UHGV virus genome: UHGV-1430452
Direction: 5' to 3' (one strand)
Length of the DNA: 64,000 nt
Source of the DNA: a virus
Both the position numbers and the translations under genes were made by a program. Below the pieces are notes generated by a model. The model saw nothing but the letters and a program-made list of their open reading frames with translations. It had not been told where the DNA came from and searched no databases. How positions within the stretch are numbered: position 1 is the stretch's first letter; the number at the start of each line of letters is the position of its first letter. Of the stretch, positions 1 through 64,000 are shown in pieces.

Positions 1-4
1 TGCA

Positions 5-36
5 GGAGGGGGTGCATTTTTGCAGAGCCCCTCCCC
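5..36 (-). terminator. GC-rich inverted repeat GGAGGGG-N17-CCCCTCC downstream of ORF 42..302; possible terminator stem
   Basis: 7-bp G/C arms read directly; any U-tract would lie outside the window. Confidence 0.25.
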
Positions 37-41
37 CGGTC

Positions 42-302
42 TTAGAAAATAAATGGAATATCCTTTTTTACTTTTTTATAAATTCCTAAAGGATTCAACT
101 CAATTATTTCGTCAATCGCTCTTTCAATCTCTTCATCTTCTTCTTTCTGAGACATATCATCTGTAAGAACAGCAATACGTGCCAGATAGCCACATGTGTT
201 ATAACCTTTCTCTTCATCGAATCTTCTCCAAGAAGTGAAGTCATCGATCGGATCGAAAGGATTGTCCATTGTAGTCAACATGACTTTACTTTCTGTCATC
301 AC
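42..302 (-). CDS. hypothetical protein (86 aa)
   Basis: minus-strand ORF 3 nt downstream of the RNAP-like gene. Confidence 0.65.
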   Translation of the reverse strand: MMTESKVMLTTMDNPFDPIDDFTSWRRFDEEKGYNTCGYLARIAVLTDDMSQKEEDEEIERAIDEIIELNPLGIYKKVKKDIPFIF

Positions 303-304
303 TC

Positions 305-3300
305 TTACTTCACTCCTTTCAAATACTTAGATACTGTCGATGTAGAAACTCCCATCTTCTTAGCAATCTGTTCAAGTGTATAGTTAGATGCAGCCATTGC
401 TTTAGCTCTACTAACTTGTGCACTGCTTAGACTGTTGGTTAGTCTAGGAGTTGCTCGTTCTCTAAGGTTATCGATGTCTGTTGTGTTAAGGATTCTCTTA
501 AGCTGATTCTCACTAACAGCACCAGCTTGTATAGCTTCCCATTCTTTGTCACTGATCTCTATGTTACGATCTCTTCTAGAGATAGAGCCAACCTCTTGTC
601 TATACTTATTCAACGCCTGTTGGCTAAGCTTTCTCAACGGTTCTCCTTTAAGCTCTTCACCATGTTCTTCAAGGTAAGCCTTCTTCTTAGCTGCTATCTC
701 GGAATTAGCTTTTCGTTGAGCAGTTCTTTCTTTAATCTTATTGAGATCTGACTTATCGACTCTCTCCATTAAAGACTTAACCTCATCTCTATACGCAGCC
801 TTAGCACTTGCTGTTGTTTCGATCTTTCCTGTGTTAGCCATAGCTAATCTAGCTTTGTTACCAAGAGCTTTCATCTCATTAGCGTAGTCCGCATAGATAA
901 GTTCCATAGGATGTCTAGCTTTAGATACTAATTTATAAGCATCATCAGTCTCAGCCATCTTAGTACTTTGCTGCATACGGGTTTTAGTACGATATGTAAT
1001 ATCACCAGCGGCATTAGTATAGGTTACTTTCCCAGTGACGGGGTCTTTTTTCTCAATAGGGTTATACCTTTCGTAAGCTGCCTTATCTTTGGGATCATAT
1101 TCAATCTTCTTGCCATCAGCTGTTCGCACGGTAATAAGACCGGTCTTCTTATCTCGTTTTCTATCGACATAATATAGATCGTCGGCCTTCTTCCAAAGCT
1201 TGGCTCCATCTGGTTTGGTGGGGTCATAATCTTTACTACCTGGGATGTTTATTTTATATGAGCCTTGTCTTTTCTCAACTGAATATTGTCCCTTTGATCT
1301 TGATAAAATGGTAGAAGCTCCACCTGATCTTTCATTTCCGTCATCGTCAATACGAACCTGATACTTCTTTTTAAGTGCAGCAATATTGTTATCTATCTCA
1401 CTTTGTTTGTAATCAAGATGATGTTTCTCAGCATCAATAACAACCATGCTATGCTTAACTGCTCTTGCCAATTCTTTTTCATCAGCTCCAGCTAAAGTCA
1501 TATCAGTAATAAGATTGGATACAACACCCATCTGAGTTCCAGTGTTTTTCATGATGGGATATGCTTTTCCATTACGATAATAACGAACATTACCATCTGC
1601 ATCCTTCTTAGCAACACCACCATATTCAACCTTAGGATCAAATCCTTCAAGATCTTCAAGAGGTCGCTTATTAAGAATTTTTACCTTTCCACCTGGATCA
1701 TTGGTAGGAATACACATAACAGTATCGCCATCAAAGTCTGCACCTGAAAGCTGATCAGCAATCTTATGATTAATGCCGACTGCATCGATACTTTGTTTGC
1801 CAATTATTTTATCTCCCAGTGGATTCTTATTGTTAACTGTTAAGATAGGAATTTCAAATCGTCCGCCATGAGGATAACGAATAAGAGCGAGCTTAGTTCC
1901 ACTCTCGTAGTTTGGAGCATATACTTCATTGTCTTTTAAAGAGTTTATTGGAATAATAACGTGGTACTTCTGTCCAGGTAACGCTGCTGCTTTTAAATGT
2001 ACAGCCGCTGCATCGCAGCTATCTGCAAATTTCTCAAGCATATGTTTCTTAATAGTAGGATTAGTAATAGACATATACTCATCAAACTCAGCAAACTTAT
2101 CTTTCTTAGCAAGATCTAACTGTTTCTTAGCTAGAGTCTGTGACTGTTTAGCCAGGAACTGAGATGGTAATGCGTCCTGCCAATCATCCCAATCTCCTTC
2201 ATCGGATCTCTTATTAATGAGACCTAATTTCTTCTTACCGGTCTTAGGATCGTCATACCAATACTGTCCACCCTTGTCAGCATCTTTTATAAGAGAGCCA
2301 AATGGATTGTCTGGATCATCTTTCTTAATATTTTTAAGAACCGTACTTGTTTTATCGCCTAAAGCTGGAGTACCTTTTTTCTTATTCGTATTAAATATGA
2401 CATCTACTCCATCAGGCATGTTGTCAGAATATACTGCCATACCTTTAAGATAATGAGTTCCATCTACAAGAATACGAACCTGTGAATATCGTGAATCACC
2501 GAGATCAAGATCTTTACATCCTCTGCGAAGTTCAATGATACCGTCCTTATCAATACCCTTAAATCCATCAGCACCGACATCGTCTGCATATCGAACCATT
2601 AAACGTTTTGAATCAAGACTTGCAGGATATGTAAACTTCTTCTGGAATGTATCTCCTCCGTCTATTGATTCATAATCGTTAATTGTCTTTACTCTATCGT
2701 AGTCGTAGATTTCTTTATGTGCCGTTCCTGGTTTACAAAGAACTTTCTGGATGGTCTGTTGTCCTTTTGTATTTATCTGAGGAATACCACCAGTATACAC
2801 AGGATAACCTTCTGCTTTCTGTAAGTAATCAAGAGCAGTATTCAATCGTTCTTTGGATATGCCAAGAGATTTTTCAACACCAGCTGTTACATCGATCATA
2901 CCTTTTTGATCAACATGCTCTCGCAGAAAATCTACAGTCTCCATTGCCTGATGCATACGGTCTTCAGACTTAGGATTAAGAAGAGACCTTACTGTGGACT
3001 CTGGAATACCCATTTCTCTACCGATGGCAGTTGCTCCAAGTCCATCTTCTTTTAAAGATTTAGCTCTAGCTACCTGTTGTAATCTTTCTTCATAACCAGC
3101 CCAACTAATCTGCCTTCTATATTCTGTAGTTGTTAAGTCCATGGATTTAGCTATCGCATTATCTCCGGTCCAGGTCTTACCATTATCATCAGTGTAAGTA
3201 AAACCGGCTTTCTTAAGCTCTTTAACTCTTGCGAGGAAATCGGAACCATGTTGGTATCTATCTTTTCCACTTCCATAAGGATACCTACCGCTGCGGCGAG

Positions 3301-3475
3301 GCATACCATAATGCATAAGTTCATCTTCATTCGCGCTGTCTAAGCGATCAGACCAACCAAAATAAGAAAGGATCTCGTCAGCAACGGTGAACTCTTCATC
3401 GCTGTGCTCAAGATCCTCTTCTCCAAATATAGATTCTACAAGTTCGTTCAACGGAGGTTTCTCTAAGAACTCCAT
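305..3475 (-). CDS. large RNA polymerase-like protein (1056 aa): beta-prime-type double-psi beta-barrel motif ADFDGD preceded by IRYPHGGRFEIP; C-terminal HTH
   Basis: ADFDGD hexamer identical to multisubunit RNAP beta-prime NADFDGD; upstream R-x-P-H...F-E-P resembles the beta-prime NRxPTLHR...FEP block; HTH TLEQIAKKMGVSTSTVSKYLKG at C-terminus; start overlaps upstream stop with in-frame GAGGAGG. Confidence 0.85.
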   Translation of the reverse strand: MEFLEKPPLNELVESIFGEEDLEHSDEEFTVADEILSYFGWSDRLDSANEDELMHYGMPRRSGRYPYGSGKDRYQHGSDFLARVKELKKAGFTYTDDNGKTWTGDNAIAKSMDLTTTEYRRQISWAGYEERLQQVARAKSLKEDGLGATAIGREMGIPESTVRSLLNPKSEDRMHQAMETVDFLREHVDQKGMIDVTAGVEKSLGISKERLNTALDYLQKAEGYPVYTGGIPQINTKGQQTIQKVLCKPGTAHKEIYDYDRVKTINDYESIDGGDTFQKKFTYPASLDSKRLMVRYADDVGADGFKGIDKDGIIELRRGCKDLDLGDSRYSQVRILVDGTHYLKGMAVYSDNMPDGVDVIFNTNKKKGTPALGDKTSTVLKNIKKDDPDNPFGSLIKDADKGGQYWYDDPKTGKKKLGLINKRSDEGDWDDWQDALPSQFLAKQSQTLAKKQLDLAKKDKFAEFDEYMSITNPTIKKHMLEKFADSCDAAAVHLKAAALPGQKYHVIIPINSLKDNEVYAPNYESGTKLALIRYPHGGRFEIPILTVNNKNPLGDKIIGKQSIDAVGINHKIADQLSGADFDGDTVMCIPTNDPGGKVKILNKRPLEDLEGFDPKVEYGGVAKKDADGNVRYYRNGKAYPIMKNTGTQMGVVSNLITDMTLAGADEKELARAVKHSMVVIDAEKHHLDYKQSEIDNNIAALKKKYQVRIDDDGNERSGGASTILSRSKGQYSVEKRQGSYKINIPGSKDYDPTKPDGAKLWKKADDLYYVDRKRDKKTGLITVRTADGKKIEYDPKDKAAYERYNPIEKKDPVTGKVTYTNAAGDITYRTKTRMQQSTKMAETDDAYKLVSKARHPMELIYADYANEMKALGNKARLAMANTGKIETTASAKAAYRDEVKSLMERVDKSDLNKIKERTAQRKANSEIAAKKKAYLEEHGEELKGEPLRKLSQQALNKYRQEVGSISRRDRNIEISDKEWEAIQAGAVSENQLKRILNTTDIDNLRERATPRLTNSLSSAQVSRAKAMAASNYTLEQIAKKMGVSTSTVSKYLKGVK

Positions 3476-3478
3476 TCA

Positions 3479-4105
3479 TCACACCTCCTCGTTCATTCGC
3501 TCCAATGTTTTGCTATGCTGAATAATCGCATCCATTACAGGAAGGATTTCTTCTGCTGTAGGATTGTGGAATATAACTTCGTCGTTCTGGTAGATTCGCA
3601 ATTCAGTTTCAATCTCTCCAGGTTTGACTTTATACTCCAAACAAAAAAGAGCCGCATACACAAGTAGCTGCTCCATCTTCGCCGGAATTATACCGGACTT
3701 ATAATCATGTATTCTTAAGAAATTATTTCGGAATGAAATGGCATCTGCTGTACCGAAACAGTAATCAGAGTAATATAAGATCTGTTCCGGTGTTAACTTA
3801 AACCCAATTGCGTCATTAACGTAGGTCATAAAGTTACTGTAAATACGATCCATGTCTATAACATTTCTTGGGATACCGTCATTAAGTAGATGGGACAGTA
3901 CAGTTAACTTATCACCTTTCTTGAGTTTTAAGTTGTTGGATATTAATGTTTCAGCCAACTCGTGAAGCGATGTTCCCATGCTCTGCGCATAACCGCTAGC
4001 ATATTTCTGATAAAGCTGCTCTTCGGTATATCGCAACCAGTGAGGTTGGCTAGGAGCCAGGAAAGCATGTTTACCTCGCAGATTCAAATGCTTTTCGAAA
4101 ATCAT
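3479..4105 (-). CDS. PD-(D/E)XK nuclease, RecB/YqaJ/Cas4-like exonuclease fold
   Basis: HDYKSG...QLLVYAAL matches the D-x-K...Q-x-x-x-Y core of RecB-family nucleases; no C-terminal Cys cluster. Confidence 0.7.
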   Translation of the reverse strand: MIFEKHLNLRGKHAFLAPSQPHWLRYTEEQLYQKYASGYAQSMGTSLHELAETLISNNLKLKKGDKLTVLSHLLNDGIPRNVIDMDRIYSNFMTYVNDAIGFKLTPEQILYYSDYCFGTADAISFRNNFLRIHDYKSGIIPAKMEQLLVYAALFCLEYKVKPGEIETELRIYQNDEVIFHNPTAEEILPVMDAIIQHSKTLERMNEEV

Positions 4106-4119
4106 TTAATGGTTCCTCC

Positions 4120-4410
4120 TTATTTGTTAAATGTTTTTCTGAGATCGTCCAGGACTTGGTCCTTGTTCTCAGGAAATATAAATGCTGAGTGTGACATCTC
4201 ATTCATTTTATCTACATAGTAATCCTGATTTGGCTGATGTTTTGCCGTAGCGCTCTTCTTCACTTCTAATGCGCACCATTTATCTTTGTAGAGAACTAAT
4301 AAGTCCGGAACTCCCTGTAAATATGTTGGATCATTTTTCAGGACCATACATCCTGGGAATTCTTTCTTAAGCTCTTTGATAAGTTTTGCTTGAAATTTGT
4401 TCTCTAACAT
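4120..4410 (-). CDS. VRR-NUC domain nuclease
   Basis: GVPDLLVLYKDKWCALEVKK carries the PD...E-V-K VRR-NUC signature. Confidence 0.75.
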   Translation of the reverse strand: MLENKFQAKLIKELKKEFPGCMVLKNDPTYLQGVPDLLVLYKDKWCALEVKKSATAKHQPNQDYYVDKMNEMSHSAFIFPENKDQVLDDLRKTFNK

Positions 4411-4437
4411 ATGTATTGCCTCCTCACGTAAATCACA

Positions 4438-4511
4438 TGGACCCTCTGGGATTCGAACCCAGGACCGTCCGGTTATGAGCCGGATGCTCTAACCAACTGA
4501 ACTAAAGGTCC
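4438..4511 (-). tRNA. tRNA-Met (anticodon CAT), 74 nt, CCA not encoded
   Basis: hand-folded cloverleaf: acceptor GGACCTT/AGGGTCC, D-loop AGTTGGTTA, anticodon stem TCCGG/CCGGA with loop CTCATAA, T-loop TTCGAAT. Confidence 0.85.
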
Positions 4512-4530
4512 GCCTATTATAAAGAAAAGA

Positions 4531-4733
4531 GAAAAATAGACTTTTCTCTCATAAAAGGGCAAGAAAATTTCGTGAATAGGGTGTGTACTTTTATATGTAA
4601 ATTTAGATAAGACCGGGAGCCATGAAGGACATCCCGGTACGTTCCAAAAATATAAATAGAAAGAAAATAGACCATCTCTCTATAAAAGGGTCAGAAATTT
4701 TCGTGAATAGGGTGTGTACTTTTTATATGTAAA
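4531..4733. repeat. two copies of a ~72-bp direct repeat (4531..4603 and 4663..4733), each containing a variant promoter-like motif (ctcataaaaggg...ttcgtgaata) and separated by a 7-bp-arm hairpin
   Basis: near-identical strings read directly; hairpin ACCGGGA-N13-TCCCGGT between copies. Confidence 0.8.
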
Positions 4734-4757
4734 TATCAATAAATGAGATCGTATGTA

Positions 4758-5195
4758 TTAATCTATAGCTTCAAAGTGTAGACCTTTCGTATTGTTGTAG
4801 AAATCGTAGTTACAGCATTTACTTATTGTGGCTTCGTTCATTCCTATAGCTTTACTGCATTCCCTGATAGATTCATAAACTTCTCCAGTTTCCACAATAC
4901 GAATCTTTTTATTGCATCGCCTCCTTTCCAAATTATCAATTCTATTGTTACGTTTGTTACCATCGATATAACCGACACATGGTTTTCCTGGTTCTTCATC
5001 AAGAAATGCGTCAGCCACTAGTCGACCAACGCGCTTTGTTATTCTTCTGCCGTTCTCCTTGACCTTCACTGTTTCGTAACCCTTGTTATCAAGGCATGGA
5101 GTAAGTATTCTTCCAGTCTTTGAGTTCCTAACTCTTCCTTCGCTGCTTACCTCATATCCTTCAGCAATATTACTATCGATCCATTGTTCTTCCAT
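4758..5195 (-). CDS. HNH endonuclease paralog with degenerate HNH motif
   Basis: NUMOD4-like YEVSSEGRVRN N-terminus; HNH region GYIDGNKRNNRIDNLE lacks the His residues seen in the neighbouring paralog. Confidence 0.65.
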   Translation of the reverse strand: MEEQWIDSNIAEGYEVSSEGRVRNSKTGRILTPCLDNKGYETVKVKENGRRITKRVGRLVADAFLDEEPGKPCVGYIDGNKRNNRIDNLERRRCNKKIRIVETGEVYESIRECSKAIGMNEATISKCCNYDFYNNTKGLHFEAID

Positions 5196-5206
5196 CGATA
5201 ACCTCC

Positions 5207-5713
5207 TTATTCTACTTTCTCAAACGTGTAACCTCCGCAAGTTCTCAATCTTCCTCGTAAATACTGTGACAACATACTTTGACTTATCCCAAGCGTTTTA
5301 GCACATTCGTTCAAAGATTCATATACCTCTCCGTTCTCTTTACATCTAACTTTTATTCGATTACTTCTACCACCACCATATGGTTTCATCAATCCATCTC
5401 GTATGGCGTATTGCACATTTTCTTTTCTTGTACACCATTCAAGATTATCTGCGTGGTTATTTGTTTTATCTCCATCTTTGTGATGAACATCTAGACCTGG
5501 ATAAGGTCCGCCTAGAAATGCTTCGGCCACGAGAATATTAACTCTCTTTTGAAACCCATATCCGCATCTAGATAATGTTACAGTTTTATAACCTTTGCTG
5601 TCAGTTCCTTGTTTTAGAATTCTTCTAGTATCGATATTCCTAACCTTGCCAGTATTACTAACTTCATATTGCGAACCAAAATCATGCACCGCCTCCCATT
5701 CTTCAACTTTCAT
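5207..5713 (-). CDS. HNH homing endonuclease (NUMOD4 + HNH_3-type)
   Basis: YEVSNTGKVRN and HHKDGDKTNNHADNLEW motifs. Confidence 0.8.
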   Translation of the reverse strand: MKVEEWEAVHDFGSQYEVSNTGKVRNIDTRRILKQGTDSKGYKTVTLSRCGYGFQKRVNILVAEAFLGGPYPGLDVHHKDGDKTNNHADNLEWCTRKENVQYAIRDGLMKPYGGGRSNRIKVRCKENGEVYESLNECAKTLGISQSMLSQYLRGRLRTCGGYTFEKVE

Positions 5714-5920
5714 ATAGCCGTTCTCTTCTAACCATTGACAATAATCATAAAATCATCCTTCTTTCTTATACTCTTTCCATTGCTCCAATGGACTCTTTTC
5801 TTCGAAATCATCAAACTCGTCGTACTCGTCATACATAAACGCATTCTCCTTTCTAAATTTGTTTTAATATAAGTTCGAAAACAAAAGAAGAGGTTGAAAA
5901 TATCAATCTCATCTTTCTTT

Positions 5921-5948
5921 CTATAATAGGGCGTGTAATTTTCGCGAG
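5921..5948 (-). promoter_or_regulatory. conserved promoter-like motif copy
   Basis: plus-strand ctataatagggcgtgtaattttcgcga; family consensus. Confidence 0.55.
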
Positions 5949-6022
5949 CCGACTTATCTTATATCAAGATTCGTAGACAAAAAGAAGAGGCCGGGAATCA
6001 ATCCCGAAACCTCCTCATTCTG

Positions 6023-6406
6023 TTAAACTTCTTCGTTTACTCCGATAGATACTACTCCTCCGATCAACTGATCTGGCTTCCAATCGTAAGCATCACATAA
6101 TTCTTTTCCAAAGTTACCGAGTTCTGATAATGGAACTCCGTCTGTCCAAATATCAAACCATTTATCTGGATTGTGACTCGATACTTCTGTTACCCCTTTC
6201 TGTAATAAAGTTTCTGGTACTTCCAGTTTCTTTAGTTTTGGATCAGGAATACTCGGAAGTTTATCCCAGTCAAAATCCTCAAATTTAGGTTTCTTTTTGG
6301 TTACAACGAATATAACTCCACCAGCTATCACTAGCCCGGTTCCAATAAGAATTTCCTTCTTGTGTTCCTTTACAAATATTTTTGCTTTCTCAAGTTTTTC
6401 TTTCAT
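6023..6406 (-). CDS. membrane protein (127 aa), N-terminal TM helix
   Basis: ORF with SD AAGGAG; hydrophobic GTGLVIAGGVIFVVT. Confidence 0.7.
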   Translation of the reverse strand: MKEKLEKAKIFVKEHKKEILIGTGLVIAGGVIFVVTKKKPKFEDFDWDKLPSIPDPKLKKLEVPETLLQKGVTEVSSHNPDKWFDIWTDGVPLSELGNFGKELCDAYDWKPDQLIGGVVSIGVNEEV

Positions 6407-6447
6407 AGTTTTGTTCTCCTTTCGACTTAAACAATTTTGTTTATTTG

Positions 6448-6474
6448 CATAATAGGAGTTGTTTATTTAGCGTA
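6448..6474 (-). promoter_or_regulatory. conserved promoter-like motif copy
   Basis: cataataggagttgtttatttagcg about 40 nt upstream of start at 6406. Confidence 0.55.
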
Positions 6475-6508
6475 AAAAAAAGGAAAGCCCAAGTCGTTTT
6501 GACCTGGG
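6474..6508 (-). terminator. rho-independent terminator
   Basis: minus-strand hairpin GACCCAGGUC-loop-GACUUGGG followed by U9 tract. Confidence 0.7.
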
Positions 6509-6529
6509 TCTTTGCCTTTAGATAATAGT

Positions 6530-7027
6530 TTAAATGATATCTTTATGTTCACCTTTAAACCATAAAGAACCATCCTCGAAACCTTCAATCAGTACACAAG
6601 TTCCGACAATATCGGTTTCGTGCTTATTATGTTCCACAACCAAACGATTACCTACTGTTTTCCATGACGATAAAGCTCGTTCGTATTTTACTTTTGTATT
6701 ATACGCAGACACATATCTCTTTTCGTAACCGTCCAATCTCTGTTTTAATTTCTTTACCTCATCACCATCCGGTTTCTCTTTTTCAGTTTGCTCTTTCAAT
6801 CTGTCAAGAGTTTCCGTGATATTGTAAGGTAATTCCTTCAATCTGTTCTTGGAAGTACTCAAGTTTTTTGCTGCTTGCTTATGTAAATAATTCTCAAGCT
6901 TATCGATCTTGTCGATAATGTTCTTTGCGGTATCAATCACGATCCAATTAGAACCAAGTTTTGTACCTAAATAAATAATTTCGTTTTCTTCCTGTTTCTT
7001 TAAAAAGTTGATAAATGTTGTTTTCAT
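6530..7027 (-). CDS. hypothetical protein (165 aa), coiled-coil rich
   Basis: co-directional ORF with motif 34 nt upstream. Confidence 0.7.
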   Translation of the reverse strand: MKTTFINFLKKQEENEIIYLGTKLGSNWIVIDTAKNIIDKIDKLENYLHKQAAKNLSTSKNRLKELPYNITETLDRLKEQTEKEKPDGDEVKKLKQRLDGYEKRYVSAYNTKVKYERALSSWKTVGNRLVVEHNKHETDIVGTCVLIEGFEDGSLWFKGEHKDII

Positions 7028-7060
7028 AAATATACCCCTTTCTTTAAATAAACTATTTTT

Positions 7061-7088
7061 CTATAAAGGGAGATGTTTATTTAGCGAG
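7061..7088 (-). promoter_or_regulatory. conserved promoter-like motif copy
   Basis: ctataaagggagatgtttatttagcgag. Confidence 0.55.
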
Positions 7089-7529
7089 TTAATCCATGTT
7101 CACTAATTCGTGAATTGAACATTTCAATGCTCTCGCCATTTTTATCAGATTACGAGAATTCGGAGTGGCTAGACCGTTTGTGTATTTACTTATCGTAACC
7201 TGAGTGACACCTATCTTTTCAGCTAATCGATCTTGTGTCATAGCTACGTTTCTCATTTTCCGATTTAGATTACGAGCAAATATCTTTCTCCATTCTTCTT
7301 CTGAAATGTCAATTGAATCTTCGTTGCCTGGATCATGAATCAGATAGGCTTGTCTATTAAGAAAATCATAAGCATACTTTTTACCGCCTTTGATCTTTAC
7401 CGTGATCTCTAATTGTGCACTAGGATACCAATCTAACATTTCTTCCGCTAGATTAGGATAATCCTGACAAAATGCTTCATATACGGGTTTCCAATATTTT
7501 TTACCGTCATTCATCTTAAGTCCCTCCAT
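7089..7529 (-). CDS. XRE-family HTH DNA-binding protein (146 aa)
   Basis: C-terminal HTH QDRLAEKIGVTQVTISKYTNG. Confidence 0.75.
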   Translation of the reverse strand: MEGLKMNDGKKYWKPVYEAFCQDYPNLAEEMLDWYPSAQLEITVKIKGGKKYAYDFLNRQAYLIHDPGNEDSIDISEEEWRKIFARNLNRKMRNVAMTQDRLAEKIGVTQVTISKYTNGLATPNSRNLIKMARALKCSIHELVNMD

Positions 7530-7542
7530 TTCTTAAAGATTG

Positions 7543-7971
7543 AATTATGTGCAGACCGAAATTCGTGAAAAATAAAAAAAATACATTTTTAAATTAATAT
7601 ACAACTACTTTATACTTTGGTTATATAACTAAAGTATAAAGTTACCTTACAACAATATATAAAGAAAAAATTATTTTTTACGAATTATGTGCAGACCGAA
7701 ATTCATTTTTACCGTTTTTAGGGCCAAAATGACCGAAAATAGCCAATTTAGCCCCATTTTTGACGAAAAGTGCCGAATTATTAGCAGACCAAAAATAATT
7801 ATTAGCAGACCAAAATTCTATTTTACCATCATTTTCTTATTTATTAGCAGACCAAAAATACCATTTTCCTATTTATTAGCAGACCGAAATTCGGAATTAT
7901 TAGCAGACCAAAAATAGCAAAAACTGAATTATTAGCAGACCAAAAATAATTATTAGCAGACCAAAATTCGG
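7543..7971. repeat. iteron array: 9 copies of a ~20-bp direct repeat (A)ATTATTAGCAGACCAAAA(T), variants ATTATGTGCAGACCGAAATTCG, irregular spacing
   Basis: copies near 7543, 7683, 7776, 7797, 7837, 7871, 7895, 7927, 7949; flanked by HTH and RHH genes. Confidence 0.85.
7607..7642. promoter_or_regulatory. 12-bp-arm perfect palindrome ACTTTATACTTT-N12-AAAGTATAAAGT upstream of the HTH gene; operator-like
   Basis: inverted repeat read directly. Confidence 0.6.
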
Positions 7972-7977
7972 CATATC

Positions 7978-8262
7978 TTACACATAATCGTCCTCATCTA
8001 TGTCGTCTTCATACTCAAATTCATCATTATAATCGTCACTACCAGATCCATATAACTCTTTTAAAGCTTCTTGACGTTTGTTAATACTATCGATAGATGC
8101 TTTATATGTACTGATTCTGATAAACTCCGACATAGACATTCCGCTAAGTCTAGCTGCCCTCTCTATAGACGAATACTCCTCGTCATTGCATTTAGAGAAA
8201 ATAGGTTTTCTTCTCGCTCCAAACTTCAACGGCCTCCCACGTTTCTTTTTAACTTCTTCCAT
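7978..8262 (-). CDS. ribbon-helix-helix (CopG/MobC-like) DNA-binding protein with acidic tail
   Basis: KRGRPLKFGARRKPIFSKCNDEEYSSIERAARLSGMSMSEFIR resembles RHH family; paralogs at 9504 and 12151. Confidence 0.65.
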   Translation of the reverse strand: MEEVKKKRGRPLKFGARRKPIFSKCNDEEYSSIERAARLSGMSMSEFIRISTYKASIDSINKRQEALKELYGSGSDDYNDEFEYEDDIDEDDYV

Positions 8263-8268
8263 AAAATA

Positions 8269-8430
8269 TCAATCCTCCTCGCGAGCACTAGACGAACCAT
8301 AACGATCTAATTCAATATCTACACCCTGCAAATTATCATAATTATGTATGGTAAGATCTGTCGATACCGTACCACCAAGCAATAAATCACCGATATCCTC
8401 AATACTAAGTTTTACAATAATTCTACTCAT
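8269..8430 (-). CDS. small hypothetical protein (53 aa)
   Basis: ORF missed by track; SD AGGAGG upstream; stop TGA embedded in junction GAGGAGGATTGATATTTT-ATG. Confidence 0.5.
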   Translation of the reverse strand: MSRIIVKLSIEDIGDLLLGGTVSTDLTIHNYDNLQGVDIELDRYGSSSAREED

Positions 8431-8445
8431 AAATATCAATCCTCC

Positions 8446-8820
8446 TTACCACTCATCAAACTCATGATAATCTTCGTCCTTGCAGCCACCCTTAGCCCAC
8501 AACAACACCTGTATCAGACGGTCAATATCATACTCTTCAAATATCAAGAATTGTTTGTAACCAAGGTAGTCATTAGTATCGCCATCATAAATCTCAAATG
8601 TCGCCTTAACAGATTCCTCATCGAACACGCTATCCAGATTCCACGGTTCCAACGGCATAACCCCATTAAAAACCCAATCGAAAATATAAAACATAGGATT
8701 TAATTCTCTACCATGATCGACCTTAATCGCTAATCTCTCTTCCAAAACACACGGAGTATACGGAGCAAATATAGTACCAGCTGGCATACGATTAAATGTT
8801 TTAAAATCTACTATCTTCAT
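8446..8820 (-). CDS. hypothetical protein (124 aa)
   Basis: co-directional ORF. Confidence 0.65.
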   Translation of the reverse strand: MKIVDFKTFNRMPAGTIFAPYTPCVLEERLAIKVDHGRELNPMFYIFDWVFNGVMPLEPWNLDSVFDEESVKATFEIYDGDTNDYLGYKQFLIFEEYDIDRLIQVLLWAKGGCKDEDYHEFDEW

Positions 8821-8823
8821 AAT

Positions 8824-9207
8824 TTATTCCTCCTTATCTTTTTCACACCACATTCCAACAAGATCACTATACACTTCTAGCATTTTTACATCTGGTTTAT
8901 CGTGGGTTTTATTATATTCATCAAAATATTCATTGAATGCACAAATACACTTCCAAATATACATTTGTTTAGAATCATTTGTTTCATCCATTTCAGGTCT
9001 TTTTGCTTCCTCCTTGACATTCACTTTAGCCCAAGCGAAATAATGCTCCATATGCTCTCCAGGACCAAAGCCAACACAACGCGTGCTAACTGATAACGTA
9101 ACATCATCGGGTTTTACTTTGTAACCGTTTCGACAACAATAGTCTGCTATAATCTCACAGACATCATCTTCTGATAAATTAATAGTAATGTTCTTATTAA
9201 TATTCAT
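8824..9207 (-). CDS. hypothetical protein (127 aa)
   Basis: co-directional ORF. Confidence 0.65.
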   Translation of the reverse strand: MNINKNITINLSEDDVCEIIADYCCRNGYKVKPDDVTLSVSTRCVGFGPGEHMEHYFAWAKVNVKEEAKRPEMDETNDSKQMYIWKCICAFNEYFDEYNKTHDKPDVKMLEVYSDLVGMWCEKDKEE

Positions 9208-9221
9208 AACTCTAATCCTCC

Positions 9222-9482
9222 TTATCTCACATCAACGTTGCATCCAAAATTAATCAGATAATCGGTAGTACAACCCAACACATGAGACATTCTAGCGATA
9301 ACATCTATTCTAGGGGTACGTTTACATCTCATATAATTAGACATAGCCGACTCAGATATACCGATTAATTTAGCCAATTCTTTTTGATTAATGCCGCATA
9401 AGTCCATACGGTAATTAAGCTTTTCAACGAAGCGTTTTCGCCATTCAATTTCACTAATAGATTTTATAGGAGTCATTTCCAT
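9222..9482 (-). CDS. XRE/Cro-like HTH protein (86 aa)
   Basis: HTH QKELAKLIGISESAMSNYMRCKR. Confidence 0.7.
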   Translation of the reverse strand: MEMTPIKSISEIEWRKRFVEKLNYRMDLCGINQKELAKLIGISESAMSNYMRCKRTPRIDVIARMSHVLGCTTDYLINFGCNVDVR

Positions 9483-9503
9483 AAAAATATCAATCCTCCT
9501 TAC

Positions 9504-9674
9504 TTACTTCTCTTCTTGGTACATTCTCTCTAAAGCAGTTCTAAATACATCAGCAGCACTCATACCTGTTGACTTACGAACCTTCTCTAAAATATCTAAT
9601 TCTTTCCTATTAACACGAACTAGATATCTTGTATCTCTAGGATCTGCTATCGGTTTTCTACCTCTCTTCGCCAT
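9504..9674 (-). CDS. small RHH-type protein (56 aa), paralog of 12151..12354
   Basis: translation MAKRGRKPIADPRD...TGMSAADVFRTALERMY; missed by track (<60 aa). Confidence 0.6.
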   Translation of the reverse strand: MAKRGRKPIADPRDTRYLVRVNRKELDILEKVRKSTGMSAADVFRTALERMYQEEK

Positions 9675-9771
9675 ACATATCGCCTCCCTTCTATGACAGA
9701 TACCATTAATACGAAAAACAAAAGAAGAGCCTCAACTAAATATCAATCTAGTCAAAGCTCTCCCACATCAA

Positions 9772-9843
9772 TTAATCTTTAAGATAACCAACTTTATATA
9801 AGAATCTTCCTACAACTGCCCAAAACTTCTGTCTGAGTGTCAT
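9772..9843 (-). CDS. possible micro-ORF (23 aa, hydrophobic)
   Basis: AGGAGGG SD 6 nt upstream; promoter-like motif 32 nt upstream. Confidence 0.3.
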   Translation of the reverse strand: MTLRQKFWAVVGRFLYKVGYLKD

Positions 9844-9874
9844 ATAGATCCCTCCTTTCTATTTGGTTTCTTTT

Positions 9875-9902
9875 CATAATAGGCGTTGTTAATATCACGA
9901 AA
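9875..9902 (-). promoter_or_regulatory. conserved promoter-like motif copy
   Basis: cataataggcgttgttaatatcacgaa. Confidence 0.5.
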
Positions 9903-9928
9903 GAAAAAGAGAGAAGAAGTATATCTCA

Positions 9929-10052
9929 GCTACACGTTTCTCTGCATCCATTTAAAGACACATTCACTGGTCAGTTCCAGTCCCACTAATATACTTTGAT
10001 GCTACACGTTTCTCCATACATAAGTATGTTCACTGGTCAGTTCCAGTCCCAC
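9929..10052. repeat. tandem direct repeat (2 units, period ~72 bp): GCTACACGTTTCTC ... TTCACTGGTCAGTTCCAGTCCCAC
   Basis: both blocks recur exactly; each has the hairpin ACTGG-N6-CCAGT; lies between two promoter-like motifs. Confidence 0.8.
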
Positions 10053-10072
10053 ATCAACTTTTATTCTTCTCT

Positions 10073-10100
10073 CATAATATAAAATGTATTTTTCGCGAAT
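10073..10100 (-). promoter_or_regulatory. conserved promoter-like motif copy, directly after a terminator-like hairpin
   Basis: cataatataaaatgtatttttcgcgaa. Confidence 0.5.
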
Positions 10101-10134
10101 AAAAAGAAGAGGCTGTAAAAGCCCCTTACTTGTT

Positions 10135-10518
10135 TTACTTAATTTTAATTGAGTCGTATTCCTCCTTAAATTTATTAAGCTTTTCCGTAAGTTCTTTTAA
10201 CTCCTCTTCATATCTTTGTTTTACTATTAATGACACTTCGGAATTGTGTTTGTCACATCCTTCGATTTTAGAGACTCGATAAGCTATCTTTCTGTTCAGT
10301 GTTCCTATAGCTTCTTCAAGAGCACCTTCTTTTACCACATCTCTCACGAACTCTATAGTTTCAGTGTTATTCTTTATCTGTATATGATTCTTACATATAA
10401 AGAACGTTACCAATCCTATAGAAACACATGAGACACCGGCAATTATTTTGCCATTGTTGTCCATAACCACTTCTTTGAAAGACCTCTTTCCTTTCTCTTT
10501 AACATCGTGCTTCTTCAT
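10135..10518 (-). CDS. membrane protein (127 aa)
   Basis: TM segment IIAGVSCVSIGLVTFFIC. Confidence 0.65.
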   Translation of the reverse strand: MKKHDVKEKGKRSFKEVVMDNNGKIIAGVSCVSIGLVTFFICKNHIQIKNNTETIEFVRDVVKEGALEEAIGTLNRKIAYRVSKIEGCDKHNSEVSLIVKQRYEEELKELTEKLNKFKEEYDSIKIK

Positions 10519-10551
10519 ATCAAATACCTCCTTTAGAAATTAATAGTTTTT

Positions 10552-10577
10552 CATAAAGGGGTATGTAATTTACGCGA
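10552..10577 (-). promoter_or_regulatory. conserved promoter-like motif copy
   Basis: cataaaggggtatgtaatttacgcga. Confidence 0.55.
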
Positions 10578-10595
10578 TCACAAAAACCTCAAATA

Positions 10596-10856
10596 TCAAT
10601 CCTCACTCTCTTTTTCTTCAAACATATCTGGTCTAGCGTATAAAGCTGCTTCAACCTCTTCTTCAGTCATTAGTGGTTTAATAGAACATCTGTCAAAATC
10701 CTGGTCATTAAATCTTACAACCATACCTTTTATCCCTTCATTCTGAGCGTGGATTGCTACAAGATCCATACAGGTTCTGAAAGTCCTCTTATCCACCGAC
10801 AATCCAGCTTTTACTTCTACGTTAACTTCTCCGATAATATTCTTTTTACTTTCCAT
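10596..10856 (-). CDS. hypothetical protein (86 aa)
   Basis: co-directional ORF; C-terminal ESED tail encodes downstream SD. Confidence 0.65.
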   Translation of the reverse strand: MESKKNIIGEVNVEVKAGLSVDKRTFRTCMDLVAIHAQNEGIKGMVVRFNDQDFDRCSIKPLMTEEEVEAALYARPDMFEEKESED

Positions 10857-10859
10857 AAT

Positions 10860-11150
10860 TCAATCCTCCTTCGTTTTATCTGCCATATCTCGAATAAGCA
10901 CAATCTCATTGATATCATCCTCAATACGACGATAAATGCTATCAAATTTTTCCTGATAACGATACATGTCTTGCAAATAGAAACTATGTATACGACTGTC
11001 TCGCTTACCGAAATTGACGATAACAGTTATGTATAAACCATCAAATTGGATATTAATTGGTATATCATTCGCGCACCCAAGATCTCGTAACATCATTAAT
11101 GCGGTAGTTACGTTAGTTATCATGTTGGTTTCATCGTTATAAAACTTCAT
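10860..11150 (-). CDS. hypothetical protein (96 aa)
   Basis: co-directional ORF, coupled junction. Confidence 0.65.
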   Translation of the reverse strand: MKFYNDETNMITNVTTALMMLRDLGCANDIPINIQFDGLYITVIVNFGKRDSRIHSFYLQDMYRYQEKFDSIYRRIEDDINEIVLIRDMADKTKED

Positions 11151-11156
11151 AAAATA

Positions 11157-11417
11157 TCAATCCTCCAATGGCTTACCAGAACAATCCACCTCGATCATCT
11201 CTGGATTAGTATGTAACGTTTTCCCAAACTCCATTAATTCGGTAAGTAATTTGTTAAACTTAATAATAAATTCTTTAAGTGCCTCCTCACGAGTTTCGCC
11301 ATACCCTTCGATAGTATAAATAGTATAGTCATCAAAATCTGCGCTTACGGTATGAGACTGCCACCTACCTTTTCCATCGTCATTATGTGTTAACTTCATA
11401 AACTCAATCCTCCTCAC
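11157..11417 (-). CDS. hypothetical protein (86 aa)
   Basis: co-directional ORF, coupled junction. Confidence 0.65.
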   Translation of the reverse strand: MRRIEFMKLTHNDDGKGRWQSHTVSADFDDYTIYTIEGYGETREEALKEFIIKFNKLLTELMEFGKTLHTNPEMIEVDCSGKPLED

Positions 11418-11695
11418 AACATTTCATCAGCTAATTCCAAACAAATCTCTCTGGCCTGATCCCAAATATCAATCTCAAATGACACTCTCTTATATTCTTC
11501 CGAAAGAGATGTGTATCGGTCACTAAGCTCCATGTATTCACGGTAGCTTAATGATTCTTCACCATCTTTTAGTTTTCTATCAATCTCAATCATCTCTCTC
11601 GATACAGCACATTTCTTTTTAATACACTCTACGTACTTATCGCTCATGGCCTGCCTTACTGCGGTGTTGTATTTGGTGATACTTTCTTTACTCAT
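11414..11695 (-). CDS. hypothetical protein (93 aa)
   Basis: co-directional ORF, 4-nt overlap. Confidence 0.65.
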   Translation of the reverse strand: MSKESITKYNTAVRQAMSDKYVECIKKKCAVSREMIEIDRKLKDGEESLSYREYMELSDRYTSLSEEYKRVSFEIDIWDQAREICLELADEML

Positions 11696-11701
11696 AAAAT
11701 A

Positions 11702-11959
11702 TCAATCCTCCTTCTTGATGACGTCTATGCTAGCCTGAGCTAAAACAAAACCATCCATGTAATCAGTATCGATATCAACTGTAATTTGTTGTTTCAACTG
11801 ATCGGTAAATAACCCTGCGATATCTTCTGAAATACTGTCGGCCGGTGTGTCTGATCTGTAAATTTTATTAACACGATACTTTATAATATCTTTTGTTGGT
11901 TCTTTAAGTCTTTTTAACTCTCTTTTTAACTTTTTATTCTTGATTTTAAGATTACTCAT
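11702..11959 (-). CDS. hypothetical protein (85 aa)
   Basis: co-directional ORF. Confidence 0.65.
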   Translation of the reverse strand: MSNLKIKNKKLKRELKRLKEPTKDIIKYRVNKIYRSDTPADSISEDIAGLFTDQLKQQITVDIDTDYMDGFVLAQASIDVIKKED

Positions 11960-11966
11960 AAAAACA

Positions 11967-12167
11967 TCATTCCTCCTTACTTCTTCTAACTTCCATTTCT
12001 AACCCAGATTGTATCCAACATCTTCTACATTTACTCTCATCATAGCCAGTAACACCACAGTTACAGCGCTCAGATGATTGTAAATCATAATCGTATGGAC
12101 AATTAAACTCGACTAATAAATCGAGCATCGTTTCTTTCTGATTTTCATTATCAAATATCATTTTCAT
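11967..12167 (-). CDS. small Cys-containing protein (66 aa)
   Basis: co-directional ORF; start overlaps upstream stop. Confidence 0.6.
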   Translation of the reverse strand: MKMIFDNENQKETMLDLLVEFNCPYDYDLQSSERCNCGVTGYDESKCRRCWIQSGLEMEVRRSKEE

Positions 12168-12354
12168 CGTTTAACACACCTCGCTCCGATTCCTTCTCAT
12201 ATAACTTCTCCAAAGCCACTCTAAAAACATCGGCCTGTCCCATACCAGTCATCTTGCAGCAATCCTCTAGCATTTTATTTTCTTTATCATTTATACGTAT
12301 CATGTAATGTTTCTTCCTCGGGTCTTTACTATAAGGTCTCCCTCGTCTGCCCAT
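12151..12354 (-). CDS. RHH-type DNA-binding protein (67 aa), paralog of 9504..9674
   Basis: GRRGRPYSKDPRK...TGMGQADVFRVALEKLY. Confidence 0.65.
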   Translation of the reverse strand: MGRRGRPYSKDPRKKHYMIRINDKENKMLEDCCKMTGMGQADVFRVALEKLYEKESERGVLNDENDI

Positions 12355-12392
12355 CGGTAATCACCTCCAATCAAATATGCTTAACTTTAAAT

Positions 12393-12425
12393 GCAAAAAG
12401 AGAAGACCCACATCCGAGCCTTCTC
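12393..12425 (-). terminator. rho-independent terminator
   Basis: 8-bp stem GAGAAGGC/GUCUUCUC with G-U pair, followed by U-rich tract. Confidence 0.55.
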
Positions 12426-12433
12426 CCATCAAT

Positions 12434-12643
12434 TTAACTATTATGTATTTTACCAGCGATAGCGTGTAGCAGATCCCTCTCATACTGTGTACGAAGCAGC
12501 ACGATTTTCTCGATAGCTAAATCACGAACTGCCTTTCTAGTACCAGGACTTTCAACCAAAGATTCGATAAATAAATCGTCTAAAATCTCTTCAAGGCCTT
12601 TCTTGAAATTCTCATTTCTTTCGGTAACACTGTAATCACTCAT
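12434..12643 (-). CDS. hypothetical protein (69 aa)
   Basis: co-directional ORF. Confidence 0.6.
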   Translation of the reverse strand: MSDYSVTERNENFKKGLEEILDDLFIESLVESPGTRKAVRDLAIEKIVLLRTQYERDLLHAIAGKIHNS

Positions 12644-12698
12644 TTTATTATACTAACCTCTTTTCTTGTAACCTACATACGGCTTAATATATGATGCA

Positions 12699-13034
12699 TC
12701 AAATATCGCCTTCTTTTCTATGCTGACTCTTCTCACTGTCAAACCCATCAGGATACCTCTCCATAAGTTTGCATAAGTTAGTCTCCATAATAGTCTGAAG
12801 ATCATAACCGATAGCTTTAGCACTGATTGCCAAATACCAAGCAACATCTCCAAGCTCTTTTGCGATATGCTTTCTATCGAGTTCATGACCCTGAAACAAA
12901 TGCTTCTTGAGAATATCGATACACTCTCCGGCCTCTCCATTAAGACCCATAAGACCATTTTGAAGCTGCTCCATGTCTGTTAACTCCTGGTTTGCTGATC
13001 TCCATGCTCCATCCTGATATGCGTTAATTTCCAT
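12699..13034 (-). CDS. MazG-like nucleoside triphosphate pyrophosphohydrolase
   Basis: LNGEAGECIDILKK ... ELGDVAWYL matches the EExxE/ELGD MazG motifs. Confidence 0.75.
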   Translation of the reverse strand: MEINAYQDGAWRSANQELTDMEQLQNGLMGLNGEAGECIDILKKHLFQGHELDRKHIAKELGDVAWYLAISAKAIGYDLQTIMETNLCKLMERYPDGFDSEKSQHRKEGDI

Positions 13035-13133
13035 TTCTTTCTTTCTCCTTTTCTTATGCTATAATTATTTCGGATAAATAGACAAAACCCCTAGAAACGC
13101 CGTATAAAGCGTCACAGGGGCATTCTTAGAGGG

Positions 13134-13625
13134 TTAATCGCACCACAACACAATCTGTCCAAGTTCTCTAGTTCTCTTTACATCTATAACTCTTTGATTT
13201 GAGCTTCCTCTCCATTTCAACTGTACATCTCTGAGTTTCTCGACATACGGTCCGTCTACCAAAACATCAATGTACTCCATAACCGGTAGATCTTTAACCG
13301 CTTCATATGTATATCCGGTGTAAAGCCAGATCGTTTTGTTTGGGAAAGATGCTTTTACTATTTCGCATAGTGTCAAAATATCCCATCGGTTTCCTTCAAA
13401 CAACGGATCTCCACCCGATAAAGTCAAACCGGAAATATAATCTTCATCGAGTAGATCTTCGAGTTCCTCCCAAGCATTTCCATCAAACAACAATCCATCA
13501 TCAGGGTTCCAAGTAACAGGATTCTGACATCCAGGGCATTCATGATCGCAGCCGGCAACCCATAGGACTACACGAAGACCGTCTCCGTTTTTCATATCGT
13601 CTTTCGTAATATCATGGTATCTCAT
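13134..13625 (-). CDS. nrdG: radical-SAM activating enzyme, NrdG-like (anaerobic ribonucleotide reductase activase family)
   Basis: GDGLRVVLWVAGCDHECPGCQNPVTW with CxxxCxxC cluster and downstream LSGGDPLF. Confidence 0.75.
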   Translation of the reverse strand: MRYHDITKDDMKNGDGLRVVLWVAGCDHECPGCQNPVTWNPDDGLLFDGNAWEELEDLLDEDYISGLTLSGGDPLFEGNRWDILTLCEIVKASFPNKTIWLYTGYTYEAVKDLPVMEYIDVLVDGPYVEKLRDVQLKWRGSSNQRVIDVKRTRELGQIVLWCD

Positions 13626-13660
13626 TTACTATCACCTCCATCATTCAGTTTCACATTTGT

Positions 13661-13900
13661 TTATATATTCCATTCGTCAAGATCATCCTCGTTATTATCA
13701 ATAGCTTTCTTTGCCTCAGCAGTTGATGCCTTGATATGACGATAAATAACTTTGCTAATAACCGCAACGACTAAAACTGGCCATATAGCTATGAGAATCA
13801 ATGATTTAGGCTCTTCTGGATCTTTCTTAGCGACCTCATCAATAAGAGAACCCATACAAAAATATAACAATGCAGCACAAAACCATTCAAAACCTGTCAT
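13661..13900 (-). CDS. small membrane protein (79 aa)
   Basis: two hydrophobic segments. Confidence 0.6.
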   Translation of the reverse strand: MTGFEWFCAALLYFCMGSLIDEVAKKDPEEPKSLILIAIWPVLVVAVISKVIYRHIKASTAEAKKAIDNNEDDLDEWNI

Positions 13901-13913
13901 AATATCTCCTTTC

Positions 13914-14237
13914 TTAATCTACACATTTAACTTCGATGCCTGTCTCTTCTTCAAGTTCGCGGAAATAATCTTCCATTGTTTTACTTCCGTCTTCGATAGC
14001 GCCCATAAGCTCGTCAACGTACTCTAATGTCTTAGCGATACGCTTACTTCCGAATTTATGAATCCTATGTTCAGCCAGTGCGAAACAAGACATCAGGGCC
14101 TCCGTACTAAATGTGGAAGCCCTATCTGAAATATCTTTCTTGATCTTAGCAAGTTCATACTTGTCGATCACGACCTGATTTTTCTTGTTCTCAATCCTTT
14201 CTAATCGTTCGCGCATTCTCCTTTCAGCACGTCCCAT
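13914..14237 (-). CDS. hypothetical protein (107 aa)
   Basis: co-directional ORF. Confidence 0.65.
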   Translation of the reverse strand: MGRAERRMRERLERIENKKNQVVIDKYELAKIKKDISDRASTFSTEALMSCFALAEHRIHKFGSKRIAKTLEYVDELMGAIEDGSKTMEDYFRELEEETGIEVKCVD

Positions 14238-14241
14238 ACTT

Positions 14242-14511
14242 TTAATCCTCCTTTAAAAACGTATCTTCAAACTCCAAATCAGGCATAAAATTAGCGCATA
14301 TACTATCGTAGCGATAATCATAAAACTCGATCTCACTAACGAATATGAATATGCGCCCATCTTTTAAATAAATTATTCGTTCGGATACGTGTAACTCAGC
14401 AATGTCTTGTGCAATGTCACTCTTAGTCATAAACCGTTCAAATATATTTTGTGCCATCCGGTTGGTTCTTGATATTATTATGTATAAATTAGTATTTGGT
14501 TTTTCTGACAT
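14242..14511 (-). CDS. hypothetical protein (89 aa)
   Basis: co-directional ORF. Confidence 0.65.
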   Translation of the reverse strand: MSEKPNTNLYIIISRTNRMAQNIFERFMTKSDIAQDIAELHVSERIIYLKDGRIFIFVSEIEFYDYRYDSICANFMPDLEFEDTFLKED

Positions 14512-14674
14512 TATTTGATCCTTTCAATGCGTAGGGAGTACGATCAAACCATTTTCTAGCTTTCGAATAGTTTTCCTTTTCTCGCCCTAAACTTTCACAT
14601 CTAGAATATTCAGCGTGTTTATTGAAACCTATCACTTTCTTAGAATGGCTTTTGTCCACATCCACATATCTCAT
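14489..14674 (-). CDS. hypothetical protein (61 aa)
   Basis: co-directional ORF. Confidence 0.55.
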   Translation of the reverse strand: MRYVDVDKSHSKKVIGFNKHAEYSRCESLGREKENYSKARKWFDRTPYALKGSNNVRKTKY

Positions 14675-14829
14675 TTCTTTTTCTCCTTGTAATATACAGG
14701 TTTATGAGAGTTAAGATTTGTCGGTTCATCGAGACAATCAAAACACGGATCTTCCCATTCTTCTTTATCCTCATGTCGGCACGATTTACAATACTCAAAA
14801 TAAACCTCTTTTTCATCATTTGGCCGCAT
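14671..14829 (-). CDS. small Cys-rich protein (52 aa), zinc-ribbon-like
   Basis: missed by track; CxxC...CxxC; SD GGAGGAAA; ATGA overlap with next gene. Confidence 0.5.
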   Translation of the reverse strand: MRPNDEKEVYFEYCKSCRHEDKEEWEDPCFDCLDEPTNLNSHKPVYYKEKKK

Positions 14830-14861
14830 CTCGGTTTCCTCCTTTCTAAAAAAGAGAAGCC

Positions 14862-15023
14862 CTAATTGGACTCCTTTTGAGTTACTTCATTCTTTTCGGT
14901 GCTATTCTTTTCTTCGTTTTTGTTACGTTTCCCGCTCGCCATATTCAACGCAAATATAACAGTGGAAACAATACCTGCAATGTAGCTCAGTACGATAATC
15001 GCTAAAATCTCTGTGAATGCCAT
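14862..15023 (-). CDS. small membrane protein (53 aa)
   Basis: missed by track; SD AGGAGG; hydrophobic N-terminus. Confidence 0.5.
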   Translation of the reverse strand: MAFTEILAIIVLSYIAGIVSTVIFALNMASGKRNKNEEKNSTEKNEVTQKESN

Positions 15024-15026
15024 AAT

Positions 15027-15707
15027 TTAATCCTCCTTTTTAGATCCGGTGATAAGTTCTGAATATGGAAGAGTTTCGATCCATCTACAGAATTCTCTCC
15101 ACTCATCGAGCTTGTGGTTTTTTCTCTGGTGATACATGGCTGCCAGGACTTCATAATTGAGCATAACAGTACGTTTCTGGTTATAGCTGCTCGGAAGAAG
15201 CTGAATCATCTGCCACCAACAGCCTTTGTCTTTAGATTTTAAATAAGATTCACGGCACCAGTTTAACTGCTCTATTGTGGTATTAAGAACGGATAATGAT
15301 GCTTTGCATAAATGTTCACAACTAAAATCCTCCAGCGTAAATTCCTTCGCATGAATCTTGTGCATAGTTGAGCAAGAGTTAGCAACAGTACCGATTTTAT
15401 AAGTATCGAACTCCTTCCACCAATACAAAGGCGCTGTAATATCCACATACACAGTAATCATCCGCATAAATTTACGATGCTCTGTACCAGCGTTCCGAAG
15501 TCTTTTCATAAGGTCGAGGTCGTTTGGCCCGATTATAAAACGGCATGTATTACCGCACCAATCCGGTTTGAAACCACACGATTTACAAAGACCAGTATCG
15601 CATCCGTTACTACTATCACTCTTCTCCCAACTATTCATCGGATTCCGCATACCTCTAATGGCAGCTTCCCATCCCATAACTTCTACATTCTCAATTTTAA
15701 TACTCAT
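15027..15707 (-). CDS. Cys-rich protein (226 aa); tentative ThyX-like fold lacking the canonical RHR motif
   Basis: N-terminal VEVMGWEAAIRGMRNPMNS and ITVYVDITAPLYWW loosely resemble ThyX blocks; recalled alignment only. Confidence 0.6.
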   Translation of the reverse strand: MSIKIENVEVMGWEAAIRGMRNPMNSWEKSDSSNGCDTGLCKSCGFKPDWCGNTCRFIIGPNDLDLMKRLRNAGTEHRKFMRMITVYVDITAPLYWWKEFDTYKIGTVANSCSTMHKIHAKEFTLEDFSCEHLCKASLSVLNTTIEQLNWCRESYLKSKDKGCWWQMIQLLPSSYNQKRTVMLNYEVLAAMYHQRKNHKLDEWREFCRWIETLPYSELITGSKKED

Positions 15708-15719
15708 AATTTAATCCTC

Positions 15720-16463
15720 CTATTCAAGCCAATTGTTATCTAAATAATAAAATCCAATTACACAAGCGATAATTAACACAATCCATACTACCCAAAAGAA
15801 TATAAGCCACCCGTTTCCGTATTTTAATGTCTCGTACGTTTCATCAATGCTCATATTGTTATAGAAATTAGTGTTATCAGGTATGGTTCCGTCTTTTAAC
15901 CTGGCAAATATAGTTCCTTTGAATTTGGTTGGTGTACCATAATACTTATATCGAACGTCACTAGATTCCTTAAGGGTATCGATATAATCCGGTGATGGAA
16001 TATTGATTTTACTAGACGGAAAAGTAACACCACAAAATATCAATTCTTTGCAGGTCTTATCCTCGCTTCCAACCCTATCCCATGTCCAGTAGTACTCTGT
16101 TCTTGTATGTGTGGTTCTATTTTTGCCAGAACCGGTAGTATAAGTGACAATTCGAGTATGCATTGTATATCGCTCTTTCACTTTTTCGACATACATATAT
16201 TTTCCGTCTATTTCCGGATAAGTAACCGTGTCAACAGCTTTTAGATTTCCATTCACAAAAGCGTTTCCGACATTGGTCCTCATACCATACTCGAATATAT
16301 CGGACTCTTTGATTTTTACTGCTTTGTTGTAGATCTCATTCTTATCCATTTGGTGCTCCGAAATCTTACTAGAAATCAGAACACCAATAAGTAATAGAAT
16401 GGCTATAATAGAAATACTGGCTAACACTTCCCTTTTAGTTATTTCAATATCATAGTCTCCCAT
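15720..16463 (-). CDS. membrane protein (247 aa), TM helices at both ends; partner of LemA
   Basis: hydrophobic ends; immediately downstream of LemA gene. Confidence 0.65.
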   Translation of the reverse strand: MGDYDIEITKREVLASISIIAILLLIGVLISSKISEHQMDKNEIYNKAVKIKESDIFEYGMRTNVGNAFVNGNLKAVDTVTYPEIDGKYMYVEKVKERYTMHTRIVTYTTGSGKNRTTHTRTEYYWTWDRVGSEDKTCKELIFCGVTFPSSKINIPSPDYIDTLKESSDVRYKYYGTPTKFKGTIFARLKDGTIPDNTNFYNNMSIDETYETLKYGNGWLIFFWVVWIVLIIACVIGFYYLDNNWLE

Positions 16464-16468
16464 ATTAT

Positions 16469-17023
16469 TTACTCCTTGAATAAATCCTGCGGTGCGTCAA
16501 CTGGAGCATCATAATCCAAATATGTATAATCTTGTGTCTCGTATCCTAATAAACTTAAAAATGTTCTTGTCGGGAATTTACGTACATAGCGATTGTATTC
16601 TTTTATCTGCTTATTATAGTTACTACGATATTCCGCGATAAGATTCTCTGTAATAGATAATTCATTCATTAGTTCTTTATAGTTTGAATCTGACTTCAAC
16701 TCAGGATATGCTTCAGATACTGCGGTAATAGCTGTCGTCACATTCTCAATGTCTCCTGTTTTACCTCGGCCTTCCACAATTGACTTAAGAGTCTCTGCTT
16801 CGTGTTTATCGTACTGCTTCACACAATCTGCCAGATTCATAACGAGATCTACTCTTCGTTTTTCCTGAACCTTGATATCAGAATCAGCACTGTTTACTTG
16901 TTCTTCTAGAGCAATTGCTTTGTTCTGAGAACTCTGGACTACAAATACACCTAATAAAATAACTGCCAGAATACCAGCAGCTACGATTAACATTACCTTC
17001 CAATTTTTATTATTTCCTTTCAT
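16469..17023 (-). CDS. lemA: LemA family protein
   Basis: N-terminal TM then RRVDLVMNL...EAYPELKSDSNYKELMNELSITENLIAEYRSNYN matches LemA; likely start at internal ATG (17023), not the TTG used by the track. Confidence 0.75.
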   Translation of the reverse strand: MKGNNKNWKVMLIVAAGILAVILLGVFVVQSSQNKAIALEEQVNSADSDIKVQEKRRVDLVMNLADCVKQYDKHEAETLKSIVEGRGKTGDIENVTTAITAVSEAYPELKSDSNYKELMNELSITENLIAEYRSNYNKQIKEYNRYVRKFPTRTFLSLLGYETQDYTYLDYDAPVDAPQDLFKE

Positions 17024-17199
17024 TTTTTGATCTCCTTTTCTAAATATTTTTTGATTTCTTCGCAACGTTCTGCATGTTTACAAGTAATGTCTGTATTAGT
17101 GCAATATCTACCCATATCGCATTCCAATTCAGCTTTACTAACATACGGATCGAAGTCAGGACAATTATGACAATAATCCTCCACGAATAATTTGATCAT
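17020..17199 (-). CDS. small Cys-rich protein (59 aa)
   Basis: missed by track; multiple Cys pairs; TGA/ATG overlap with lemA. Confidence 0.45.
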   Translation of the reverse strand: MIKLFVEDYCHNCPDFDPYVSKAELECDMGRYCTNTDITCKHAERCEEIKKYLEKEIKK

Positions 17200-17268
17200 G
17201 TAATTCCTCCTTTCTTTAGTTTACTTATACAAAAAGAAAAAGAGCCCCACAATTGAGACTTTAATTCT

Positions 17269-17394
17269 CTAAAATATAAGTTCCAAAATTACATTGATGA
17301 TGCTCACACTGGTCCAAGCAATTGCTCCACCCGCATATAATGCTAATGCAAGTTTTCCTGCCTCAACCAAGTCTTTCTTAATATTTCTCAACAT
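17269..17394 (-). CDS. small membrane peptide (41 aa)
   Basis: SD AAGGAGG; promoter-like motif 25 nt upstream. Confidence 0.45.
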   Translation of the reverse strand: MLRNIKKDLVEAGKLALALYAGGAIAWTSVSIINVILELIF

Positions 17395-17418
17395 ACTTTT
17401 ATCCTCCTTAATATCTTT

Positions 17419-17448
17419 CTATAAAGAAGAATGTTTACTTCGCGAATA
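17419..17448 (-). promoter_or_regulatory. conserved promoter-like motif copy
   Basis: ctataaagaagaatgtttacttcgcgaata. Confidence 0.55.
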
Positions 17449-17573
17449 CGGTCTTCTATAGAAACGTTCTTTCACTTTTTCTTCATGATCTTCATTTGCA
17501 AATTTGCTATATCGTATCGATTTGTTTTTAGATATATCTTCTCTCATGAAACGCTTATCTTTATATTCTTTTG

Positions 17574-17843
17574 TCACTGTTGACTATCCCCTTTCATCGC
17601 CGAACATATACGGCAATCATTGTTAGCTGCTCCGAAACAACCCTCACATTTATCGGTGTTTGTGCAGTCGAGTAATCCTAAGAAAATATAAAGTTTCTTC
17701 ATACAATCATTGCATAGATCAAGTTCGTCTATTACACTGCGGTTTTCTCTCAATATAGCCACCTTTGATGGAACTTCTCCATTTTTTATACTCACATTCT
17801 TGTCGTAATAGTTTCCGCATCTATCACATTTCTTAGCTTTCAT
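17574..17843 (-). CDS. zinc-ribbon protein (89 aa)
   Basis: CDRCGN...CNDC...CEGC...CRIC. Confidence 0.6.
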   Translation of the reverse strand: MKAKKCDRCGNYYDKNVSIKNGEVPSKVAILRENRSVIDELDLCNDCMKKLYIFLGLLDCTNTDKCEGCFGAANNDCRICSAMKGDSQQ

Positions 17844-17895
17844 TTAAACCTCCATTTCACTATAAATAATGAAAAACGAAAAGAGTAGCACCCGA

Positions 17896-18171
17896 TTATT
17901 GAGTGCCACCCTTGTCAATAAAGTACCTGTTAAATATAAATTTACGATACTTGGCTAATACTTCATAAGCTTCATAATCTGTAGAATATCCATGCAGTAT
18001 CCTGTCTGAGAAATTCTCAATAACAACTTTGAATGTCAAATCTTCGCTTTTTCTAACGATTAAGATCTCCAATTTATCATCATTAGTACTTCTCACAAAT
18101 ACACCAGCATGAACTTTTTCCTTCAGTTTTTCATGTAAAGCTTTGCTGAAAATATAACCATAATCTGTCAT
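17896..18171 (-). CDS. hypothetical protein (91 aa)
   Basis: SD AAAAGGAG; motif upstream. Confidence 0.65.
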   Translation of the reverse strand: MTDYGYIFSKALHEKLKEKVHAGVFVRSTNDDKLEILIVRKSEDLTFKVVIENFSDRILHGYSTDYEAYEVLAKYRKFIFNRYFIDKGGTQ

Positions 18172-18199
18172 AAATTTGTTCTCCTTTTTACTGTATTTT

Positions 18200-18229
18200 C
18201 TATAAAGGAGTTTGTTTTATCCGCGAATA
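18200..18229 (-). promoter_or_regulatory. conserved promoter-like motif copy
   Basis: ctataaaggagtttgttttatccgcgaata. Confidence 0.55.
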
Positions 18230-18577
18230 TAACGCGAGCCGTGGAGAATGTTTCTTACGCGTACCATCTACTAACAGATTCATACACATCTACAAGTTCC
18301 TCGTAACCTAGTAGTCTAAGAAAATCACAAAGAATATCATCGGCATTCTCATGATCTTCTTCCGGATTCCCGGTAAAACAGTTGCATTTAATTCGCTCAA
18401 TTACTTCTGCTTCGTCAATCACAGTAAGTCCTCCTTTCTATTCATCCAATTCAAAATCGTCACATGCAGACTGATCAGGTGATACGTCAGTATAAGATCT
18501 ACGGCAATAATGTTCGCCAGTAGCCATATTGTATCGACAGTGCTTGCAATCTAAGCATTCATAGTATTTTTCATCAT

Positions 18578-19231
18578 TCATAACTCAACCTCAATAATTC
18601 TTTCTGGTTCAATGTCACTATCATCATCGATAAACACAGGCATAATCATACAAATACCAATACTTGTCTGAATAGTAATTGGTCTGCGTTTACCGTCAGG
18701 ATGATAAACCATAGCTTCTTTACCGTCATCGATAATTCCATAAGTCGCTTCCAACAATCCAATTTTGTAATAAGTACCGTCATAAAGCATTAGGTACTCA
18801 AACCCAGCTCCAACTTCTTTCTTAGTAAGTTTATAACCTCGACTCCTAGCCTCTGCAAATATCTTACTGAAATCTACTTTCCGTTTAATCCCCTCGAAAC
18901 TAATCAATCTAGTAACGTCAGGGTATTTCAAATTCTCCTTATCAAACAATTCGATTTCACCAATATCTTCGGTAGTTAATACCAAAGACCAAGAGTTAGT
19001 GAAAGAAATATAAGGTTTTCCTTCAAACTCAATTTCACAAGGCTTCTGGCAGCATTCTCTGGCATTGTTAGTATATGAGAAATACTTTTTCATAGCTGTG
19101 TAACGTTTCTTAGCATTCGGTTTAGACTTTAATGAATCTGCATAAATCTCGTCTTGTAATTTAGTCTTTAATTCATCAATCTTACCTTCATTAAGCATTT
19201 CCAATACTTTTACGCTTCTCATGGAAGTCAC
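18578..19231 (-). CDS. hypothetical protein (217 aa)
   Basis: co-directional ORF. Confidence 0.7.
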   Translation of the reverse strand: MTSMRSVKVLEMLNEGKIDELKTKLQDEIYADSLKSKPNAKKRYTAMKKYFSYTNNARECCQKPCEIEFEGKPYISFTNSWSLVLTTEDIGEIELFDKENLKYPDVTRLISFEGIKRKVDFSKIFAEARSRGYKLTKKEVGAGFEYLMLYDGTYYKIGLLEATYGIIDDGKEAMVYHPDGKRRPITIQTSIGICMIMPVFIDDDSDIEPERIIEVEL

Positions 19232-19274
19232 GTCCTTTAGTTATTTTGTCTCGGTCGTGCTAATAACTTATCGT

Positions 19275-19493
19275 TTATTGTTCTTTTCCTAATAAAATAC
19301 GCAATTCGCTAATTATCTGATCGCTCGTAACATCTCGATATGACCATGTACCAACCTCTTCTGGTAAAAATATAGTGGCCATAGTTGGACTTTTAATAAC
19401 GCCAAATAAGACGAGGATTTTATGGAGTTTACTGTTCATGCAGTTCTTTCTCCATAGATTCCATCGCCTTATATGCTTTATCAATTTATTCAT
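19275..19493 (-). CDS. hypothetical protein (~72 aa); track start trimmed to the SD-supported ATG
   Basis: SD TAAAGGAGGTGAG before ATG at 19493. Confidence 0.5.
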   Translation of the reverse strand: MNKLIKHIRRWNLWRKNCMNSKLHKILVLFGVIKSPTMATIFLPEEVGTWSYRDVTSDQIISELRILLGKEQ

Positions 19494-19507
19494 TAATCTC
19501 ACCTCCT

Positions 19508-19768
19508 TTATTTCGGAACCACAATCTTGTGTTTGCCTAACGAGTTCCTTAACACTTTCAATCCACAACTTTTAATTTGATCGAGTCCTTTGTTATACTC
19601 GACCAACTGAGCAGGATTTCCTCTCATATAAATAGCCCACATATCATCCAGGTTCTTCTCAAATTCCTGACGTCGAAACATGATTTCCATCATAAGGGTA
19701 TCCTTATATTCAGATGTGTTTTTATAAGCATCAAATACACCTCCAAAAATATCCTCAAACTGTCCCAT
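19508..19768 (-). CDS. hypothetical protein (86 aa)
   Basis: co-directional ORF. Confidence 0.65.
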   Translation of the reverse strand: MGQFEDIFGGVFDAYKNTSEYKDTLMMEIMFRRQEFEKNLDDMWAIYMRGNPAQLVEYNKGLDQIKSCGLKVLRNSLGKHKIVVPK

Positions 19769-19781
19769 TCACAGATCCTCC

Positions 19782-19997
19782 TTACACTCCATTAACAATC
19801 ATCGTATTAGGTCGTAAATACAAATCCCCATCCTCGGTTTCATCGAAGACAGGTTCACAACCGTTTTCAAAATGTGCTAGATTCAAATGTGATGGTAATA
19901 CCCAGTTACCGTTTTTCTCGTATACGATAACTCTGCCAGTCATACCGTCATAAATAACATTGGTGTGATCTTTGTCACTCATTTTTGCTCTCCTCAC
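19782..19997 (-). CDS. hypothetical protein (71 aa)
   Basis: co-directional ORF. Confidence 0.6.
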   Translation of the reverse strand: MRRAKMSDKDHTNVIYDGMTGRVIVYEKNGNWVLPSHLNLAHFENGCEPVFDETEDGDLYLRPNTMIVNGV

Positions 19998-20379
19998 TAA
20001 CGAGTTTGATTTTGTAACCGAGCTTCTTTTCGATTTCTGCTATAGTCATCTCTTGAGGCTTTTCTTTTAGAGTATTAATGACATAAGCTGCTTTTTCGCA
20101 TTTGAGAGTCACACCATTTTTTCTAACAGCTACATCATCTCGCAATAAGTCAAAAGTATCAGAATCACGATTGATATAATAATCTAAAATAGCCATAGGA
20201 CCTACATGAAAGTCATGTTTAATAATCGGTAAATAGTCTGTTCGAATCTCTAAATCTAATTTAGGAATAATAAGCTCATATACACCACGTTCAGTTTCGT
20301 ACTCGTACACCAGTTTTAAATATAAACGATTATCCTCTTCAAACACTTTACGTTCCTTTAAAACTACATTTTTATTCAT
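19975..20379 (-). CDS. hypothetical protein (134 aa)
   Basis: co-directional ORF. Confidence 0.65.
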   Translation of the reverse strand: MNKNVVLKERKVFEEDNRLYLKLVYEYETERGVYELIIPKLDLEIRTDYLPIIKHDFHVGPMAILDYYINRDSDTFDLLRDDVAVRKNGVTLKCEKAAYVINTLKEKPQEMTIAEIEKKLGYKIKLVSEESKNE

Positions 20380-20592
20380 TTATTTCTCCTTTCTAGTCAG
20401 CACCTTTTCAAATATCAATCTGCCTTTAAATTGTTGTTTTGTCATACAACTTCCGTCATCGTTATCTATTGGATTCTCTATAGTTTCTTCACACTCTTTT
20501 CGGAATGCACAATAAAGACATTCTCGAAGTCTATCTTTATCTTCATCACTAAGAGCACGGATTGCTTTAATGACACTTATCACTTCACTCAT
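20380..20592 (-). CDS. hypothetical Cys-containing protein (70 aa)
   Basis: co-directional ORF. Confidence 0.6.
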   Translation of the reverse strand: MSEVISVIKAIRALSDEDKDRLRECLYCAFRKECEETIENPIDNDDGSCMTKQQFKGRLIFEKVLTRKEK

Positions 20593-20594
20593 CT

Positions 20595-20762
20595 CTACCT
20601 CCTATTTTTCATCATCCGTTCGAAGTCGTTAATAACTTCTTGCTGATGATTGATGATTCCGATCAACTCATTTACTTTTTGAACCAGAATCTTATCGGTA
20701 TGTCCGTATTCGTCTGATACATACCAAGGTTTATTAAGTCTGTTGATTTTCTTTTTAGGCAT
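20595..20762 (-). CDS. small hypothetical protein (55 aa)
   Basis: missed by track; SD AAAAGGAGGG; stop within the next gene's SD. Confidence 0.5.
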   Translation of the reverse strand: MPKKKINRLNKPWYVSDEYGHTDKILVQKVNELIGIINHQQEVINDFERMMKNRR

Positions 20763-20802
20763 AATATCAACCCTCCTTTTTAAATCAGTCTCAGTTCCTT
20801 CA

Positions 20803-20845
20803 AACAGAAAACAAAAAGAGTCCTAATCATTTCTGATTAAGACCC
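20803..20845 (-). terminator. strong rho-independent terminator
   Basis: 12-bp stem GGGUCUUAAUCA/UGAUUAGGACUC (with G-U pairs), loop GAAA, then U-rich tract. Confidence 0.7.
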
Positions 20846-20982
20846 TTTCCAAGAATAAGAATAGAGTTGCGCAAATCTAATGCCTTCGCGAGGGGGCGGC
20901 TTTTACACCGAGGACAGTCGCAACATTAGATATCTCTATCCTAAGCATAACTAATCCCTATCCATTTAATTATGCAGTTTCT
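20846..20982 (-). ncRNA. candidate small non-coding RNA: promoter-like motif, ~135-nt GC-rich structured segment, then terminator
   Basis: only micro-ORFs; 8-bp inverted repeat ATCTAATG/CATTAGAT encloses a GC-rich core; bounded by motif 20983..21009 and terminator 20803..20845. Confidence 0.4.
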
Positions 20983-21009
20983 CATAATAGGAATTGTATT
21001 TATCGCGAA
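20983..21009 (-). promoter_or_regulatory. conserved promoter-like motif copy
   Basis: cataataggaattgtatttatcgcgaa. Confidence 0.55.
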
Positions 21010-21010
21010 T

Positions 21011-21036
21011 AAAGAAAAGCCCCGGATAGAGGGCTT
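21011..21036 (-). terminator. terminator hairpin immediately upstream of promoter motif
   Basis: stem AAGCCC/GGGCUU then UUCUUU. Confidence 0.5.
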
Positions 21037-21041
21037 ATCTA

Positions 21042-21398
21042 TTAAATCTTGTTTTTCTCTAAATAGAGTTCTTCAAGTTGTATAGTTAGTTCTTCTATCC
21101 GTGCTTGCCTTTCTGGAATTCTACTAAATTTATTAATGTTTATAGTATCATCCAATCTGCTTATAGATTCCTTTAACTCGTCAATTTCAAATATCACGCG
21201 CTTTATCTCTCTGTCGATACTTCTTTTTGCTACCGATGTAACCTTTCCTAGTCTAATGTCGATACTGTTCAGAATCTTAGTCTTATGATTCAACTTGCAT
21301 CCCATTATAACTAATCCAGTTCCGGCGACAGCTAATGATATCTCGATTTTATGCTCCTTGATATAGTCTTTAGCTTTGTTAAATTTTTCTTTCAGCAT
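21042..21398 (-). CDS. membrane-anchored coiled-coil protein (118 aa)
   Basis: TM LAVAGTGLVIMGC then coiled coil. Confidence 0.65.
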   Translation of the reverse strand: MLKEKFNKAKDYIKEHKIEISLAVAGTGLVIMGCKLNHKTKILNSIDIRLGKVTSVAKRSIDREIKRVIFEIDELKESISRLDDTININKFSRIPERQARIEELTIQLEELYLEKNKI

Positions 21399-21433
21399 AA
21401 TAAATACCTCCTTTAAATAACTTTAATGATTTC

Positions 21434-21460
21434 CATTAAAGGAGATGTTTACGACGCGAG
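21434..21460 (-). promoter_or_regulatory. conserved promoter-like motif copy
   Basis: cattaaaggagatgtttacgacgcgag; near-identical to copy at 22006. Confidence 0.55.
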
Positions 21461-21524
21461 ATTAACACTTTTAGAAAAAGAAACAAAAAGAAAGACCCCA
21501 GCATTTCTGCCAGAGTCTATCTCT

Positions 21525-21998
21525 TTAAATATAGTCCAATATGTTTCCATCCACATTGAAGTCTAATAATGCCGTATTCTTATAACCATTGATAAAATCG
21601 AAATTACATTCATTCATTAAACCAAAATCTACGAAATTGTCTCCAATAGGATTCTCCTCGTCATAAACCCAGCCAACAACTGCTCCTGCTTTTGTTCTCG
21701 GAATGCCTAACGTATCGTAGACATCATTCAGAAATAAATGTCCTCTTGATCTCAGCAAAACATTACAATATTTCTGCTGATCTTTCAAAAAGTTCATATT
21801 ATACTCTGGATCTTTAATCCACCCAATACAGCTATCATCGAAAAACCTAGCATATTGACTAAAGTTTTCGGTTTTGTCAACCCTGTTTCCTGGATACTCT
21901 TCTTCTGATTTCAGATTGAATAATTTCTTTAATTCCTCATCATCAATTTCAATAGTTACATTAATCTTCATAATTATTCTCCTTTCAAATATAAACAT
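21525..21998 (-). CDS. hypothetical protein (157 aa) sharing a ~110-aa domain with the C-terminus of 44029..44967
   Basis: FFDDSCIGWIKDPEYNMNFLKDQQKY...GDNFVDFG...LLDFNVDGNIL aligns by eye with 44029 C-terminus. Confidence 0.7.
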   Translation of the reverse strand: MFIFERRIIMKINVTIEIDDEELKKLFNLKSEEEYPGNRVDKTENFSQYARFFDDSCIGWIKDPEYNMNFLKDQQKYCNVLLRSRGHLFLNDVYDTLGIPRTKAGAVVGWVYDEENPIGDNFVDFGLMNECNFDFINGYKNTALLDFNVDGNILDYI

Positions 21999-22005
21999 AT
22001 TGTTT

Positions 22006-22032
22006 CATTAAAGGAGATGTTTACGACGCGAG
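22006..22032 (-). promoter_or_regulatory. conserved promoter-like motif copy
   Basis: cattaaaggagatgtttacgacgcgag. Confidence 0.55.
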
Positions 22033-22136
22033 TTATTTATGAAAGCCGATATCGCCGGCAATAGCAAATAAACCAGCAGCTATAATTAATGCAGGTTCAC
22101 TTGTCGCAAGATACAAAAATATTAATATTCCAGAAA

Positions 22137-23423
22137 TTACCCATCCCATTTACACCACCGCCTTTCATTAAATTTTCGCTTTTCATGCAGAGCTCTGGAT
22201 ATTGCTAGGTCAATACCACTCCTACTTTTTAGATGATAGTAATATAAATCTATGAATGGAGAATTAAGTCTATCGATCCTACCCTTTGCCTGGAGTAATG
22301 TCTTGTATGAATATGTTTGCGAATAAAATACGATACAGTTTGTTTTAATGCAATTGAAACCCTCGGCTCCTGCTGAATAATTTACCAGATAAATCCACTT
22401 CTCGCTTTCTGGTATAGCATCATGCTGGTGTCCGTTATATTCTGCAATAACCACATCTTCTCCATAATATAGATTCTTCAAGATATCCAGTTCGTAGTCG
22501 AATGAATAGAACACAATCATTCTTGGATGTTGTTCAAATATCTCTAATAGTTTTATCTGGCGTGATTCATCTGAATTAACGATTCTACGTAGAACATAGC
22601 AAAGCCCAGAAGCTTGTTGGATAGGTTCTTGTTTAAAAGGATCAAAACGAGTTCTAATAGCTTGCTTGTATTTATGGATGTCGTAAGTAGCCGAAATATC
22701 AATGTCATGAGGTACCGTATGTCTCTCGAAATCCATATCAATAAGAATCCGATCTCTTAAACGAATCAATCTCGTCTCATTACGATAACCTTCAACACTA
22801 GGATACTTTGTCCAACGAGAATATATAATGTGCTCTTGCCTGAATTCCGTTCTATTACGAAAGAATCCATTAGCCACAAATACCGTTTCGTAATCTGACC
22901 AATTATCACCTGGACTAGCTGATAGTATGATCCATTCGTTAAATTTAGCTATCTTTAAAAAAGCTTTACACCATGCGCCTTTACCAGTTAGCTTATCTTC
23001 GTCAAATATAAATACAGCATCTCGAACATCTGCATATTTCTTTATGCATTGCCAACTATCGATAAATATTTTGTTCCCATATCTAGTCTTTTTAGTATCT
23101 GGATCAGGATATAAAAGAAACGGCATCAATTCTTCTTCCCATTCAAGATCATTTTTTTTCTTTGCTGTGCTGATAATGTATAAATCTGGTGGATTAGGTT
23201 TCATTGGTTTGTACTCTTTATTACCTATGTATCCTCCGTTTTTAGAGAAATACCAATACAAAGCAGTTCTAGATTTCCCAGAACCTGTGCCACCGTTAAG
23301 AATGCAACCGCTGAACATACGATCTATAGCCTGCTGTTGATGTGGATAGAGAAAATCCGTTTTGGTTTGAGTTTTGTTGTAAGAAATAGTATGTCGATCT
23401 TTATAGCTCACTTCCAAAATCAC
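22137..23423 (-). CDS. SF2 helicase (DEAD/DEAH-like NTPase)
   Basis: motif I GTGSGKS, motif II IFDEDK, motif III SAS, motif VI QAKGRIDR. Confidence 0.75.
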   Translation of the reverse strand: MILEVSYKDRHTISYNKTQTKTDFLYPHQQQAIDRMFSGCILNGGTGSGKSRTALYWYFSKNGGYIGNKEYKPMKPNPPDLYIISTAKKKNDLEWEEELMPFLLYPDPDTKKTRYGNKIFIDSWQCIKKYADVRDAVFIFDEDKLTGKGAWCKAFLKIAKFNEWIILSASPGDNWSDYETVFVANGFFRNRTEFRQEHIIYSRWTKYPSVEGYRNETRLIRLRDRILIDMDFERHTVPHDIDISATYDIHKYKQAIRTRFDPFKQEPIQQASGLCYVLRRIVNSDESRQIKLLEIFEQHPRMIVFYSFDYELDILKNLYYGEDVVIAEYNGHQHDAIPESEKWIYLVNYSAGAEGFNCIKTNCIVFYSQTYSYKTLLQAKGRIDRLNSPFIDLYYYHLKSRSGIDLAISRALHEKRKFNERRWCKWDG

Positions 23424-23605
23424 TCATCCTCCTTACCACTACCGGTCAACTTCCTATACAACTCCATGGCCTCTTCTCCCTGAAAAGCATTCAAAATATC
23501 GATAGTCTCGCCTTTCTTTTTCTTACCAACGACTAAAATAGCTGTATCAGGTCCGCCTTTCATATCAAAATCAACTGATACTAAAATAGAATCTGTTATT
23601 CTCAT
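23420..23605 (-). CDS. hypothetical protein (61 aa)
   Basis: co-directional ORF, 4-nt overlap. Confidence 0.6.
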   Translation of the reverse strand: MRITDSILVSVDFDMKGGPDTAILVVGKKKKGETIDILNAFQGEEAMELYRKLTGSGKEDE

Positions 23606-23865
23606 AATTCGTCCTCCAAATTTAATCTCGGAAAATGTTTATCTAATAGCTCCAAAAGTTTTTCTGCACATTCTGGACACATGTCTAGCCGTAAATGTTT
23701 GTGTCTATTATTTCTATCCTTGATAGTGAGCGATAACCAAGATTCATCATAAATAGGATCTAACGCAATTTTTTCGTCAATGACATGGTCAGCCTCAAAC
23801 CGTATCTTACACATATCGCAAGTATGTTTGATTTTTTTAAATTTTCTTCCTAAATCTGTCGCCAT
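23602..23865 (-). CDS. zinc-finger protein (87 aa)
   Basis: CDMC...CPEC pairs. Confidence 0.6.
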   Translation of the reverse strand: MATDLGRKFKKIKHTCDMCKIRFEADHVIDEKIALDPIYDESWLSLTIKDRNNRHKHLRLDMCPECAEKLLELLDKHFPRLNLEDEL

Positions 23866-23937
23866 TTAAGTTACTCCCTTCTAAAATATAAACAAAAAGA
23901 AAGAGAGTCCAAATTAATGAACCCTCTCCTCCTGAAA

Positions 23938-24099
23938 CTATTCTTCAGTTTTGTTCTTCACGTTATGTCTCGTTTTCGTCACAGATCTCACTGTCTTGCA
24001 AACGTATCGTCCGATGCTCTCAACCACTACTCCCATTGCGAACATACCCCACACTGGAATATCAATTGTTTTGTCACCTTTCTTAATATGCATGTTCAT
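23938..24099 (-). CDS. small membrane protein (53 aa)
   Basis: missed by track; SD AAAGGAG; hydrophobic core. Confidence 0.45.
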   Translation of the reverse strand: MNMHIKKGDKTIDIPVWGMFAMGVVVESIGRYVCKTVRSVTKTRHNVKNKTEE

Positions 24100-24147
24100 A
24101 ATCTGTTTCTCCTTTCATTGTTTGAATTTAACTTTTATGTATAGTTT

Positions 24148-24174
24148 CATAATAGCAAGTGCGAATATCGCGAA
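24148..24174 (-). promoter_or_regulatory. conserved promoter-like motif copy
   Basis: cataatagcaagtgcgaatatcgcgaa. Confidence 0.5.
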
Positions 24175-24215
24175 TTTTTATGAGCGTGTATTTGATATGT
24201 ATTTTGCGCGAAATA

Positions 24216-24848
24216 TCAATATGGAATCTTCCACTTGCCTCCTACTTTCACAGCTCCTGGATGCAACCCCTGTCTACACTGTTTCTGAATTGTAGCTTTT
24301 GTACAACCTAATTTTTCAGCGAGTTCTTCTGCGGTAAGCATGATTACTTTTCTTTCTTCTGTATTGTCCTTGTTAACCGCGATCGAAAGTTTTGGTATAG
24401 TTAAATTATTAAGTGCTTGTTTTAATTCATCCAAAGCCGATAATTCTTCCTCCTCTTTTTCTTCCGGTAACCATTTCTTAAATACTTCATAATAGTTACC
24501 CTTATTTCCAAGAGCCTTCTTAGCAATTGCCATAGCCAGACCTTTCTCCGGATCGTAAATATCATCTTCTCCTGATTTTACGATAGTCTTAGTTCCATCT
24601 TCCCACAGAACTACAGTTACCGGATCATTGAAATATACTTTCTTAATTGTCATAGTGTTTTCTCTCCTCTCTGAACTTTCAACTCCAAACATTTTATTCA
24701 GAGCATGTTTAGCTAACATTTTCATTTCTTTATCAATATCCATAGCAAGTACCGGATTTATTAAAGTATTAGACTCGTAATGACTCCATCCGACACACCC
24801 CCTACATGCATAGGTGTTTTTATTTTTACATCCATAACAACTCAACAT
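24216..24848 (-). CDS. DNA-binding protein with N-terminal Cys cluster and C-terminal excisionase/MerR-type HTH
   Basis: LTAEELAEKLGCTKATIQKQCRQGLHPGAVKVGGKWKIP resembles HTH_17. Confidence 0.65.
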   Translation of the reverse strand: MLSCYGCKNKNTYACRGCVGWSHYESNTLINPVLAMDIDKEMKMLAKHALNKMFGVESSERRENTMTIKKVYFNDPVTVVLWEDGTKTIVKSGEDDIYDPEKGLAMAIAKKALGNKGNYYEVFKKWLPEEKEEEELSALDELKQALNNLTIPKLSIAVNKDNTEERKVIMLTAEELAEKLGCTKATIQKQCRQGLHPGAVKVGGKWKIPY

Positions 24849-24988
24849 AATTTTATTTTCCTTTCTTAAATATCAATCTTTTACATAATGAAGACCCTCC
24901 CAAACTACGAGAGAGCCAAGTTACTCAAACGGATTATCTACCTTTGGCATTGTAAATCCCACTACGCATCACCTCACTTTGTTTTTTT

Positions 24989-25171
24989 TTATTCGTAAGC
25001 AGACATTTTTACAAAAGATTCGTCATGTTTGTTAAACTGTATGCTAGCATGACAATATGGTCCGTAAACTTCGATATATACATGTTTCGGATCAATACAT
25101 TCATAATAGCTATTTTCGTATTTGACACCCCATTTATTTAACCATTCTTTCCATTGTTCTAGATCTGTCAT
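24989..25171 (-). CDS. hypothetical protein (60 aa)
   Basis: co-directional ORF. Confidence 0.55.
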   Translation of the reverse strand: MTDLEQWKEWLNKWGVKYENSYYECIDPKHVYIEVYGPYCHASIQFNKHDESFVKMSAYE

Positions 25172-25206
25172 AATATTATTCTCACTTTCTAAATATCAAC
25201 TCTAAC

Positions 25207-25761
25207 TTAAAACTCAAACGGAATTTGTTCTACATCCCCGCCCTGAACAGTAACGCTCTGCATTAGCTGTCCAGTCTCTTCGTCGTAAAATAAATCATCC
25301 AAGAAATGATCAATGTCATCTTGAACGTCCTGGTCTGCCATTCTCATAACTTCATAGCCTTCAAGACCGATATGACGACGGAGTTTCTTCAAAACAGTAG
25401 CAGTCCATCTTCTGAATTTACGAGCTTCAAGTTTCTTACTAGAATATAAAGCTTCATATATACCGATCTCATTTACCGCCAACATCCAACGGTATCTATT
25501 TTCCCCTTTTGATCTATCCACCTTTGAAAGGTGATCAGATGATTCGTTATACCTTAAAGGTATATCAGATACGTCTACTCTAACTCTCATCATCATATCC
25601 GGATCTAATCTCTGAGATACTTTGAATGTTTTAAGTTCCAAAGCATTACAAATATCTTTCAGGATAGCCCACCATTCACCATCCTGCTCGATAAATCTAA
25701 TATCATATCCCATCCAATTCTCTGTTCTCATTTCGCTCATATTATTCTCCTTTCCTACCAA
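25207..25761 (-). CDS. Bro-N domain antirepressor-like protein
   Basis: YDIRFIEQDGEWWAILKDICNALEL resembles Bro-N. Confidence 0.65.
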   Translation of the reverse strand: MVGKENNMSEMRTENWMGYDIRFIEQDGEWWAILKDICNALELKTFKVSQRLDPDMMMRVRVDVSDIPLRYNESSDHLSKVDRSKGENRYRWMLAVNEIGIYEALYSSKKLEARKFRRWTATVLKKLRRHIGLEGYEVMRMADQDVQDDIDHFLDDLFYDEETGQLMQSVTVQGGDVEQIPFEF

Positions 25762-25966
25762 AACTTCACGTTACGAATCTTTCCACAGATCTTACACCGA
25801 CATCTAAATATGCCTACTTTAAAACCGCAGTAGTCGTAATAAATATCATGCGGTTTGTCTTCGAGTTTTTCCCATTCGTGAATATGAAACATACTATACC
25901 TCTCCTTTCTTATCAAAAATCCCACACTGATAAAATTTTAGTTAAAATAAAAAAAAAGAGGCCAGA

Positions 25967-27535
25967 CTATTTAGCCAAGCCCCTTTCGTTTAGTGCATCC
26001 TCAACTGCGGAATATCGATCTGAGTTAAGTTGCTCTAATAAGCACTCTAGCGGATCGGTGTTATTACTAAGCACCATATTGGTAATAATCGGACTAAATC
26101 CACTTACTAAAGCAACTCCTAGATCGTTCTCTTTTACTGGGATGGTTCCTGTTCTGCTACAAATGTTCCAGAATATCAATCTAGGAAGTTTATAGCCGTA
26201 CTGAGAGTAACGATCTGATATCGTATTAAACAGTGTTTTACTCGGTCTGATATTGCTCCATCTTGAACCTCCTTCGCAACTAGCACAGCTATCAAATTCC
26301 ATATCTGATAAGATAAGTATGTTTTTAGGAATGTCGTTCTGTGACATGTTATTGTTGATTGCTGTTTTGAGAATAAGTTCAAATACAGCTTCGATGTTTG
26401 TGTTAGCCACCTCGTTGTATCTCCTGGCAATTTCGATCTTTTCTCTCAAAGATTCTCCGTTACTAAGATCTACTAAACGAGGATTCATGCTGAATGTAAT
26501 ATATTTGTCTCTGAATTCACCAGAACTTCTTTCAGAAAAATATATTGCAAGAGCATTGGCTACCTCTAAAGCTGTTACACTTGTTCCGCCGACAGGACAG
26601 TCCATACTACCCGATCCGTCCGCAACGCAAATTGTGTTACCGTCTCCGTTTACATAATCGGGAAGTGCTTTCCACAATTCTTCAAGTGTAATGTCATCTT
26701 TACCTTTGAGTTTATTCCCGTACCAAAATTCACCCCGATCAAAGTATTTATGTACAATATCATGCGGGAATAGTACACCAGCATTGATTTTCGTCTCGCC
26801 TTTCTGCAAACTCGCTAAGTAACTACTTCTCCTTTCCTCATCGTTCTTCATAAACGCATTACCATATATAATATTGGCTCTTGATGGAACCGCAGAATAA
26901 TCAATCTTTGACCATTCTTTCTTACACATACTAACTTCCACAACTTTTAAATATGCACGAAGATCCGAAAGCATTTTACGATAGGATTTCTCGTTAATAA
27001 ATAACTTCTGAATCATAAGACGTGCTAGTCGTTTTGTCTCTTTAGACGAAGTGTTTGCAGACGGCATCCATTTAGCTAATAAAGAAATAGGCTCTCCTAG
27101 AGATCTCTTCCTTATATCACTTGTCAACTGTGTAGATACAATTGATACAACGTAGTCTGAAACGTCAGTGTCTAATAAACACCATAAATCATCCCATCTA
27201 CCGTATTCCGGAACCAACGGAATGATTGCCTTTGATATATCGGCATGTTTTTCGGATAGATACTTAAGACAATATCTGAATAATCTTCTTTCTCCGAGAC
27301 CTTCTCGTACATCTCTGGCATAGAACAACCACTTGATAGCAAGCTGTTTGTTTTCGTAGAATGTCTTTACAAACTTGTCTACGATTTCTCCCTCGTCCAT
27401 ATTTCGCATGGATGTTACTGAAAAGTTGATGTCAAGAAGTTCTTTACCAGTAGTACGGTAACCAACTGCTCCATTTTCAGTAAGGCTTGTGTTGAATTCA
27501 TCATTGATTGTTTCTTTCAGATTGTTCATAAACAT
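25967..27535 (-). CDS. vWA-domain protein with MIDAS motif (522 aa); possibly TROVE/Ro60-like or DUF2828-type
   Basis: ICVADGSGSM is a DxSxS MIDAS motif; helical N-terminal region; family assignment tentative. Confidence 0.7.
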   Translation of the reverse strand: MFMNNLKETINDEFNTSLTENGAVGYRTTGKELLDINFSVTSMRNMDEGEIVDKFVKTFYENKQLAIKWLFYARDVREGLGERRLFRYCLKYLSEKHADISKAIIPLVPEYGRWDDLWCLLDTDVSDYVVSIVSTQLTSDIRKRSLGEPISLLAKWMPSANTSSKETKRLARLMIQKLFINEKSYRKMLSDLRAYLKVVEVSMCKKEWSKIDYSAVPSRANIIYGNAFMKNDEERRSSYLASLQKGETKINAGVLFPHDIVHKYFDRGEFWYGNKLKGKDDITLEELWKALPDYVNGDGNTICVADGSGSMDCPVGGTSVTALEVANALAIYFSERSSGEFRDKYITFSMNPRLVDLSNGESLREKIEIARRYNEVANTNIEAVFELILKTAINNNMSQNDIPKNILILSDMEFDSCASCEGGSRWSNIRPSKTLFNTISDRYSQYGYKLPRLIFWNICSRTGTIPVKENDLGVALVSGFSPIITNMVLSNNTDPLECLLEQLNSDRYSAVEDALNERGLAK

Positions 27536-27585
27536 AGTTTTTCTCCTTTCTTACAAGACGGTTTTTAATCCCTTTGTTTTAAATT

Positions 27586-27740
27586 TGCTGTTACCGCCTT
27601 AGGTCAAGATGCTTCATTCTTCTTAATTGCCAACATTAAAAATTGCTGTTAGCATCTTAAAAAAGAAAAGAGAGTAGCTGTTACAAGATACTATAATTCG
27701 CTCATCCAATTGTTTTAATTAGTTGCTGTTAGTATCTTTA
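27586..27740. repeat. four copies of TTGCTGTTA(C/G)NATCTT-like repeat in the 5' leader of the vWA gene
   Basis: copies near 27586, 27641, 27673, 27721. Confidence 0.6.
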
Positions 27741-27759
27741 TTTAACTACTACTCTCTCT

Positions 27760-27784
27760 CATAATAGGTGTTGTAAATTTCGCG
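27760..27784 (-). promoter_or_regulatory. conserved promoter-like motif copy, ~225 nt upstream of vWA gene start
   Basis: cataataggtgttgtaaatttcgcg. Confidence 0.55.
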
Positions 27785-27787
27785 TCT

Positions 27788-27967
27788 CTAGACAAGTACA
27801 TACAACTGTCTTCCGTTCACAACACCACAAGCCTCAAGTTTTCCATAAGCCTTCAAAGTGTCTAAACCGTACTTACCAACCAGACTCACAATATAATCCT
27901 CGTAAATTGAATCCAGTCCTTCGCAGTCTTTCTTTATGATCTCGTAAACAGATTCTTCGTATGTCAT
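27788..27967 (-). CDS. small hypothetical protein (59 aa)
   Basis: missed by track; ATG with SD-like AAAGGGG. Confidence 0.45.
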   Translation of the reverse strand: MTYEESVYEIIKKDCEGLDSIYEDYIVSLVGKYGLDTLKAYGKLEACGVVNGRQLYVLV

Positions 27968-27986
27968 TTTAAGCAGCCCCTTTTAG

Positions 27987-28226
27987 TTAATAATCGCCAA
28001 GACCTCTAAATGAAGACGGGGAATACAAAACACTTCCGTCATCTGGGTTATTCCACCAATGTCCTCCGCCCGAAGTCGTGTAATCATCAGTTCCTATCAT
28101 TCCGTATTTATTTTTAATAACATAATTTCCGCTTTTATCCGGCTTCCCCTTTATAAAATCATTGAATAACGTTTTCCACATTTTATCGTTTCTATAATAT
28201 TTTTTCTTTAAGTCATCAATACTCAT
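27987..28226 (-). CDS. hypothetical protein (79 aa)
   Basis: co-directional ORF. Confidence 0.6.
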   Translation of the reverse strand: MSIDDLKKKYYRNDKMWKTLFNDFIKGKPDKSGNYVIKNKYGMIGTDDYTTSGGGHWWNNPDDGSVLYSPSSFRGLGDY

Positions 28227-28227
28227 T

Positions 28228-28419
28228 TCATTCTCCTTTCAACTTCTTTCCACACATAGGACAGTAATTGATTCTACTAATTAAACCGTTACTTCCAGAT
28301 CCATGAATATCATAGCCGTAAGCATTCAATCTATTAGGATAGTGAATGGCAATACCCTGATCATTTGTTTTACCAGTTACTAAAGGTTTTCCTCCTTCGC
28401 AGTATTCACACATATTCAT
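28228..28419 (-). CDS. zinc-ribbon protein (63 aa)
   Basis: CEYC...CPMC. Confidence 0.6.
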   Translation of the reverse strand: MNMCEYCEGGKPLVTGKTNDQGIAIHYPNRLNAYGYDIHGSGSNGLISRINYCPMCGKKLKGE

Positions 28420-28434
28420 TCTCCTTTCTTTTAG

Positions 28435-28746
28435 TTAAAATAAATAGACCAGAGCCACAATATAATGTAGCACCTGGTCGGTAACGTAATTTATTTTGTT
28501 GTATCGGGCTTTCAATGGATCAATAATCATATGAGCTACAAATATCAATCCAAGCTGCCACGTTAACCCGAATGCTATATAGAACGGTAAAACATATAAT
28601 CCACAATGAACAAATAGATGATACCAGTTTGATCCTTTTGATTTGGCGATAAAGTCAGATTGTAAAACGTAGTCGCCTACTAAGTGACAAAATATAATTA
28701 GTAATATTGTTTCAAACATATCATTCTCCTTTCTTATTAAACACAC
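28435..28746 (-). CDS. membrane protein (103 aa)
   Basis: three hydrophobic segments. Confidence 0.65.
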   Translation of the reverse strand: MCLIRKENDMFETILLIIFCHLVGDYVLQSDFIAKSKGSNWYHLFVHCGLYVLPFYIAFGLTWQLGLIFVAHMIIDPLKARYNKINYVTDQVLHYIVALVYLF

Positions 28747-28981
28747 TCAACATCTCATTCTCCTCATCGCAGAATTTGATACATGGTGGTTCTACTCGCT
28801 TAACACCATCCTCAAATTCAACTAGTCCATATACTCCACTTTGCCCAGACGAATTAGTATAATGCTCCCAGGTATGAAAATATCCATAACTTCCTCTAAC
28901 TGTACAGAGTCGTCGTTCTTGTTTAACTACCATTTCCCAAGCCATGTTATTCTCCTTTCTTATTACATTTGCTACTCTCAC
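28721..28981 (-). CDS. hypothetical protein (86 aa)
   Basis: co-directional ORF. Confidence 0.6.
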   Translation of the reverse strand: MRVANVIRKENNMAWEMVVKQERRLCTVRGSYGYFHTWEHYTNSSGQSGVYGLVEFEDGVKRVEPPCIKFCDEENEMLSVFNKKGE

Positions 28982-29372
28982 AATCGAAATAATTTACAAA
29001 GTTATCTTCCTTGCACTCCTCACACGGATAAATATAAGGATCATGGTTTCGAAAACTTGCTCTATGATATACAGGCCTGCCATAACATTCGCAGCGATGA
29101 TCTTTCTTATAAGAGTTTGCTCCATAAGCTTGCTGCTCTTCTTCTGTAAAGTTCAAATATCCACAATCATTACAGTCTGGCACACGGATATTCATACACT
29201 TTGTTAAGAATTCTGGTGGATTCGACTGCTTTATTTTTTCAGTTATATCCCGCAATTCAGACCAAAGATTATCAATAGCATCTTTCTTCCCGTCTCGATA
29301 ACCTTTATCGTATCCTTCCATAGCAGAAGTAGCGATAAGTTCGTTATACTCTTTGTCCGACAAAACGATCAT
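28947..29372 (-). CDS. Cys-rich protein (141 aa)
   Basis: co-directional ORF; multiple Cys pairs. Confidence 0.65.
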   Translation of the reverse strand: MIVLSDKEYNELIATSAMEGYDKGYRDGKKDAIDNLWSELRDITEKIKQSNPPEFLTKCMNIRVPDCNDCGYLNFTEEEQQAYGANSYKKDHRCECYGRPVYHRASFRNHDPYIYPCEECKEDNFVNYFDCESSKCNKKGE

Positions 29373-29386
29373 TGCTACTCTCCTTT

Positions 29387-29731
29387 CTATAATACTTCCG
29401 TAAGAATCCTGAAATCTTTAAATGTGTTGTTTTCCATAGTTACCTCAACTGGTTTATTCAGAAGTTCTGATACATAATTTACTTTTGCATCTTTTAATAT
29501 CCGGTCAACTTCTTCAATAGATTTTGTGACTGTCGCCTCTCGGTTTAAATCTTTCCATTTGCATTCTGGACTAATATTGACGGTATATTTTCCGCCATCC
29601 ATAACACTACTTCCGCCCATACGAAAGCCGAGCTGCAAACCGATTAGAAACGGATAATCTCTAATAGTTCCAAACTCGGCAAAAGTAATTTTCCCTAATT
29701 CTTTAGTTGTCATTTTGTTCTCCTTTCTCAA
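29387..29731 (-). CDS. hypothetical protein (114 aa)
   Basis: co-directional ORF. Confidence 0.65.
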   Translation of the reverse strand: MRKENKMTTKELGKITFAEFGTIRDYPFLIGLQLGFRMGGSSVMDGGKYTVNISPECKWKDLNREATVTKSIEEVDRILKDAKVNYVSELLNKPVEVTMENNTFKDFRILTEVL

Positions 29732-30312
29732 AAATTGTCAAGGAAATGTTTATCATATCTCCATTTATAAGGTCCGTGTTTCATCTGGTATTTCTTCTTA
29801 TCTTCCTTACTCCAAAACACTGGTCTCATCTCGATTCCAGCATCTCGCAGCTTCTCCCAAATATCACGGTATTCGCCTCTAATTATAGCGGATCTATGAG
29901 AAGGTGCTGGCCTAGTAAAATCAATCGGTTCTTCATTTACAGAAAGAAGCTGATGAAGCATCTCGGCGGTAGTCTTTCCTGTTCTACGACCAGCATAAGC
30001 ACAACCACTAAGAATATAATCCTTCTGCCAACCGAACAGTCGGAAACCTAGAGCCTTTTCTACAGCATCGAAATTTACAGTGCAACAGTACTCTTTAGGT
30101 GCATGATATATCCATTCCGGTGGTTCTTCCTCAATCTTAATACTCATAAAATCCTTCTTACTCGCCTCTTTAAGTCCGTCCGCAATATATGGAAATTCAT
30201 GAGTAAATAAAGGTCTTCCCATGATCTCTTCAGCATAAGCCTGGAAATCACTAAACTCTCCAATCAAATATCCCGTGTAAGCACTTATAATAGCAGCCTC
30301 TCTTTTAGTCAT
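29728..30312 (-). CDS. hypothetical protein (194 aa)
   Basis: co-directional ORF. Confidence 0.7.
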   Translation of the reverse strand: MTKREAAIISAYTGYLIGEFSDFQAYAEEIMGRPLFTHEFPYIADGLKEASKKDFMSIKIEEEPPEWIYHAPKEYCCTVNFDAVEKALGFRLFGWQKDYILSGCAYAGRRTGKTTAEMLHQLLSVNEEPIDFTRPAPSHRSAIIRGEYRDIWEKLRDAGIEMRPVFWSKEDKKKYQMKHGPYKWRYDKHFLDNF

Positions 30313-30688
30313 ACTGTTCTCCTTTCTCAGAAACTATCTCAATACTACAGGAAGCAGGGGTCGCGTCCTTATAAATAGAAGAAGCACAGAATACAATACC
30401 GAATATTAGATCCTCGTCTGCGCCAGTTAACCTTCCTATCGTGACACCGTTCTCATCTTTGATAGGTTTGTTTTCTACTTGTTCCGTCGTTAAGTGGTCG
30501 GTATTATTCATAGCGACATTAACAAACTCTTCAGTACACCAAATATCATCGACAATCATTTTATTCTCCTTTCTAGCTGCATCTAGAAATATCTCATACC
30601 TATAGCAATCCTCACATTCACCCGGATATGGCGAATGCTCATCACATTTCTCTTCATTAAAATATCCACAATCAGGGTATATTTTCAT
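30305..30688 (-). CDS. hypothetical protein (127 aa)
   Basis: co-directional ORF. Confidence 0.65.
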   Translation of the reverse strand: MKIYPDCGYFNEEKCDEHSPYPGECEDCYRYEIFLDAARKENKMIVDDIWCTEEFVNVAMNNTDHLTTEQVENKPIKDENGVTIGRLTGADEDLIFGIVFCASSIYKDATPASCSIEIVSEKGEQYD

Positions 30689-30916
30689 TCACTTTCTCCT
30701 TTCATAACTCTCCTTTACATGATCAATCCTCTTACCATTACCATCCAGAATCATCGGACCTTTTCTACCCATTACGATAGTAGATCCTTCCGGTAAATCG
30801 GCAAATATCTCAAGCATTTTCTTTTGATACACAGTAAGTTTTATGCCGGATACTTTTTCGACGAAATCGACAATATTTAATTCCGGCAATTGTTCAATTA
30901 AAGCTTTTTCTTCCAT
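30689..30916 (-). CDS. hypothetical protein (75 aa)
   Basis: co-directional ORF. Confidence 0.6.
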   Translation of the reverse strand: MEEKALIEQLPELNIVDFVEKVSGIKLTVYQKKMLEIFADLPEGSTIVMGRKGPMILDGNGKRIDHVKESYERRK

Positions 30917-30940
30917 TAAATATCACTTGTTTCTCCTTTT

Positions 30941-31276
30941 CTACTTATCAAAATTCCTAACTTCATTAATACTAAAACCGGCAATATCACAGGCTCCAGT
31001 ATCAGTTGGCGTATACCTTGCACCTTCGATTGACGGATACATGAATTCGATCATTGCAAAGTTAGCCACATCAGCTAGGAACTCTGTATTTCCGGTTTCT
31101 TTGTACTTTTGAATGCGCTTCTCAATATTTCCTAACGCATCCATACACTTGAACTTATCGTAGTTTTCTTTCATAGGTCCGTACTTATAATAAGACATAA
31201 CCATCATATCTTTACGAATCTTATCAAACCTTTCAGAATATTCAGTCTTTAAAATATCTTCTATCGCTTTACTCAT
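30941..31276 (-). CDS. hypothetical protein (111 aa)
   Basis: co-directional ORF. Confidence 0.65.
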   Translation of the reverse strand: MSKAIEDILKTEYSERFDKIRKDMMVMSYYKYGPMKENYDKFKCMDALGNIEKRIQKYKETGNTEFLADVANFAMIEFMYPSIEGARYTPTDTGACDIAGFSINEVRNFDK

Positions 31277-31567
31277 TTAATCCTCCTCGCTATAATCCTC
31301 AATTTTAATTCCTAATAAGATTTTCCACATTTTCTTTTGTAACCAGTTAAAGTGTTGGTTCACTTTAATAATAGTAGCAAAACAATTTTTACCTATAGTC
31401 AGTTTCGAACCATTTTTGATTTTAGGAATATAAATAGTCCCGATTCCTTGTTCTAAAGTTGGTTCTTCTTTCTCGTCTTTAATAGGTCGATTCGCAAAAT
31501 AAACCAATAAGACTATACCGACTATAGCGAAACCAAATAAACCCAAAGCTATTAAAATATCAATCAT
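31277..31567 (-). CDS. membrane protein (96 aa)
   Basis: N-terminal TM IDILIALGLFGFAIVGIVLLV. Confidence 0.65.
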   Translation of the reverse strand: MIDILIALGLFGFAIVGIVLLVYFANRPIKDEKEEPTLEQGIGTIYIPKIKNGSKLTIGKNCFATIIKVNQHFNWLQKKMWKILLGIKIEDYSEED

Positions 31568-31806
31568 TTATTACCTCCAAACGGTGTTCTCACAGTAACA
31601 TCTTCTCTGAACTCTTTACATCGAACAGAGGCCTCAAAAATATCACTAATAGTTTCTCCAAGTTTTTCGATTCCTCTTTTTGCATCCAAGAAATCCTGCT
31701 GATAATCCATTTTGCATACGCTTTTATGAATACATTTTTCACAACTTGTTTCTCCTTTAAATATCATAGTTTTCTCCTTTCTAATAAACACCCATCTTCC
31801 TAGCAA
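31564..31806 (-). CDS. hypothetical protein (80 aa)
   Basis: co-directional ORF. Confidence 0.6.
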   Translation of the reverse strand: MLGRWVFIRKEKTMIFKGETSCEKCIHKSVCKMDYQQDFLDAKRGIEKLGETISDIFEASVRCKEFREDVTVRTPFGGNK

Positions 31807-32122
31807 ACTCTAGTATTTCCTCCATAGTTAACCACTCAGGTTTATCATTCTCGTCGAAAGAATTCCAAATATCTTTCATGTTCTGGATATGCTGCTTTTC
31901 ATCTTTAGCCCAGAGAACGTTAGCACTTCCTCCAATCCTCAAGTAATACTCACAATCCTGTCTCATTCTGTCTAACATCATATATCTGAAACGCTTTTCT
32001 GATTTCAAAATATCTTTCATGGTTAACAGCCCCTTCATTTTTTGTAATAAATCTTTCTTTACCGGAAGAGCAGGTTTTTCTTTAGTTAAATAAAAATAAG
32101 TTACCATAGACATTCCTTTCAT
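31781..32122 (-). CDS. hypothetical protein (113 aa)
   Basis: co-directional ORF. Confidence 0.65.
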   Translation of the reverse strand: MKGMSMVTYFYLTKEKPALPVKKDLLQKMKGLLTMKDILKSEKRFRYMMLDRMRQDCEYYLRIGGSANVLWAKDEKQHIQNMKDIWNSFDENDKPEWLTMEEILEFARKMGVY

Positions 32123-32124
32123 TT

Positions 32125-32337
32125 CTAATCCGTATATTCATGAACTGTATTTAGAACTTTACTAGCACCAGAACAACCGCCTATTTCGATAGATAACGTG
32201 GCTAAATGTTCTGTTAAATACGTCGCAGCTTCAATATCGTTAACGTATTTGTTACATATGATCTGACAGGCTGCGATTCGTTTAAGCAATTCGTCCTGTT
32301 TATTTTTAGTTAATAGTTTCATAACCTCTCCTTTCAT
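32125..32337 (-). CDS. hypothetical protein (70 aa)
   Basis: co-directional ORF. Confidence 0.6.
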   Translation of the reverse strand: MKGEVMKLLTKNKQDELLKRIAACQIICNKYVNDIEAATYLTEHLATLSIEIGGCSGASKVLNTVHEYTD

Positions 32338-32705
32338 TTGTATTCAAATAGCACTTGCGTATCTGGACTGCATTCTTTTCGTTCTTCTTTTTCGCAATAT
32401 GGGCAACCAAACTTGTCGTAGTTTAGATGCTTACAAAATTCACAAGTTCTTAAAAACGGAACTGGAAAATTACCAAAATCCCAGAAAGATATCTCCCCGC
32501 ACTTAGAACATTTATACTTAATGATTCCGTCATTATCCTCTATAAATTGTCCATTTTTAATAAGTTCGTTGATGCACTTAGGACAATATATGAAGGTATG
32601 TTGTTTGTTCTTATTTCCATGTTTGATAATGAAGTCTAACATTATAGACCACACCATAATGATTATCACTGCTATTAAAATATCAATCATACTTACTCCT
32701 TTCAT
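32334..32705 (-). CDS. membrane-anchored zinc-ribbon protein (123 aa)
   Basis: N-terminal TM; CPKC...CSKC...CEFC...CPYC. Confidence 0.65.
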   Translation of the reverse strand: MKGVSMIDILIAVIIIMVWSIMLDFIIKHGNKNKQHTFIYCPKCINELIKNGQFIEDNDGIIKYKCSKCGEISFWDFGNFPVPFLRTCEFCKHLNYDKFGCPYCEKEERKECSPDTQVLFEYK

Positions 32706-33205
32706 CTATGCTGATCGCAGCACCCATTATCGTAATCGAATTCTTCTCGATCTAATGCGCAGTAATAGCCAGATATGTTATCGCAAGTCTCTTCATCATA
32801 ATAGTCTTCAAAATCACAATGAACACACTCCCCGCAGCAATGTTTTTCTCTAATATCTTCAACATTCGCATACTCATCATCTCCGGTTAAACGTAATAAT
32901 TCTTTAATCTCATCGTCTGTTAAATCGAGTTCACCAGAGTTAAGTCTACTTCTCAAATATTCTGAAAATACAACATCCGAATTACTTGTATAATCAGAAA
33001 TGATATCACCTAACTTGTCATAAGCATCCGGTCCTTCTCCATATTCCTCAGCACATTTCTTACTATTCGGAATATAGTACATACACTGATCTCCGGAAAC
33101 ATCACAATAGTATCTTCCTTCATCCGGATCAAATTTTGCAGCTTTACAAGACATAGTTTTCTCCTTTCTACAATTAACAAAATTCAAGTCCATACCAAGT
33201 ATCAT
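32702..33205 (-). CDS. acidic Cys-rich protein (167 aa)
   Basis: co-directional ORF. Confidence 0.65.
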   Translation of the reverse strand: MILGMDLNFVNCRKEKTMSCKAAKFDPDEGRYYCDVSGDQCMYYIPNSKKCAEEYGEGPDAYDKLGDIISDYTSNSDVVFSEYLRSRLNSGELDLTDDEIKELLRLTGDDEYANVEDIREKHCCGECVHCDFEDYYDEETCDNISGYYCALDREEFDYDNGCCDQHR

Positions 33206-33458
33206 TGATTTTAGTTACTTTTAATTTGTCTTCATAATACTCGTTTTTATAATTATCAATCAGCTTCTTTTTAGCTTTTGATAAATTTGTAAACCATTCC
33301 TTATCATACATATCGTAATCCCATTCCCAACTGTCTGGTTCAGTCGCTGTACCGAAGCTATCAATAATAAAGCTATCCTTGCCTAAGAACCCGACAGTAT
33401 CGACTAAGATACCATCGTCGTAAATACAATATACTTTTCTACCAAGCTTTGGTTTCAT
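33174..33458 (-). CDS. hypothetical protein (94 aa)
   Basis: co-directional ORF. Confidence 0.6.
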   Translation of the reverse strand: MKPKLGRKVYCIYDDGILVDTVGFLGKDSFIIDSFGTATEPDSWEWDYDMYDKEWFTNLSKAKKKLIDNYKNEYYEDKLKVTKINDTWYGLEFC

Positions 33459-33471
33459 AGTTTCCCCTTTC

Positions 33472-33615
33472 CTATTTATTGCTCTTTAATTCGTTAGATA
33501 ACGATAACACGATAAGTCCAGCAAATATCAACCAAGCATCCGGTGAAATATTTGAAGTCTGTGCGTTAGTTCCAAAGACAAAACATAAAATTAATAGTAT
33601 TAATATAGTAATCAT
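33472..33615 (-). CDS. small membrane peptide (47 aa)
   Basis: missed by track; strongly hydrophobic. Confidence 0.4.
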   Translation of the reverse strand: MITILILLILCFVFGTNAQTSNISPDAWLIFAGLIVLSLSNELKSNK

Positions 33616-33638
33616 ATATTTATTCGAATCCTTTCCGT

Positions 33639-33687
33639 AAAAATAAAACAAAAGAGTCTCAACTAAATATCAATCTAGTTAAGACTC
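33639..33687 (-). terminator. rho-independent terminator
   Basis: stem GAGTCT/AGACTC extended by AACTA/TAGTT, then U-rich tract. Confidence 0.65.
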
Positions 33688-33701
33688 CTTTGTGTGATAA
33701 A

Positions 33702-33917
33702 TCATCTTTTTTTAGTAATCGGAATATTCAAATTCATACCACTCTCTTTCAAATCCTTACGGACATTATCGAATTCCTCTTTCCACTTATCAGTCCAGTC
33801 TCCGGCCTTTGTCTTTTCAGGTCTTGTGAACCTGATTTTAGACAGATCGCATCCCTTTTCTTTAAGTCCGTTTGCTACTTCGATAATTTCCTTAATAATT
33901 TTTCCATCAGTATTCAT
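33702..33917 (-). CDS. hypothetical protein (71 aa)
   Basis: SD AAAGGAGGA; motif upstream. Confidence 0.65.
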   Translation of the reverse strand: MNTDGKIIKEIIEVANGLKEKGCDLSKIRFTRPEKTKAGDWTDKWKEEFDNVRKDLKESGMNLNIPITKKR

Positions 33918-33952
33918 TTCAATTCCTCCTTTAATAAAAAAATGTTTTATTT

Positions 33953-33977
33953 CATTAAAGTAGATGTTTTTTACGCG
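33953..33977 (-). promoter_or_regulatory. conserved promoter-like motif copy
   Basis: cattaaagtagatgttttttacgcg. Confidence 0.5.
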
Positions 33978-34235
33978 TTATTTCCTAATAAACTGTCCAC
34001 ATGATCCGCAATAATGATCATACTCAGCTGTAGGTATTGGTGCCTCGCATGTCGGACATAATTTAAGAGATCCCTGGTCTGGATCGTCCGCCACTCGATA
34101 TTTTAATTCACTAACTACTTCTGTAAAAAGATCGGCGTTAGGTCCACCGTTTTTAATTTCCAAATCTCTAAGTTCTCTCATTCTATTTACAATATTGATT
34201 ACTCTCTGATTTCTTTCTTCTAAATATTTTTTCAT
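33978..34235 (-). CDS. zinc-ribbon protein (85 aa)
   Basis: CPTC...CGSC. Confidence 0.6.
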   Translation of the reverse strand: MKKYLEERNQRVINIVNRMRELRDLEIKNGGPNADLFTEVVSELKYRVADDPDQGSLKLCPTCEAPIPTAEYDHYCGSCGQFIRK

Positions 34236-34236
34236 C

Positions 34237-34851
34237 TTATTTCTCCTTTCTTACTACCCTAGCTCTCTCAAAAATATAATTGTTAATATTATCAGGACCG
34301 TTACCATAGCGTTGTACATATGGCACTCCTAAAACATTTCTACCATTTACAAATCTATGTTCTCCGATCCCGATAACTTCGTGTTTCTCATATCGTCCAC
34401 TACTATTCATAATGAACACAATATCACCGACTTTAATCTCATTTACTGGAGTTTCTACAGCATCTAGGAATTCTCCGAGCTGTTCTTTTAATGGTTGACG
34501 AATATCAATCTCTTTAAGGAATTCGTCTAGATCATAACCTTCATGATAGTCTTCACCACCAACATGTCTAACAATATCCCAGTCTTTTACGACATAAATA
34601 CCATTATCCAACCAGTAATCCTCGACTTCACTTTCCCTTACATCAGTCTCAATTCCGATAGATAAGTTTCCACCAAAGAAATTACCTACGACCTGACAGA
34701 ATCTAGCCATACCGTAGGAATCATCAAATCCTCTATGCTCTTTTAACTCACAGTATTTAAGAAATGCAGTAACGCTATCAATACCTCCATTCCAATGCAA
34801 ATATACTCCGATGTCTTTTCCTTCTGGTTTTACGATAGCTCTGTTACCCAT
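34237..34851 (-). CDS. hypothetical protein (204 aa)
   Basis: co-directional ORF. Confidence 0.7.
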   Translation of the reverse strand: MGNRAIVKPEGKDIGVYLHWNGGIDSVTAFLKYCELKEHRGFDDSYGMARFCQVVGNFFGGNLSIGIETDVRESEVEDYWLDNGIYVVKDWDIVRHVGGEDYHEGYDLDEFLKEIDIRQPLKEQLGEFLDAVETPVNEIKVGDIVFIMNSSGRYEKHEVIGIGEHRFVNGRNVLGVPYVQRYGNGPDNINNYIFERARVVRKEK

Positions 34852-34874
34852 GTTAAGTCAGCTCCTAAGTTGAT

Positions 34875-35075
34875 TTATTTTAAAATGCCTTTATGTCTAC
34901 ATAACTCTAGCAACATTTCATTCTCTTCTTGTAAAGCCTCTAATTTATCGGCAGCATTCTTACAGTAAATATGAATCGCATTAGACATTTTATCCGTTTC
35001 ATCCAACGGAACTTTCGTTAATGGAAACATATTTACAAGCCAACGTAGAGACTTAGCTTCTGGTACTTCTTTCAT
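34875..35075 (-). CDS. hypothetical protein (66 aa)
   Basis: co-directional ORF. Confidence 0.55.
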   Translation of the reverse strand: MKEVPEAKSLRWLVNMFPLTKVPLDETDKMSNAIHIYCKNAADKLEALQEENEMLLELCRHKGILK

Positions 35076-35106
35076 TCGTTTCTCCTTTCAAATATCAGCT
35101 CCTAAT

Positions 35107-35256
35107 TTAGTCTATCTTTACTATTTGTTCTATGCCGCCATCCCTAAGCTCACGATTTACAACTTGTGCTCCGTAAATTTCAAAATAGTCTGATTCTACA
35201 ATTTGCAAATCCTTTGGCAATTGTTCTAAAATATCGATAAGTTCACCTACTGTCAT
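35107..35256 (-). CDS. small hypothetical protein (49 aa)
   Basis: missed by track; SD AAAGGAGAAACT. Confidence 0.45.
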   Translation of the reverse strand: MTVGELIDILEQLPKDLQIVESDYFEIYGAQVVNRELRDGGIEQIVKID

Positions 35257-35281
35257 TTAGTTTCTCCTTTCAAATATCAAC

Positions 35282-35632
35282 TCACAAATCCTCATAGCTA
35301 TGAGCAATCAATGCGTAAATACTTTTATCTAAAACAAACGCATTATCGCCATCATTTCCGAAACCGATTACTCTATGATTCTTCAAGTTGTCACCGTGGA
35401 ATTTCGCATCAATACAACTTTCATCTTTGCTAGTCTGCATAACACAAAAAGTGACATAATTATCGTTAGGAAGTTTTATAGATATAGTGTTCATCCAGTC
35501 TTTAGATTTATGGTCCAAATGAGACATATCAACTGTATAGTGATTACATTTGTTGAATGTCGGATAACCTAATTTCTCAGCTTCCTCGATTGAACATTTA
35601 GTAAATATCAATTCTTTTTGTGTTGCTTCCAT
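35282..35632 (-). CDS. hypothetical protein (116 aa)
   Basis: co-directional ORF. Confidence 0.65.
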   Translation of the reverse strand: MEATQKELIFTKCSIEEAEKLGYPTFNKCNHYTVDMSHLDHKSKDWMNTISIKLPNDNYVTFCVMQTSKDESCIDAKFHGDNLKNHRVIGFGNDGDNAFVLDKSIYALIAHSYEDL

Positions 35633-35721
35633 TGTTGGTCAGCTCCCTAAGTTAGTTTTAATGCTTAACATTAAATATAAAAAGAAGAAGCCCCAGCTAA
35701 ATATAGCCAGAGCTTCATACT

Positions 35722-35976
35722 TTACTTGCAATGAAATCCCATTACTACTTTTTCTTCAGATTCATTTTCCTTATTTTCTTCCGGTTCAACTTTGATTTTC
35801 GCTTTCTCGCATACCTCCTGTGCGATTTCGTTACCTTCTTTAGCAGCAAACTTCAATGTACCAAGGCCGATACCTGTAATAACTGCCTGAGCCATTTCCG
35901 CTGCAAACTTACCCATAGCAACTCCAAATGACACTGCAAATGCTGCTTTGCGTAAATCTTTAAATTGTCCATTCAT
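35722..35976 (-). CDS. small glycine-zipper membrane protein (84 aa)
   Basis: AFAVSFGVAMGKFAAEMAQAVITGIGLG; motif upstream. Confidence 0.65.
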   Translation of the reverse strand: MNGQFKDLRKAAFAVSFGVAMGKFAAEMAQAVITGIGLGTLKFAAKEGNEIAQEVCEKAKIKVEPEENKENESEEKVVMGFHCK

Positions 35977-36012
35977 TTTAAGTTCCTCCTTTAAGAAATA
36001 TAGACTTCATTC

Positions 36013-36037
36013 CATTAAAGGCGATGTTTATGTCGCG
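36013..36037 (-). promoter_or_regulatory. conserved promoter-like motif copy
   Basis: cattaaaggcgatgtttatgtcgcg. Confidence 0.55.
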
Positions 36038-36039
36038 TA

Positions 36040-36369
36040 TTATCTATTTTTCTTACCGTAAGCGGAATAATCCCTACGCTTTGGAGTTACTGGTGCTTCT
36101 GGTTTTTCCGGACTTTCTTCCACCACCTCAACAGCATCGACGGGAGTGTCTGGCTTCTCTTCTTTTTTGACTTCTCCGTATGCGCTGCTAGTCTCGACTT
36201 TCTTACCGTTAACTCTTTTCTTCCATTCACAATCAAACTCTTCATCGATGCCAGACTTGTAAGAAAACGTGCAAATATACTCCTGTCCTGTTTTTGAATC
36301 TGTGTAAATATCACCGATAGCTCCTTCTGTTCTTCTTGTTGGTGCTCCTACTCCTGTTAATTTAGCCAT
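36040..36369 (-). CDS. hypothetical protein (109 aa)
   Basis: co-directional ORF. Confidence 0.65.
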   Translation of the reverse strand: MAKLTGVGAPTRRTEGAIGDIYTDSKTGQEYICTFSYKSGIDEEFDCEWKKRVNGKKVETSSAYGEVKKEEKPDTPVDAVEVVEESPEKPEAPVTPKRRDYSAYGKKNR

Positions 36370-36388
36370 TGATATTATCCTCCATAAT

Positions 36389-36607
36389 TTAAACTTTTTC
36401 TATTTTGCATTCATCACTGAGTAACCAGTTAAGACTTACTCCAGATAAACAAGGGTGTGGTGCAAAACCAGGTAATTTGATTAATGAACCCTGCTTACTA
36501 TCGAAATAATAAATATCGTTACTCTTCTGATTTGTAAATCTGAAGTATTCAGACGGCCCAATACCGAGCCGCCTTCTGATTAAAAATATAATTAATCTAT
36601 TTAACAT
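36389..36607 (-). CDS. hypothetical protein (72 aa)
   Basis: co-directional ORF. Confidence 0.55.
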   Translation of the reverse strand: MLNRLIIFLIRRRLGIGPSEYFRFTNQKSNDIYYFDSKQGSLIKLPGFAPHPCLSGVSLNWLLSDECKIEKV

Positions 36608-36622
36608 ATCGCTCCTTTCTGA

Positions 36623-37120
36623 TTACTCTTCCGGATGTTCCTCCGCTGCAAATCTGGATGAGAATCTGTCAATATCCTGAGTTACACACATTGACTGCAA
36701 ATATGCTGCACGGAATGGTTTACCGTTAATCTCAGAATCATACGGTCTGATATCAAGATCGACACTTGCAATATCAATTTCGTCGAGCATGGATACTGTT
36801 TCTTCATCAAGTTTGACTCTATTTCTACCAGACTGAAGATATACAATAGGGCCTCTGTCGTTAAATTTGACTTTAACTGGAAGATAGATAAATGGTTCAT
36901 CTCCATCTTCTCTTGGCGGTTTGATCTTTACATTCCATCCTGCTCCAAACTTATTTACATCATTCTGCAAAGCTTCTGCCATTTCTTCGTTAGGGATAAT
37001 CAAAGCGAAGTTACGGTCTCCTTCTTTGTTGAATTTACCGCCTTCTCCTCTGAAGTTTCTGAAAATGATTCTTGCGTCATCGATCTGTAATACTCCTCTT
37101 GGTGCGAATGTTAATTCCAT
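36623..37120 (-). CDS. hypothetical protein (165 aa); possibly ssDNA-binding by position next to the replicase
   Basis: location in replication module; no motif confirmed. Confidence 0.6.
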   Translation of the reverse strand: MELTFAPRGVLQIDDARIIFRNFRGEGGKFNKEGDRNFALIIPNEEMAEALQNDVNKFGAGWNVKIKPPREDGDEPFIYLPVKVKFNDRGPIVYLQSGRNRVKLDEETVSMLDEIDIASVDLDIRPYDSEINGKPFRAAYLQSMCVTQDIDRFSSRFAAEEHPEE

Positions 37121-37228
37121 AATGTTAATCTCCTTTTAAATAAATATAGTTTTTAATGGATTTGATTTAATTGCTGCGTTGGACTTTTGTTTAACTTCCT
37201 CGCATATGATTGCTCCTTTCTTGTGATA

Positions 37229-37268
37229 GAAAAACAAAAAGAGTCTCAACCATAATCGGTCAAGACTC
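37229..37268 (-). terminator. terminator-like hairpin with U-tract, immediately downstream of a promoter-like motif
   Basis: 9-bp stem GAGUCUUGA/UUGAGACUC then UUUUUGUUUUUC. Confidence 0.55.
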
Positions 37269-37278
37269 CTTATCTCTT

Positions 37279-37304
37279 CATTAAAGCCGTTGTATTTTTC
37301 GCGA
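37279..37304 (-). promoter_or_regulatory. conserved promoter-like motif copy followed by a hairpin (attenuator-like)
   Basis: cattaaagccgttgtatttttcgcga. Confidence 0.45.
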
Positions 37305-37310
37305 TTCGTA

Positions 37311-37601
37311 CTATCGTAAAGATTTTGGGACAAGGCTTTTGATAATCTTTTTCTGATGCTCGTCCAGATCGTGATATAGAGTGAAACCCGTTGCCCCATT
37401 ATACTCATCGCCAAACTGTTTGTAGTACATAGATTGTTTCCATAACTCCGGATACTCTTTTTTGTACTTTGCGAGTTCTTTTGCTTTCTTGTCATACTGT
37501 TTATCCGAAATTATATTATTATCTAACTCGTAATAAATATATGAATGAAGTATGATATATCTTTGCAAGTAATCTATGTATTCGAGGGTTGTTAGTTCCA
37601 T
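37311..37601 (-). CDS. hypothetical protein (96 aa)
   Basis: start overlaps replicase stop; preferred over overlapping ORF 37136..37495. Confidence 0.6.
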   Translation of the reverse strand: MELTTLEYIDYLQRYIILHSYIYYELDNNIISDKQYDKKAKELAKYKKEYPELWKQSMYYKQFGDEYNGATGFTLYHDLDEHQKKIIKSLVPKSLR

Positions 37602-40600
37602 GGCAGCTCTACATCTTCATCATCGAATGGAATTTCCTCAGGAGATCCTTCCGGTATGTTCATGAAGTCTGGTAAATGAGAATCTCTAAAAGGAGGTTCA
37701 TGCCGATCTGAAGCATCCCAAGGCGGAGTACCAACATATGGATCGTCTGATATGAACCACTCAGCGTCTCCGTATTGACCAATAGTTTCAAGAGCATCAT
37801 CCACAAGCTTTCGATAATATGAACGATCAATATTTTCTTCATTTCCCGGAGACATCATTAACTCGGATTCAAGCCAACGGAAACCAGTTGTTCCTGTAGC
37901 TGCATAATATTTACCGTTCTGTTCTCGCATCAATAGTCCTCCACCCTTTCCAGGCTTAACCGGACAAAATTGCCCAACTTTACCTACGAAATGATAGTCA
38001 TGACCTTCAGCTATTAAATCGTTTAATCTTCGACACTCACTTTCGAAAGTTGTGTCCGATAACTTACCTTTCCTGTACTTATCTTCAAGTTTGGATAGTT
38101 CTTTTTCATACTCGGATACATCTGGAAGTTTTTCGTTCATATCCAAATATAAAGCAGATTTTACTGAGAATGCTTCGCACATATCTTTCAACTCAATTGG
38201 TTCTTTACTGAACAGTGTTTTAAATACATACGGAACTGCAAACTGTTTTCCAGTAGCTGTCCATTCTCCGGCATTCTTTCCATCTTTAAACCTAGCCACG
38301 TACACAGCATCATTTACTAAACAGAATTTTTCAAAGTTAGCCTCTGTTTCAAATGTATATCCGTATTCTTTACCGAATTTGGTTACGAAATCAATAATAT
38401 CAGGAGTAGCATCGGGTATCTTTATGGAATCTGTCTTGATATGACAAACAGTAAATCCTCGTTTCTGAACTTCTCTTTTCAATAATGTCATGAAGAGAGC
38501 TCCTCTTTTGGCAACAATGTTATCCTTATTTCTAGGATCTCTAAATTCATTTACGAAGCCAGCTGATGTCAAACCATAAATGGAATTGATAACAATCTTA
38601 AGTGCCTGCGCTAAATCAGCAGCCTGTTCTTCATTTAAGTATGGTTTCAACGCTCCACCTAATAATTGTCCAGCTGTTTCAAAGTCTTTATGCTTAATTG
38701 CAACACGAGCTTTTACAATATCCTCAAACCGTTTTGTATATTCTGGTCCAAATAGACATTCGAATATAATACTGTGAGGATGCTGAGAAGCAATGTCTCC
38801 ATCCCATACATTACCGTAATGCCCAGGTTCAGAGTAAACCCGACCGCCTTCTCCAATGGCTTCGCCTAAATATGTTGATTTACCAAACTCAAAAGTATAG
38901 CCTTTAAAGAATGGAAGAATGCTATAACCTTCTGGAAGCTTTTCGCCAGGAACGTAAGATCGATATAATGGAAGACCCTCAGAATCAAATACTCTGAAAT
39001 CATAATCATCTCCGAATTTAATTCTATATTCATCATAACGATCTGAGCTAACCGGTTCCGCCAAGTATCTATAGTTGAATACATTCTGCGGTTTTTTATT
39101 ATTTCCAAATATAATTCTTTTAGAAAGAGTATTTGTCGTATCATTAACTGTAACGTTTGTAATATCATGTAAGAGTTTTACAAGATCAACCTGAATCTGT
39201 CTAGCAACAAAGTCTGCTTTTCTTGCATTGAATACAGCTTCCGTCGCAATGACATCATTATCGCAATACTCAGCAACCTTTGCCCATAATTCTTCTGGAA
39301 CTGGTTGATCCCAAGGAAGACCAAGCTCTTGATGATGAATACCCAGTTCAATCTCCCATTTCTTTAAACTCTGTTTCACAGTTGACATATCATATACATC
39401 AATGTAACCAAGATTATATGCCTCACCAAACATGCCATTATCACGGCTTCCCTTTGGAGCATTAATAATTCTTTGAGATAACTTATATATTTCCTCATTT
39501 GTGTATCCCATAAGTCTAGCATAAATGATATGTCTGTCGTATTTACGTCCATTAAAATCAACAAGTTTAAACTTTAGAAGATTTTCTATTTCTGCTGGTG
39601 TAGGATTAATTAATCTAACTACTGTTTTTCCTTCTCCAGCAAACTTATAGTTTACCAAAAATAAATTTGGGAATACCTCACAATCATAGAATACAAGATC
39701 GTCAGTATCACCCTCATTACTTGTCTCTGAAGCCTCTTCACTCTTAAACGCCATCTGATTAACTAACTTCAAACACTCATCAGCCTGGTTACTACTACTC
39801 GCCGCCAAAGCAAATACAGCATTTTTCATATCAGACACATCATATCCAATACCACTCTCATAAGCCTCATCCAAAAGTTTCTTAATCATTTGAATACTTG
39901 GAGCTGTGTTACCCATAATTTCTTTATTCAGATGTTTCTTAAGAACGGATCTCAAATATTTCTCATTCTTAATACCATCAAAGTTAATCACATTTTTCAC
40001 CTCTTTCAACGGAAGACCTGAGCTAATTGTACGAATAACAAGATTGACACACTTAGTAAGTTTTCTTCTAAGAGATGTTTTACCGGTAAATACCTTAATC
40101 TCGATATCCTCATCAAATATACGACTTAATTCACTCACATCACCGTTATAAATATAATGAAGATGAATACCTCCACCACTTTTGCTTAACTCAGCATATG
40201 TTGGAGGCCATTTACTAGCTGCTTCAAGATTCTTCTCGAAACATTTATTACCATTCTCGTCCTTAATATCAAAGTCAATAACTACATGATTTTCAGGGAC
40301 CTTGACGTAATGAAGTTTTGATGTGTCAAGTTCTGATAGGGTAGTTGAAACTTCATCCCATGGCTTCGTCGGAGTTTCTTTTGAAGTAGCATATTGAGCT
40401 GGACAATCAGAACATTCTTTATCAAAAATAGACTCCTGTTCTTCAAATATAAGCCAGCTCTCAGTTTTCTCATCTCCAATAGGTTTCTCTGCTTTAACCT
40501 TTTTCTTCCCACCAATAGAGTCTTCGAAAATATCAGTCTTAAAACCGTCGTAATAACTCAGCAGCTTACTTCCATCTTCTTTCTCCACCTTCTCATCAAA

Positions 40601-41818
40601 TTCCAAAAAATAGTTTCTCAACTCGTCTTTGAATTTTGTCTTAGAAAATGGATACGGCACTTTTGCTTCCTCACAGTAGTTTTTATACATCTCCCATGCT
40701 GCTTTTAGCGTAGTACCATCTTCTTTCTTGAAGACACTGAATGAATCACATACGAAGTTATAAAAGTCATTAGAAGCCATAAGCATGTCCTTCGGAGCGT
40801 AAGTATCGTAATACTCTGGATCTTCTTTAAAGACTTGTAAACAATGATATGCGATTGCTCCCAACTCAAAATCAACCTGTTTGGTCAATCTACGATATTC
40901 TCGAATCGGTATCTTGTTTCCAGTAGGACGAACGTCAATCAAACGCCTTAGTAAACCAGACTTAGCATCAGTGATCTTAACAGGTGTGTTTGTACCCATA
41001 AATAAAAAACATTTGAATCTTGTTTCATATTGTCCTTTAAATTTTTCATTCATGGTCATTATCTCGTGTGAAATCACCGAGTTTAAGCGCGTATTATCTT
41101 CGATTTTTGATAAATCACCATCATGTTGTATCGCTACAAGAGGGTTATTCTTAAACGGTTCCAGAGCGAAAACATTATTCGGATTACCCAAAGCTTTTGC
41201 GTCAAAAGAACAACAATATCCTTCAAATAATTTCTCGATAATATTTATGATAGTTGATTTACCAGTACCACCAGCTCCGTAAAGCACCAGGAACTTTTGA
41301 AGTATTTTTGATTCCCCAGATACAACGGAGCCGATAGCCCATTCTATTTTACGTCGTTCTTCTTCGGAATATAGAGTACCGATGAGTTTATCCCATGCAG
41401 AAATATCGCCAGGTTCGAGAGGATACGGGAGTCTCTTGCTTGCGAAATTCTCTCTGCTTAATTCTGTGTTTGAAAATATAAGTTCATCATCGAGTACAGC
41501 AAAGTTATCACGCATCTGTTTCTGACAATATTTATGGAACTTATCGATTGAGCCACTGTCAGCATCCCACATATACTTAATTACAGGAGTACCTTCAAGA
41601 CGTCCTTCATTTTCAGCGACATATCTATCAAGTTCTCTATCTACAAGACGGGTTACATCGTCTTCATCTGTACTCCACATCTTTCGATCTTCATCCCAGA
41701 TAGCGTAAAAGTCCCTACCTCGAATCATGAGATCTTTAGATTTCAACATTTTGAACTTAGGAGAAACATCAACACTGCTTTTATTCGTCTTCGTTGATAC
41801 TGTCATGAAGTCCAACAT
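37592..41818 (-). CDS. multidomain replicase (1408 aa): SF3 helicase-type NTPase + primase-polymerase (AEP) domain + family B DNA polymerase with 3'-5' exonuclease
   Basis: Walker A VLYGAGGTGKST and motif C FMGTNTP; AEP motifs VVIDFDIKD and GGGIHLHY; exonuclease FYDCEVF and YCDNDVIATEAVF; PolB motif A DIASQHPHS, motif B KIVINSIYG, motif C HIKTDS. Confidence 0.9.
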   Translation of the reverse strand: MLDFMTVSTKTNKSSVDVSPKFKMLKSKDLMIRGRDFYAIWDEDRKMWSTDEDDVTRLVDRELDRYVAENEGRLEGTPVIKYMWDADSGSIDKFHKYCQKQMRDNFAVLDDELIFSNTELSRENFASKRLPYPLEPGDISAWDKLIGTLYSEEERRKIEWAIGSVVSGESKILQKFLVLYGAGGTGKSTIINIIEKLFEGYCCSFDAKALGNPNNVFALEPFKNNPLVAIQHDGDLSKIEDNTRLNSVISHEIMTMNEKFKGQYETRFKCFLFMGTNTPVKITDAKSGLLRRLIDVRPTGNKIPIREYRRLTKQVDFELGAIAYHCLQVFKEDPEYYDTYAPKDMLMASNDFYNFVCDSFSVFKKEDGTTLKAAWEMYKNYCEEAKVPYPFSKTKFKDELRNYFLEFDEKVEKEDGSKLLSYYDGFKTDIFEDSIGGKKKVKAEKPIGDEKTESWLIFEEQESIFDKECSDCPAQYATSKETPTKPWDEVSTTLSELDTSKLHYVKVPENHVVIDFDIKDENGNKCFEKNLEAASKWPPTYAELSKSGGGIHLHYIYNGDVSELSRIFDEDIEIKVFTGKTSLRRKLTKCVNLVIRTISSGLPLKEVKNVINFDGIKNEKYLRSVLKKHLNKEIMGNTAPSIQMIKKLLDEAYESGIGYDVSDMKNAVFALAASSSNQADECLKLVNQMAFKSEEASETSNEGDTDDLVFYDCEVFPNLFLVNYKFAGEGKTVVRLINPTPAEIENLLKFKLVDFNGRKYDRHIIYARLMGYTNEEIYKLSQRIINAPKGSRDNGMFGEAYNLGYIDVYDMSTVKQSLKKWEIELGIHHQELGLPWDQPVPEELWAKVAEYCDNDVIATEAVFNARKADFVARQIQVDLVKLLHDITNVTVNDTTNTLSKRIIFGNNKKPQNVFNYRYLAEPVSSDRYDEYRIKFGDDYDFRVFDSEGLPLYRSYVPGEKLPEGYSILPFFKGYTFEFGKSTYLGEAIGEGGRVYSEPGHYGNVWDGDIASQHPHSIIFECLFGPEYTKRFEDIVKARVAIKHKDFETAGQLLGGALKPYLNEEQAADLAQALKIVINSIYGLTSAGFVNEFRDPRNKDNIVAKRGALFMTLLKREVQKRGFTVCHIKTDSIKIPDATPDIIDFVTKFGKEYGYTFETEANFEKFCLVNDAVYVARFKDGKNAGEWTATGKQFAVPYVFKTLFSKEPIELKDMCEAFSVKSALYLDMNEKLPDVSEYEKELSKLEDKYRKGKLSDTTFESECRRLNDLIAEGHDYHFVGKVGQFCPVKPGKGGGLLMREQNGKYYAATGTTGFRWLESELMMSPGNEENIDRSYYRKLVDDALETIGQYGDAEWFISDDPYVGTPPWDASDRHEPPFRDSHLPDFMNIPEGSPEEIPFDDEDVELPWN

Positions 41819-42029
41819 TCATCTTATGGCCTCCTTTCATTTTTTTAATATATGATTCTAATGTTTCATAGCACCAGTCATAAAAATTATGGTAAGTAAA
41901 AACAAAATCCGAGCCGCTTTTTATGCGAACTCGGACACTATCTTTACCGTTGGGGAACCAGTCTTCTACATGAATTGCAATTTCCGGAAATTGTTTGCTA
42001 AATTGTTTATATACATCTTCGTGCTTCAT
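41781..42029 (-). CDS. hypothetical protein (82 aa)
   Basis: co-directional ORF. Confidence 0.6.
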   Translation of the reverse strand: MKHEDVYKQFSKQFPEIAIHVEDWFPNGKDSVRVRIKSGSDFVFTYHNFYDWCYETLESYIKKMKGGHKMNVGLHDSINEDE

Positions 42030-42038
42030 ATCTTACCT

Positions 42039-42593
42039 CTAAACAAAAGTATCTAAATACCATAACATTTGAATCCAGATTTCAAATTTACGTAAGTCAT
42101 GATCGCAATTCTTAACTCTGAATAATCCACCGCGGCCGTCGGGTTCATATTCACGTTTGAGAAATGTGTTGATCACTTCTCTAACATACTTTTTATCAAA
42201 CCTGGAATCATACATACCGCCCAAACCGAGATTTACGATCATCTTCCAGAACCATTGTCCTGTTCTATCGCCGACACTCGGATCGTCCATAATATCTTCG
42301 CAACGAATTGCAAGAGCTATTATCATTTCTAGGATACTACATGGACGAGATAACATATCGACGATAACTTCTCGGCTTTCAGGGCTGTATATTTCATAAG
42401 CAAACCGACTTCTCAGATTTTCTCCGTCAGTTTCTCTGTTCTCATCTTTTGGGATGCTGTATCTGAATTCAATCTCATGTAAATATTCCAAAAGCTTTTT
42501 ATATGAATTTGCTTTGGCATATCTACCACTGCATACCAGATTATACATCCACTCGAAATATTCTATCTCAATTTCAGTCCTCGTCACCGCCAA
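42039..42593 (-). CDS. hypothetical protein (184 aa)
   Basis: co-directional ORF. Confidence 0.7.
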   Translation of the reverse strand: MAVTRTEIEIEYFEWMYNLVCSGRYAKANSYKKLLEYLHEIEFRYSIPKDENRETDGENLRSRFAYEIYSPESREVIVDMLSRPCSILEMIIALAIRCEDIMDDPSVGDRTGQWFWKMIVNLGLGGMYDSRFDKKYVREVINTFLKREYEPDGRGGLFRVKNCDHDLRKFEIWIQMLWYLDTFV

Positions 42594-43167
42594 CTACCTC
42601 GCTGTAACTTCCGTAATCTCTAAGGATTTCGTAATATGACTTAAAATTAGGATTTTTGATATACACAGTATCGTCTTCATACTCTCCGAAATGGGAAGCG
42701 AAATCCTCTCCTACCATCTCGTCAATATTACCAATTATTCTGTCACGTTCATCCGCGAGCACTCCATCACCTTCATAATATGTCAGAGTGATCATCGGAT
42801 AATCCTGCTCCCATGTCTCTTCTGGAGCAATTACTTCAGGTCCGCCCATGTCATCTGCTTCCTCCTTTTCTTTCTCTTTCATAGCCTGCTCGTTAATATA
42901 ACCGAGCTCCTGTACTTTATCTCTGATTTCCTGAACAGTAAGTTTATCCGGATTTTCAATACCATCTTTTAAACCTTCCGTTAAAGCCTCTCCAACTTTT
43001 TTACAAGCTTTGCTCTCAGAATAGCGATCCCTAAGGAATTCATTCTCTTCGGTTTTGTCAGCAATGATCTGCTCGTACTTGGTTTTAACTAACTTCCATG
43101 TTACTACCGAACCGATTGCACCTCCAGCTAAGAATATCATTCCTTTAATTAATAAATTCTTGTTCAT
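42574..43167 (-). CDS. membrane-anchored acidic protein (197 aa)
   Basis: N-terminal TM then acidic domain. Confidence 0.65.
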   Translation of the reverse strand: MNKNLLIKGMIFLAGGAIGSVVTWKLVKTKYEQIIADKTEENEFLRDRYSESKACKKVGEALTEGLKDGIENPDKLTVQEIRDKVQELGYINEQAMKEKEKEEADDMGGPEVIAPEETWEQDYPMITLTYYEGDGVLADERDRIIGNIDEMVGEDFASHFGEYEDDTVYIKNPNFKSYYEILRDYGSYSEVVGGDED

Positions 43168-43179
43168 TTGTTTCTCCTT

Positions 43180-43377
43180 TCACTCAGAGTATATAAGTTC
43201 GTACTCACCGCTATCATTTTGTTCCTCGTTTGGATCAGTCTTTACCGATAACACCGTCACTGCTAGTCCACCGAATAACAGTGAAATACTCATAAGAATC
43301 CCTCCTGCGATATGACGTCTTTTCTTTGTATTTAACGAATGGTCTATCATTGATAGAATTCTTCCGAGCTTCTCCAC
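43180..43377 (-). CDS. small membrane protein (65 aa)
   Basis: TM HIAGGILMSISLLFGGLAVTVL. Confidence 0.6.
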   Translation of the reverse strand: MEKLGRILSMIDHSLNTKKRRHIAGGILMSISLLFGGLAVTVLSVKTDPNEEQNDSGEYELIYSE

Positions 43378-43521
43378 TTATATCTCTCCCTTTGTTTTAT
43401 TTAGTTGCTGTTGTAGTTTTTAAAATATGCGAATTCCCCTCAATAGGATGAGTAAGAATCATAAGTCCACTGACAAAACAAATCCCAGCAATAGTGGCAA
43501 ACGTAATTGATAACTTTTCTT

Positions 43522-43773
43522 TCACGTTAAGTCAGTCCTTTCATTCTTTTCGAACGGATTTGGTTGCAACGCTAAAACAAAGTAGTCATCGACGATTTTA
43601 GCACCTTTTACTTTGCCGATTTCAATCATTGCTTTAACTGTTGCAGTTCCACAATTCCATCTCACAGCTGCTTTTTCTGCTGAGATAAATAACGGCGTAA
43701 GATTCTGACTGAATAACTCTTTGTCTTCCAAACCGTTCTCCAAAATATAAATGATTAACTCTCTACCGGTCAT
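43522..43773 (-). CDS. hypothetical protein (83 aa)
   Basis: co-directional ORF. Confidence 0.6.
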   Translation of the reverse strand: MTGRELIIYILENGLEDKELFSQNLTPLFISAEKAAVRWNCGTATVKAMIEIGKVKGAKIVDDYFVLALQPNPFEKNERTDLT

Positions 43774-43925
43774 AAATCTCTCTCCATTTTTGATATATAC
43801 TCTTCAGGAAATATGGAATCGATAGACTTCAAGATGTCATTTAGATCATCTTCATCCATCGGTTCACTTAGAGTACAGGCTACTGCAATTTTTAAGTTAT
43901 TGAGTCTTTCTCGTAAATCGGTCAT
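43770..43925 (-). CDS. small acidic protein (51 aa)
   Basis: missed by track; SD AAGGAGAA; ATGA overlap with next gene. Confidence 0.45.
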   Translation of the reverse strand: MTDLRERLNNLKIAVACTLSEPMDEDDLNDILKSIDSIFPEEYISKMERDL

Positions 43926-44028
43926 TCAATTCTCCTTATACTTACCCTCAGCCTCATGCACGAAGCCAAGGGTAGTCAAACATATCTCTGTAGGGATTCC
44001 CAGACCCGAGATTATCGAGTCCTGACAT

Positions 44029-44967
44029 TCAAATCATGTTGAGAATATCCCCATCCACATTGAAATCAAGAAGAATAGTTCTCTCATAACCGTTCACGAA
44101 GTTACGATTTGCCTCGTTGTAAGTGTTATAGATTCCGAAATCTACGAAATTATCACCTACTGGATGTTTCTCGTCATAAATCCATCCAACAATCTGACCT
44201 GCCTGTGTACGCGGGATTCCGAGCATATCATATACTTCATTCAGGAACAGATGACCTTTCGTTTTCAACATGTCATTTGCATAACGCTGCTGATCTTTAA
44301 GGAACATTAGATTGAATTCAGGATCTTTAGTCCATCCTGTACATCCATCATCGAAGAATTTAGCATAATCGCTGTAACTGTCGAGAGTTGCTACATTTGC
44401 TGTTTTCTTAACAGTAGTTTCTGTACCATCTTCATTTACAACAGTCTCTTCGATTTCTTTTGCTTTGATGTTGTACTTCAGTTCTTTATCAAGCTCTTCA
44501 CCAAATCTCTCAATAACACGACCACGATATTCCTTGAAGCCTTTGTCAATAGTTGCATAAGCGGCTGCAAGTGCTAAGTTACGTTTACGAAGAATATGAT
44601 GACCACTAAGAATAGCAGCGATAGAAACTGTTCCAAGGATTACTGCTGGAGCATAAAGTTTTGCTACCTTTACGGCTGTTTGAGTATACATGATAGTTAA
44701 ATCTTTCTTACCATCTTCTTCTGTGTACTCTTTACCTTCTGGAACCATATCTGGATTTTCCATAAATTCATGAATTTTCTCGATTTTTTCTTTTGGCTCA
44801 GCGAGCACCTCATCGAGTTTAGTAGTTGCTTTACATGCCATTACAGCAGAGCCAACTACACCAACAATACCTGCGCCAACCAAGATTTCAGGGCTATGCT
44901 TTTTAAATTTAAAACCTACACGATGGAGGCTTCTAGTTACTGTGTTCATAATTTCTAATTTTGCCAT
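44029..44967 (-). CDS. two-TM-anchored modular protein (312 aa), paralog family A (N-terminal domain shared with 47042 and 49330; C-terminal domain shared with 21525)
   Basis: N-terminal ...PEILVGAGIVGVVGSAVMACKAT... and C-terminal FFDDGCTGWTKDPEFNLMFLKDQQRY blocks. Confidence 0.75.
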   Translation of the reverse strand: MAKLEIMNTVTRSLHRVGFKFKKHSPEILVGAGIVGVVGSAVMACKATTKLDEVLAEPKEKIEKIHEFMENPDMVPEGKEYTEEDGKKDLTIMYTQTAVKVAKLYAPAVILGTVSIAAILSGHHILRKRNLALAAAYATIDKGFKEYRGRVIERFGEELDKELKYNIKAKEIEETVVNEDGTETTVKKTANVATLDSYSDYAKFFDDGCTGWTKDPEFNLMFLKDQQRYANDMLKTKGHLFLNEVYDMLGIPRTQAGQIVGWIYDEKHPVGDNFVDFGIYNTYNEANRNFVNGYERTILLDFNVDGDILNMI

Positions 44968-44969
44968 GA

Positions 44970-45416
44970 TTATTTACTCTCCTTTTCTAATTCTTTACAA
45001 AATTCCATTAAACTTTTACCGCGAATAAGAATATCGTTTGGTGTTAAAACAATATCAGGTTCCTTGCTCTTATTCGGATTCTCAACATATTCAATAAGCC
45101 TATTGAGATACCACTGAGCTTTCTTTAAGTCCTCAATGCCGTTTTTCTTTTTCCAGCGACATAAATACTTCATTGCATTACCTGTACAAAATGCTTCTAA
45201 TCCGTTAAGACCATCACAAAAGGCCTCGATAACGTCGATAGTTTCGAGACCTGATTTTGACTGATAATGATCCGGATGATTCACCATATCGTTTTTGGCA
45301 ACCCATTGTGTCGGAATACAAAAAGGATCATCGCTCGTTATACAGTGTTTACAAGCTTCCGATCCCATTGTACGACCACAATTGTCACAATCATATTTGC
45401 TTTTTGTTATACTCAT
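44970..45416 (-). CDS. DUF3310-like phage protein
   Basis: NHPDHY...GLETIDVIEAF...GNAMKYLCRWKKK resembles the DUF3310 HPxHY signature. Confidence 0.6.
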   Translation of the reverse strand: MSITKSKYDCDNCGRTMGSEACKHCITSDDPFCIPTQWVAKNDMVNHPDHYQSKSGLETIDVIEAFCDGLNGLEAFCTGNAMKYLCRWKKKNGIEDLKKAQWYLNRLIEYVENPNKSKEPDIVLTPNDILIRGKSLMEFCKELEKESK

Positions 45417-45426
45417 AGTTTTCCTT

Positions 45427-45735
45427 TCAAATATAATCTTTTACCTTCTTGCCAGTGTTATAAATCTCTCGTTCGATTCCTAGACCAAAAGGTAATCTAA
45501 CACTCTCTAATTCAGACAGCATTACATAACCCCATTCCCATTCAAAAAGATGACAATAACCGTATAATAACCAGTCACCGTCATCTTGTTTTTCACCTTC
45601 TGTAATTAACCAGGTACCTGTTCCAGTTGGATTAAAATACTTAACTACTACATCAGCTTCTTCCATCTTTCCTTCCTGAGAACCAATCGGATAATTTTCA
45701 AAAGTTTTCTCCAATTCATCGGTCATTAGTAGCAT
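45427..45735 (-). CDS. conserved phage protein (102 aa)
   Basis: co-directional ORF; motifs YFNPTGTGTWLITE, WEWGYV. Confidence 0.65.
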   Translation of the reverse strand: MLLMTDELEKTFENYPIGSQEGKMEEADVVVKYFNPTGTGTWLITEGEKQDDGDWLLYGYCHLFEWEWGYVMLSELESVRLPFGLGIEREIYNTGKKVKDYI

Positions 45736-45767
45736 CGTAACGACACATCCTTATTGTGTATTTTTAT

Positions 45768-46376
45768 TTAGTCAATTGGCATAGCTTTTGGCAACTTAAG
45801 AACATATCCATCTTTAATTCTCACAGTCTCGGCAGTACGAATGTTTGTCCATCCGTATTTGTTACTTGTATACGGTGCTGGAAGAGCAGCCATATCATAC
45901 ATATCAGCTACAGTAACAAAGCCATATGTGTCTATAAGATCTACCATCTGTTCTCTTACAGCCTCACATTCACCGCGAGAATCAAACACAAGATCATCAT
46001 AATCAAACCGGCCTTTTGCACGTAGACCACCATCACGTCGATCGTCTTTCTTATCGTCATAATAACTTCGGTAAGATATCTTGTTCCCAGTCTTACGCTT
46101 ATTACTTCCAGAACCGCCGTAAAGAATCATGTCGGCACCATCAGTAACAATATCCAAGATTGCTTTCTTAATTGCTGGAATCAAAACATCCAAGACAATA
46201 TATGATTTAACATTAGCTGCATCTTCGGAAATGAACATGCTTGCTAATTTACGTCCTTCGTTTTTCTTCGTTTTCACTTTACCATTAACAACTTTCTGCA
46301 CCCTCTTTTCTTTCGTAGGCGCTTCAGTTGCTTTTTCTTCTTTGCTCTTATGAGAATTCGGTTGATATTCTCTCAT
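45768..46376 (-). CDS. hypothetical basic protein (202 aa)
   Basis: co-directional ORF. Confidence 0.7.
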   Translation of the reverse strand: MREYQPNSHKSKEEKATEAPTKEKRVQKVVNGKVKTKKNEGRKLASMFISEDAANVKSYIVLDVLIPAIKKAILDIVTDGADMILYGGSGSNKRKTGNKISYRSYYDDKKDDRRDGGLRAKGRFDYDDLVFDSRGECEAVREQMVDLIDTYGFVTVADMYDMAALPAPYTSNKYGWTNIRTAETVRIKDGYVLKLPKAMPID

Positions 46377-46390
46377 TTTCTTATCACCTC

Positions 46391-46594
46391 TTAATTAACC
46401 ATTTTGATTTCACCAGGCAATGTTATCCTCACACCTGGCAATAAATTTAATTGTTTCTTAGCCTGATAAGTTAAGTTACTCCTGGCTTTTTGTTTTGATG
46501 AAGCACTTGTTTCACCCTTCCAACGATCGATCATGCATTTATCAAACGACATTACAGGACCTTCGTATGTGTATTTGTCATACTCTTCGTTCAT
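46391..46594 (-). CDS. hypothetical protein (67 aa)
   Basis: co-directional ORF. Confidence 0.55.
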   Translation of the reverse strand: MNEEYDKYTYEGPVMSFDKCMIDRWKGETSASSKQKARSNLTYQAKKQLNLLPGVRITLPGEIKMVN

Positions 46595-46666
46595 TGTTAC
46601 CTCCTAGAAACAAAAAGAGAAGAGTCCCATAATTGAGACCCGTCTCTTTTTCGAATACTTTAAATG

Positions 46667-46972
46667 TTATTTCTCGGCTGCTTCCTCGTCGATTTCTTCC
46701 TCGATAACGGATTCATCTTCAGGTTCATCAACCTCTTCAACCTCGACCCATTTCAGTCTTTTCTTGGCTTTCTTCTTTTTAGGCTGCTCGTCTTTCTTTT
46801 TGGATTTGATTTTCTTGTAAGCTGCTGCTCCTAATGCAACTGCTCCAGCAATCAATCCTACTGTCAGACCGATAGCCTTTCCAGATCCACCTTCTTCTAC
46901 TGAATAGTCTTCCGGCTCCAGGTCAATAACCTCAACCTCGTTATCCATTACTTCGTCTTTGATTTCGCTCAT
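46667..46972 (-). CDS. membrane protein with Lys-rich tail (~101 aa); start trimmed to SD-supported ATG
   Basis: SD AAAGGAGGA before ATG at 46972; TM LTVGLIAGAVALGAAAY. Confidence 0.6.
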   Translation of the reverse strand: MSEIKDEVMDNEVEVIDLEPEDYSVEEGGSGKAIGLTVGLIAGAVALGAAAYKKIKSKKKDEQPKKKKAKKRLKWVEVEEVDEPEDESVIEEEIDEEAAEK

Positions 46973-47011
46973 AGCAAGATCCTCCTTTAAAATAATTTTA
47001 AGTATTTTCTT

Positions 47012-47036
47012 CATAAAGCACTGTGTATTTTTCGCG
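47012..47036 (-). promoter_or_regulatory. conserved promoter-like motif copy
   Basis: cataaagcactgtgtatttttcgcg. Confidence 0.5.
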
Positions 47037-47041
47037 TATGA

Positions 47042-47869
47042 TTAATAGTAGCTATCGAAACCATATTCCGGAGGCATCAGATGATCAATAACAATACACG
47101 GTTCATTATCTTCCGTAATTTGAGCACTATATCTCACATCGATTTTGCCTTTATCGATTCTCCAACCGATGCTATTACCAACTTCGGTATGCTTAAGACC
47201 AATTTCGTCATAGAAATCATTCAGAGAAATATACATCTCGTTACCGTTGATCATTCTCTCATTAAGAGTAAGAACAGCATTTTTAATCTTGTCGATATCC
47301 GATCTGAAATATCTGTCGGAATGACTGTCATAACACAACGTGTTACCTTTACCTGTCATGATAATCTGAGTGTCTGCAACCGGATGTTCTTCAACTTGCT
47401 TCTTAGCGACTTTATCTCTGATGTTATTTTCCTTCTTCTCTCCGATAGTCTCTACCACTTTCTCTCTGTAGTCAGACAGTGCTGTTGTAGATAACTGATA
47501 TGCTGTTGCCAATGCTGCGTTACGTCTTACATGTACGGAATTAGCACCGATAAGACAAGCGACTGACGCAATGCCAGTGATAGCTGCTGGAATATAAGGT
47601 TTCCAAGCTGCTTTTACTGTTTCGACAGGTGTGAGATTTAAAGCGTTTCTTTCGTCTTCTTCTGTGAAAATACCGCCTTCATGAGCTTCTTTCTCTTTAA
47701 ACTTCTTCTCTTCCTCGATTAACTCCATAGCTTTTGGTGTTGCTTTTACTGCAAGCACAACAGTAGATATCATACCTGCGATACCAATGCCAGTAAGAAT
47801 TTCCGGACTGCGTTTTTTCATTACATATTTTGCAGTGTTTAAAAATTTTGTTACATTTGGTTTGTTCAT
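47042..47869 (-). CDS. two-TM-anchored modular protein, paralog family A (275 aa)
   Basis: N-terminal domain aligns with 44029 and 49330. Confidence 0.75.
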   Translation of the reverse strand: MNKPNVTKFLNTAKYVMKKRSPEILTGIGIAGMISTVVLAVKATPKAMELIEEEKKFKEKEAHEGGIFTEEDERNALNLTPVETVKAAWKPYIPAAITGIASVACLIGANSVHVRRNAALATAYQLSTTALSDYREKVVETIGEKKENNIRDKVAKKQVEEHPVADTQIIMTGKGNTLCYDSHSDRYFRSDIDKIKNAVLTLNERMINGNEMYISLNDFYDEIGLKHTEVGNSIGWRIDKGKIDVRYSAQITEDNEPCIVIDHLMPPEYGFDSYY

Positions 47870-47957
47870 TTTTTATCTCCTTTCATGAACAGTTAAATTG
47901 TTTTTACCAAAAATCCCACTCGGGAAAATTTTGATCTTGAAAAAATAGAAATCGAAA

Positions 47958-48029
47958 AGAAACAGTGTAGGACTCGAACCCACAACCTACAGATATAAGT
48001 CTGTTGCTCTACCAATTGAGCTAACTGTT
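47958..48029 (-). tRNA. tRNA with atypical anticodon loop, probable anticodon TAT (Ile)
   Basis: acceptor AAACAGT/ACTGTTT, D-arm GCTC-AATTGGTA-GAGC, T-loop TTCGAGT; anticodon stem ACAG/CTGT with loop containing CTTATAT (6 or 8 nt by hand). Confidence 0.6.
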
Positions 48030-48034
48030 TCTTC

Positions 48035-48061
48035 TCATAATAGCGCTTGTAAATTTCGCGA
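48035..48061 (-). promoter_or_regulatory. conserved promoter-like motif copy directly upstream of the tRNA
   Basis: cataatagcgcttgtaaatttcgcgaa. Confidence 0.55.
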
Positions 48062-48106
48062 ATATAGATCTTCAGAAACAAAAAAGAAGAACCCCGAAGG
48101 ATTCTC

Positions 48107-48277
48107 CTAGACTTTCTTCTGAAGCTCAGAAACTGCTTTCTTCAACTCTTCAAACTCCTTTTCTTTTTTCTGATCTGATAATGCACCTGCTATAGCCATA
48201 ATACCTGTTACTACAACACCTGCATATTTTCCGACAGACTTCAGAAGCGGATTATTGATAATACCTTTGAATTTCAT
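48107..48277 (-). CDS. small glycine-zipper membrane protein (56 aa)
   Basis: missed by track; SD AAGGAGACGAG; KYAGVVVTGIMAIAGALS. Confidence 0.5.
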   Translation of the reverse strand: MKFKGIINNPLLKSVGKYAGVVVTGIMAIAGALSDQKKEKEFEELKKAVSELQKKV

Positions 48278-48301
48278 TTTTCTCGTCTCCTTTCTTCATT
48301 C

Positions 48302-48327
48302 CATTAAAGGAAATGTTTTTGTCGCGA
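48302..48327 (-). promoter_or_regulatory. conserved promoter-like motif copy
   Basis: cattaaaggaaatgtttttgtcgcga. Confidence 0.55.
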
Positions 48328-48364
48328 TACCGGTTTCGCTATATCAAAATATCATCGTTTATCG

Positions 48365-48853
48365 TCACCCGTGTATGGGTAAATCCATTTTGATTTTGTC
48401 AGGATTCATAATGAGGATACTATCGCAGTCCCAGCCATACAGATCCCAATATAACTGATGATCAGCTGATAAATTTAACTCGATGGCATCATAGCCAAGT
48501 TCAATGCATTTCTCGAAATCTATCAGTGTACTTATTGATTTCCATACCGGGTCAGCAATTGTTGGAAGTTCCTTTAATTTTTCTACGGAATCTATAACGA
48601 ATATATTGGCTTCCGGAAGAGTGAATATGAAACTATTTTCTTCAATACATTCACGAAAATTTTCTCTTTCACACCAGTCTTTCCAACCTAATTTGGCATC
48701 TATCGGACTAGCCCAAAGACCTCCTCTAGGTTTAACCCAGCATTGCTCATTTTGAATAGGTTTAAATAAGTTTGGATTAAAAGTTGCATGTCCGTAATGA
48801 ATATAAATCTTGTCTTGCATATTACTATCCTTTCGTTCAAAAACATATGTCAC
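48365..48853 (-). CDS. hypothetical protein (162 aa)
   Basis: co-directional ORF. Confidence 0.7.
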   Translation of the reverse strand: MTYVFERKDSNMQDKIYIHYGHATFNPNLFKPIQNEQCWVKPRGGLWASPIDAKLGWKDWCERENFRECIEENSFIFTLPEANIFVIDSVEKLKELPTIADPVWKSISTLIDFEKCIELGYDAIELNLSADHQLYWDLYGWDCDSILIMNPDKIKMDLPIHG

Positions 48854-48860
48854 TTAGTAA

Positions 48861-48893
48861 CAAAAAGAAAAGAGGCCCCTATTTCAGGACCTC
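48861..48893 (-). terminator. rho-independent terminator overlapping the stop of 48879..49082
   Basis: stem GAGGUCC/GGGCCUC then UUUUCUUUUUG. Confidence 0.6.
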
Positions 48894-49082
48894 AAATTTC
48901 TCTTTTTTATTTTTCTTGATTTTATTCTCAACGGATTCTTTCCATTGATTCGCTTTAGTTGCCACTGCCTGTCTGACTTCTGGAATAGCAAGTGCCGAAC
49001 CGACAACCGTTACTGCCGGCACAACAATCTGTCCAATCCAAAGTCTTACTTCTCTCATAGCATCAATATTTTTGCGTTTCAT
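48879..49082 (-). CDS. small membrane protein (67 aa)
   Basis: TM IVVPAVTVVGSALAI; own motif and terminator. Confidence 0.65.
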   Translation of the reverse strand: MKRKNIDAMREVRLWIGQIVVPAVTVVGSALAIPEVRQAVATKANQWKESVENKIKKNKKEKFEVLK

Positions 49083-49114
49083 AGTTTTATCCTCCTTTAA
49101 AAATATAATCTTTT

Positions 49115-49140
49115 CATTAAAGGCGTTGTTTATTTAGCGA
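49115..49140 (-). promoter_or_regulatory. conserved promoter-like motif copy
   Basis: cattaaaggcgttgtttatttagcga. Confidence 0.55.
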
Positions 49141-49349
49141 GTGTAATGGATATGCTCATTGTTTAATTCGTCGAGATGTTTAATAAAATCTAAATATCTT
49201 TTATTTCGTCTATTCTCCACAAAGTTTATAACTAACCAAGCAATCCCTACGATAGGCAAGCCAACGAATACTAATAGAAATAGTAAGCATGTAATCATAG
49301 AAACAAGCGTATTCATAAATCTTCTCCTTTCAATACTCTTCGTAATCAA
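49134..49349 (-). CDS. small membrane protein (71 aa)
   Basis: two hydrophobic segments; track start may overextend into the motif. Confidence 0.55.
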   Translation of the reverse strand: MITKSIERRRFMNTLVSMITCLLFLLVFVGLPIVGIAWLVINFVENRRNKRYLDFIKHLDELNNEHIHYTR

Positions 49350-50106
49350 TGAACGGCTCTGTGAAATCTACAATATAACATTCAATACCGTCGTCCATTT
49401 CTACTTTTGTATGGTGGAAATATAGCCAACCATCCCAGTACATTTCATACATCTGAGCTGCGGACCAACCCATAAATTCACCGTAATCCTGTCGATCAAT
49501 CTCTAGTAAATCGTAATAATCGTTTAAAGATGCACCACCGGATTGAGATAGCATTTTATTAATCTCATACTCTGCTCTCAATTGAGTTTCTTTCGTCACA
49601 CGGTAATAACGTTTGGAATATTCATCGTAGAATAGTGTTTTGCCATCCTCGTATTCGTCGTCATATTCTTCTTTGTCTTCTTCCTCGTAATGGTCTTTTG
49701 CTACAGCAGCACGAATGAGTTTGTCTCCGTCTTCACCATATAACTTTTTAACTTTGTTTTTGTACTCTTTGTGAGTTTGGTCTAGTAAGGCATAAGCAGA
49801 TGCGATGGCTGCTTGGGAATGTTTGTTTAATAGATTCGCGCCAAATATGCAAGCTAGGGTTCCTGTTCCAATCAATAAGGAAGGAATATATGTTGGTCCT
49901 GCTACTCGAATAGTCTCCCATTTTGTTAATTCATCTCCTTTCTCTTCTTCAGCTAGTTCAATAAGTTCCATTGCTTTCGGAGTAGCTTTAACCGCCATTA
50001 CAGCTGTACCTACCACTCCGGCAGCTCCTAATACTGTTAATATAGTAGAGCTGTTTTTCTTTACGAATCTTTTCGAAACTGTTAGTAAGTCATTCATTTC
50101 CAGCAC
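49330..50106 (-). CDS. two-TM-anchored modular protein, paralog family A (258 aa)
   Basis: N-terminal domain aligns with 44029 and 47042. Confidence 0.75.
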   Translation of the reverse strand: MLEMNDLLTVSKRFVKKNSSTILTVLGAAGVVGTAVMAVKATPKAMELIELAEEEKGDELTKWETIRVAGPTYIPSLLIGTGTLACIFGANLLNKHSQAAIASAYALLDQTHKEYKNKVKKLYGEDGDKLIRAAVAKDHYEEEDKEEYDDEYEDGKTLFYDEYSKRYYRVTKETQLRAEYEINKMLSQSGGASLNDYYDLLEIDRQDYGEFMGWSAAQMYEMYWDGWLYFHHTKVEMDDGIECYIVDFTEPFIDYEEY

Positions 50107-50218
50107 GCTCCTTGGCGATAAATTTGGTAAAAATAAAAAGAGAAAGAAAAGAGTCAGCTTGTTGTGTAAACCAAGTCTAACTCAATTCTTTTTGTCATTA
50201 TCCGAAATAACAATATCC

Positions 50219-50245
50219 CATAACAGGTGATGTAATTTTCGCGAA
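50219..50245 (-). promoter_or_regulatory. conserved promoter-like motif copy
   Basis: cataacaggtgatgtaattttcgcgaa. Confidence 0.55.
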
Positions 50246-50248
50246 TCC

Positions 50249-50479
50249 CTACTGCTCAAAAAATAAAACTACATCTACCGGATCTTTGAAGTGCTGCTCC
50301 TCCACTACTTCTTTAAATTCTTCAAATGATTCCGGTTCGTATTCTTGTAAATATAAAATCTGTTCAAGCAATCTTCCGTAAAATCCTTGAGAATTAGATA
50401 GCATTTTTACCACACCAATGACTTGTTCAACATCATAACCGTCTGCTTTCTTTTCCATAGCGTTTGCCATTTTGAACAC
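50249..50479 (-). CDS. hypothetical acidic protein (76 aa)
   Basis: SD AAAGGAG; preceded by long structured leader. Confidence 0.65.
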   Translation of the reverse strand: MFKMANAMEKKADGYDVEQVIGVVKMLSNSQGFYGRLLEQILYLQEYEPESFEEFKEVVEEQHFKDPVDVVLFFEQ

Positions 50480-50648
50480 TCCTTTAATTGGTTTTTGATA
50501 AAAATAAAAAGAGAATACAATGACTTCAGGGTCGGCCCAACGAAAACCGTTGCCCGGTGGGTAGCATGTTTTATTACGTTATTACGTGCCGCTACGCCTT
50601 CGTGTCTCACCACTGGATTTCCACCAGTATCTATCCATTGCTTTCTCT
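50480..50648 (-). ncRNA. candidate structured 5' leader / cis-regulatory RNA (~165 nt, GC-rich) between promoter motif and start of 50249..50479
   Basis: hairpins ACTGG-N7-CCAGT and CAACG-N5-CGTTG, followed by U-rich tract just upstream of the SD. Confidence 0.35.
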
Positions 50649-50675
50649 CATAATAGGTGATGTAATTTTCGCGAA
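50649..50675 (-). promoter_or_regulatory. conserved promoter-like motif copy (consensus match)
   Basis: cataataggtgatgtaattttcgcgaa. Confidence 0.55.
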
Positions 50676-50702
50676 TAGAAAAAGAAAATGCCTAGTTTTT
50701 AA

Positions 50703-50966
50703 CTAGACAAATTCTTTAATAATTATTGTTCCACCAACTACATCGATTTTTATTTTATTCATCGCTTTCAACATACTAGCCACTTTTTGCACTGGTAACT
50801 TACTTGTGAAACCATAGAACACCAAGTCGCCCATGGTATATACATGCCCTACTGAATACTTAACTTCAATATCGGCTGTATATTTGCCAAGGCAATCCAT
50901 TGCTCCTAAATTTTTCACAACTTCGTTTTTATTCGCGCATAAAGTAATTTCATATTTAGTAAACAT
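50703..50966 (-). CDS. hypothetical protein (87 aa)
   Basis: SD AAGGAGGA; motif upstream. Confidence 0.65.
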   Translation of the reverse strand: MFTKYEITLCANKNEVVKNLGAMDCLGKYTADIEVKYSVGHVYTMGDLVFYGFTSKLPVQKVASMLKAMNKIKIDVVGGTIIIKEFV

Positions 50967-51001
50967 ATAAATTCCTCCTTATTCGATTTCATTGTTTTTC
51001 T

Positions 51002-51028
51002 CATAATAGGTGATGTAATTTTCGCGAA
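51002..51028 (-). promoter_or_regulatory. conserved promoter-like motif copy
   Basis: cataataggtgatgtaattttcgcgaa, identical to 50649 copy. Confidence 0.55.
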
Positions 51029-51050
51029 AACAAAAGAGAAAGGGCCCATG

Positions 51051-51191
51051 TTACTGAGCCACTTTCGCTTTCTTATGATTTTTAACTGCTTTCTTAGAAA
51101 CCTCTACTGCTTTATTCACTGCATCACTTGCCAAACTACCGACTACCAATCCGCCAGCAATCTCAATAATGTGTCTAACTAAAACATTCAT
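51051..51191 (-). CDS. small glycine-zipper membrane protein (46 aa)
   Basis: missed by track; SD AGGAGGAA; IIEIAGGLVVGSLAS. Confidence 0.5.
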   Translation of the reverse strand: MNVLVRHIIEIAGGLVVGSLASDAVNKAVEVSKKAVKNHKKAKVAQ

Positions 51192-51227
51192 TTTAGATTC
51201 CTCCTGTTAAGCAATTTATTATCTTTC

Positions 51228-51254
51228 CATAATAGGACTTGTAATTTTCGCGAA
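51228..51254 (-). promoter_or_regulatory. conserved promoter-like motif copy
   Basis: cataataggacttgtaattttcgcgaa. Confidence 0.55.
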
Positions 51255-51256
51255 TT

Positions 51257-51285
51257 AAAAGAAAAGACACCGTGTTTCAGGTGCC
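51257..51285 (-). terminator. rho-independent terminator directly followed by promoter motif
   Basis: stem GGCACC/GGUGUC (G-U) then UUUUCUUUU. Confidence 0.6.
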
Positions 51286-51512
51286 TAATCCTCTGAATCA
51301 ACCATTTGTTCAATTTTCAGTAATACTTTCTGATCAATTTCTCCATCCGCATTGATATGAAATCGTATTTTACCATCCTTCATCTCAGCTTCTATCTCAC
51401 TAATACGGATGTCTGGTTTGACTCCAATATTTTTGTATATAGCTCTAGATATAAGTTTGGCTACCATACCTCTCATAAATCTAGTAGATAATTTAATTTT
51501 CATTTCGTCCAT
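51285..51512 (-). CDS. hypothetical protein (75 aa)
   Basis: co-directional ORF. Confidence 0.65.
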   Translation of the reverse strand: MDEMKIKLSTRFMRGMVAKLISRAIYKNIGVKPDIRISEIEAEMKDGKIRFHINADGEIDQKVLLKIEQMVDSED

Positions 51513-51539
51513 AATTACCTCCTCCTTCTAGGTTGTTTC

Positions 51540-51567
51540 CTATAATAGGGGAAGTTTAAGTCGCGAA
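51540..51567 (-). promoter_or_regulatory. conserved promoter-like motif copy
   Basis: ctataataggggaagtttaagtcgcgaa. Confidence 0.55.
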
Positions 51568-51598
51568 AACAAAAGAAAGAGCAGTGGGTGACACCGCT

Positions 51599-51706
51599 CT
51601 AACTGTTTCTCAAAAATCGAATGAGAATCCATACAAGCCATAATCCTCCGGTTGCAAATACTAATACAAAGTCGATAAGCAATCCGAATAATCCACGCTT
51701 TTTCAT
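51599..51706 (-). CDS. small membrane peptide (35 aa)
   Basis: missed by track; SD AAAGGAGAAG; terminator hairpin overlaps its 3' end. Confidence 0.45.
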   Translation of the reverse strand: MKKRGLFGLLIDFVLVFATGGLWLVWILIRFLRNS

Positions 51707-51733
51707 GATTATCTTCTCCTTTCATTTTCTTTT

Positions 51734-51758
51734 CACAATAGGAGAAGTTTTTATCGCG
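51734..51758 (-). promoter_or_regulatory. conserved promoter-like motif copy
   Basis: cacaataggagaagtttttatcgcg. Confidence 0.5.
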
Positions 51759-51809
51759 TGCATTATCAGTTCCTTCAAATACAAAATAAAAGAGACCAAT
51801 CGGCCTCTC

Positions 51810-51959
51810 TTACATGTTTCGTTTAGAAAGTTCTTCTGCTACCTTCTTTGCAATCTTTTCATCCAATAACTTATCTGTACTTTGTTTCCCTGCGAATGTT
51901 AATCCCGCACTAACAATAGCTGTTATAAGCTTTGCAATTCTAATTACTTTTGGTGACAT
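51810..51959 (-). CDS. small glycine-zipper membrane protein (49 aa)
   Basis: missed by track; SD AAGGAGGT; KLITAIVSAGLTFAG. Confidence 0.5.
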   Translation of the reverse strand: MSPKVIRIAKLITAIVSAGLTFAGKQSTDKLLDEKIAKKVAEELSKRNM

Positions 51960-51974
51960 AAATATACCTCCTTT

Positions 51975-52000
51975 CTATAATAGAAGAGGTTTAAATCGCG
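51975..52000 (-). promoter_or_regulatory. conserved promoter-like motif copy
   Basis: ctataatagaagaggtttaaatcgcg. Confidence 0.5.
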
Positions 52001-52350
52001 CGTCTATCGAAGCAAGTTTCCCATCGTTCTCGCTTAACTGGCTTCATTTTCATAGTCCACATCATTTGTCGGACCGTTACGGTGGGATATAAACCGTTCT
52101 CAGGTTCTCCCGATCTATCCTCGAAGAACTCCAGGAATCTTTCATGTAAATATAAAGTGTCTGTCAGCCACGGATCAATCTCGCCCCACCAGGTATTTTT
52201 CGTCGCTGGATCATATCGCTGCTGAATAACAGCTAGTCCTTTTCGTCCCATTTTGAATAAAGTACATTTACTGTAAACTGGATGATCACATTCATAAGTT
52301 TCTCCGTACATCGATACATAAACTTTTGGCTTTTCGTAGTGATAACGCAT
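51991..52350 (-). CDS. hypothetical protein (119 aa)
   Basis: co-directional ORF. Confidence 0.65.
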   Translation of the reverse strand: MRYHYEKPKVYVSMYGETYECDHPVYSKCTLFKMGRKGLAVIQQRYDPATKNTWWGEIDPWLTDTLYLHERFLEFFEDRSGEPENGLYPTVTVRQMMWTMKMKPVKRERWETCFDRRAI

Positions 52351-52445
52351 ATTACTATTATCCTTTCTTTAACTTTAGTTATATAACTTTTGTTTAAACT
52401 CTCGCGTTAGGAAATATAAAAGAAGAAAAAAAAAGAAAAGACTAT

Positions 52446-52525
52446 GGGAATAGCGCGGGATTCGAACCCACGACGTTGAGTTTCCTCTTATTCTTCCATT
52501 AGAACTAACCGTCTTAACTATTCCA
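52446..52525 (-). other. tRNA-like element: canonical acceptor stem and T-arm (GGGTTCGAATCCC) but no resolvable anticodon arm; pseudo-tRNA or tRNA-derived structured RNA
   Basis: acceptor GGAATAG/CTATTCC and T-loop TTCGAAT found; every 5-bp/7-nt anticodon-arm register checked by hand fails; promoter motif directly upstream. Confidence 0.4.
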
Positions 52526-52572
52526 GAGACTTCTTCCGATATATTGCTATACGGGAATTGTTCTCTTCTTTT

Positions 52573-52600
52573 CTATAATAGGAAATGTTTATTTAGCGAA
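52573..52600 (-). promoter_or_regulatory. conserved promoter-like motif copy upstream of the tRNA-like element
   Basis: ctataataggaaatgtttatttagcgaa. Confidence 0.55.
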
Positions 52601-52643
52601 AGAAAATAGCCCAGGCGTTTAACCCGAGCTAATTCTCTTAAAC

Positions 52644-53012
52644 TTATTCGTTACCATTGAGTTTCTCAATAGCTTCAACCTTCCTGCTGTCAAACATCGT
52701 AGAATTTACAATACTCATCACAGCTTTGTAATATGTTTTCGGCTGATCCTTCTTGAGCAACTCTATCGCCTGAACTTTACGACTATCAAACATGCTGCTG
52801 TTCATTATCGAAGCTACCGCACTGTCATAATCTGCTGTGCTAAATATATCCGCTAATAAATCAACTTCATATGTGTCCTGTTTTCGTTTCTTTTCACGCA
52901 ATACAACTGCCACAATTGGAATCGCAATACCAATCCCATTTGCTACATATTCTGTGATTTTCCATAAACTCTCTTTTGTTTTCTCGCTAGTTAAAACTTC
53001 TTTGATTTTCAT
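52644..53012 (-). CDS. membrane-anchored protein with internal sequence repeat (122 aa)
   Basis: duplicated block MNSSMFDSRKVQAIELL / VNSTMFDSRKVEAIEKL. Confidence 0.65.
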   Translation of the reverse strand: MKIKEVLTSEKTKESLWKITEYVANGIGIAIPIVAVVLREKKRKQDTYEVDLLADIFSTADYDSAVASIMNSSMFDSRKVQAIELLKKDQPKTYYKAVMSIVNSTMFDSRKVEAIEKLNGNE

Positions 53013-53039
53013 ATCAATAACCTCCTATAAGTTTATTCT

Positions 53040-53066
53040 CATAACAGGCGTTGTAATAATAGCGAA
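53040..53066 (-). promoter_or_regulatory. conserved promoter-like motif copy
   Basis: cataacaggcgttgtaataatagcgaa. Confidence 0.5.
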
Positions 53067-53112
53067 AAAGAAGAGCCTAAGTCATTTCGACTCAAGCCCT
53101 TCCATTTTGAAA

Positions 53113-53496
53113 TTACTTTTTTGGGAGTAACTTCTGAATGAATCCTCGACCCATTATTGTTGTGATGGTTCCAGTCTCTTCGAATTTGATAGACTTGATT
53201 GTGCCCCAGATAGTAACCGCTGTCGGTATAACAATACCCGCTCCTGTTAAGCAATTCTTAACAACTCGATCTTTTCGTTCATCTTTAAGCTGCTCTGCTC
53301 TTAATTCAGCATCAACATTTTGCTGATCCTTTTTAAGTTCTTGTTCAGCCTTAATTTTCTCAAGTTCGATTGCTCGATCACATAACTTTGTCAGGCCGTC
53401 TACCGTATTTTTGTACTTATCTGTACCTACTTCAAGTTTTCCTAACTCTTCGAATTCGTCCTGAATCTCATCTTTTAATAATGTTTCAATACTCAT
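53113..53496 (-). CDS. coiled-coil membrane protein (~127 aa); start at SD-supported second ATG
   Basis: SD AAGGAGGAG before ATG at 53496; C-terminal TM. Confidence 0.65.
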   Translation of the reverse strand: MSIETLLKDEIQDEFEELGKLEVGTDKYKNTVDGLTKLCDRAIELEKIKAEQELKKDQQNVDAELRAEQLKDERKDRVVKNCLTGAGIVIPTAVTIWGTIKSIKFEETGTITTIMGRGFIQKLLPKK

Positions 53497-53523
53497 TTTG
53501 AACTCCTCCTTATATTCGTATTT

Positions 53524-53549
53524 CATAATAGGGAATGTTATTTTTGCGA
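53524..53549 (-). promoter_or_regulatory. conserved promoter-like motif copy
   Basis: cataatagggaatgttatttttgcga. Confidence 0.5.
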
Positions 53550-53747
53550 CAGATCTACTCTAAGCATTACGTGTTTATCTTTTCGTAGCTTATATGCCTT
53601 ACCACTATCTATTTCTAAAAATAAATACGGTGCTGAGTCTGGATCTGAGCTGTCTACTTTCAGTGTGCCGATTGGCTTTTTTACTAAGAGTGTCGTTGCC
53701 ACAACTGCACCTATCAGCATACCTACTAATAAAAATAAAAGTTCCAC
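53538..53747 (-). CDS. small membrane protein (~70 aa); probable GTG start after SD AAGGAGGAAG
   Basis: track start lacks SD and overlaps motif; TM LLFLLVGMLIGAVVATTLLV. Confidence 0.5.
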   Translation of the reverse strand: MELLFLLVGMLIGAVVATTLLVKKPIGTLKVDSSDPDSAPYLFLEIDSGKAYKLRKDKHVMLRVDLSQK

Positions 53748-53861
53748 TACGCTACTTCCTCCTTTCTTCAATAGAATTGTTTTATCGAAAACTCCCTCCC
53801 GGGAAATTTTCACTTTAGAATTTTAATATTGTTTCCTGTCACCTATGTACGGAATATCTAT

Positions 53862-53890
53862 TCTAGATTAGAGTTTGTTTTAATCTAGGT
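53862..53890. promoter_or_regulatory. 8-bp-arm palindrome CTAGATTA-N10-TAATCTAG; operator-like
   Basis: perfect inverted repeat read directly. Confidence 0.45.
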
Positions 53891-53891
53891 T

Positions 53892-53918
53892 AAAGAAAAA
53901 AGAGAGCCTAAGCCCTCT
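53892..53918 (-). terminator. rho-independent terminator
   Basis: stem GAGGGC/GCUCUC loop UUAG then U6. Confidence 0.55.
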
Positions 53919-54144
53919 TATCTGTCATAAAACTTGGTAACTGAAGTTCTGGTTTATAAGTCATTAACTCTGCTTCATATAGCCTCATGATAATAGCTAT
54001 CTCATCTTCATGAATACTTTTTATCAACTTAAAGACTTTATCATAATCAACATCTGATTTATTCTTCATTTGACAAATATAATCCACGAGTCTGGTATAC
54101 TTATCATCCGCAGTTCCTATCATTGCCGCAAATTTAACTTCCAT
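53908..54144 (-). CDS. hypothetical protein (78 aa)
   Basis: co-directional ORF. Confidence 0.65.
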   Translation of the reverse strand: MEVKFAAMIGTADDKYTRLVDYICQMKNKSDVDYDKVFKLIKSIHEDEIAIIMRLYEAELMTYKPELQLPSFMTDKRA

Positions 54145-54178
54145 AATTTATCCTCCTTAAATTTAAAGTTTTATGTTT

Positions 54179-54206
54179 CTATAAAGTAGTATGTATTTTT
54201 GGCGAA
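54179..54206 (-). promoter_or_regulatory. conserved promoter-like motif copy
   Basis: ctataaagtagtatgtatttttggcgaa. Confidence 0.5.
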
Positions 54207-54225
54207 AAAGAAAAGAAGAGACCGA

Positions 54226-54426
54226 TTAGGCCTCCTCTTTAAATAACTCAGGGTATTTCTCCATCAGTTCTTTTCTGTCTCGTTCAATGTCTTTTTCTAT
54301 ATGCTCGATTTCTGCTTCCAATTTACCTGTGCTTTTACCTAAACGGTAACCCAGATAAGATCCTACAGCATAAACCAATCCGGCATATAAACCAAAACCT
54401 AAACCAGCTTTTAAATTAGCTTTCAT
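54226..54426 (-). CDS. small glycine-zipper membrane protein, YtxH-like (66 aa)
   Basis: GLGFGLYAGLVYAVGSYLGYRLG then coiled coil. Confidence 0.65.
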   Translation of the reverse strand: MKANLKAGLGFGLYAGLVYAVGSYLGYRLGKSTGKLEAEIEHIEKDIERDRKELMEKYPELFKEEA

Positions 54427-54452
54427 GATAGATCACTCCTATAATTTATTCT

Positions 54453-54478
54453 CATAATAGGCGTTGTTTTAGTCGCGA
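54453..54478 (-). promoter_or_regulatory. conserved promoter-like motif copy
   Basis: cataataggcgttgttttagtcgcga. Confidence 0.55.
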
Positions 54479-54657
54479 TCATCAAACGGTACTTCTATGT
54501 TTTCAATCTCGTCAGAAATAATCTCCCCGTCACCGATAAGTAGTTCTCTTTTGTTTATTTGATTAACGCTAGTTCGATATATACCCTCAGCTACTGCTAG
54601 TCCGATAAATGTACTTACTCCCCAAAGAATTCCTTTGATTAATTTATTAGTATCCAT
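54469..54657 (-). CDS. small membrane protein (~62 aa); start trimmed to internal ATG
   Basis: SD-like GAGGAAAA before ATG at 54657; TM ILWGVSTFIGLAVAEGIY. Confidence 0.5.
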   Translation of the reverse strand: MDTNKLIKGILWGVSTFIGLAVAEGIYRTSVNQINKRELLIGDGEIISDEIENIEVPFDDRD

Positions 54658-54737
54658 TTTGAATTTTCCTCTCATGATATATTCTCTATTGGAAATCAAA
54701 AGGAAGAGTATCTGCATAGATACCCGCCTTTTTGTTT

Positions 54738-54953
54738 TTAATTATTGCTTGTGGTCCAACCCATGTTGTTCTGTGTGAATGAGTTGTTAATGCCGTTGAT
54801 AGTTCTTACTCTATCCTCGTACAATGAATTGTCGCTAATGATGCTAACTCCGAATTTCCATTTGAAGTCTGGAATTTCGTTAGCTGCTTTCATAGCTTCA
54901 TCCCATTTCTCAAGGAAGACTTCTATCGCATATCCTCTCTCTACACTATCCAT
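54738..54953 (-). CDS. hypothetical protein (71 aa)
   Basis: co-directional ORF; motif upstream. Confidence 0.6.
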   Translation of the reverse strand: MDSVERGYAIEVFLEKWDEAMKAANEIPDFKWKFGVSIISDNSLYEDRVRTINGINNSFTQNNMGWTTSNN

Positions 54954-54980
54954 GTCGTTACCCTCCTTTATAATAATTTT

Positions 54981-55008
54981 CTATAAAGGAGCGTGTAATT
55001 TTCGCGAA
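54981..55008 (-). promoter_or_regulatory. conserved promoter-like motif copy
   Basis: ctataaaggagcgtgtaattttcgcgaa. Confidence 0.55.
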
Positions 55009-55056
55009 TATCTAATCCCGTGCATTAATCAACTTCAGATTCTCACTTCGTTCTAA

Positions 55057-55476
55057 TCAATCCCTAGCATTCGATAGCAGCCAAAAGAACCTTCTGTACC
55101 TGTCGTAATACATGTCTCTACCGCACGGAATATCTAACTTTGACCGCAGGTAAGTATACGATAAACCCTCTGTAACCGCTTTTAAAATGTAATCGTACAA
55201 ATAACGGTCTGCATCCAAAGCTATCCTCTCGATTAGATCGATTTTCTCTTTATAATAAGCTCTCAAGATTGCTCTCTTACCTGTTGGATCACCAGGCATA
55301 TTGCTCGTTGGGATTTTCTCGATCATGGATAACGGTACAGAATGATCGTTAAAAGCAGCATAAGCACTCTTCCATATCGGATACTGTAAACAAAAATGTT
55401 TTAGTTCGTAATATCGATGTTTGCTAATCCAGTATTTGTTGTTCTCAGACAGCTCTGGACGTATTCTTGTTGCCAT
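55057..55476 (-). CDS. hypothetical protein (139 aa)
   Basis: SD GAAGGAGAAAAA. Confidence 0.7.
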   Translation of the reverse strand: MATRIRPELSENNKYWISKHRYYELKHFCLQYPIWKSAYAAFNDHSVPLSMIEKIPTSNMPGDPTGKRAILRAYYKEKIDLIERIALDADRYLYDYILKAVTEGLSYTYLRSKLDIPCGRDMYYDRYRRFFWLLSNARD

Positions 55477-55617
55477 TTTGATTTTTCTCCTTCAATTTAT
55501 TCTTCCTGCATTTATCTGCTTTCTTCATAAATTTAACAGTGGCTTTTTCCAACTTCTCTCTATCAACTTCTCCATAAACATTAACGATAGCATTCTTATA
55601 ACGGTATGTTTCCATCA

Positions 55618-55836
55618 CTATTTACTCCGTGATAAGAATATGTCCAATGCTTCTAGGTTAGTTAATCCAAGAACCTCTTTTAACTTAGCCGCTTCATTTA
55701 CCGTAAATGCATCAAATCCATTTAGCTTACGATAAAAAGAAGATCTGTTGATGTCGATCAGATCAGCGGTCTTAGCCACGTTCAATCCCTTTTCGACTAT
55801 CTTGCCTTTTAATTTATTCGCATTCATGCACATCAC
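55618..55836 (-). CDS. Cro/XRE-type HTH regulator (72 aa), divergent from plus-strand regulator
   Basis: HTH VAKTADLIDINRSSFYRKLNG. Confidence 0.7.
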   Translation of the reverse strand: MMCMNANKLKGKIVEKGLNVAKTADLIDINRSSFYRKLNGFDAFTVNEAAKLKEVLGLTNLEALDIFLSRSK

Positions 55837-56052
55837 CTCTCGCTGTATTTGTCGCTTATCTGCAACAACACGAGAATATCACCAGCTTACTTTTTCTGTC
55901 AATAACTTTTTCGCATAAAACGAAAACGATTTATTCTAGAATACAATTTATTTGCATATATGCGATTTTGTGTGTATCATATGGATTGATAAGAGAAGAA
56001 TAAGAAAGAGTCCTAAGACTCATCTTCGCGATAGTATAAAGGAGTTAACCGA
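55837..56052. promoter_or_regulatory. divergent-promoter/operator region of the lysogeny switch; contains palindromes GCATATATGC, ATTCTAGAAT and GAGTC-CTAA-GACTC
   Basis: intergenic between divergently oriented HTH genes; palindromes read directly. Confidence 0.55.
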
Positions 56053-56649
56053 ATGACAATAGGACAAAAAATAAAAGAATTACGCAATCAACTTAATATG
56101 TCGGTGGATGATCTTGCTGTGAAACTGGGTAAGAACCGTGCGACTATCTACCGCTATGAACGAGGAGATATCGAGAACCTCCCTCTCGATGTACTAGAAC
56201 CATTAGCAAATGCTCTTGAGACCACACCTGGTTATTTAATGGGATGGGAAGAAACTACGAAAAAGAAAGAGCCTTCAATTATCGATGAAGTTACCATGGG
56301 TGACGTTTTTAAAGCGTTACGTCTAGGAAGTAATTTATCGATAGAGGAATTTTCGCATGAGATTGGATTATCTGCCCAAGACATAAGCAATTATGAAGCA
56401 GGAAAGACTCCTATACCTGTAAATATAATTAATCTTGTTGCTGATTTCTTTGGCATATCAATAGCGGAAATAGTTAAGGCACACAAAAACAGCGAAAATA
56501 GAACGCCTTCTGGTTTCGAAATGAAAAAGGAACGATTTGAACGTTTTAAAGTTTGGAATAAAGAGTTTGGACGAATACATTTTACTGATGAAGAAATCAA
56601 TAAAATAATGGAATATACAAGGTTCTTACTTAGCCAAAGAAGACAGTAA
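56053..56649 (+). CDS. XRE-family transcriptional regulator with two HTH domains (198 aa), CI-like
   Basis: HTHs LNMSVDDLAVKLGKNRATIYRYERG and LSIEEFSHEIGLSAQDISNYEAG; SD AAAGGAG. Confidence 0.8.
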   Translation: MTIGQKIKELRNQLNMSVDDLAVKLGKNRATIYRYERGDIENLPLDVLEPLANALETTPGYLMGWEETTKKKEPSIIDEVTMGDVFKALRLGSNLSIEEFSHEIGLSAQDISNYEAGKTPIPVNIINLVADFFGISIAEIVKAHKNSENRTPSGFEMKKERFERFKVWNKEFGRIHFTDEEINKIMEYTRFLLSQRRQ

Positions 56650-56734
56650 GTCTACATAGGTTTACTCTATTTAAAGGAGGTGATGCCTGAATTCAGTTCA
56701 TCGTAGAATTTACATCAAAGGAAAGGTGGAACCA

Positions 56735-58312
56735 ATGACAACGTTTGATATGAACAACGCTGTAGACAATGCGTTCGGTATGGACGTATATGCTATCTAT
56801 CTTCGGAAAAGTCGAGCCGATGTAGAAGCAGAAAAACTTGGAGAAGGAGAAACACTAGCAAGGCATAGAAAGATACTAACAGAACTTGCTGCTAGAAAAG
56901 GATTGTATATCGGTAAGATTTACGAGGAAATTGTATCTGGTGAAACAATCGAAGCTAGACCTGAAATACAAAAACTGATAGAAGATTGTTATAAAGGGAA
57001 ATATAGAGGAATCCTAATAGTAGAAGTTACTCGTCTATCTCGTGGTAATCAAGGAGACGCTCAAAAAATACTCGACTGTCTCAAATATTCGAATAGAAAC
57101 AATGGTGTATTAGTTATCACTCCTACTAAGACTTATGACGTTGCACACAGCCAAGAAGACGAAGAATATATGGAGTTTGAATTGTTTATGTCTCGTCGAG
57201 AATATAAGATGATTCAAAAGCGTATGGATCGTGGCCGTAAACAAGCAGTCGTAGAAGGAAACTTCATGGGTAGTTACCGTCCCTATGGATATGACATCTT
57301 AAAAACCAAGACCGGACGAACACTTATACCGAATGAAGATGAAGCTCCTATCGTGAAAATGATTTACGAATGGACAGTTAACGATAATTTATCTCCTTTC
57401 AAGATAGCTGAGCGTTTAACTAATATGGGTGTTCCTACTTATTATGGTGAGAAGGATTGGTCTAAAGAAACAGTTAAAACCATTTTGACGAATCAGACAT
57501 ACATGGGTAAAGTTCGTTGGAATGATCGAATGACTGTTAAGACTATGGTCGACGGAGAACTTAAAGCTACACGACCTCGTTCAAATCATTCCGATCACTT
57601 CATGCTATATGATGGAAAACATATGAAACACGCACTCGTCGACGAAGAAACATTCAAAGCAGCCTCCTCTCGCTTTCATAACGATAGGACAAGATCAAAT
57701 CTAAAACTTGTTAATCCTCTTGCAGGACTTCTATTTTGTAAGAAATGTGGTAAATCTATGGGTTATCAATCATATAGACATAAGAAAAACGGACCAATGG
57801 ATCGATACAATCATAGACAGTCTGCTAATGGATGCAAGGTTAAGTCAGCAGTTGCTGAGGATGTTATAAAAGCTGTTATACATGCTTTGAAACTTTATAT
57901 AGAAGATTTCGAATTTAAGTTAGACAACACTCCAGATGTTGACGAAAATTCAATCAATACGCAGCTCGAAGCTTTACAAAAAGAAATACGAAAATCCGAA
58001 CGAAAACTTGCTAAGCTATTCGATTCTTGGGAAGATGAGAAGATAACAGATAATGAATTTGTTCAAAGGAAAGCCGTCCATAATCAGAAGATAGAAAATA
58101 TAAAGAGGCAAATGGAAGAACTCGAATATTCGATACCAGAAAGAGAAGAATATGAGGATAAAATAATATTGCTGTCTGAAGCACTTGTCGCTATCACAGA
58201 CGAATCGCTTGACGCAGATATTAAGAACGAGTATCTTAAAAGAATCATTGATAGAATAGAGTTTAGTAGAGAGAATAACTCAGAGTTTATACTAGATATA
58301 GACTTATGCTAA
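56735..58312 (+). CDS. large serine recombinase (phage integrase)
   Basis: N-terminal YAIYLRKSRAD catalytic-Ser motif, zinc ribbon CKKCGKS...C, C-terminal coiled coil; start moved to ATG with SD AAAGGTGGA. Confidence 0.85.
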   Translation: MTTFDMNNAVDNAFGMDVYAIYLRKSRADVEAEKLGEGETLARHRKILTELAARKGLYIGKIYEEIVSGETIEARPEIQKLIEDCYKGKYRGILIVEVTRLSRGNQGDAQKILDCLKYSNRNNGVLVITPTKTYDVAHSQEDEEYMEFELFMSRREYKMIQKRMDRGRKQAVVEGNFMGSYRPYGYDILKTKTGRTLIPNEDEAPIVKMIYEWTVNDNLSPFKIAERLTNMGVPTYYGEKDWSKETVKTILTNQTYMGKVRWNDRMTVKTMVDGELKATRPRSNHSDHFMLYDGKHMKHALVDEETFKAASSRFHNDRTRSNLKLVNPLAGLLFCKKCGKSMGYQSYRHKKNGPMDRYNHRQSANGCKVKSAVAEDVIKAVIHALKLYIEDFEFKLDNTPDVDENSINTQLEALQKEIRKSERKLAKLFDSWEDEKITDNEFVQRKAVHNQKIENIKRQMEELEYSIPEREEYEDKIILLSEALVAITDESLDADIKNEYLKRIIDRIEFSRENNSEFILDIDLC

Positions 58313-58373
58313 ATGGTGGCTTTGCTGCCTGTAAGACCTGCACTAAAATGGTGTAGGTAACTTTTTCCCCGAC

Positions 58374-58421
58374 ATATATATCATGGTTGTGTTTCTTTTA
58401 TATCGCCACCATGATATATAT
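58374..58421. other. candidate attP: perfect 14-bp inverted arms ATATATATCATGGT / ACCATGATATATAT flanking a 20-bp asymmetric core
   Basis: read directly, 62 bp downstream of the integrase stop; no U-tract so unlikely a terminator. Confidence 0.4.
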
Positions 58422-58468
58422 CACAGGGAAACTATTCTAAACGTTGATATATCAAGGAGGAGATATAC

Positions 58469-58720
58469 ATGAGAATAGTATGGAAAGACAGTGCGCCTAA
58501 AACAAAACCTTGGTTGACGTTCAAATATAGAGAACATATCGTTAGCCAATATGGAGATGGATGGATTACCGATATACCTGGTGATAACAATATCTATTTT
58601 CCGAGAGAGTGTGCTTATAATGCAATCGATAAGTCTCTAGGTGGAAAGACACGAAAAGCTAATCCTCAAAGACATAAATTAGGAATAAAAGTTATTGGTA
58701 GAAAGGACGATGTATCATGA
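58469..58720 (+). CDS. small protein (83 aa), tandem paralog 1 (MRIVWKDS family)
   Basis: SD AAGGAGGAG; shares MRIVWKDS...GDNN.Y...NAID...G.K.IG.K.D with the next ORF. Confidence 0.7.
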   Translation: MRIVWKDSAPKTKPWLTFKYREHIVSQYGDGWITDIPGDNNIYFPRECAYNAIDKSLGGKTRKANPQRHKLGIKVIGRKDDVS

Positions 58721-58968
58721 GAATCGTATGGAAAGATAGTCATAAGCCAAAAGAATATGAACCTATGAAATATCGAAATATTTACATCTTCGGTACTCCT
58801 GAAGGATGGGAAGTAAATATAAAAGGAGATAATAATCTATACAAGACTCATTACTGTGCTATGAATGCGATTGATGATTACTTTGGAGATTTTGGAGAAC
58901 GTGGTACAGAAAAACGTAAACGATATGGAATACAAATAATAGGTAAGAAAAATGATGAGACTGCATGA
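58717..58968 (+). CDS. small protein (83 aa), tandem paralog 2
   Basis: ATGA overlap with paralog 1. Confidence 0.7.
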   Translation: MRIVWKDSHKPKEYEPMKYRNIYIFGTPEGWEVNIKGDNNLYKTHYCAMNAIDDYFGDFGERGTEKRKRYGIQIIGKKNDETA

Positions 58969-59016
58969 ATCTCAAAAGCCACTTCCTTTTCTGGAGGTGG
59001 CATATTTTTATCTAGG

Positions 59017-59568
59017 TTAGACATTTCTATTTTCGTATGACGTAAATTTTACATTTGTGTACTCGTTAACCAAAAAGCTACATGCTTCATTAACTGTTTT
59101 AACGACGGATTCCCCTTCTATATAACTCTGATAATTCCTTCTTTGATTTTCAAATTTAAGATCAGGTTCAACCATGGTATCTACACTTAACCATATTAGT
59201 TCCGTAGTATAGTCTTCGGTAAAATATCCTTTTATAAAAACCTCTTTCTTTCCAACCGTTCCGATTAGTTTTATAAACGACATATCATGCTTCGTCAGAT
59301 TAAACGCATATCTTATTCCTTTTACATATTGCCCGCCAAGTTTCCTCGACTTAATTGTTTCATAGTAATTATCTTTATTGTTGTTCTTTTTATGCCACTC
59401 ATCCGATATACAAATCCACATTAAAAGTTCGCTTAAAGTTGCAACCATGGATATGCTATTTTGTTTGTCGCTTGTGCTTAAATATTCATGAAATCTTTTA
59501 TGAGATTCTCTTAATCCATGGTTTATATACATTAGCCTAAATTCTTCGACACTATTCATTATCTGCAT
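59017..59568 (-). CDS. hypothetical protein (183 aa), stand-alone unit between integrase region and lysis genes
   Basis: isolated minus-strand ORF. Confidence 0.65.
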   Translation of the reverse strand: MQIMNSVEEFRLMYINHGLRESHKRFHEYLSTSDKQNSISMVATLSELLMWICISDEWHKKNNNKDNYYETIKSRKLGGQYVKGIRYAFNLTKHDMSFIKLIGTVGKKEVFIKGYFTEDYTTELIWLSVDTMVEPDLKFENQRRNYQSYIEGESVVKTVNEACSFLVNEYTNVKFTSYENRNV

Positions 59569-59625
59569 TCCTCCTTTTATCGTAATATTCGACCATATAG
59601 GAGAAATTTCCTTTTAACCATATGA

Positions 59626-59657
59626 AGAAAAATAAAAGGGGCTGTTTTATTCGCCCC
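59626..59657 (-). terminator. rho-independent terminator
   Basis: stem GGGGC/GCCCC loop 10 nt then UUUUAUUUUUC. Confidence 0.65.
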
Positions 59658-59664
59658 AATTATT

Positions 59665-59973
59665 TTACATCTTGTGTGAAATCTCCTCGCAATGCTTTTC
59701 CAATGATTTGATTCGTTCTTCGTGACCCTGATTTTGAATTTTCAGCTCGTCTATTTCAGATCCATGATTCGTAACCCGAGTCTTCAAGTTATTAATCATC
59801 TCGGTCAAGAAGTTTATAGTCGCGTTGAGTTTGATTATGTTTTCGTTTAGCTTTTCGATAGGCTCATTTTTAGAATGTTCTTCCTGAGTAATATCCTTCC
59901 TCAGTTTCATATAGAAAGCGAACACTGAGCCTATGACTGTTAAGACAATGATTATAACTTGATTCTCTGCCAT
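59665..59973 (-). CDS. membrane-anchored coiled-coil protein (102 aa), lysis-associated by position
   Basis: N-terminal TM IIIVLTVIGSVFAFY then coiled coil. Confidence 0.6.
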   Translation of the reverse strand: MAENQVIIIVLTVIGSVFAFYMKLRKDITQEEHSKNEPIEKLNENIIKLNATINFLTEMINNLKTRVTNHGSEIDELKIQNQGHEERIKSLEKHCEEISHKM

Positions 59974-59975
59974 AG

Positions 59976-60269
59976 TTATTTTTCCTTCGCTGTATTATTA
60001 TCGTCTTTCTTACCTTCTACAAATCTACTAAATCCCTGATGTAGACCTGTAGATGCCAGACCCATAACTGCACCATATACGATGGAATCGACAGAGATGC
60101 CGCTTACTGCCGTATTCAATGCTGCGCCGACAACAGCCAGGATGACTGGAATATCGTCGTTAGGGATACGTTTTAAAAAAGTCGCATGTTTGATGATATA
60201 TCCAACCACCAGACAAGCGACCATTACTACAAGTACGAAATGTTCAGTTAAAATTTTTGCGAAATCCAT
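59976..60269 (-). CDS. putative phage holin (97 aa)
   Basis: two TM helices, charged C-terminal tail; sits just downstream of tail fibre genes. Confidence 0.65.
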   Translation of the reverse strand: MDFAKILTEHFVLVVMVACLVVGYIIKHATFLKRIPNDDIPVILAVVGAALNTAVSGISVDSIVYGAVMGLASTGLHQGFSRFVEGKKDDNNTAKEK

Positions 60270-60293
60270 TTTGAATTACCTTCCTTTCTTTTA

Positions 60294-60929
60294 CTAATTA
60301 ACTTTTTCCCATCCAGCAGGATATGCCTCAGGGGAGTACACGTTGTTATCGATAAGTGAAACGTACTTCTCGTTATTGAATGTTATCTTATCTCCCTTTT
60401 TATATGCCGTCTCAGCGTTGATCGGCTGTTTAAATTCTGGATACTCAACGTTAGGATCTGAGATTTCAACATACAAGGACGGAGAAACATCCGGCTTCCA
60501 TTCTTCAGTAGATGTGAACGGATCTGACGCGACAACCTTATAGAATTTATCCTGATAGATAAAGCGATCTCCTTTGCTATATGTAACTCCCACAACATAT
60601 TCCGGATACATATATCTCATAATATAAGCATCTTTGTCAGAAGCTTGTTTAAGTGTAAGATCGAACTGCAACTCTTCAAGTTTCTTAGTTCCTTCTTCGA
60701 TAGCTGCTTCTTTTTCTTTTTCTTTCAGGATATTATTGTAATGCTCTTCGTCATAAACTAGATGGTATTTCTTATCCTCTTCGTTAAGTTTCAAAGCATA
60801 ACAATGTAATTTGGAAAGATCCACAACAGTATCATCGAGAATCGCACAAATATAATTATTGCGTAATTGACGAAGAGAAATGTTAGTTATCTCTCCATTG
60901 ACGTTTTCCGCTTCAACATAAACATTCAT
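60294..60929 (-). CDS. hypothetical protein (211 aa), possibly tail-fibre associated
   Basis: co-directional ORF downstream of tail fibre gene. Confidence 0.65.
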   Translation of the reverse strand: MNVYVEAENVNGEITNISLRQLRNNYICAILDDTVVDLSKLHCYALKLNEEDKKYHLVYDEEHYNNILKEKEKEAAIEEGTKKLEELQFDLTLKQASDKDAYIMRYMYPEYVVGVTYSKGDRFIYQDKFYKVVASDPFTSTEEWKPDVSPSLYVEISDPNVEYPEFKQPINAETAYKKGDKITFNNEKYVSLIDNNVYSPEAYPAGWEKVN

Positions 60930-60945
60930 TGCTCATCACCTCCCC

Positions 60946-61281
60946 TTAAACATCAACAGCCCCCGTATAGGAAGGCTGAGTTTTTAACCAATCGTATGCA
61001 TTTTGAATTAGATCGCCTATAAGTAGTTTCTGAGCCTCATCCCATTCAATGCTAAGATAATCCATGTTGGTGTATGGAAAAGATGGCTCTCCTATGATTC
61101 TACCAGCCATATAATCCTTATCGTATTGACGACCTTCTTTATCAATGTACGATTCTACAATAATAGTAGCTCGCTGATTAATTTCTACGTTAATGGCGGC
61201 AATATGATGATAGCTTACTACTACACCATTAGCGGTTTTAATGTTTACTTCTATAGCCAAAATATCACTCCTAAACTCCAA
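60946..61281 (-). CDS. hypothetical protein (111 aa), possible tail-fibre assembly factor
   Basis: overlaps tail fibre gene end by 11 nt. Confidence 0.6.
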   Translation of the reverse strand: MEFRSDILAIEVNIKTANGVVVSYHHIAAINVEINQRATIIVESYIDKEGRQYDKDYMAGRIIGEPSFPYTNMDYLSIEWDEAQKLLIGDLIQNAYDWLKTQPSYTGAVDV

Positions 61282-63703
61282 TTACTTGTCTAAGAACAAA
61301 CCTGTTATTGGTATAAGCAACTCCATTGTTTCCCTGTCCGGTATAGTTATTTTCAACCCCACCGGTGAGTTTGCCATCAGATATGTTCAATACTTTAACA
61401 CTCGCATATCCGCAAACTTCAGACATAAGCGTGAAACACCACGGTTTTCCTGAGTATGTAGAAACAGCGCTTTTAGGCACGAAGAAGCTATGTAATCTTG
61501 TATTAGTAGCAGACCCATTATAATAGTCAGAGAATATCAATACGATTCCATGAGGTTGATTTGATACAGGGCTACTAAAAGTTATGGTATGAGTATTACT
61601 CGGCCATAAACTTCCGGTCCATAGTGTATTATTTGTAAACCTTTCGGTAACTGAACCTCTTACAAAGCCATTATCAGCAGTAAACGTCATAGCAGTTCTG
61701 ATACTGTGAGGGGAATATGAATCTGTTGGGGTCATGAGAAAATAATTTTCGCTACTCCCATCAACTTTTCTAGCAAACATTTTTACTGTAGGACTGACTC
61801 CTCCTCTATCCCCTTTAACGCTAACATAAGAAGCCACACCATCGTGTGACTCAAAATTTGCTAACATATCAGCAATATCTGCTCTTAATACCACGCGATA
61901 CTCTCCATCATAGCGGCTAGTGTAAATTGTTTCAGTAGTTGAGGCAGCATTAGCTTCGTATGTAATGATTGGATCATCATCATCTTCGAAATAAACGAGA
62001 ACATCGTCTGTAAATGCTTCATCGTTTTCGATGACTAAAGTACCTTTTACAGTAGATATCTTACCTCTACCGTTATTCATGGATATTACTGTATTATCTG
62101 AATTTTTCCCGAGATCTATTAACGATTCACCAAAAGTAGCCAACTCAGTAATTCCGTTTCTCATTTCGATGTCTGTACTACTAATAAGAATATTTCTGCC
62201 AAGAGTTGATGTTCTCTTATCAGCAACCATAAGTCCATTAGCATCGAAACCGAGGAAGTTTGTAGCGGTTTTAGCAGCTTCTACAGCCTGACCATAAGGA
62301 TCAATCCAGCTACTCCATGTTGAAGTTGAAGTTCCAACACGCCAATATTCTTTTCCAGTACCTTCGACTTTGGCTGTCTGTCTCGGATATCCTCCGCTAG
62401 TATCTTTGTACGGCATATCAGTTCGTAAATGACAGTAAGTCCCTACTCCAGACAATCCTATAGTAGAACAATACTTGAATTCGGCAACTGATGTACTAGG
62501 ATAATTATTTATGTAATATAGCGGCGGGTAATTCGAATTTTTGGTATCTTTTACGTCAAGTCCGTCGCCTTTTGGTCCTTGTGGTCCAGTAGGTCCTTGT
62601 GGTCCTGTTGCGCCTGTACTACCAGTTTCTCCTCGTGGTCCAGTAGGTCCTTGTGGTCCAGTGGCTCCTGTGGCTCCGGTGTTACCAGTAATACATACAC
62701 CATTAGATGATGGAGTATATGATGTAGTGTTGTCTGTGTACGTTACCAGTGTTCTTCTCCAAATATACTTTCCATCAGCCCACGTAGGTTGACTCGTACT
62801 CCATGATCCACCTGTTAATGTTGTCGGGGAATTGGATGAATAGAACTGTTCTTGTGTACTTTTTATGGTAGAACCCAGTGTTACGCTCAATCCATTAGCA
62901 GTCTGTTCTAGAGTAGAGACCTCGCCTTCCAAATCTGTTACTTTCGAACTTAAACCACTGGCAGTCTGTTCTACCGTACTAACCCTGTTTCCAAGAGAAG
63001 TAGTTTCCTGTACATTTGCTTCTATTCTGTCAGCATTTTGATCGATACTGGATTTAGCGTTTGTTAGATCTGTAGTGAGCTTCGATACATCCGAAGTTAA
63101 GCCATCAGCAGTCTGTTCAAGCGTGCTTGTCCTGACACCTAATTCATTTGTGGCGTTCACATTTGCTGTAATACGTTCTCTTTCTATGTTCAGATCAGCT
63201 TCGTACTCCGTTCTGAGGTCATTCACGGCTTCCCATGAACTATCACAAACTGGGCTTGTGTATGCATTTGACGTTGGGTTCTTATACGTAATGAGATATC
63301 TCGTCCATAAATACATACCAGTAGACCAGGTAGGCATGGAAGTTACCCATGACCCGCCTGTCTGTGTTGTTTTGGAAGTGCTTAAATAATATTGCTGAGT
63401 GATGCTATCAATGCCAGTACCAGTAGGACCCTGAGATCCTGTTGCCCCGTCGGTTCCATTCTTAGGTATGTAAGATACTGAATATGTTGTAGATGTATCA
63501 CCCTCTGTATATGTAATGACGGTTCTGCTCCACAAATACTGTCCAGGTGATACAGAGGGGATTGTCGTACTCCATGTACCGTTTGGAGGATTTGTGCCTG
63601 ACGTACCAGCCTGATAAGTTATGACTGTGGATGTAATTCCCTTGCCGTCTATTCCGTCTATAATGTCCGAGATAGTAACCTCGGCTTTAGCTATCACAGC
63701 CAA
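61271..63703 (-). CDS. tail fibre protein with collagen-like Gly-X-Y repeats (810 aa)
   Basis: GNTGATGATGPQGPTGPRGETGSTGATGPQGPTGPQGPKGDG plus shorter GxY runs; coiled-coil/Thr-rich segments. Confidence 0.85.
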   Translation of the reverse strand: MAVIAKAEVTISDIIDGIDGKGITSTVITYQAGTSGTNPPNGTWSTTIPSVSPGQYLWSRTVITYTEGDTSTTYSVSYIPKNGTDGATGSQGPTGTGIDSITQQYYLSTSKTTQTGGSWVTSMPTWSTGMYLWTRYLITYKNPTSNAYTSPVCDSSWEAVNDLRTEYEADLNIERERITANVNATNELGVRTSTLEQTADGLTSDVSKLTTDLTNAKSSIDQNADRIEANVQETTSLGNRVSTVEQTASGLSSKVTDLEGEVSTLEQTANGLSVTLGSTIKSTQEQFYSSNSPTTLTGGSWSTSQPTWADGKYIWRRTLVTYTDNTTSYTPSSNGVCITGNTGATGATGPQGPTGPRGETGSTGATGPQGPTGPQGPKGDGLDVKDTKNSNYPPLYYINNYPSTSVAEFKYCSTIGLSGVGTYCHLRTDMPYKDTSGGYPRQTAKVEGTGKEYWRVGTSTSTWSSWIDPYGQAVEAAKTATNFLGFDANGLMVADKRTSTLGRNILISSTDIEMRNGITELATFGESLIDLGKNSDNTVISMNNGRGKISTVKGTLVIENDEAFTDDVLVYFEDDDDPIITYEANAASTTETIYTSRYDGEYRVVLRADIADMLANFESHDGVASYVSVKGDRGGVSPTVKMFARKVDGSSENYFLMTPTDSYSPHSIRTAMTFTADNGFVRGSVTERFTNNTLWTGSLWPSNTHTITFSSPVSNQPHGIVLIFSDYYNGSATNTRLHSFFVPKSAVSTYSGKPWCFTLMSEVCGYASVKVLNISDGKLTGGVENNYTGQGNNGVAYTNNRFVLRQVIGV
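62570..62705 (-). repeat. collagen-like Gly-X-Y triplet repeat region within the tail fibre gene
   Basis: GPxGPxG periodicity; produces a mirror ORF on the plus strand. Confidence 0.8.
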
Positions 63704-63723
63704 ATAACATCACTGTCCTTTCT

Positions 63724-64000
63724 CTAAATATCTGTAGCTCCCTCGAATTCAGGAAGTGTTTTAAGATACTCATATGCAAGTTCAATTGTCATATTAGGAC
63801 TATAATCTGTCTCATAAGTCTTGCTCTTTTTATAAGCAACAGAATCGAATGTGTCTTTTTCGTCATTCCTTGCATGTTCATCAATGTATGAGAGAACCGC
63901 TATGGAATTCTGCCGATTGATTGTCGACTGAATAAATAAGATTCTATGATAGTTTGTAGTAACGCCGTCCAGTTGTTTAATAGCTTTACATAATGCCATA
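63724..64000 (-). CDS. hypothetical protein, 5'-truncated by window edge
   Basis: minus-strand ORF running off the window end. Confidence 0.55.
   Translation of the reverse strand, partial: MALCKAIKQLDGVTTNYHRILFIQSTINRQNSIAVLSYIDEHARNDEKDTFDSVAYKKSKTYETDYSPNMTIELAYEYLKTLPEFEGATDI

Follow-up and report, generated by a model that had tools for sequence, protein, structure and literature searches.

A putative promoter-to-terminator RNA unit with a GC-rich, structured core ahead of a small-gene operon of an uncultured human-gut phage

Does the intergenic stretch between two small genes of an uncultured human-gut phage specify an RNA of its own, or does it only precede the operon that follows? 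The locus lies in a 64,000-nt stretch of the phage genome, here called the window, in which nearly all genes are on the minus strand. It occupies the 279-nt gap between a 118-aa ORF (21398..21042) and a 55-aa ORF, both on that strand. A sequence-only reading of this DNA had proposed a stand-alone small RNA gene at this place, in which a promoter-like motif is followed by GC-rich sequence with an inverted repeat and then by a strong terminator. The DNA polymerase/primase of the phage is nearest to those in unannotated human faecal phage records (about 64% amino acid identity), and that of Faecalibacterium phage FP_oengus is 53% identical. The features of the unit are collected in Table 1.

Table 1 Features of the unit, its neighbours and the promoter family in the window.
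Feature	Position	Strand	Basis
Intrinsic terminator of the upstream 118-aa gene	21017..21036	-	terminator scan: 7 pairs, 4 GC, T-run
Phage-specific promoter-like motif TTCGCGATAAATACAATTCCTATTAT: CGCGA element, 12 nt, CTATTAT	20984..21009	-	repeated-motif match
GAGAAA, purine-rich initial transcribed sequence common to many promoter copies	20978..20983	-	presumed start
P1, 10-bp hairpin GCAUAAUUAA / UUAGUUAUGC with 11-nt loop AUGGAUAGGGA	20945..20975	-	predicted fold, z = -2.5
23-aa ORF MLRIEISNVATVLGVKAAPSRRH, the only sense ORF in the core	20877..20948	-	ORF list; judged not credible
Irregular rod of 85 nt with four helices, P2 to P5	20858..20942	-	predicted fold, -26.3 kcal/mol, z = -2.7
Rod helices P2 (AGGAUAGAG/CUCUAUUCU) and P3 (AUCUAAUGU/GCAUUAGAU)	within 20858..20942	-	predicted fold
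Rod helices P4 (UGCGA/UCGCG) and P5 (CGGU/GCCG)	within 20858..20942	-	predicted fold
Sole core difference between window (A) and L001 (G)	20867	-	alignment; predicted internal loop
Intrinsic terminator: 12-bp core stem, GAAA loop, A-tract/U-tract pairs, then UUUUUGUUUU	20808..20850	-	scan and fold
RBS AAAAGGAGGG (20780..20771) and 55-aa ORF (20762..20595), first gene of the operon	20595..20780	-	strong RBS
Promoter family, -10 ends	5923, 6449, 9876, 10074, 20984, 24149, 27761, 48037, 50220, 50650	-	motif scan
Promoter family, -10 ends (rest)	51003, 51229, 51542, 51735, 51977, 52575, 53041, 53525, 54454	-	motif scan

The promoter-like motif reported at 20983..21009 was found again (21009..20984) and belongs to a repeated family. 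The family pattern, CGCKA-N12-CTATTRT, is matched exactly at 21007..20984, in intergenic sequence and on the coding strand. When up to one mismatch was allowed, the window held 19 sites, every one of them on the minus strand, against an expectation of 0.87 +/- 0.86; 11 of the 19 fall within 50.2-54.5 kb. A strong GGAGG-type RBS usually lies 20-30 nt 3' of these sites, and a terminator U-tract typically lies 5' of them; at the present locus, the terminator of the 118-aa gene closes the preceding transcription unit just ahead of the motif. A sigma-70 consensus scan did not call the motif, and no sigma-70 -35 element was found at 16-18 nt spacing. The sequences downstream of the promoter copies open with GAGA, GAAA, or AGAA, with the motif often continuing into GAGA, and from this pattern the transcription start is presumed to lie in the GAGAAA given in Table 1. 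One copy of the family stands 6 nt before the start of a tRNA gene (48031..47958, minus strand) and another precedes a 135-nt tRNA-like unit (52574..52440, minus strand), so the family also serves small RNA genes. A second promoter within the core (TCGCGAA ... CTCTATTCT) was considered and rejected, its spacing being 9 nt too long by comparison with all 19 promoters.

Several further observations were made on the promoter family and the RNA genes that it precedes. Often, the upstream element and the terminator U-tract ahead of it combine into the palindrome TTTTCGCGAAAA, which resembles a dimer-binding site. A 1056-aa protein encoded at 305..3475 (minus strand) matches PHROG 4291 (labelled RNA-dependent RNA polymerase), which we take to be of the YonO-like single-chain RNAP type, and has a C-terminal HTH/sigma-70 region 4-like domain; judged by these matches, it is a candidate reader of the family. 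The promoter-driven 135-nt unit has a 5' hairpin, then a tRNA-like domain and a U-run (z = -3.6). Its tRNA-like domain consists of an acceptor-like stem (GGAAUAG/CUAUUCC), a T-arm (GUGGGUUCGAAUCCCGC), and a 3' CA; ARAGORN did not call the unit, and no Rfam match was obtained at E<=1. The tRNA at 47958..48031 has an apparent 6-nt anticodon loop (ACAGA-CUUAUA-UCUGU) and is given no definite anticodon by ARAGORN, and a similarly odd tRNA occurs in L068 (3673..3744).

At the other end of the unit, the predicted 12-bp-stem terminator with its U-tract was confirmed. The core stem pairs 20845..20834 with 20829..20818 and runs into the U-tract at 20817..20808; the hairpin has a folding energy of -20.3 kcal/mol (z = -4.5). 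When the six homologous hairpins (window, L001, L003, L112, L113, and L118) were compared, compensatory double changes were present in 7 of the 15 pairs. A transcript ending at UUUUUGUUUU is predicted to be about 170 nt long.

Between promoter motif and terminator lies a core of about 126 nt, and here too the GC-rich stretch and the inverted repeat of the sequence-only reading were recovered. The best 60-nt stretch of the core reaches 56.7% GC, compared to a window mean of 36.6%; this peak is at the 99.8th percentile of the window and is reached by only 8 regions, the tRNA-Met gene included. The repeat arms ATCTAATG (20931..20924) and CATTAGAT (20882..20875) are paired with each other in the minimum-free-energy fold, where they form part of the rod helices. 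The predicted sense RNA consists of three parts, namely the P1 hairpin, the 85-nt rod, and the terminator hairpin. A single architecture dominates the suboptimal ensemble within 4 kcal/mol of the optimum, and P1 is present in nearly all of these structures; 1 of 200 shuffles folds as well as the rod. The sense strand folds at -34.2 kcal/mol and the antisense strand at -25.6 kcal/mol, a difference of 8.6 kcal/mol in favor of the sense strand. The whole core with its unpaired 5' tail gave only z = -1.7, with 14 of 200 shuffles folding as well, and core and terminator folded together gave z = -3.0. According to the unpaired probabilities, CUGUCCU, GUAAAA, CCCCC (20896..20892), and the palindrome UUGCGCAA (20874..20867) are exposed in the rod, as is the P1 loop.

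The earlier claim that this sequence has no credible ORF also held. The single sense ORF encodes 23 residues, has no Pfam match, and is preceded by a weak Shine-Dalgarno sequence (AGGGA, 6 nt 5' of the ATG), and in the predicted fold its ATG is buried in the P1 stem. The ORF is identical in L001, leaving no synonymous change to compare. We consider it highly improbable that the unit serves to encode this micro-protein or leader peptide: its presence in identical form in both lineages that carry the core and the position of AGGGA would suit such a role, but the Shine-Dalgarno sequence is weak compared to the GGAGG sites of the phage's genes, the start codon is paired, and no family match exists. 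The 23-aa ORF shares its reading frame with the 55-aa gene (20948..20595, minus strand), the 62 codons between them holding two TAG and no TAA or TGA. A TAG-recoded fusion of the two was rejected, as the frame runs into TAA TGA in L001 and is not conserved, which also speaks against the micro-protein; because it is absent from L001, the in-frame link is probably a coincidence and not recoding.

Comparison with known RNA classes gave no assignment. A search of the whole window with Rfam 15 returned nothing at the unit at the gathering threshold, and searches with 601 nt and 191 nt at E<=10 hit nothing except, by chance, the terminator hairpin. By ARAGORN and the Rfam tRNA model, the tRNAs of the window lie at 4438..4511 and 47958..48031 only, with none at the unit, and a tRNA or tRNA-like RNA was rejected on the predicted fold, which is a rod with no cloverleaf match. 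An HDV-like ribozyme was considered from the order of P1 and P2 strands in AUCUAAUG-UUGCG ... CAUUAGAU-UUG-CGCAA. The conformer with UUGCG:CGCAA forced was 5.5 kcal/mol worse, the 3-nt linker between the 3' strands of P1 and P2 would be too short for an 8-bp helix, making the pseudoknot sterically implausible, and HDV-type Rfam models gave no match at E<=10 on the same 601 nt and 191 nt. The same energy difference led us to reject a bistable switch in the core. As for antisense targets within the 64-kb window, the best duplex was equalled by 25% of shuffles, and two complementary 10-mers to the core were found, compared to about 8 for shuffles.

A gene with DUF2828/DUF7788 (25967..27535), whose PHROG label is 'RNA-binding protein', lies about 5 kb from the unit. 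A Y RNA partner of a Ro60/TROVE-like protein was rejected for the core, whose ends are unpaired (a 5' hairpin, then the rod) and which has no Rfam Y RNA match. The DUF2828/DUF7788 gene itself has a 225-nt leader (27536..27760, minus strand) with three similar hairpins that carry UAACAGCAA in or near each loop; this arrangement may point to a site of autoregulation or one for an RNA partner. About 150 nt of GC-rich sequence (~50490..50649, minus strand) form another long leader behind a promoter copy (GAGAGAAAGCAAUGGAUAG ... CCGGGCAACGGUUUUCGUUGGGCCGACCC); Rfam gave nothing for it at E<=1, it does not significantly resemble the core, and paralogy between the core and the other long leaders of the window was not significant.

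In the searches made here, the core turned up in two phage lineages only. One is that of the window, with 100% identical copies in human-gut assemblies (L106 and L123-L127); an exact-protein look-up likewise returned only 100% identical copies of the window phage. The other is L001, an 89.5-kb contig represented also by L093 and L108. Between the two, 1 of 126 nt of the core differs, so that the core offers no covariation. Similarity is far lower in the flanks: there are several differences in the promoter and compensatory changes in the terminator, and the genes upstream are unrelated, being the 118-aa ORF in the window and a GIY-YIG/NUMOD3 homing endonuclease in L001. L001 also carries an extra 122-aa gene downstream of the unit. 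On one side, the boundary of the shared block coincides exactly with the presumed transcription start, and on the other with the terminator foot. L003, the closest relative by helicase (93% at the amino acid level), has a homologous promoter followed directly by a homologous hairpin and a 127-aa gene, and the core is precisely absent, so that the element is polymorphic for presence and absence. Since L003 lacks the core and distant relatives have the hairpin without a promoter, the comparison suggests that the terminator hairpin is probably older than both promoter and core.

Wider searches added no third lineage. The core was absent from 80 helicase-relative loci; homologues of the 55-aa ORF occur on 15 IMG/VR contigs, and among these 15 loci only the L001 contig has the core. 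Near and distant searches of INPHARED returned no homologue, IMG/VR scans with 16-, 17-, and 19-mers of the core returned only L001, one 19-mer in the JGI metagenomes returned the same two lineages and 22 chance matches in GC-rich DNA, and one 17-mer in the GTDB genomes returned chance matches only. An RNA anti-CRISPR, a solitary unit identical in sequence to the CRISPR repeat of the host, was among the classes considered, and for it the 17-mer scan yielded just these chance matches. The covariance search that had been suggested as a check was likewise empty, with no Rfam family and nothing at E<=10 in 0.5 Mb of relatives. Separately, the 16-mer CTCGGTGTAAAAGCCG was seen to recur in a conserved block (ggtccCTCGGTGTAAAAGCCGaggcaaaactggcggg...) of very small viral contigs of 1-4 kb in IMG/VR (L150-L152, L161, L162, L166-L168, L170, L173, L176, L183, and L191). 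It also forms terminator hairpins in two other unrelated phage groups; none of these occurrences has a relation to the core.

The near-identity of the core is not proof of selection, because the genomes of the window phage and L001 are mosaics in which further 147-nt segments differ by just 0-4 mismatches, and because a homing endonuclease adjoins the unit in L001. Recent exchange alone could explain the identity. The endonuclease gene of L001 is free-standing (1415..2062) and lies directly upstream of the promoter-core unit, and co-conversion from it could have spread the unit. These circumstances would suit a functionless transcribed passenger, that is, a leftover foreign or decayed fragment trapped between promoter and terminator in a hypervariable region and carried between the two lineages by cassette-mediated recombination or by homing-endonuclease co-conversion; so would the confinement of the core to two lineages, its dispensability in L003, and the modest z-score of its fold. 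We regard such a passenger as unlikely, considering that the GC content is far above the phage background, that one strand-specific fold dominates, that the core has been kept intact in two gene contexts with block ends placed exactly at the transcription start and terminator foot, and that, with all frames closed, it does not obviously look like a piece of a gene. A function of the core is favored by its GC content, which resembles that of a tRNA, by its single strand-specific fold, and by its retention in two gene contexts.

How far the unit stands alone depends on its terminator. In L112-L115 and L118 there is no promoter, and only 8 nt separate the homologous hairpin from the RBS of the 55-aa gene downstream. 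A scan of the window for CGCKA-N12-CTATTRT found no copy between the terminator hairpin and the 55-aa ORF, and the nearest family promoter downstream is at 10074, about 10.7 kb away. Since the hairpins of the relatives precede the same downstream genes without a promoter and the next promoter is so distant, the terminator must be read through. At window 5880..5923 (minus strand) and in L003 (7470..7545), a hairpin and U-tract come straight after a promoter copy and ahead of the gene, an order that recalls the PeSL cassettes of T4-type phages and implies leaky or regulated termination in this phage, as far as sequence can tell. Promoter 20984 very probably also feeds the 55-aa operon, and the unit is therefore not strictly stand-alone. 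The proposal of a stand-alone small RNA gene is accordingly upheld for the layout of promoter, structured non-coding RNA, and terminator, which appears to be a real promoter-to-terminator RNA unit, but independence from the operon is not established, as read-through is required. With the terminator read through and the operon fed from the same promoter, both a terminated RNA of about 170 nt and a read-through mRNA are to be expected, and the core probably represents either a small RNA or an early-operon leader.

It is possible, though doubtful, that the core acts only in cis, as a 5' leader or attenuator. The promoter would then be there for the 55-aa operon, the hairpin would be leaky or regulated, and the core would tune termination, translation, or the stability of the mRNA, for instance by responding to a ligand or protein or by acting as a put/EAR-like antitermination RNA, with a short terminated product that has no function of its own. 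The required read-through, the remoteness of the next promoter, the direct promoter-hairpin-gene order in L003 and at window 5923, and the presence of the core at the head of the same operon in both lineages, with the 122-aa gene as an indel, are all in keeping with a leader. Other results speak against it: the terminator is fully formed in the ensemble with no alternative pairing to the core, and its arms vary between the window and L001 while the core stays constant. These two findings led us to reject a riboswitch or attenuator of the terminator/antiterminator type; the complementarity that core and terminator do share is a 5-6 nt GUCCU(C) match, which on sequence inspection is at chance level. 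A riboswitch sensor domain conserved across many genomes was rejected because the core occurs in only two near-identical lineages. In addition, other promoter-terminator units of the phage (e.g., 24149 to 23929) are without a similar element, and no Rfam riboswitch or antitermination family matched.

The reading that we favor, with somewhat less than even confidence, is that termination near 20810 with partial read-through yields a discrete non-coding RNA with a host component as its target in trans. Transcription would start near 20980 from a copy (21009..20984) of the phage's own early-type promoter, and the first ~170 nt of the transcript would fold into three stem-loop domains: the P1 hairpin, the GC-rich rod of 85 nt, and the terminator. 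At the U-tract (~20810), many transcripts would probably stop, freeing a discrete RNA of about 170 nt, and the remainder would read through as mRNA of an early operon encoding proteins of 55, 70, and 134 aa. The 126-nt core would have arrived as cargo, by insertion or by recombinational exchange, between a promoter and a hairpin that were already there. Most likely, the freed RNA would use its exposed loops (CCCCC, UUGCGCAA, and the P1 loop) to reach its host target in trans, either by base pairing or by serving as a decoy for a protein. A bolder version, which we consider quite improbable, would assign the core to a novel class of phage non-coding RNA, carried from phage to phage as cargo in promoter/terminator cassettes and directed at the host early in infection, for instance as a decoy or guide mimic against a defence system or as a translation regulator working through its C-rich and palindromic loops.

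To our knowledge, very little work has been done on non-coding RNAs in uncultured gut phages. Phage small RNAs, regulatory or of unknown function, with their own promoter and intrinsic terminator include the stable RNAs C and D of T4, from its tRNA region, and lambda OOP, and the C4 RNA of P1/P7 is processed from an operon leader. Like these, the present unit is predicted to give a short structured transcript from a phage promoter that ends before the first gene of an operon, and it shares its genome with tRNA and tRNA-like genes; it differs in resembling no described family by sequence or covariance model and in having no antisense partner in the 64-kb window. If the favored reading is true, the unit is a compact candidate of about 170 nt for a host-directed phage RNA. 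The 19-copy promoter family, with its use at tRNA and tRNA-like genes, helps the annotation of this phage group. In SPbeta, an unannotated non-coding RNA is located at the start of a late operon transcribed by YonO (PMC5467207).

The order of promoter, ~130 nt of structured RNA, intrinsic terminator, RBS, and gene is also that of the terminator-based 5' leaders of Firmicutes (riboswitches, attenuators, put, and EAR), from which the unit differs in having no competing antiterminator, no conservation across taxa, no Rfam match, and no repetition at the other terminators of the phage. T4-type phages have PeSL cassettes, in which an early promoter and a stem-loop form a composite motif that mediates the shuffling of modules (PMC2839356, PMC4122927). 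The window phage resembles them in its repeated module of promoter and terminator hairpin between small early genes, and the boundaries of indels and replacements among the window, L001, L003, and L112 fall exactly at such modules. The phage group, the host, and the motif sequence are all different, and the swapped cargo is here a non-coding structured segment and not an ORF. By analogy, not homology, the promoter/hairpin modules would serve as PeSL-like recombination joints, and, if the unit is expressed and functional, hypervariable early regions would exchange not only small ORFs but also RNA genes by way of promoter/terminator cassettes.

Follow-up and report, generated by a model that had tools for sequence, protein, structure and literature searches.

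The DUF2828 gene and its product

The window, i.e. the whole 64,000-nt stretch of viral DNA analyzed (UHGV-1430452), carries on its minus strand an open reading frame of 522 aa, starting with ATG (25967..27535) and preceded by a 252-nt leader that contains three copies of one RNA module. A Shine-Dalgarno sequence, AAAGGAG, can be read at 27543..27549 (minus), 7 nt ahead of the ATG and 5 nt past the last of the three hairpins. At the opposite end, a hairpin, GGCUAAAUAGUCUGGCC followed by UCUUUUUUUU (25960..25976, minus), overlaps the stop codon; terminator-like in shape, it appears to close the gene unit ahead of the neighbouring Bro-N ORF (25207..25761, minus), which had been recognized in a first-pass annotation made from the letters alone, and is assigned by a Pfam Bro-N match of 5.6e-11. 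This neighbour is not kept in the other loci encoding DUF2828 homologues. A search of region 25900-28000 found no nucleotide similarity to cultured phages.

The same annotation had described the 522-aa protein as helical in its N-terminal region and as ending in a vWA domain, the MIDAS motif of which reads DGSGSM, and the description holds. The motif corresponds to residues 306-311, within the vWA domain; D306, S308, S310, T379 and D411 are invariant among the 31 homologues compared, T379 and D411 presumably also belonging to the MIDAS site. According to structure prediction, the approximately 290 N-terminal residues are helical, and the C-terminal part adopts the alpha/beta vWA fold; the predicted fold thus has the order of Ro60/TROVE proteins, a helical-repeat ring domain and then a vWA domain.

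By sequence, the protein matches PF11443 (DUF2828; 117 bits, cut-off 29), PF25043 (DUF7788; 149 bits, cut-off 27.1) and, over residues 3-509, PHROG 850, labelled 'RNA-binding protein' (2e-139). DUF2828 and DUF7788 were both present in all 120 homologues among the matches listed. The seven best Foldseek matches are all Ro60, Rsr or TROVE structures, aligned over the full length (510-575 columns), and Pfam vWA_Ro60 (PF25045) gives sub-threshold matches in 23 of the 31 homologues, with a best E of 0.005. The TROVE profile PF05731 matched none of the 31 family members, even at E <= 10, and the Ro60 chains in the PDB were matched neither by a phmmer single-sequence search nor by the family profile. 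Of the affiliation originally proposed, 'Ro60/TROVE- or DUF2828-type', the DUF2828, DUF7788 and PHROG 850 matches and a fold that retrieves Ro60 first are confirmed, while a TROVE HMM match is absent. The likeness to Ro60 is at the level of the fold only, and the protein is best modelled as a divergent Ro60-like ring, in which helical repeats are joined to a vWA domain that keeps its MIDAS site intact.

Three hairpins in the leader

The module repeated in the leader consists of a 7-bp stem, AAGRYRS/SYRYCUU, a UA linker and an invariant loop start, ACAGCAA. On the sense strand, TAACAGCAA is found at 27593-27585, 27651-27643 and 27731-27723, with a variant, TAACAGCTA, at 27683-27675; over the window TAACAGCWA has 7 matches against 0.98 expected, a number reached by none of 100 shuffles. 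The three hairpins lie on the gene strand, 17-207 nt upstream of the ATG. In hairpin 1 (27682..27742, minus), corresponding to inverted repeat I3, AAGAUAC (27738-27732) pairs with GUAUCUU (27691-27685), and UA leads into ACAGCAA at 27729-27723. In hairpin 2 (27605..27662, minus), AAGAUGC (27658-27652) pairs with GCAUCUU (27612-27606), followed by UA and ACAGCAA (27649-27643), and the loop holds a further 5-bp stem with a 7-nt loop (UUAAU-GUUGGCA-AUUAA). In hairpin 3 (27552..27604, minus), the strands are AAGGCGG (27600-27594) and CCGUCUU (27561-27555), again with UA and ACAGCAA (27591-27585). The three stems differ by compensatory changes (AUAC/GUAU, AUGC/GCAU, GCGG/CCGU), and UAACAGCAA is invariant in all of them.

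The hairpins were searched with a covariance model, R2, built from other phages only, without any window sequence. Over the 64-kb window (128 kb searched), hairpins 1, 2 and 3 are the only matches, at 42.9 bits (E 1.8e-8), 29.5 bits (E 5.5e-5) and 43.5 bits (E 1.2e-8), respectively. The complete leader folds better than its shuffles (z = -3.9), and so does hairpin 2 (-16.1 kcal/mol, z -4.4); hairpin 3, taken alone, does no better than shuffled sequences (z -1.5). The inverted pair AAGATGC/GCATCTT, already noticed in the first reading, is real, being the stem of hairpin 2. Four leader repeats had been counted in that reading, and three are true modules. The fourth, UAACAGCUA (27683-27675, with ACAGCUA), was discarded: it is the 3' strand of an outer helix, and is absent from the closest orthologous leader used for comparison, L202. 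A ToxI-like array of 34-45-nt units, as in type III toxin-antitoxin systems, was also rejected, as the copies have only the 9-nt motif and the stem base in common; Tandem Repeats Finder reported nothing in 27400-27900.

The outer helix encloses hairpin 1, 27757-27743 pairing with 27683-27669, and together with the run UUUUCUUUUUU (27670-27661) spans 27661..27757 (minus). It corresponds to inverted repeat I1, 87% complementary, and folds with hairpin 1 at -29.7 kcal/mol (z -4.6). Outer helix and U-run are likewise present in L202, with altered sequence; their shape is like that of a terminator or of a discrete small RNA. The composite structure, rich in AT, contains internal loops as well as a loop of 29 nt ahead of UUUUCUUUUUU, and a terminator scan made no call on it; hairpins 2 and 3 have no U-run. 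Upstream, a weak sigma-70-like site, TAGAGA-18-TATTAT (27761..27790, minus), agrees with the consensus at 9 of 12 positions, and promoter-like sites in the region are not in excess over the shuffled expectation, so that the promoter announced by the first-pass annotation was not accepted as an established feature. The block around it, CGCGAAAxTTACA...CTATTATGAG (CGCGAAAUUUACA...CUAUUAUGAG; CGCGAAA...TATTATGAG), is kept in L202; the site remains a candidate promoter, from which transcription would start at the foot of the outer helix.

These features invite an interpretation of the hairpins as a purely cis-acting leader, in which the gene would be controlled by transcription attenuation where hairpin 1 meets its U-run, by hairpin 3 serving as a translational operator, or by both, with no role in trans. 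The resemblance of hairpin 1, outer helix and U-run to an intrinsic terminator fits this explanation, as does the distance of 5 nt between hairpin 3 and the Shine-Dalgarno sequence. The final hairpin also abuts the ribosome binding site in three related loci (L034, L043, L058) and in Campylobacter phage F370, and in Vibrio phage PC-Liy1 the start codon is enclosed by a short ACAGCAA hairpin. A single operator, however, has no need of multiple copies, and the distribution of the module in other phages, described below, makes an exclusively cis-acting role unlikely.

The module matches no catalogued RNA. At the gathering threshold, Rfam finds in the whole window two tRNAs only, and in 28 related loci only tRNA, tmRNA, HEARO and RAGATH-18, with no Y_RNA or YrlA; these two were absent also from the leader searched at E <= 10, which gave only spurious snoRNA, miRNA and rivX matches. 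Rfam has no family for the helix-UA-ACAGCAA hairpin, and the conserved motif, UAACAGCAA, is not the Ro-binding motif of Y RNA and YrlA (GGUCCGA / GNCGAAN0-1G). The hairpin RNA is not described in the literature consulted on DUF2828, phage TROVE and Y RNAs, mycobacteriophage Ro-like proteins, phage tRNA introns and the motif itself.

The module in other phages

Matches to R2 were found in 57 of 66 IMG/VR loci encoding homologues, for a total of 156, all of them on the gene strand and none on the other. In the same 66 loci the gene strand has 422 copies of ACAGCAA and the opposite one 26, and the corresponding hairpins are 200 and 4; flanking stems of 8 bp or more accompany 22% of the motifs, against 2.1% of random anchor positions. 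Among 16 hairpins from 7 phages, pairing is kept in 100% of the cells, and changes on both sides are seen for 7 of the 7 base pairs, counts taken from alignments chosen for, or fitted to, the stem. In an IMG/VR scan for the exact 15-mer AGACGCTAACAGCAA, about half of the matches had no stem, the loci being too short to reveal a DUF2828 gene.

These data bear on a reading of the repeats as DNA, either operator or iteron sites for the Bro-N protein or a repressor, or recombination sites. In its favour, the short repeats are intergenic and adjoin a regulatory-type gene. The conserved part, on the contrary, is asymmetric and confined to one strand, the flanking arms change in sequence yet keep their pairing, and the Bro-N gene does not accompany the repeats elsewhere; an action at the DNA level is thus very improbable.

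Eight of 10 cultured phages have 2-4 hairpins adjoining the gene: Bacillus Thrax3, Enterococcus PEF1, Listeria LP-048, Campylobacter F370, Mycobacterium Rumpelstiltskin, Salmonella FelixO1, Aeromonas LAh_6 and Klebsiella KP13-26, whose hosts belong to four bacterial lineages. The other two, Vibrio PC-Liy1 and Erwinia Kaldavass, gave no model match within 2.5 kb of the gene. Rumpelstiltskin, FelixO1 and KP13-26 have their hairpins downstream of the gene, and in many IMG/VR loci the hairpins are scattered among tRNAs at distances reaching 2 kb, positions at odds with a leader acting only in cis. So is the presence of the module within tRNA-like RNAs. In close relatives, such RNAs carry it in place of the anticodon arm (e.g. 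L204 938-1038); L203 965-1082 and L011 2569-2921 are further tRNA-like carriers, and some carriers, such as the L204 RNA, have no anticodon arm whatever. In related loci, tRNAs that are canonical in other respects have their anticodon arm broken by inserts of 38-51 nt, which follow nucleotide 28 or 31, on the 5' side of the anticodon. An element at first taken as hammerhead-like, CUGAUGAG, in L034, L043 and L058 is not a hammerhead, and scores as a sub-threshold tRNA-Sec-like RNA.

Such carriers suggest that the hairpins could be tRNA-derived elements independent of the DUF2828 protein, whose gene would merely share the tRNA neighbourhood; they could serve as decoys for host anticodon nucleases, as processing punctuation for RNase P, Z or E, or as an intron-like cassette. 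Many loops do contain an anticodon-arm-like hairpin (5 bp and CUNNNAA), the module interrupts tRNAs that look normal otherwise, most homologous loci have their hairpins inside tRNA arrays, and stable RNAs of unknown function are common in phage tRNA clusters, as in T4 and T5. Against this, the two tRNAs of the window (4438-4511 and 47958-48031) have no hairpins nearby, all three being at the DUF2828 gene. The whole Rumpelstiltskin genome (69.7 kb) has three matches only, none of them more than 300 nt from the gene, whereas its sole tRNA, 21 kb off, has none. In FelixO1 (58 kb scanned) the only four matches are within 1.2 kb of the gene, and the stretch of the array that holds the rest of the annotated tRNAs gave no match; the T4 and T5 tRNA regions, which encode no DUF2828 homologue, gave 0 matches. 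The idea that tRNA arrays carry the hairpin as a general rule was rejected on these four grounds. The DUF2828 gene is the one constant neighbour of the hairpins across four bacterial phyla, and a function independent of its product appears rather unlikely.

A putative Ro60-type ribonucleoprotein and its counterparts

On balance we consider it somewhat more probable than not that the locus is a phage Ro60-type RNP module, formed by a DUF2828-family protein and an uncatalogued family of hairpin RNAs. The hairpin is probably the RNA partner of the protein, because it recurs beside the homologous gene in very different phages. Since in most loci the hairpins are inside tRNA arrays, another tRNA-acting factor could be the real ligand. 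The leader had originally been suspected of regulated expression or of an embedded RNA, and this is supported by a structured module kept beside homologous genes of many unrelated phages, always on the gene strand, whose binding by the protein we infer. A plain untranslated leader, with a protein lacking any TROVE-like similarity, would have been the opposite outcome; a Ro60-like predicted fold and a conserved structured RNA were found instead.

Each leader hairpin would offer an identical recognition unit, a helix strand running 5'->3' into UA-ACAGCAA, which the DUF2828 protein may bind much as Ro60 recognizes a helix and a 5'-strand motif in Y RNAs. All three hairpins are probably co-transcribed with the gene; hairpin 1, with outer helix and U-run, may also be freed as a separate RNA of about 95 nt. 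With only 5 nt between the end of hairpin 3 and the Shine-Dalgarno sequence, the protein, once bound there, could also reduce its own translation. Judging from the Ro60/Rsr-Y RNA complexes, RNA metabolism during infection is where the RNP would act. Homologous genes adjoin tRNA arrays and tRNA-like RNAs, and in some cases also genes for RtcB or an RNA ligase; for this reason phage tRNA maturation, surveillance or repair, or the control of a host exoribonuclease, are candidate roles. A more specific version, which we regard as speculative and not likely, takes helix-UA-ACAGCAA as a portable tag put by phages into tRNAs and tRNA mimics, either 5' of the anticodon arm or instead of it, and read by the DUF2828 ring, both forming a hitherto unknown protein-guided tRNA pathway. 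Tag reading would then help phages to mature, splice or repair their tRNAs or to counter host defence, for instance as a mini-intron of about 45 nt excised with RtcB or RNA ligase, or as a shield or decoy against host anticodon nucleases, and the stand-alone hairpins of the window would represent this tag at its simplest.

DUF2828/PHROG 850 is a functionally uncharacterized family of phage proteins, and a very large one: at least 8000 clusters matched in the search for homologues, and 711 of 50,697 cultured phage genomes encode a member, including FelixO1-like phages, Herelleviridae (Listeria, Enterococcus), Campylobacter phages and cluster L mycobacteriophages. Should the UAACAGCAA hairpin prove to be the ligand, the family would have an RNA partner and a mechanistic frame, that of a Ro60/Y-RNA-like RNP associated with phage tRNA clusters and with genes for RNA repair. 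The Ro60 mode, a ring protein with neighbouring tRNA-mimicking RNAs, would then reach beyond TROVE with another RNA code, and some unexplained non-coding stretches and over-long 'tRNAs' of phage tRNA arrays would acquire a purpose.

Among known systems, the operators of T4 RegA, gp32, gp43 and MS2 coat protein are hairpins near the ribosome binding site, recognized by the product of the gene. Hairpin 3, 5 nt before the Shine-Dalgarno sequence, is similarly placed, but here there are at least three copies, and several phages have them downstream, or far upstream among tRNAs. The small RNAs of T4 (rnaC, rnaD) and T5 (RNAI, RNAIII, RNA1-3) are, according to their annotation, short, structured, partly tRNA-like and located among phage tRNA genes; unlike them, the window hairpins are away from tRNA genes, and neither T4 nor T5 has a match to the hairpin model in its tRNA region. 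The 38-51-nt inserts in the anticodon arm recall tRNA introns, either archaeal and eukaryotic ones with a bulge-helix-bulge or bacterial group I introns of anticodon loops; they are far too short for the latter, and follow nucleotide 28 or 31 instead of position 37/38.

The Ro60/Rsr proteins and their Y RNAs, which in bacteria are YrlA and YrlB, are likewise among the closest counterparts, binding and PNPase tethering being putative here. Several differences must be considered. The protein is, by sequence, DUF2828/DUF7788 and not TROVE; the recognition unit is helix-UA-ACAGCAA, against GGUCCGA, GNCGAA or CGAA in a bulged helix; and the window RNAs are simple hairpins in an mRNA leader, with neither T nor D arm according to ARAGORN and the Rfam tRNA model. 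On the other hand, both systems combine a ring-type helical domain with a vWA/MIDAS domain, the best structural matches being Ro60 proteins, and the DUF2828 gene is sometimes linked to genes for RtcB or RNA ligase, as in Ro60/Rsr systems. In both, small structured RNAs, often multicopy, lie from a few hundred nt to a few kb from the gene, on the same strand. YrlA was itself defined by small structured RNA genes near the Ro60 gene, on the same strand and often multicopy (PMC4201824), and phage phiLo has two Y-like RNAs, Yrl1 and Yrl2, just upstream of its Ro60 gene and bound by phiLo Ro60 (PMC12135203). The tRNA-like RNAs of the relatives, with the module where the anticodon arm would be, extend the parallel, since YrlA is a tRNA-like RNA whose layout matches that of these carriers (PMC4201824).

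The DUF2828 gene and its leader

The DUF2828 gene (25967..27535, minus strand; 522 aa, ATG start) carries an AAAGGAG Shine-Dalgarno sequence 7 nt ahead of the ATG. Its non-coding leader, 252 nt long, is limited upstream by the stop codon (27788) of a 59-aa ORF, and a hairpin followed by a T-run (25976..25960, minus strand) ends the unit. The Bro-N neighbour reported in the first-pass annotation was found as an ORF downstream of the gene (25207..25761; Pfam, 5.6e-11). The window as a whole is of phage origin. Among its products are tail fibre proteins, a primase-polymerase, a large serine integrase and a 1056-aa protein (305-3475, minus strand) matching PHROG 4291, labelled 'RNA-dependent RNA polymerase', which we interpret as a phage RNA polymerase of the YonO type. 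This protein bears a C-terminal HTH/HNH-like tail, and a tRNA-Met (4438-4511) lies just upstream of its gene. A second tRNA (47958-48031, minus strand; Rfam, 62 bits), reported by ARAGORN as 'tRNA-???' with anticodon 'ta' and an unassigned loop, sits amid three paralogous PHROG 2152 genes (44029-44967, 47042-47869 and 49330-50106, minus strand).

Four repeats had been described in the leader. Three are exact copies of UAACAGCAA on the sense strand (27593-27585, 27651-27643 and 27731-27723), and the fourth is a variant, UAACAGCUA, at 27683-27675; the repeat pattern is matched at 7 positions of the window, where about 1 match is expected. Each exact copy opens the loop of a hairpin with a 7-bp stem of the form AAGRYRS/SYRYCUU: AAGAUAC/GUAUCUU in hairpin 1, AAGAUGC/GCAUCUU in hairpin 2 and AAGGCGG/CCGUCUU in hairpin 3, the nearest to the ATG. 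The inverted pair AAGATGC/GCATCTT, also noticed earlier, is the stem of hairpin 2. The stems differ from each other by compensatory changes and the start of the loop is constant; these changes, together with strand specificity, contradict a reading of the repeats as sites acting at the DNA level. The fourth repeat was rejected as a further module, being merely the 3' strand of an outer helix (27757-27743 with 27683-27669), which encloses hairpin 1 and is followed by UUUUCUUUUUU. Hairpin 1 with its outer helix folds at -29.7 kcal/mol (z = -4.6). L202, the closest orthologous leader (its protein shares 75% identity), retains both the outer helix and the U-run, but not the sequence of the fourth repeat.

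The promoter proposed upstream of the gene is a weak match to the consensus; the block surrounding it is conserved in L202. This block, CGCGAAAxTTACA...CTATTATGAG, also written CGCGAAA(U/A)UUACA...CUAUUAUGAG, is found at 27761-27800 (minus strand) in the window and at about 870-905 in L202, with differing flanks. It is a candidate promoter, from which transcription would start at the base of the outer helix around hairpin 1, and it might be read by the phage's own PHROG 4291 polymerase.

Conservation of the hairpin and its genomic partner

Hairpins were searched for in 66 IMG/VR loci encoding homologues of the window protein. Of the occurrences of the loop motif ACAGCAA, 422 are on the gene strand and 26 on the opposite one; for hairpins anchored on the motif the counts are 200 and 4, and they are most frequent in the 250 nt that precede the start codon. 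For 22% of the motifs, versus 2.1% of random anchor positions, the flanks pair into a stem of 8 bp or longer. The resulting consensus is [U]AAGRCNN-(UA)-ACAGCAA-N(11-95)-NNGYCUU-G. A covariance model, R2, was built from 69 hits taken exclusively from loci other than the window. By scanning the whole window with it (both strands, filters off), only the three leader hairpins were significant (E 1e-8, 2e-8 and 5e-5), and none was found near the tRNAs at 4438-4511 and 47958-48031. In the 66 loci the model produced 156 matches, distributed over 57 of them and all on the gene strand. In an alignment of 16 hairpins from 7 phages every cell is paired and all 7 base pairs are changed on both sides, a result biased toward structure because the alignment was fitted to the model.

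A degenerate copy of the hairpin lies on the opposite strand at 56866-56942 (plus), within the serine integrase ORF (56726-58312). It has AAAGATACTAACAG in common with hairpin 1, a 14-nt identity unlikely to be due to chance, and scores E 0.004 with R1, another hairpin model, and 0.2 with R2.

Since the DUF2828 gene lies within a tRNA array in most metagenomic loci, gene and array were compared as what the hairpin follows. Homologues at 30-41% identity are present in 711 genomes of cultured phages. Eight of the ten phages examined carry 2-4 hairpins directly beside the DUF2828 gene, on the same strand: upstream in Bacillus Thrax3 (3), Enterococcus PEF1, Listeria LP-048 (3), Campylobacter F370 and Aeromonas LAh_6, downstream in Mycobacterium Rumpelstiltskin (3), Salmonella FelixO1 and Klebsiella KP13-26. 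The downstream location in three phages weakens the view that the hairpins are a purely cis-acting leader. The whole genome of Rumpelstiltskin contains just the three gene-side matches, 21 kb from its sole tRNA. In FelixO1 (58 kb scanned), all four matches fall within 1.2 kb of the gene; the more distant stretch of the array, where the remaining annotated tRNAs lie, has none, and the tRNA regions of T4 and T5 gave no matches. These results, with those on the window, also weaken the alternative that the hairpins are tRNA-derived elements independent of the DUF2828 protein. Taken with the other cultured phages, they show that it is the DUF2828 gene that the hairpin accompanies, in phages of Firmicutes, Actinobacteria, Gamma- and Epsilonproteobacteria.

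In the two other cultured phages, Vibrio PC-Liy1 and Erwinia Kaldavass, the model had no match near the gene. PC-Liy1 lacks the full hairpins but has a single short one, GACAU-UUU-ACAGCAA-...-AUGUC (L196 2455-2500), that brackets both the RBS and the start codon of its DUF2828 gene, a hint of translational autoregulation. In PEF1 (L188), a tmRNA (Rfam, 150 bits) was recognized at 437-787, a stretch for which the record lists nothing but small hypothetical CDSs, and several other tiny 'CDSs' between tRNAs (3435-3872) overlap hairpin matches.

A predicted Ro60-like fold

The window protein matches DUF2828 (1e-33) and DUF7788 (1.5e-43) in Pfam, and PHROG 850, 'RNA-binding protein' (2e-139). Its homologues fill over 8000 database clusters; among the matches listed (120), all have both domains. 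The MIDAS residues noticed in the vWA domain, D306, S308 and S310, are invariant in an alignment of 31 homologues. The protein's architecture had been likened to the Ro60/TROVE or DUF2828 type: DUF2828 is supported by Pfam and Ro60 by the fold, but not TROVE by sequence. No match to TROVE (PF05731) was obtained at E <= 10 for any of the 31 family members, and Ro60 chains in PDB were matched neither by the protein nor by the family profile; the sole sequence signal toward Ro60 is a sub-threshold match of 23 of the 31 members to the Ro60 vWA model. A structure was predicted by AlphaFold2 from the 31-sequence alignment (pLDDT 77, pTM 0.68), and the top 7 matches found with it by Foldseek were all Ro60/Rsr/TROVE structures, over 510-575 aligned columns. 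This match suggests that the protein works like Ro60, to which it is probably distantly related. It does not belong to the TROVE sequence family.

tRNA-like carriers and relation to known systems

In relatives, the module is also found within tRNA-shaped RNAs, as a local hairpin with UA-ACAGCAA directly following its 3' strand. Many 'tRNAs', 110-124 nt long, are matched by the Rfam tRNA model and missed by ARAGORN; in these, 38-51 nt are inserted behind nucleotide 28 or 31, on the 5' side of an anticodon loop that is otherwise canonical. The insert reads [hairpin]-UA-ACAGCAA-~10 nt, and the anticodons are GUU, UUU, GUC, GCC and GGG. Examples are found in related loci L011 (2569-2682, 2689-2803, 2808-2921), L002, L004, L009, L013, L014, L026, L029, L033, L038 and L039. 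In two loci, beside homologues 71-72% identical to the window protein, the anticodon arm has largely or wholly given way to the module (L204 938-1038; L203 965-1082, 578-700 and 330-441), and these RNAs are therefore regarded as tRNA mimics, not decoders; at L204 938-1038 and L203 965-1082 the entire arm is replaced. Stand-alone hairpins often have an anticodon-arm-like hairpin inside, and sometimes a T arm.

Other structured RNAs were met in these loci. An element of about 88 nt, GC-rich and containing CUGAUGAG, lies at L043 2813-2900; L034 and L058 have similar sequences immediately ahead of the gene. It was considered as a hammerhead and discarded as such: its score is that of a tRNA-Sec-like RNA (38 bits, sub-threshold against a gathering score of 47), and its anticodon loop is CUUGAAA. 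In one IMG/VR contig (L047), HEARO (1317-1546, 118 bits) and RAGATH-18 (6900-6974, 68 bits) flank the DUF2828 homologue on either side.

Some of the phages encode RNA repair enzymes (RtcB, RNA ligase or polynucleotide kinase), either close to the DUF2828 gene or at another place in the genome. LP-048 has an RtcB-like ligase (L191 6843-8054) 1.3 kb downstream of that gene, Kaldavass has an RNA ligase (L198 567-1832) some 650 nt upstream of it, and Rumpelstiltskin has a polynucleotide kinase and an RNA ligase (L194 6762-7688, 10832-12130).

We consider it reasonably probable that the locus encodes a Ro60-type RNP, in which the DUF2828 ring would bind the helix-UA-ACAGCAA unit of RNAs encoded next to it. 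The window RNAs would be the three minimal hairpins of the leader; hairpin 1 may be released on its own, as an RNA some 95 nt long, and hairpin 3 may also serve as a translational operator, possibly for autoregulation. The complex would act on RNA metabolism, most plausibly in quality control or repair of phage tRNAs, or in the control of a host exoribonuclease.

No family in Rfam 15 matches the hairpin, and the literature, incompletely covered, provided neither a description of it nor a function for DUF2828. What appears to be new is an RNA family that is linked to DUF2828 and has a motif of its own, and the insertion of this RNA into tRNAs. Ro60/Y-RNA modules of phages are already known: phage phiLo, the precedent for the action proposed here, combines Ro60 with two upstream Y-like RNAs and host PNPase (PMC12135203). 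The grouping with RNA repair genes has a parallel in the rsr-yrlA-rtcB operons of bacteria (PMC7790460), and YrlA was defined as a Ro60 partner by the same kind of linkage evidence (PMC4201824). The tRNA mimics of relatives are laid out like YrlA, in which the protein-binding module takes the place of the anticodon arm.

Follow-up and report, generated by a model that had tools for sequence, protein, structure and literature searches.

The 1408-residue protein encoded on the minus strand of the window (the whole 64,000-nucleotide stretch of the virus genome UHGV-1430452 analyzed here) is a member of the large, already described HelPrimPolB/GP55-like family. We put at about 0.9 the probability that it serves a temperate, gut-type tailed phage as its main replicase and is a four-in-one member of this family, with a D5-type SF3 helicase, a PriS-like AEP together with an alpha-helix domain (αHD), and a DNA polymerase of family B (PolB) with a proofreading exonuclease, the catalytic residues of which appear intact in the sequence and the structure models. 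The initial annotation had read SF3 helicase, primase, and PolB modules in one chain, and all three were backed by independent tests. Its description of the arrangement as unusual holds in comparison with the classical AEP-helicase proteins, but not otherwise. The arrangement is not new and is the published defining architecture of HelPrimPolB/GP55: a bioinformatic study of 2016 described it in Lactococcus phage 1706, for the protein gp55 (Kazlauskas et al., PMC4889955), the group was named HelPrimPolB by Kazlauskas et al. in 2020 (PMC7544198), and helicase, RNA-primase, polymerase, and exonuclease activities were shown in 2025 for GP55, under the name "four-in-one replicase" (Zhang et al., NAR, PMC12205980).

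The ORF list and the reading of the sequence gave a continuous frame from an ATG start to a TAA stop with 0 internal stops, which encodes the 1408-residue polypeptide. A GGAGG Shine-Dalgarno sequence lies 11 nt 5' of the ATG. A 1404-residue database copy (P0001) starts at Met5 of the window protein; the ATG of the 1408-residue form is favored over this start because D3 and F4 are invariant. The identical database copy carries the label "hypothetical protein", with DUF5906 as its only precomputed Pfam annotation. The features of the gene and the protein are as follows.

37592..41818, minus strand: complete coding sequence of the HelPrimPolB (GP55-like) four-in-one replicase (ORF list; phrog_4210; tblastn to gp55)
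41830..41837, minus strand: Shine-Dalgarno-like AAAGGAGG, 11-nt spacer to the ATG at 41818 (read from the sequence)
41429..41818, minus strand: conserved N-terminal alpha/beta domain, aa 1-130, without family assignment (alignment invariants; model)
40511..41428, minus strand: SF3 (D5/P4-type) helicase core and C-terminal helical/winged-helix region, aa 131-436
40409..40510, minus strand: low-confidence, poorly conserved linker, aa 437-470 (pLDDT; identity blocks)
40004..40408, minus strand: PriS-like AEP primase catalytic domain, aa 471-605
39743..40003, minus strand: αHD, four helices, aa 606-692 (model; GP55 alignment)
39104..39742, minus strand: PolB 3'-5' exonuclease subdomain, aa 693-905 (alignment invariants; Foldseek whole-PolB matches)
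37739..39103, minus strand: PolB polymerase subdomains, aa 906-1360 (PDB profile matches; Foldseek; conservation)
37595..37738, minus strand: disordered acidic C-terminal tail, aa 1361-1408, ending ...EEIPFDDEDVELPWN (pLDDT <50)

Each of the nine motifs quoted in the initial annotation was found exactly once and in the order given there: VLYGAGGTGKST (aa 178-189), FMGTNTP (273-279), VVIDFDIKD (512-520), GGGIHLHY (548-555), FYDCEVF (710-716), YCDNDV (851-856), DIASQHPHS (1008-1016), KIVINSIYG (1074-1082), and HIKTDS (1126-1131). The catalytic residues, for which a check had been proposed, appear intact in every module. The four-helix αHD that separates the AEP from PolB, as well as Exo II, had been overlooked.

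Membership in the family is supported by full-length similarity. The tblastn search against gp55 of Lactococcus phage 1706 aligned aa 7-1395 at 38.5% identity (E=0, 875 bits), the MAFFT alignment with GP55 is collinear, and residues 2-1361 match phrog_4210 over 1-1290 of 1304 positions (E=0). The PolB part matches 392 cluster representatives at E<=1e-30. In the search for homologous fusions that had been suggested, 252 GenBank phage records covered at least 80% of the replicase, those listed being annotated as DNA primase/polymerase, DNA polymerase, or helicase/polymerase, and the full-length architecture was found in at least 120 metagenomic proteins (66-100% identity) from independent assemblies. 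Conservation was assessed in 127 full-length representatives, namely those of at least 1200 aa among the best 150 cluster representatives, which share 39-63% identity with the window protein. Across them the motif residues hardly vary, with most catalytic residues kept in 123-127 of the 127. The homology to the 1706 gp55 group suggests that the PolB belongs to the EpsilonN-like clade, which holds the HelPrimPolB, crAss-like, and PolEpsilonN groups (PMC7544198).

For the helicase half, the N-terminal domain (aa 1-130) is found in 126 of the 127 representatives and has the invariant residues D3, F4, P20, D29, G34, F37, Y38, A39, W48, and D60 in the alignment. It is predicted by the structure model to consist of beta strands plus helices, gave no match in a Pfam search, and was counted within the "helicase domain" in the GP55 study (PMC12205980). 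The SF3 core that follows has a D5-type fold and the full HelPrimPolB set of helicase motifs, with Walker A at G181-T189 (K187), Walker B at D233, sensor 1 at N277, and the arginine finger at R291/R292. At the position of D233, 108 of the representatives carry Asp and 19 carry Glu. The model of the N-terminal half of the protein is of moderate confidence only (pLDDT 72.8, pTM 0.43). In the linker, pLDDT falls below 50 at residues 433-452, and identity is low in the blocks 421-460.

The primase region has an AEP fold, and a central PriS-like AEP that carries catalytic motifs A/B/C and follows the helicase on its C-terminal side is again the HelPrimPolB pattern. Its residues are D515-x-D517 (motif I), S545-G548-G550-H552 (motif II), and E573 (motif III). 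From sequence alone the support for the AEP is weak, as the Pfam Prim-Pol match was under the cut-off and the hhalign probability was 32%, and the profile of the primase region gave no AEP match in the PDB; a lactococcin-immunity match of the same profile in the αHD (E 0.09) was judged spurious. The αHD helices are modeled at residues 613-630, 642-654, 662-674, and 679-688, and the domain is 45% identical to that of GP55, where it is an accessory primase module for which no known homologue has been reported (PMC12205980). The absence of a significant sequence match for the αHD in the PDB is consistent with that report. Y655 and F667 of the GP55 αHD are essential for priming, and mutation of F667 abolishes primer synthesis (PMC12205980). 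In the window protein, Y655 is conserved as Y659, and F667 is replaced by L671, at a position that is Phe in 122 and Leu in 1 of the 127 relatives.

For the polymerase half, the exonuclease residues are D712/E714 (Exo I), N756/D761 (Exo II), and Y851/D855 (Exo III), of which N756 is conserved in 125 and the others in all 127 representatives. The polymerase motifs comprise D1008 (motif A), K1074/N1078/Y1081/G1082 (motif B), and a divergent motif C, H1126-x-K1128-T-D1130-S. K1128 is conserved in 124 representatives, and D1008, the four motif B residues, H1126, and D1130 in 127. A C-terminal PolB with Exo I-III, motifs A and B, and this group-specific motif C, the divergence of which has been reported for HelPrimPolB (PMC7544198), also belongs to the family architecture. 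The best 50 Foldseek matches in the PDB were all family B polymerases (top E 5e-14). A profile search of the PDB matched P. abyssi PolB (4e-4) as well as E. coli Pol II; the latter match was marginal with a single-sequence phmmer search (E 0.19) and reached 1.4e-6 with a 9-sequence profile. In the Pfam check of the whole protein that had been advised, DUF5906 alone passed, and neither DNA_pol_B nor Prim-Pol was above the cut-off. Because of this, the PolB and AEP calls rest on profile, fold, and literature evidence, which established both.

Two inserts and the tail vary between lineages. The insert at aa 918-968, about 50 residues between the exonuclease and motif A that are confidently folded in the model, is occupied in 25 of the 127 representatives, and that at aa 1231-1276, modeled as a helical hairpin in the thumb region, in 54. 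Only 9 have a C-terminal tail of comparable length. The acidic tail, which ends in EEIPFDDEDVELPWN, resembles the C-terminal tails of bacterial SSB and T7 gp4/gp2.5. We consider it a rather doubtful proposal that the sub-lineage gained, in these three elements, functional accessories absent from GP55; if it did, the inserts and tail could serve processivity or bring in partners, of the host or the phage, that interact with SSB, which would make the coupling of the replisome unlike that of GP55.

The reading as a complete replicase was weighed against three others. The long ORF could in principle be an artefact in which a frameshift or assembly error fused a helicase-primase gene to a polymerase gene, and split versions do exist, since the Streptomyces phages Rainydai and Bing match in two pieces with small ORFs between. 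However, the frame is continuous and stop-free, the junction from the αHD to Exo I aligns without gaps, and the fusion recurs in the phage records and metagenomic proteins counted above and in 127 of the best 150 representatives. Its recurrence in independent genomes indicates that the single long ORF is neither a chance effect nor a frameshift join, and the artefact is refuted, with a residual likelihood that is close to nil. Neither a frameshift joining separate genes nor a failure of the domain searches, the two outcomes named in the initial annotation as telling against it, was found. It is also very improbable that the C-terminal polymerase is not a conventional PolB, but is PolA/TV-Pol-like as in Pas55, or a piPolB that needs no primer and for which the AEP would be superfluous. 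The failure of Pfam DNA_pol_B to match, the aberrant motif C (HIKTDS versus DTDS), and the existence of PolA fusions with SF3 helicases (PMC4889955) would fit such a reading. The PolA/TV-Pol identity was nevertheless rejected on the uniformly PolB Foldseek matches; in addition, the profile finds archaeal PolBs besides E. coli Pol II, motif A (DxxSxxPxS) and motif B (Kx3NSxYG) have the canonical PolB form, aa 709-1175 are matched by E. coli phage genes with the annotation "DNA polymerase B", and a divergent motif C is known for the group (PMC7544198). As for a piPolB, de novo synthesis by GP55 requires its AEP domain (PMC12205980).

The third reading, which we regard as unlikely though less so than the other two, is that the primase module is weakened or repurposed, so that the AEP/αHD no longer primes efficiently and the PolB uses other priming, for example recombination-dependent or from transcripts. 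The Leu at the position of GP55 F667 points in this direction, as do a large single-subunit RNA polymerase-like protein (phrog_4291) and a ssDNA-binding/annealing protein that the phage also encodes. Against it, the Phe-to-Leu change is conservative and hydrophobic, with F669 two residues upstream, and Leu is also found in close relatives such as P0057. Moreover, the catalytic residues D515, D517, H552, and E573 of the AEP and Y659 of the αHD are intact, and the AEP is the part most similar to GP55.

For the replicase as preferred here, the conserved catalytic residues suggest that all four activities reside in the polypeptide. By analogy with GP55, the helicase would unwind duplex DNA and give the polymerase its strand-displacement ability, the AEP plus the αHD would make short RNA primers on ssDNA, and the PolB would extend them, either in cis or, inside an oligomer, in trans, with proofreading by the 3'-5' exonuclease. 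GP55 is a dimer, its helicase uses UTP/dTTP, and it primes at loosely defined sites such as 5'-CCAAC-3' with GTP as the first nucleotide (PMC12205980); for the window protein, the choice of NTP, the specificity for priming sites, and the oligomeric state are extrapolations from GP55, to which the helicase region is only 34% identical. Other SF3 helicases form hexamers. Together with the adjacent ssDNA-binding protein, the replicase would supply the core activities of a replisome.

The value of these results lies mainly in a correct annotation, as this is an ordinary new family member that raises no new biological question. It adds a further case from a gut phage to the most compact type of replisome known, in which a single chain combines helicase, primase, polymerase, and proofreading. 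For biotechnology, four-in-one enzymes are of interest in the primer-free isothermal amplification of DNA, and the diversity in the inserts, the tail, and the αHD F-to-L change could guide the choice of variants to characterize.

Among GenBank phages, the closest relatives of the replicase, both full length with the same architecture, are the "helicase/polymerase" of Faecalibacterium phage FP_oengus (AUV56521, 53% identity) and the homologue in the uncultured human fecal phage MT835485 (64%), and their neighborhoods are similar, with an SSB downstream and a separate helicase. FP_oengus has only a shorter version of the insert 918-968 and lacks most of the insert 1231-1276 and the long acidic tail. 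A megablast search with the 20-kb neighborhood gave a single distant phage record, MT835485 (72.6% identity over 14% of the query), so that the phage has no closely related sequenced genome to be compared with. The "DNA primase/polymerase" of actinobacteriophages (Gordonia, Arthrobacter, Streptomyces, Curtobacterium, and Microbacterium; SEA-PHAGES annotation) is a full-length homologue with the same module order at 43-49% identity; these proteins lack both lineage-specific inserts, in some the AEP region holds an additional insertion, and the gene is split in a few Streptomyces phages.

In the classical AEP-SF3 primase-helicases (NrS-1 primase-polymerase, pRN1 ORF904, SaPI5 primase-helicase, poxvirus D5/E5, and ASFV C962R), the order is reversed: in the window protein, the helicase motifs (aa 178-295) precede those of the AEP (aa 512-577), and PolB follows. 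In addition, their helix-bundle/PriCT accessory domain is replaced by the αHD, and bulk synthesis would fall to a separate PolB rather than to an AEP in the role of a PrimPol. Pas55 of Actinoplanes phage phiAsp2, the only other reported single-polypeptide helicase-primase-polymerase fusion, follows the same logic with an SF3 helicase, a DnaG primase, and PolA. Its DnaG/TOPRIM primase and family A polymerase are unrelated to the window modules, for which the AEP and PolB folds were found and the Pfam and phrog searches gave no match to TOPRIM or PolA families; the two proteins are thus analogous, and not homologous beyond the helicase.

The reference member of the family is GP55, from the Fremauxvirus 1706, in which the N-terminal domain is likewise followed by the SF3 helicase, the AEP, the αHD, and the exonuclease and polymerase parts of PolB, and which shares the divergent motif C H-x-K-T-D-S. 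Identity by region is 28% for the N-terminal domain, 34% for the helicase, 63% for the AEP, and 51% for the polymerase. Residues whose mutation kills activity in GP55 are identical here (K189 as K187, D509 as D517, the exonuclease residues D712/E714 (PMC12205980) under the same numbers, D949 as D1008, and Y655 as Y659), and F667 is the sole essential residue not kept. The host is Lactococcus for phage 1706 and probably a gut Firmicute for the window phage. The genomic context resembles that of phage 1706 and FP_oengus, with a ssDNA-binding protein (36623..37120; PF24083, 5e-42) directly downstream and a separate second helicase (phrog_62); the downstream 96-aa Nlig-Ia gene was rejected as a conserved replicase partner, being not homologous to the genes downstream in those phages. 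With its structured insert, helical insert, and 48-residue acidic tail, the window protein is 91 aa longer than GP55.

The replicase, which joins a helicase, a primase and a DNA polymerase of family B (PolB) in one chain, is read without interruption from an ATG start to a TAA stop:

37592..41818 (-), replicase ORF, 1408 aa

A Shine-Dalgarno sequence (AAAGGAGG) lies 11 nt upstream of the ATG, and the start of the ORF overlaps the end of an upstream 82-aa ORF (phrog_16983, function unknown) by 38 nt (41781..41818, -). The database copy of the protein, P0001, is 100% identical and was called 4 aa shorter, with its start at Met5. Because D3 and F4 are invariant, sequence conservation argues for Met1 over Met5 as the start.

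The fusion in one ORF, as proposed in the initial annotation, is borne out by its recurrence. PHROG 4210 ("DNA polymerase") matched residues 2-1361 over profile positions 1-1290 of 1304 (E=0). Among 50,697 phage records searched with tblastn, 323 matched, 252 of them over at least 80% of the protein. The full-length matches listed include Gordonia, Arthrobacter, Streptomyces, Curtobacterium, Microbacterium, Lactococcus and Faecalibacterium phages, as well as human saliva and faecal contigs, and carry the labels "DNA primase/polymerase", "DNA polymerase" or "helicase/polymerase". Relatives in a large protein database number in the thousands; the best 120 range from 1331 to 1441 aa in length, at 66-100% identity. 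When 1.84 billion cluster representatives were scanned exhaustively by HMMER with the PolB part only (aa 671-1408), 1432 of them scored E<=1e-3 and 392 scored E<=1e-30. Of the best 150, 127 have a length of at least 1200 aa and carry the PolB part in their C-terminal half. The recurrence of full-length homologues in phage records, the protein database and cluster representatives therefore excludes a frameshift or assembly artefact.

Two Streptomyces phages, Rainydai (MH155877) and Bing (MG757154), match the replicase in two pieces with about three small ORFs between them, suggesting that the gene is split or carries a mobile insertion. In Rainydai, both flanking genes are labelled DNA primase/polymerase.

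The motifs quoted in the initial annotation were each found exactly once and in the order given there; Walker B, the arginine finger, motif III of the PriS-like primase domain (AEP), Exo II and a four-helix domain (αHD) between primase and polymerase were absent from its list. Conservation was counted in an alignment with the 127 full-length representatives, which are 39-63% identical to the replicase.

Replicase motifs, residues and conservation
Walker A VLYGAGGTGKST, 178-189: K187 126/127
Walker B IQHDGD, 230-235: D233, D or E in 127/127
Sensor-1 FMGTNTP, 273-279: N277 126/127
Arginine finger, R291/R292: R291 126/127
AEP motif I VVIDFDIKD, 512-520: D515 127/127, D517 125/127
AEP motif II GGGIHLHY, 548-555: H552 126/127
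AEP motif III IEIKVF: E573 127/127
Exo I FYDCEVF, 710-716: D712, E714 each 127/127
Exo II FNGRKYD: D761 127/127
Exo III YCDNDV, 851-856: Y851, D855 each 127/127
Pol motif A DIASQHPHS, 1008-1016: D1008 127/127
Pol motif B KIVINSIYG, 1074-1082: K1074, N1078, Y1081, G1082 each 127/127
Pol motif C HIKTDS, 1126-1131: H1126, D1130 each 127/127; K1128, Lys where canonical DTD has its first Asp, 124/127

The catalytic residues are thus nearly invariant, and this pattern in the alignment therefore indicates that all four active sites are under purifying selection.

For the helicase, Pfam DUF5906 matched residues 179-292 (7e-13) and Pox_D5 weakly matched 353-413, and a nine-sequence family profile matched the SaPI5 primase-helicase 7ola (5.6e-9) and the NrS-1 C-terminal region (2.5e-4). 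For the primase, phrog_3022 matched at 5e-4, Pfam Prim-Pol was sub-threshold in seven of nine members (best 0.0018), and hhalign against NrS-1 N300 (E 4.8e-4, probability 32%) paired IDFDI with IDLDH and SKSGGGIHLH with SPSGDGLHVV; at the sequence level, these matches weakly support a primase. For the αHD, the predicted model contains helices at 613-630, 642-654, 662-674 and 679-688, and a profile of the region gave no meaningful PDB match.

For the polymerase, residues 671-1408 were modelled (pLDDT 82.3, pTM 0.73); the model resembles family B polymerases along its whole length, and all of the top 50 Foldseek matches were PolB, including 9°N (5e-14), KOD, Pfu, Tgo, E. coli Pol II and human Pol alpha. 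The family profile matched E. coli Pol II (1.4e-6) and Pyrococcus abyssi PolB (4e-4) across motifs A-C, and genes of E. coli Seuratvirus/Nonagvirus-type phages labelled "DNA polymerase B" matched aa 709-1175. These results establish the architecture, folds and intact active sites of the protein, and the domain interpretation of the initial annotation is correct, with helicase, primase and PolB with exonuclease all supported.

Of the other genes noted in the window, the ssDNA-binding protein and the separate helicase are consistent with a minimal replication module:

36623..37120 (-), ssDNA-binding protein (PF24083 at 5e-42; phrog_4787 "single strand annealing protein")
22137..23423 (-), separate helicase, 428 aa (phrog_62)
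37311..37601 (-), NAD+-ligase domain-Ia-like protein, 96 aa (Pfam Nlig-Ia PF22745 at 8.7e-22; phrog_6466 "DNA ligase")
44970..45416 (-), 148-aa protein (families labelled "nucleotide kinase", phrog_236 at 3e-35)
25967..27535 (-), 522-aa protein (phrog_850 "RNA-binding protein", 2e-139)
44029..44967, 47042..47869 and 49330..50106 (-), three phrog_2152 paralogues, function unknown (4e-93, 2e-91, 9e-67)
305..3475 (-), 1056-aa protein (phrog_4291 "RNA-dependent RNA polymerase", E=0)
56726..58312 (+), large serine recombinase/integrase (phrog_95 at 1e-91)

An ssDNA-binding protein and a separate helicase are likewise present in Lactococcus phage 1706 and the Faecalibacterium phage FP_oengus. GP67, a putative phage 1706 helicase that resembles RNA helicases (PMC12205980), may be the counterpart of the phrog_62 protein. 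The 96-aa protein stands alone, without an adenylation domain, its ORF overlaps the replicase stop by 10 nt, and it showed no homology to the genes that follow the replicase downstream in phages 1706 and FP_oengus. Upstream of the replicase, the phrog_2152 paralogues fall within 6 kb. The 1056-aa protein has a C-terminal HTH/sigma-70 region-4-like motif (aa 1016-1054), and may be a YonO-like, two-barrel phage RNA polymerase of the single-subunit type. The recombinase gene lies at the only strand switch of the window, and the GC skew flips at ~56 kb; together, these features suggest a temperate phage or prophage.

Kazlauskas et al. 2020 named this PolB group HelPrimPolB, a divergent EpsilonN-like clade member that differs profoundly in motif C and KxY and is prevalent in metagenomes (PMC7544198). 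Its reference member, GP55 of phage 1706, was purified by Zhang, Lu, Zhu and Huang 2025 and has >1000 homologues, most of which come from phages that infect human-associated bacteria (PMC12205980). GP55 has DNA polymerase activity (abolished by D949A), 3'-5' exonuclease activity (D712A/E714A), and UTP/dTTP-dependent helicase and strand displacement activities (K189A) (PMC12205980). RNA-primer synthesis by its PriS-like domain and new αHD is lost in the D509A, Y655 and F667 mutants; priming prefers 5'-CCAAC-3', initiates with GTP and yields primers of 2-22 nt (PMC12205980). GP55 is a dimer, and its primase and polymerase cooperate in trans (PMC12205980). By analogy with GP55, the helicase of the window protein would unwind DNA, enabling strand displacement, the AEP and αHD would put short RNA primers on ssDNA, and PolB would extend and proofread them.

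Between aa 7 and 1395 the protein can be aligned with GP55, and the two share 38.5% identity (N-terminal domain 28%, helicase 34%, AEP 63%, αHD 45%, exonuclease 50%, polymerase 51%). The essential GP55 residues correspond as follows:

K189 to K187
D509 to D517
D712/E714 to D712/E714
D949 to D1008
Y655 to Y659
F667 to L671 (39806..39808, -)

L671, a conservative change, is the sole departure; the position is Phe in 122/127 relatives, and F669 lies two residues upstream in the window protein. Three further segments distinguish the protein from GP55, two of them lineage-variable inserts within PolB:

38915..39067 (-), insert aa 918-968, helix and beta-hairpin before motif A
37991..38128 (-), insert aa 1231-1276, helical hairpin in the thumb region
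37595..37738 (-), acidic, disordered tail aa 1361-1408, ending EEIPFDDEDVELPWN

The first insert is confidently modelled (pLDDT around 90 or above) and is of comparable length in 25/127 representatives, the second is found in 54/127, and a C-terminal tail of comparable length in only 9/127. The tail resembles that of bacterial SSB (DDDIPF), as well as the T7 gp4 and gp2.5 tails, which are acidic and end in an aromatic residue.

The arrangement described as unusual in the initial annotation is present, but it is already known from the literature as the hallmark of a large, biochemically characterised family. The window protein is a new, unannotated member of the known HelPrimPolB family, with some lineage-specific accessories.
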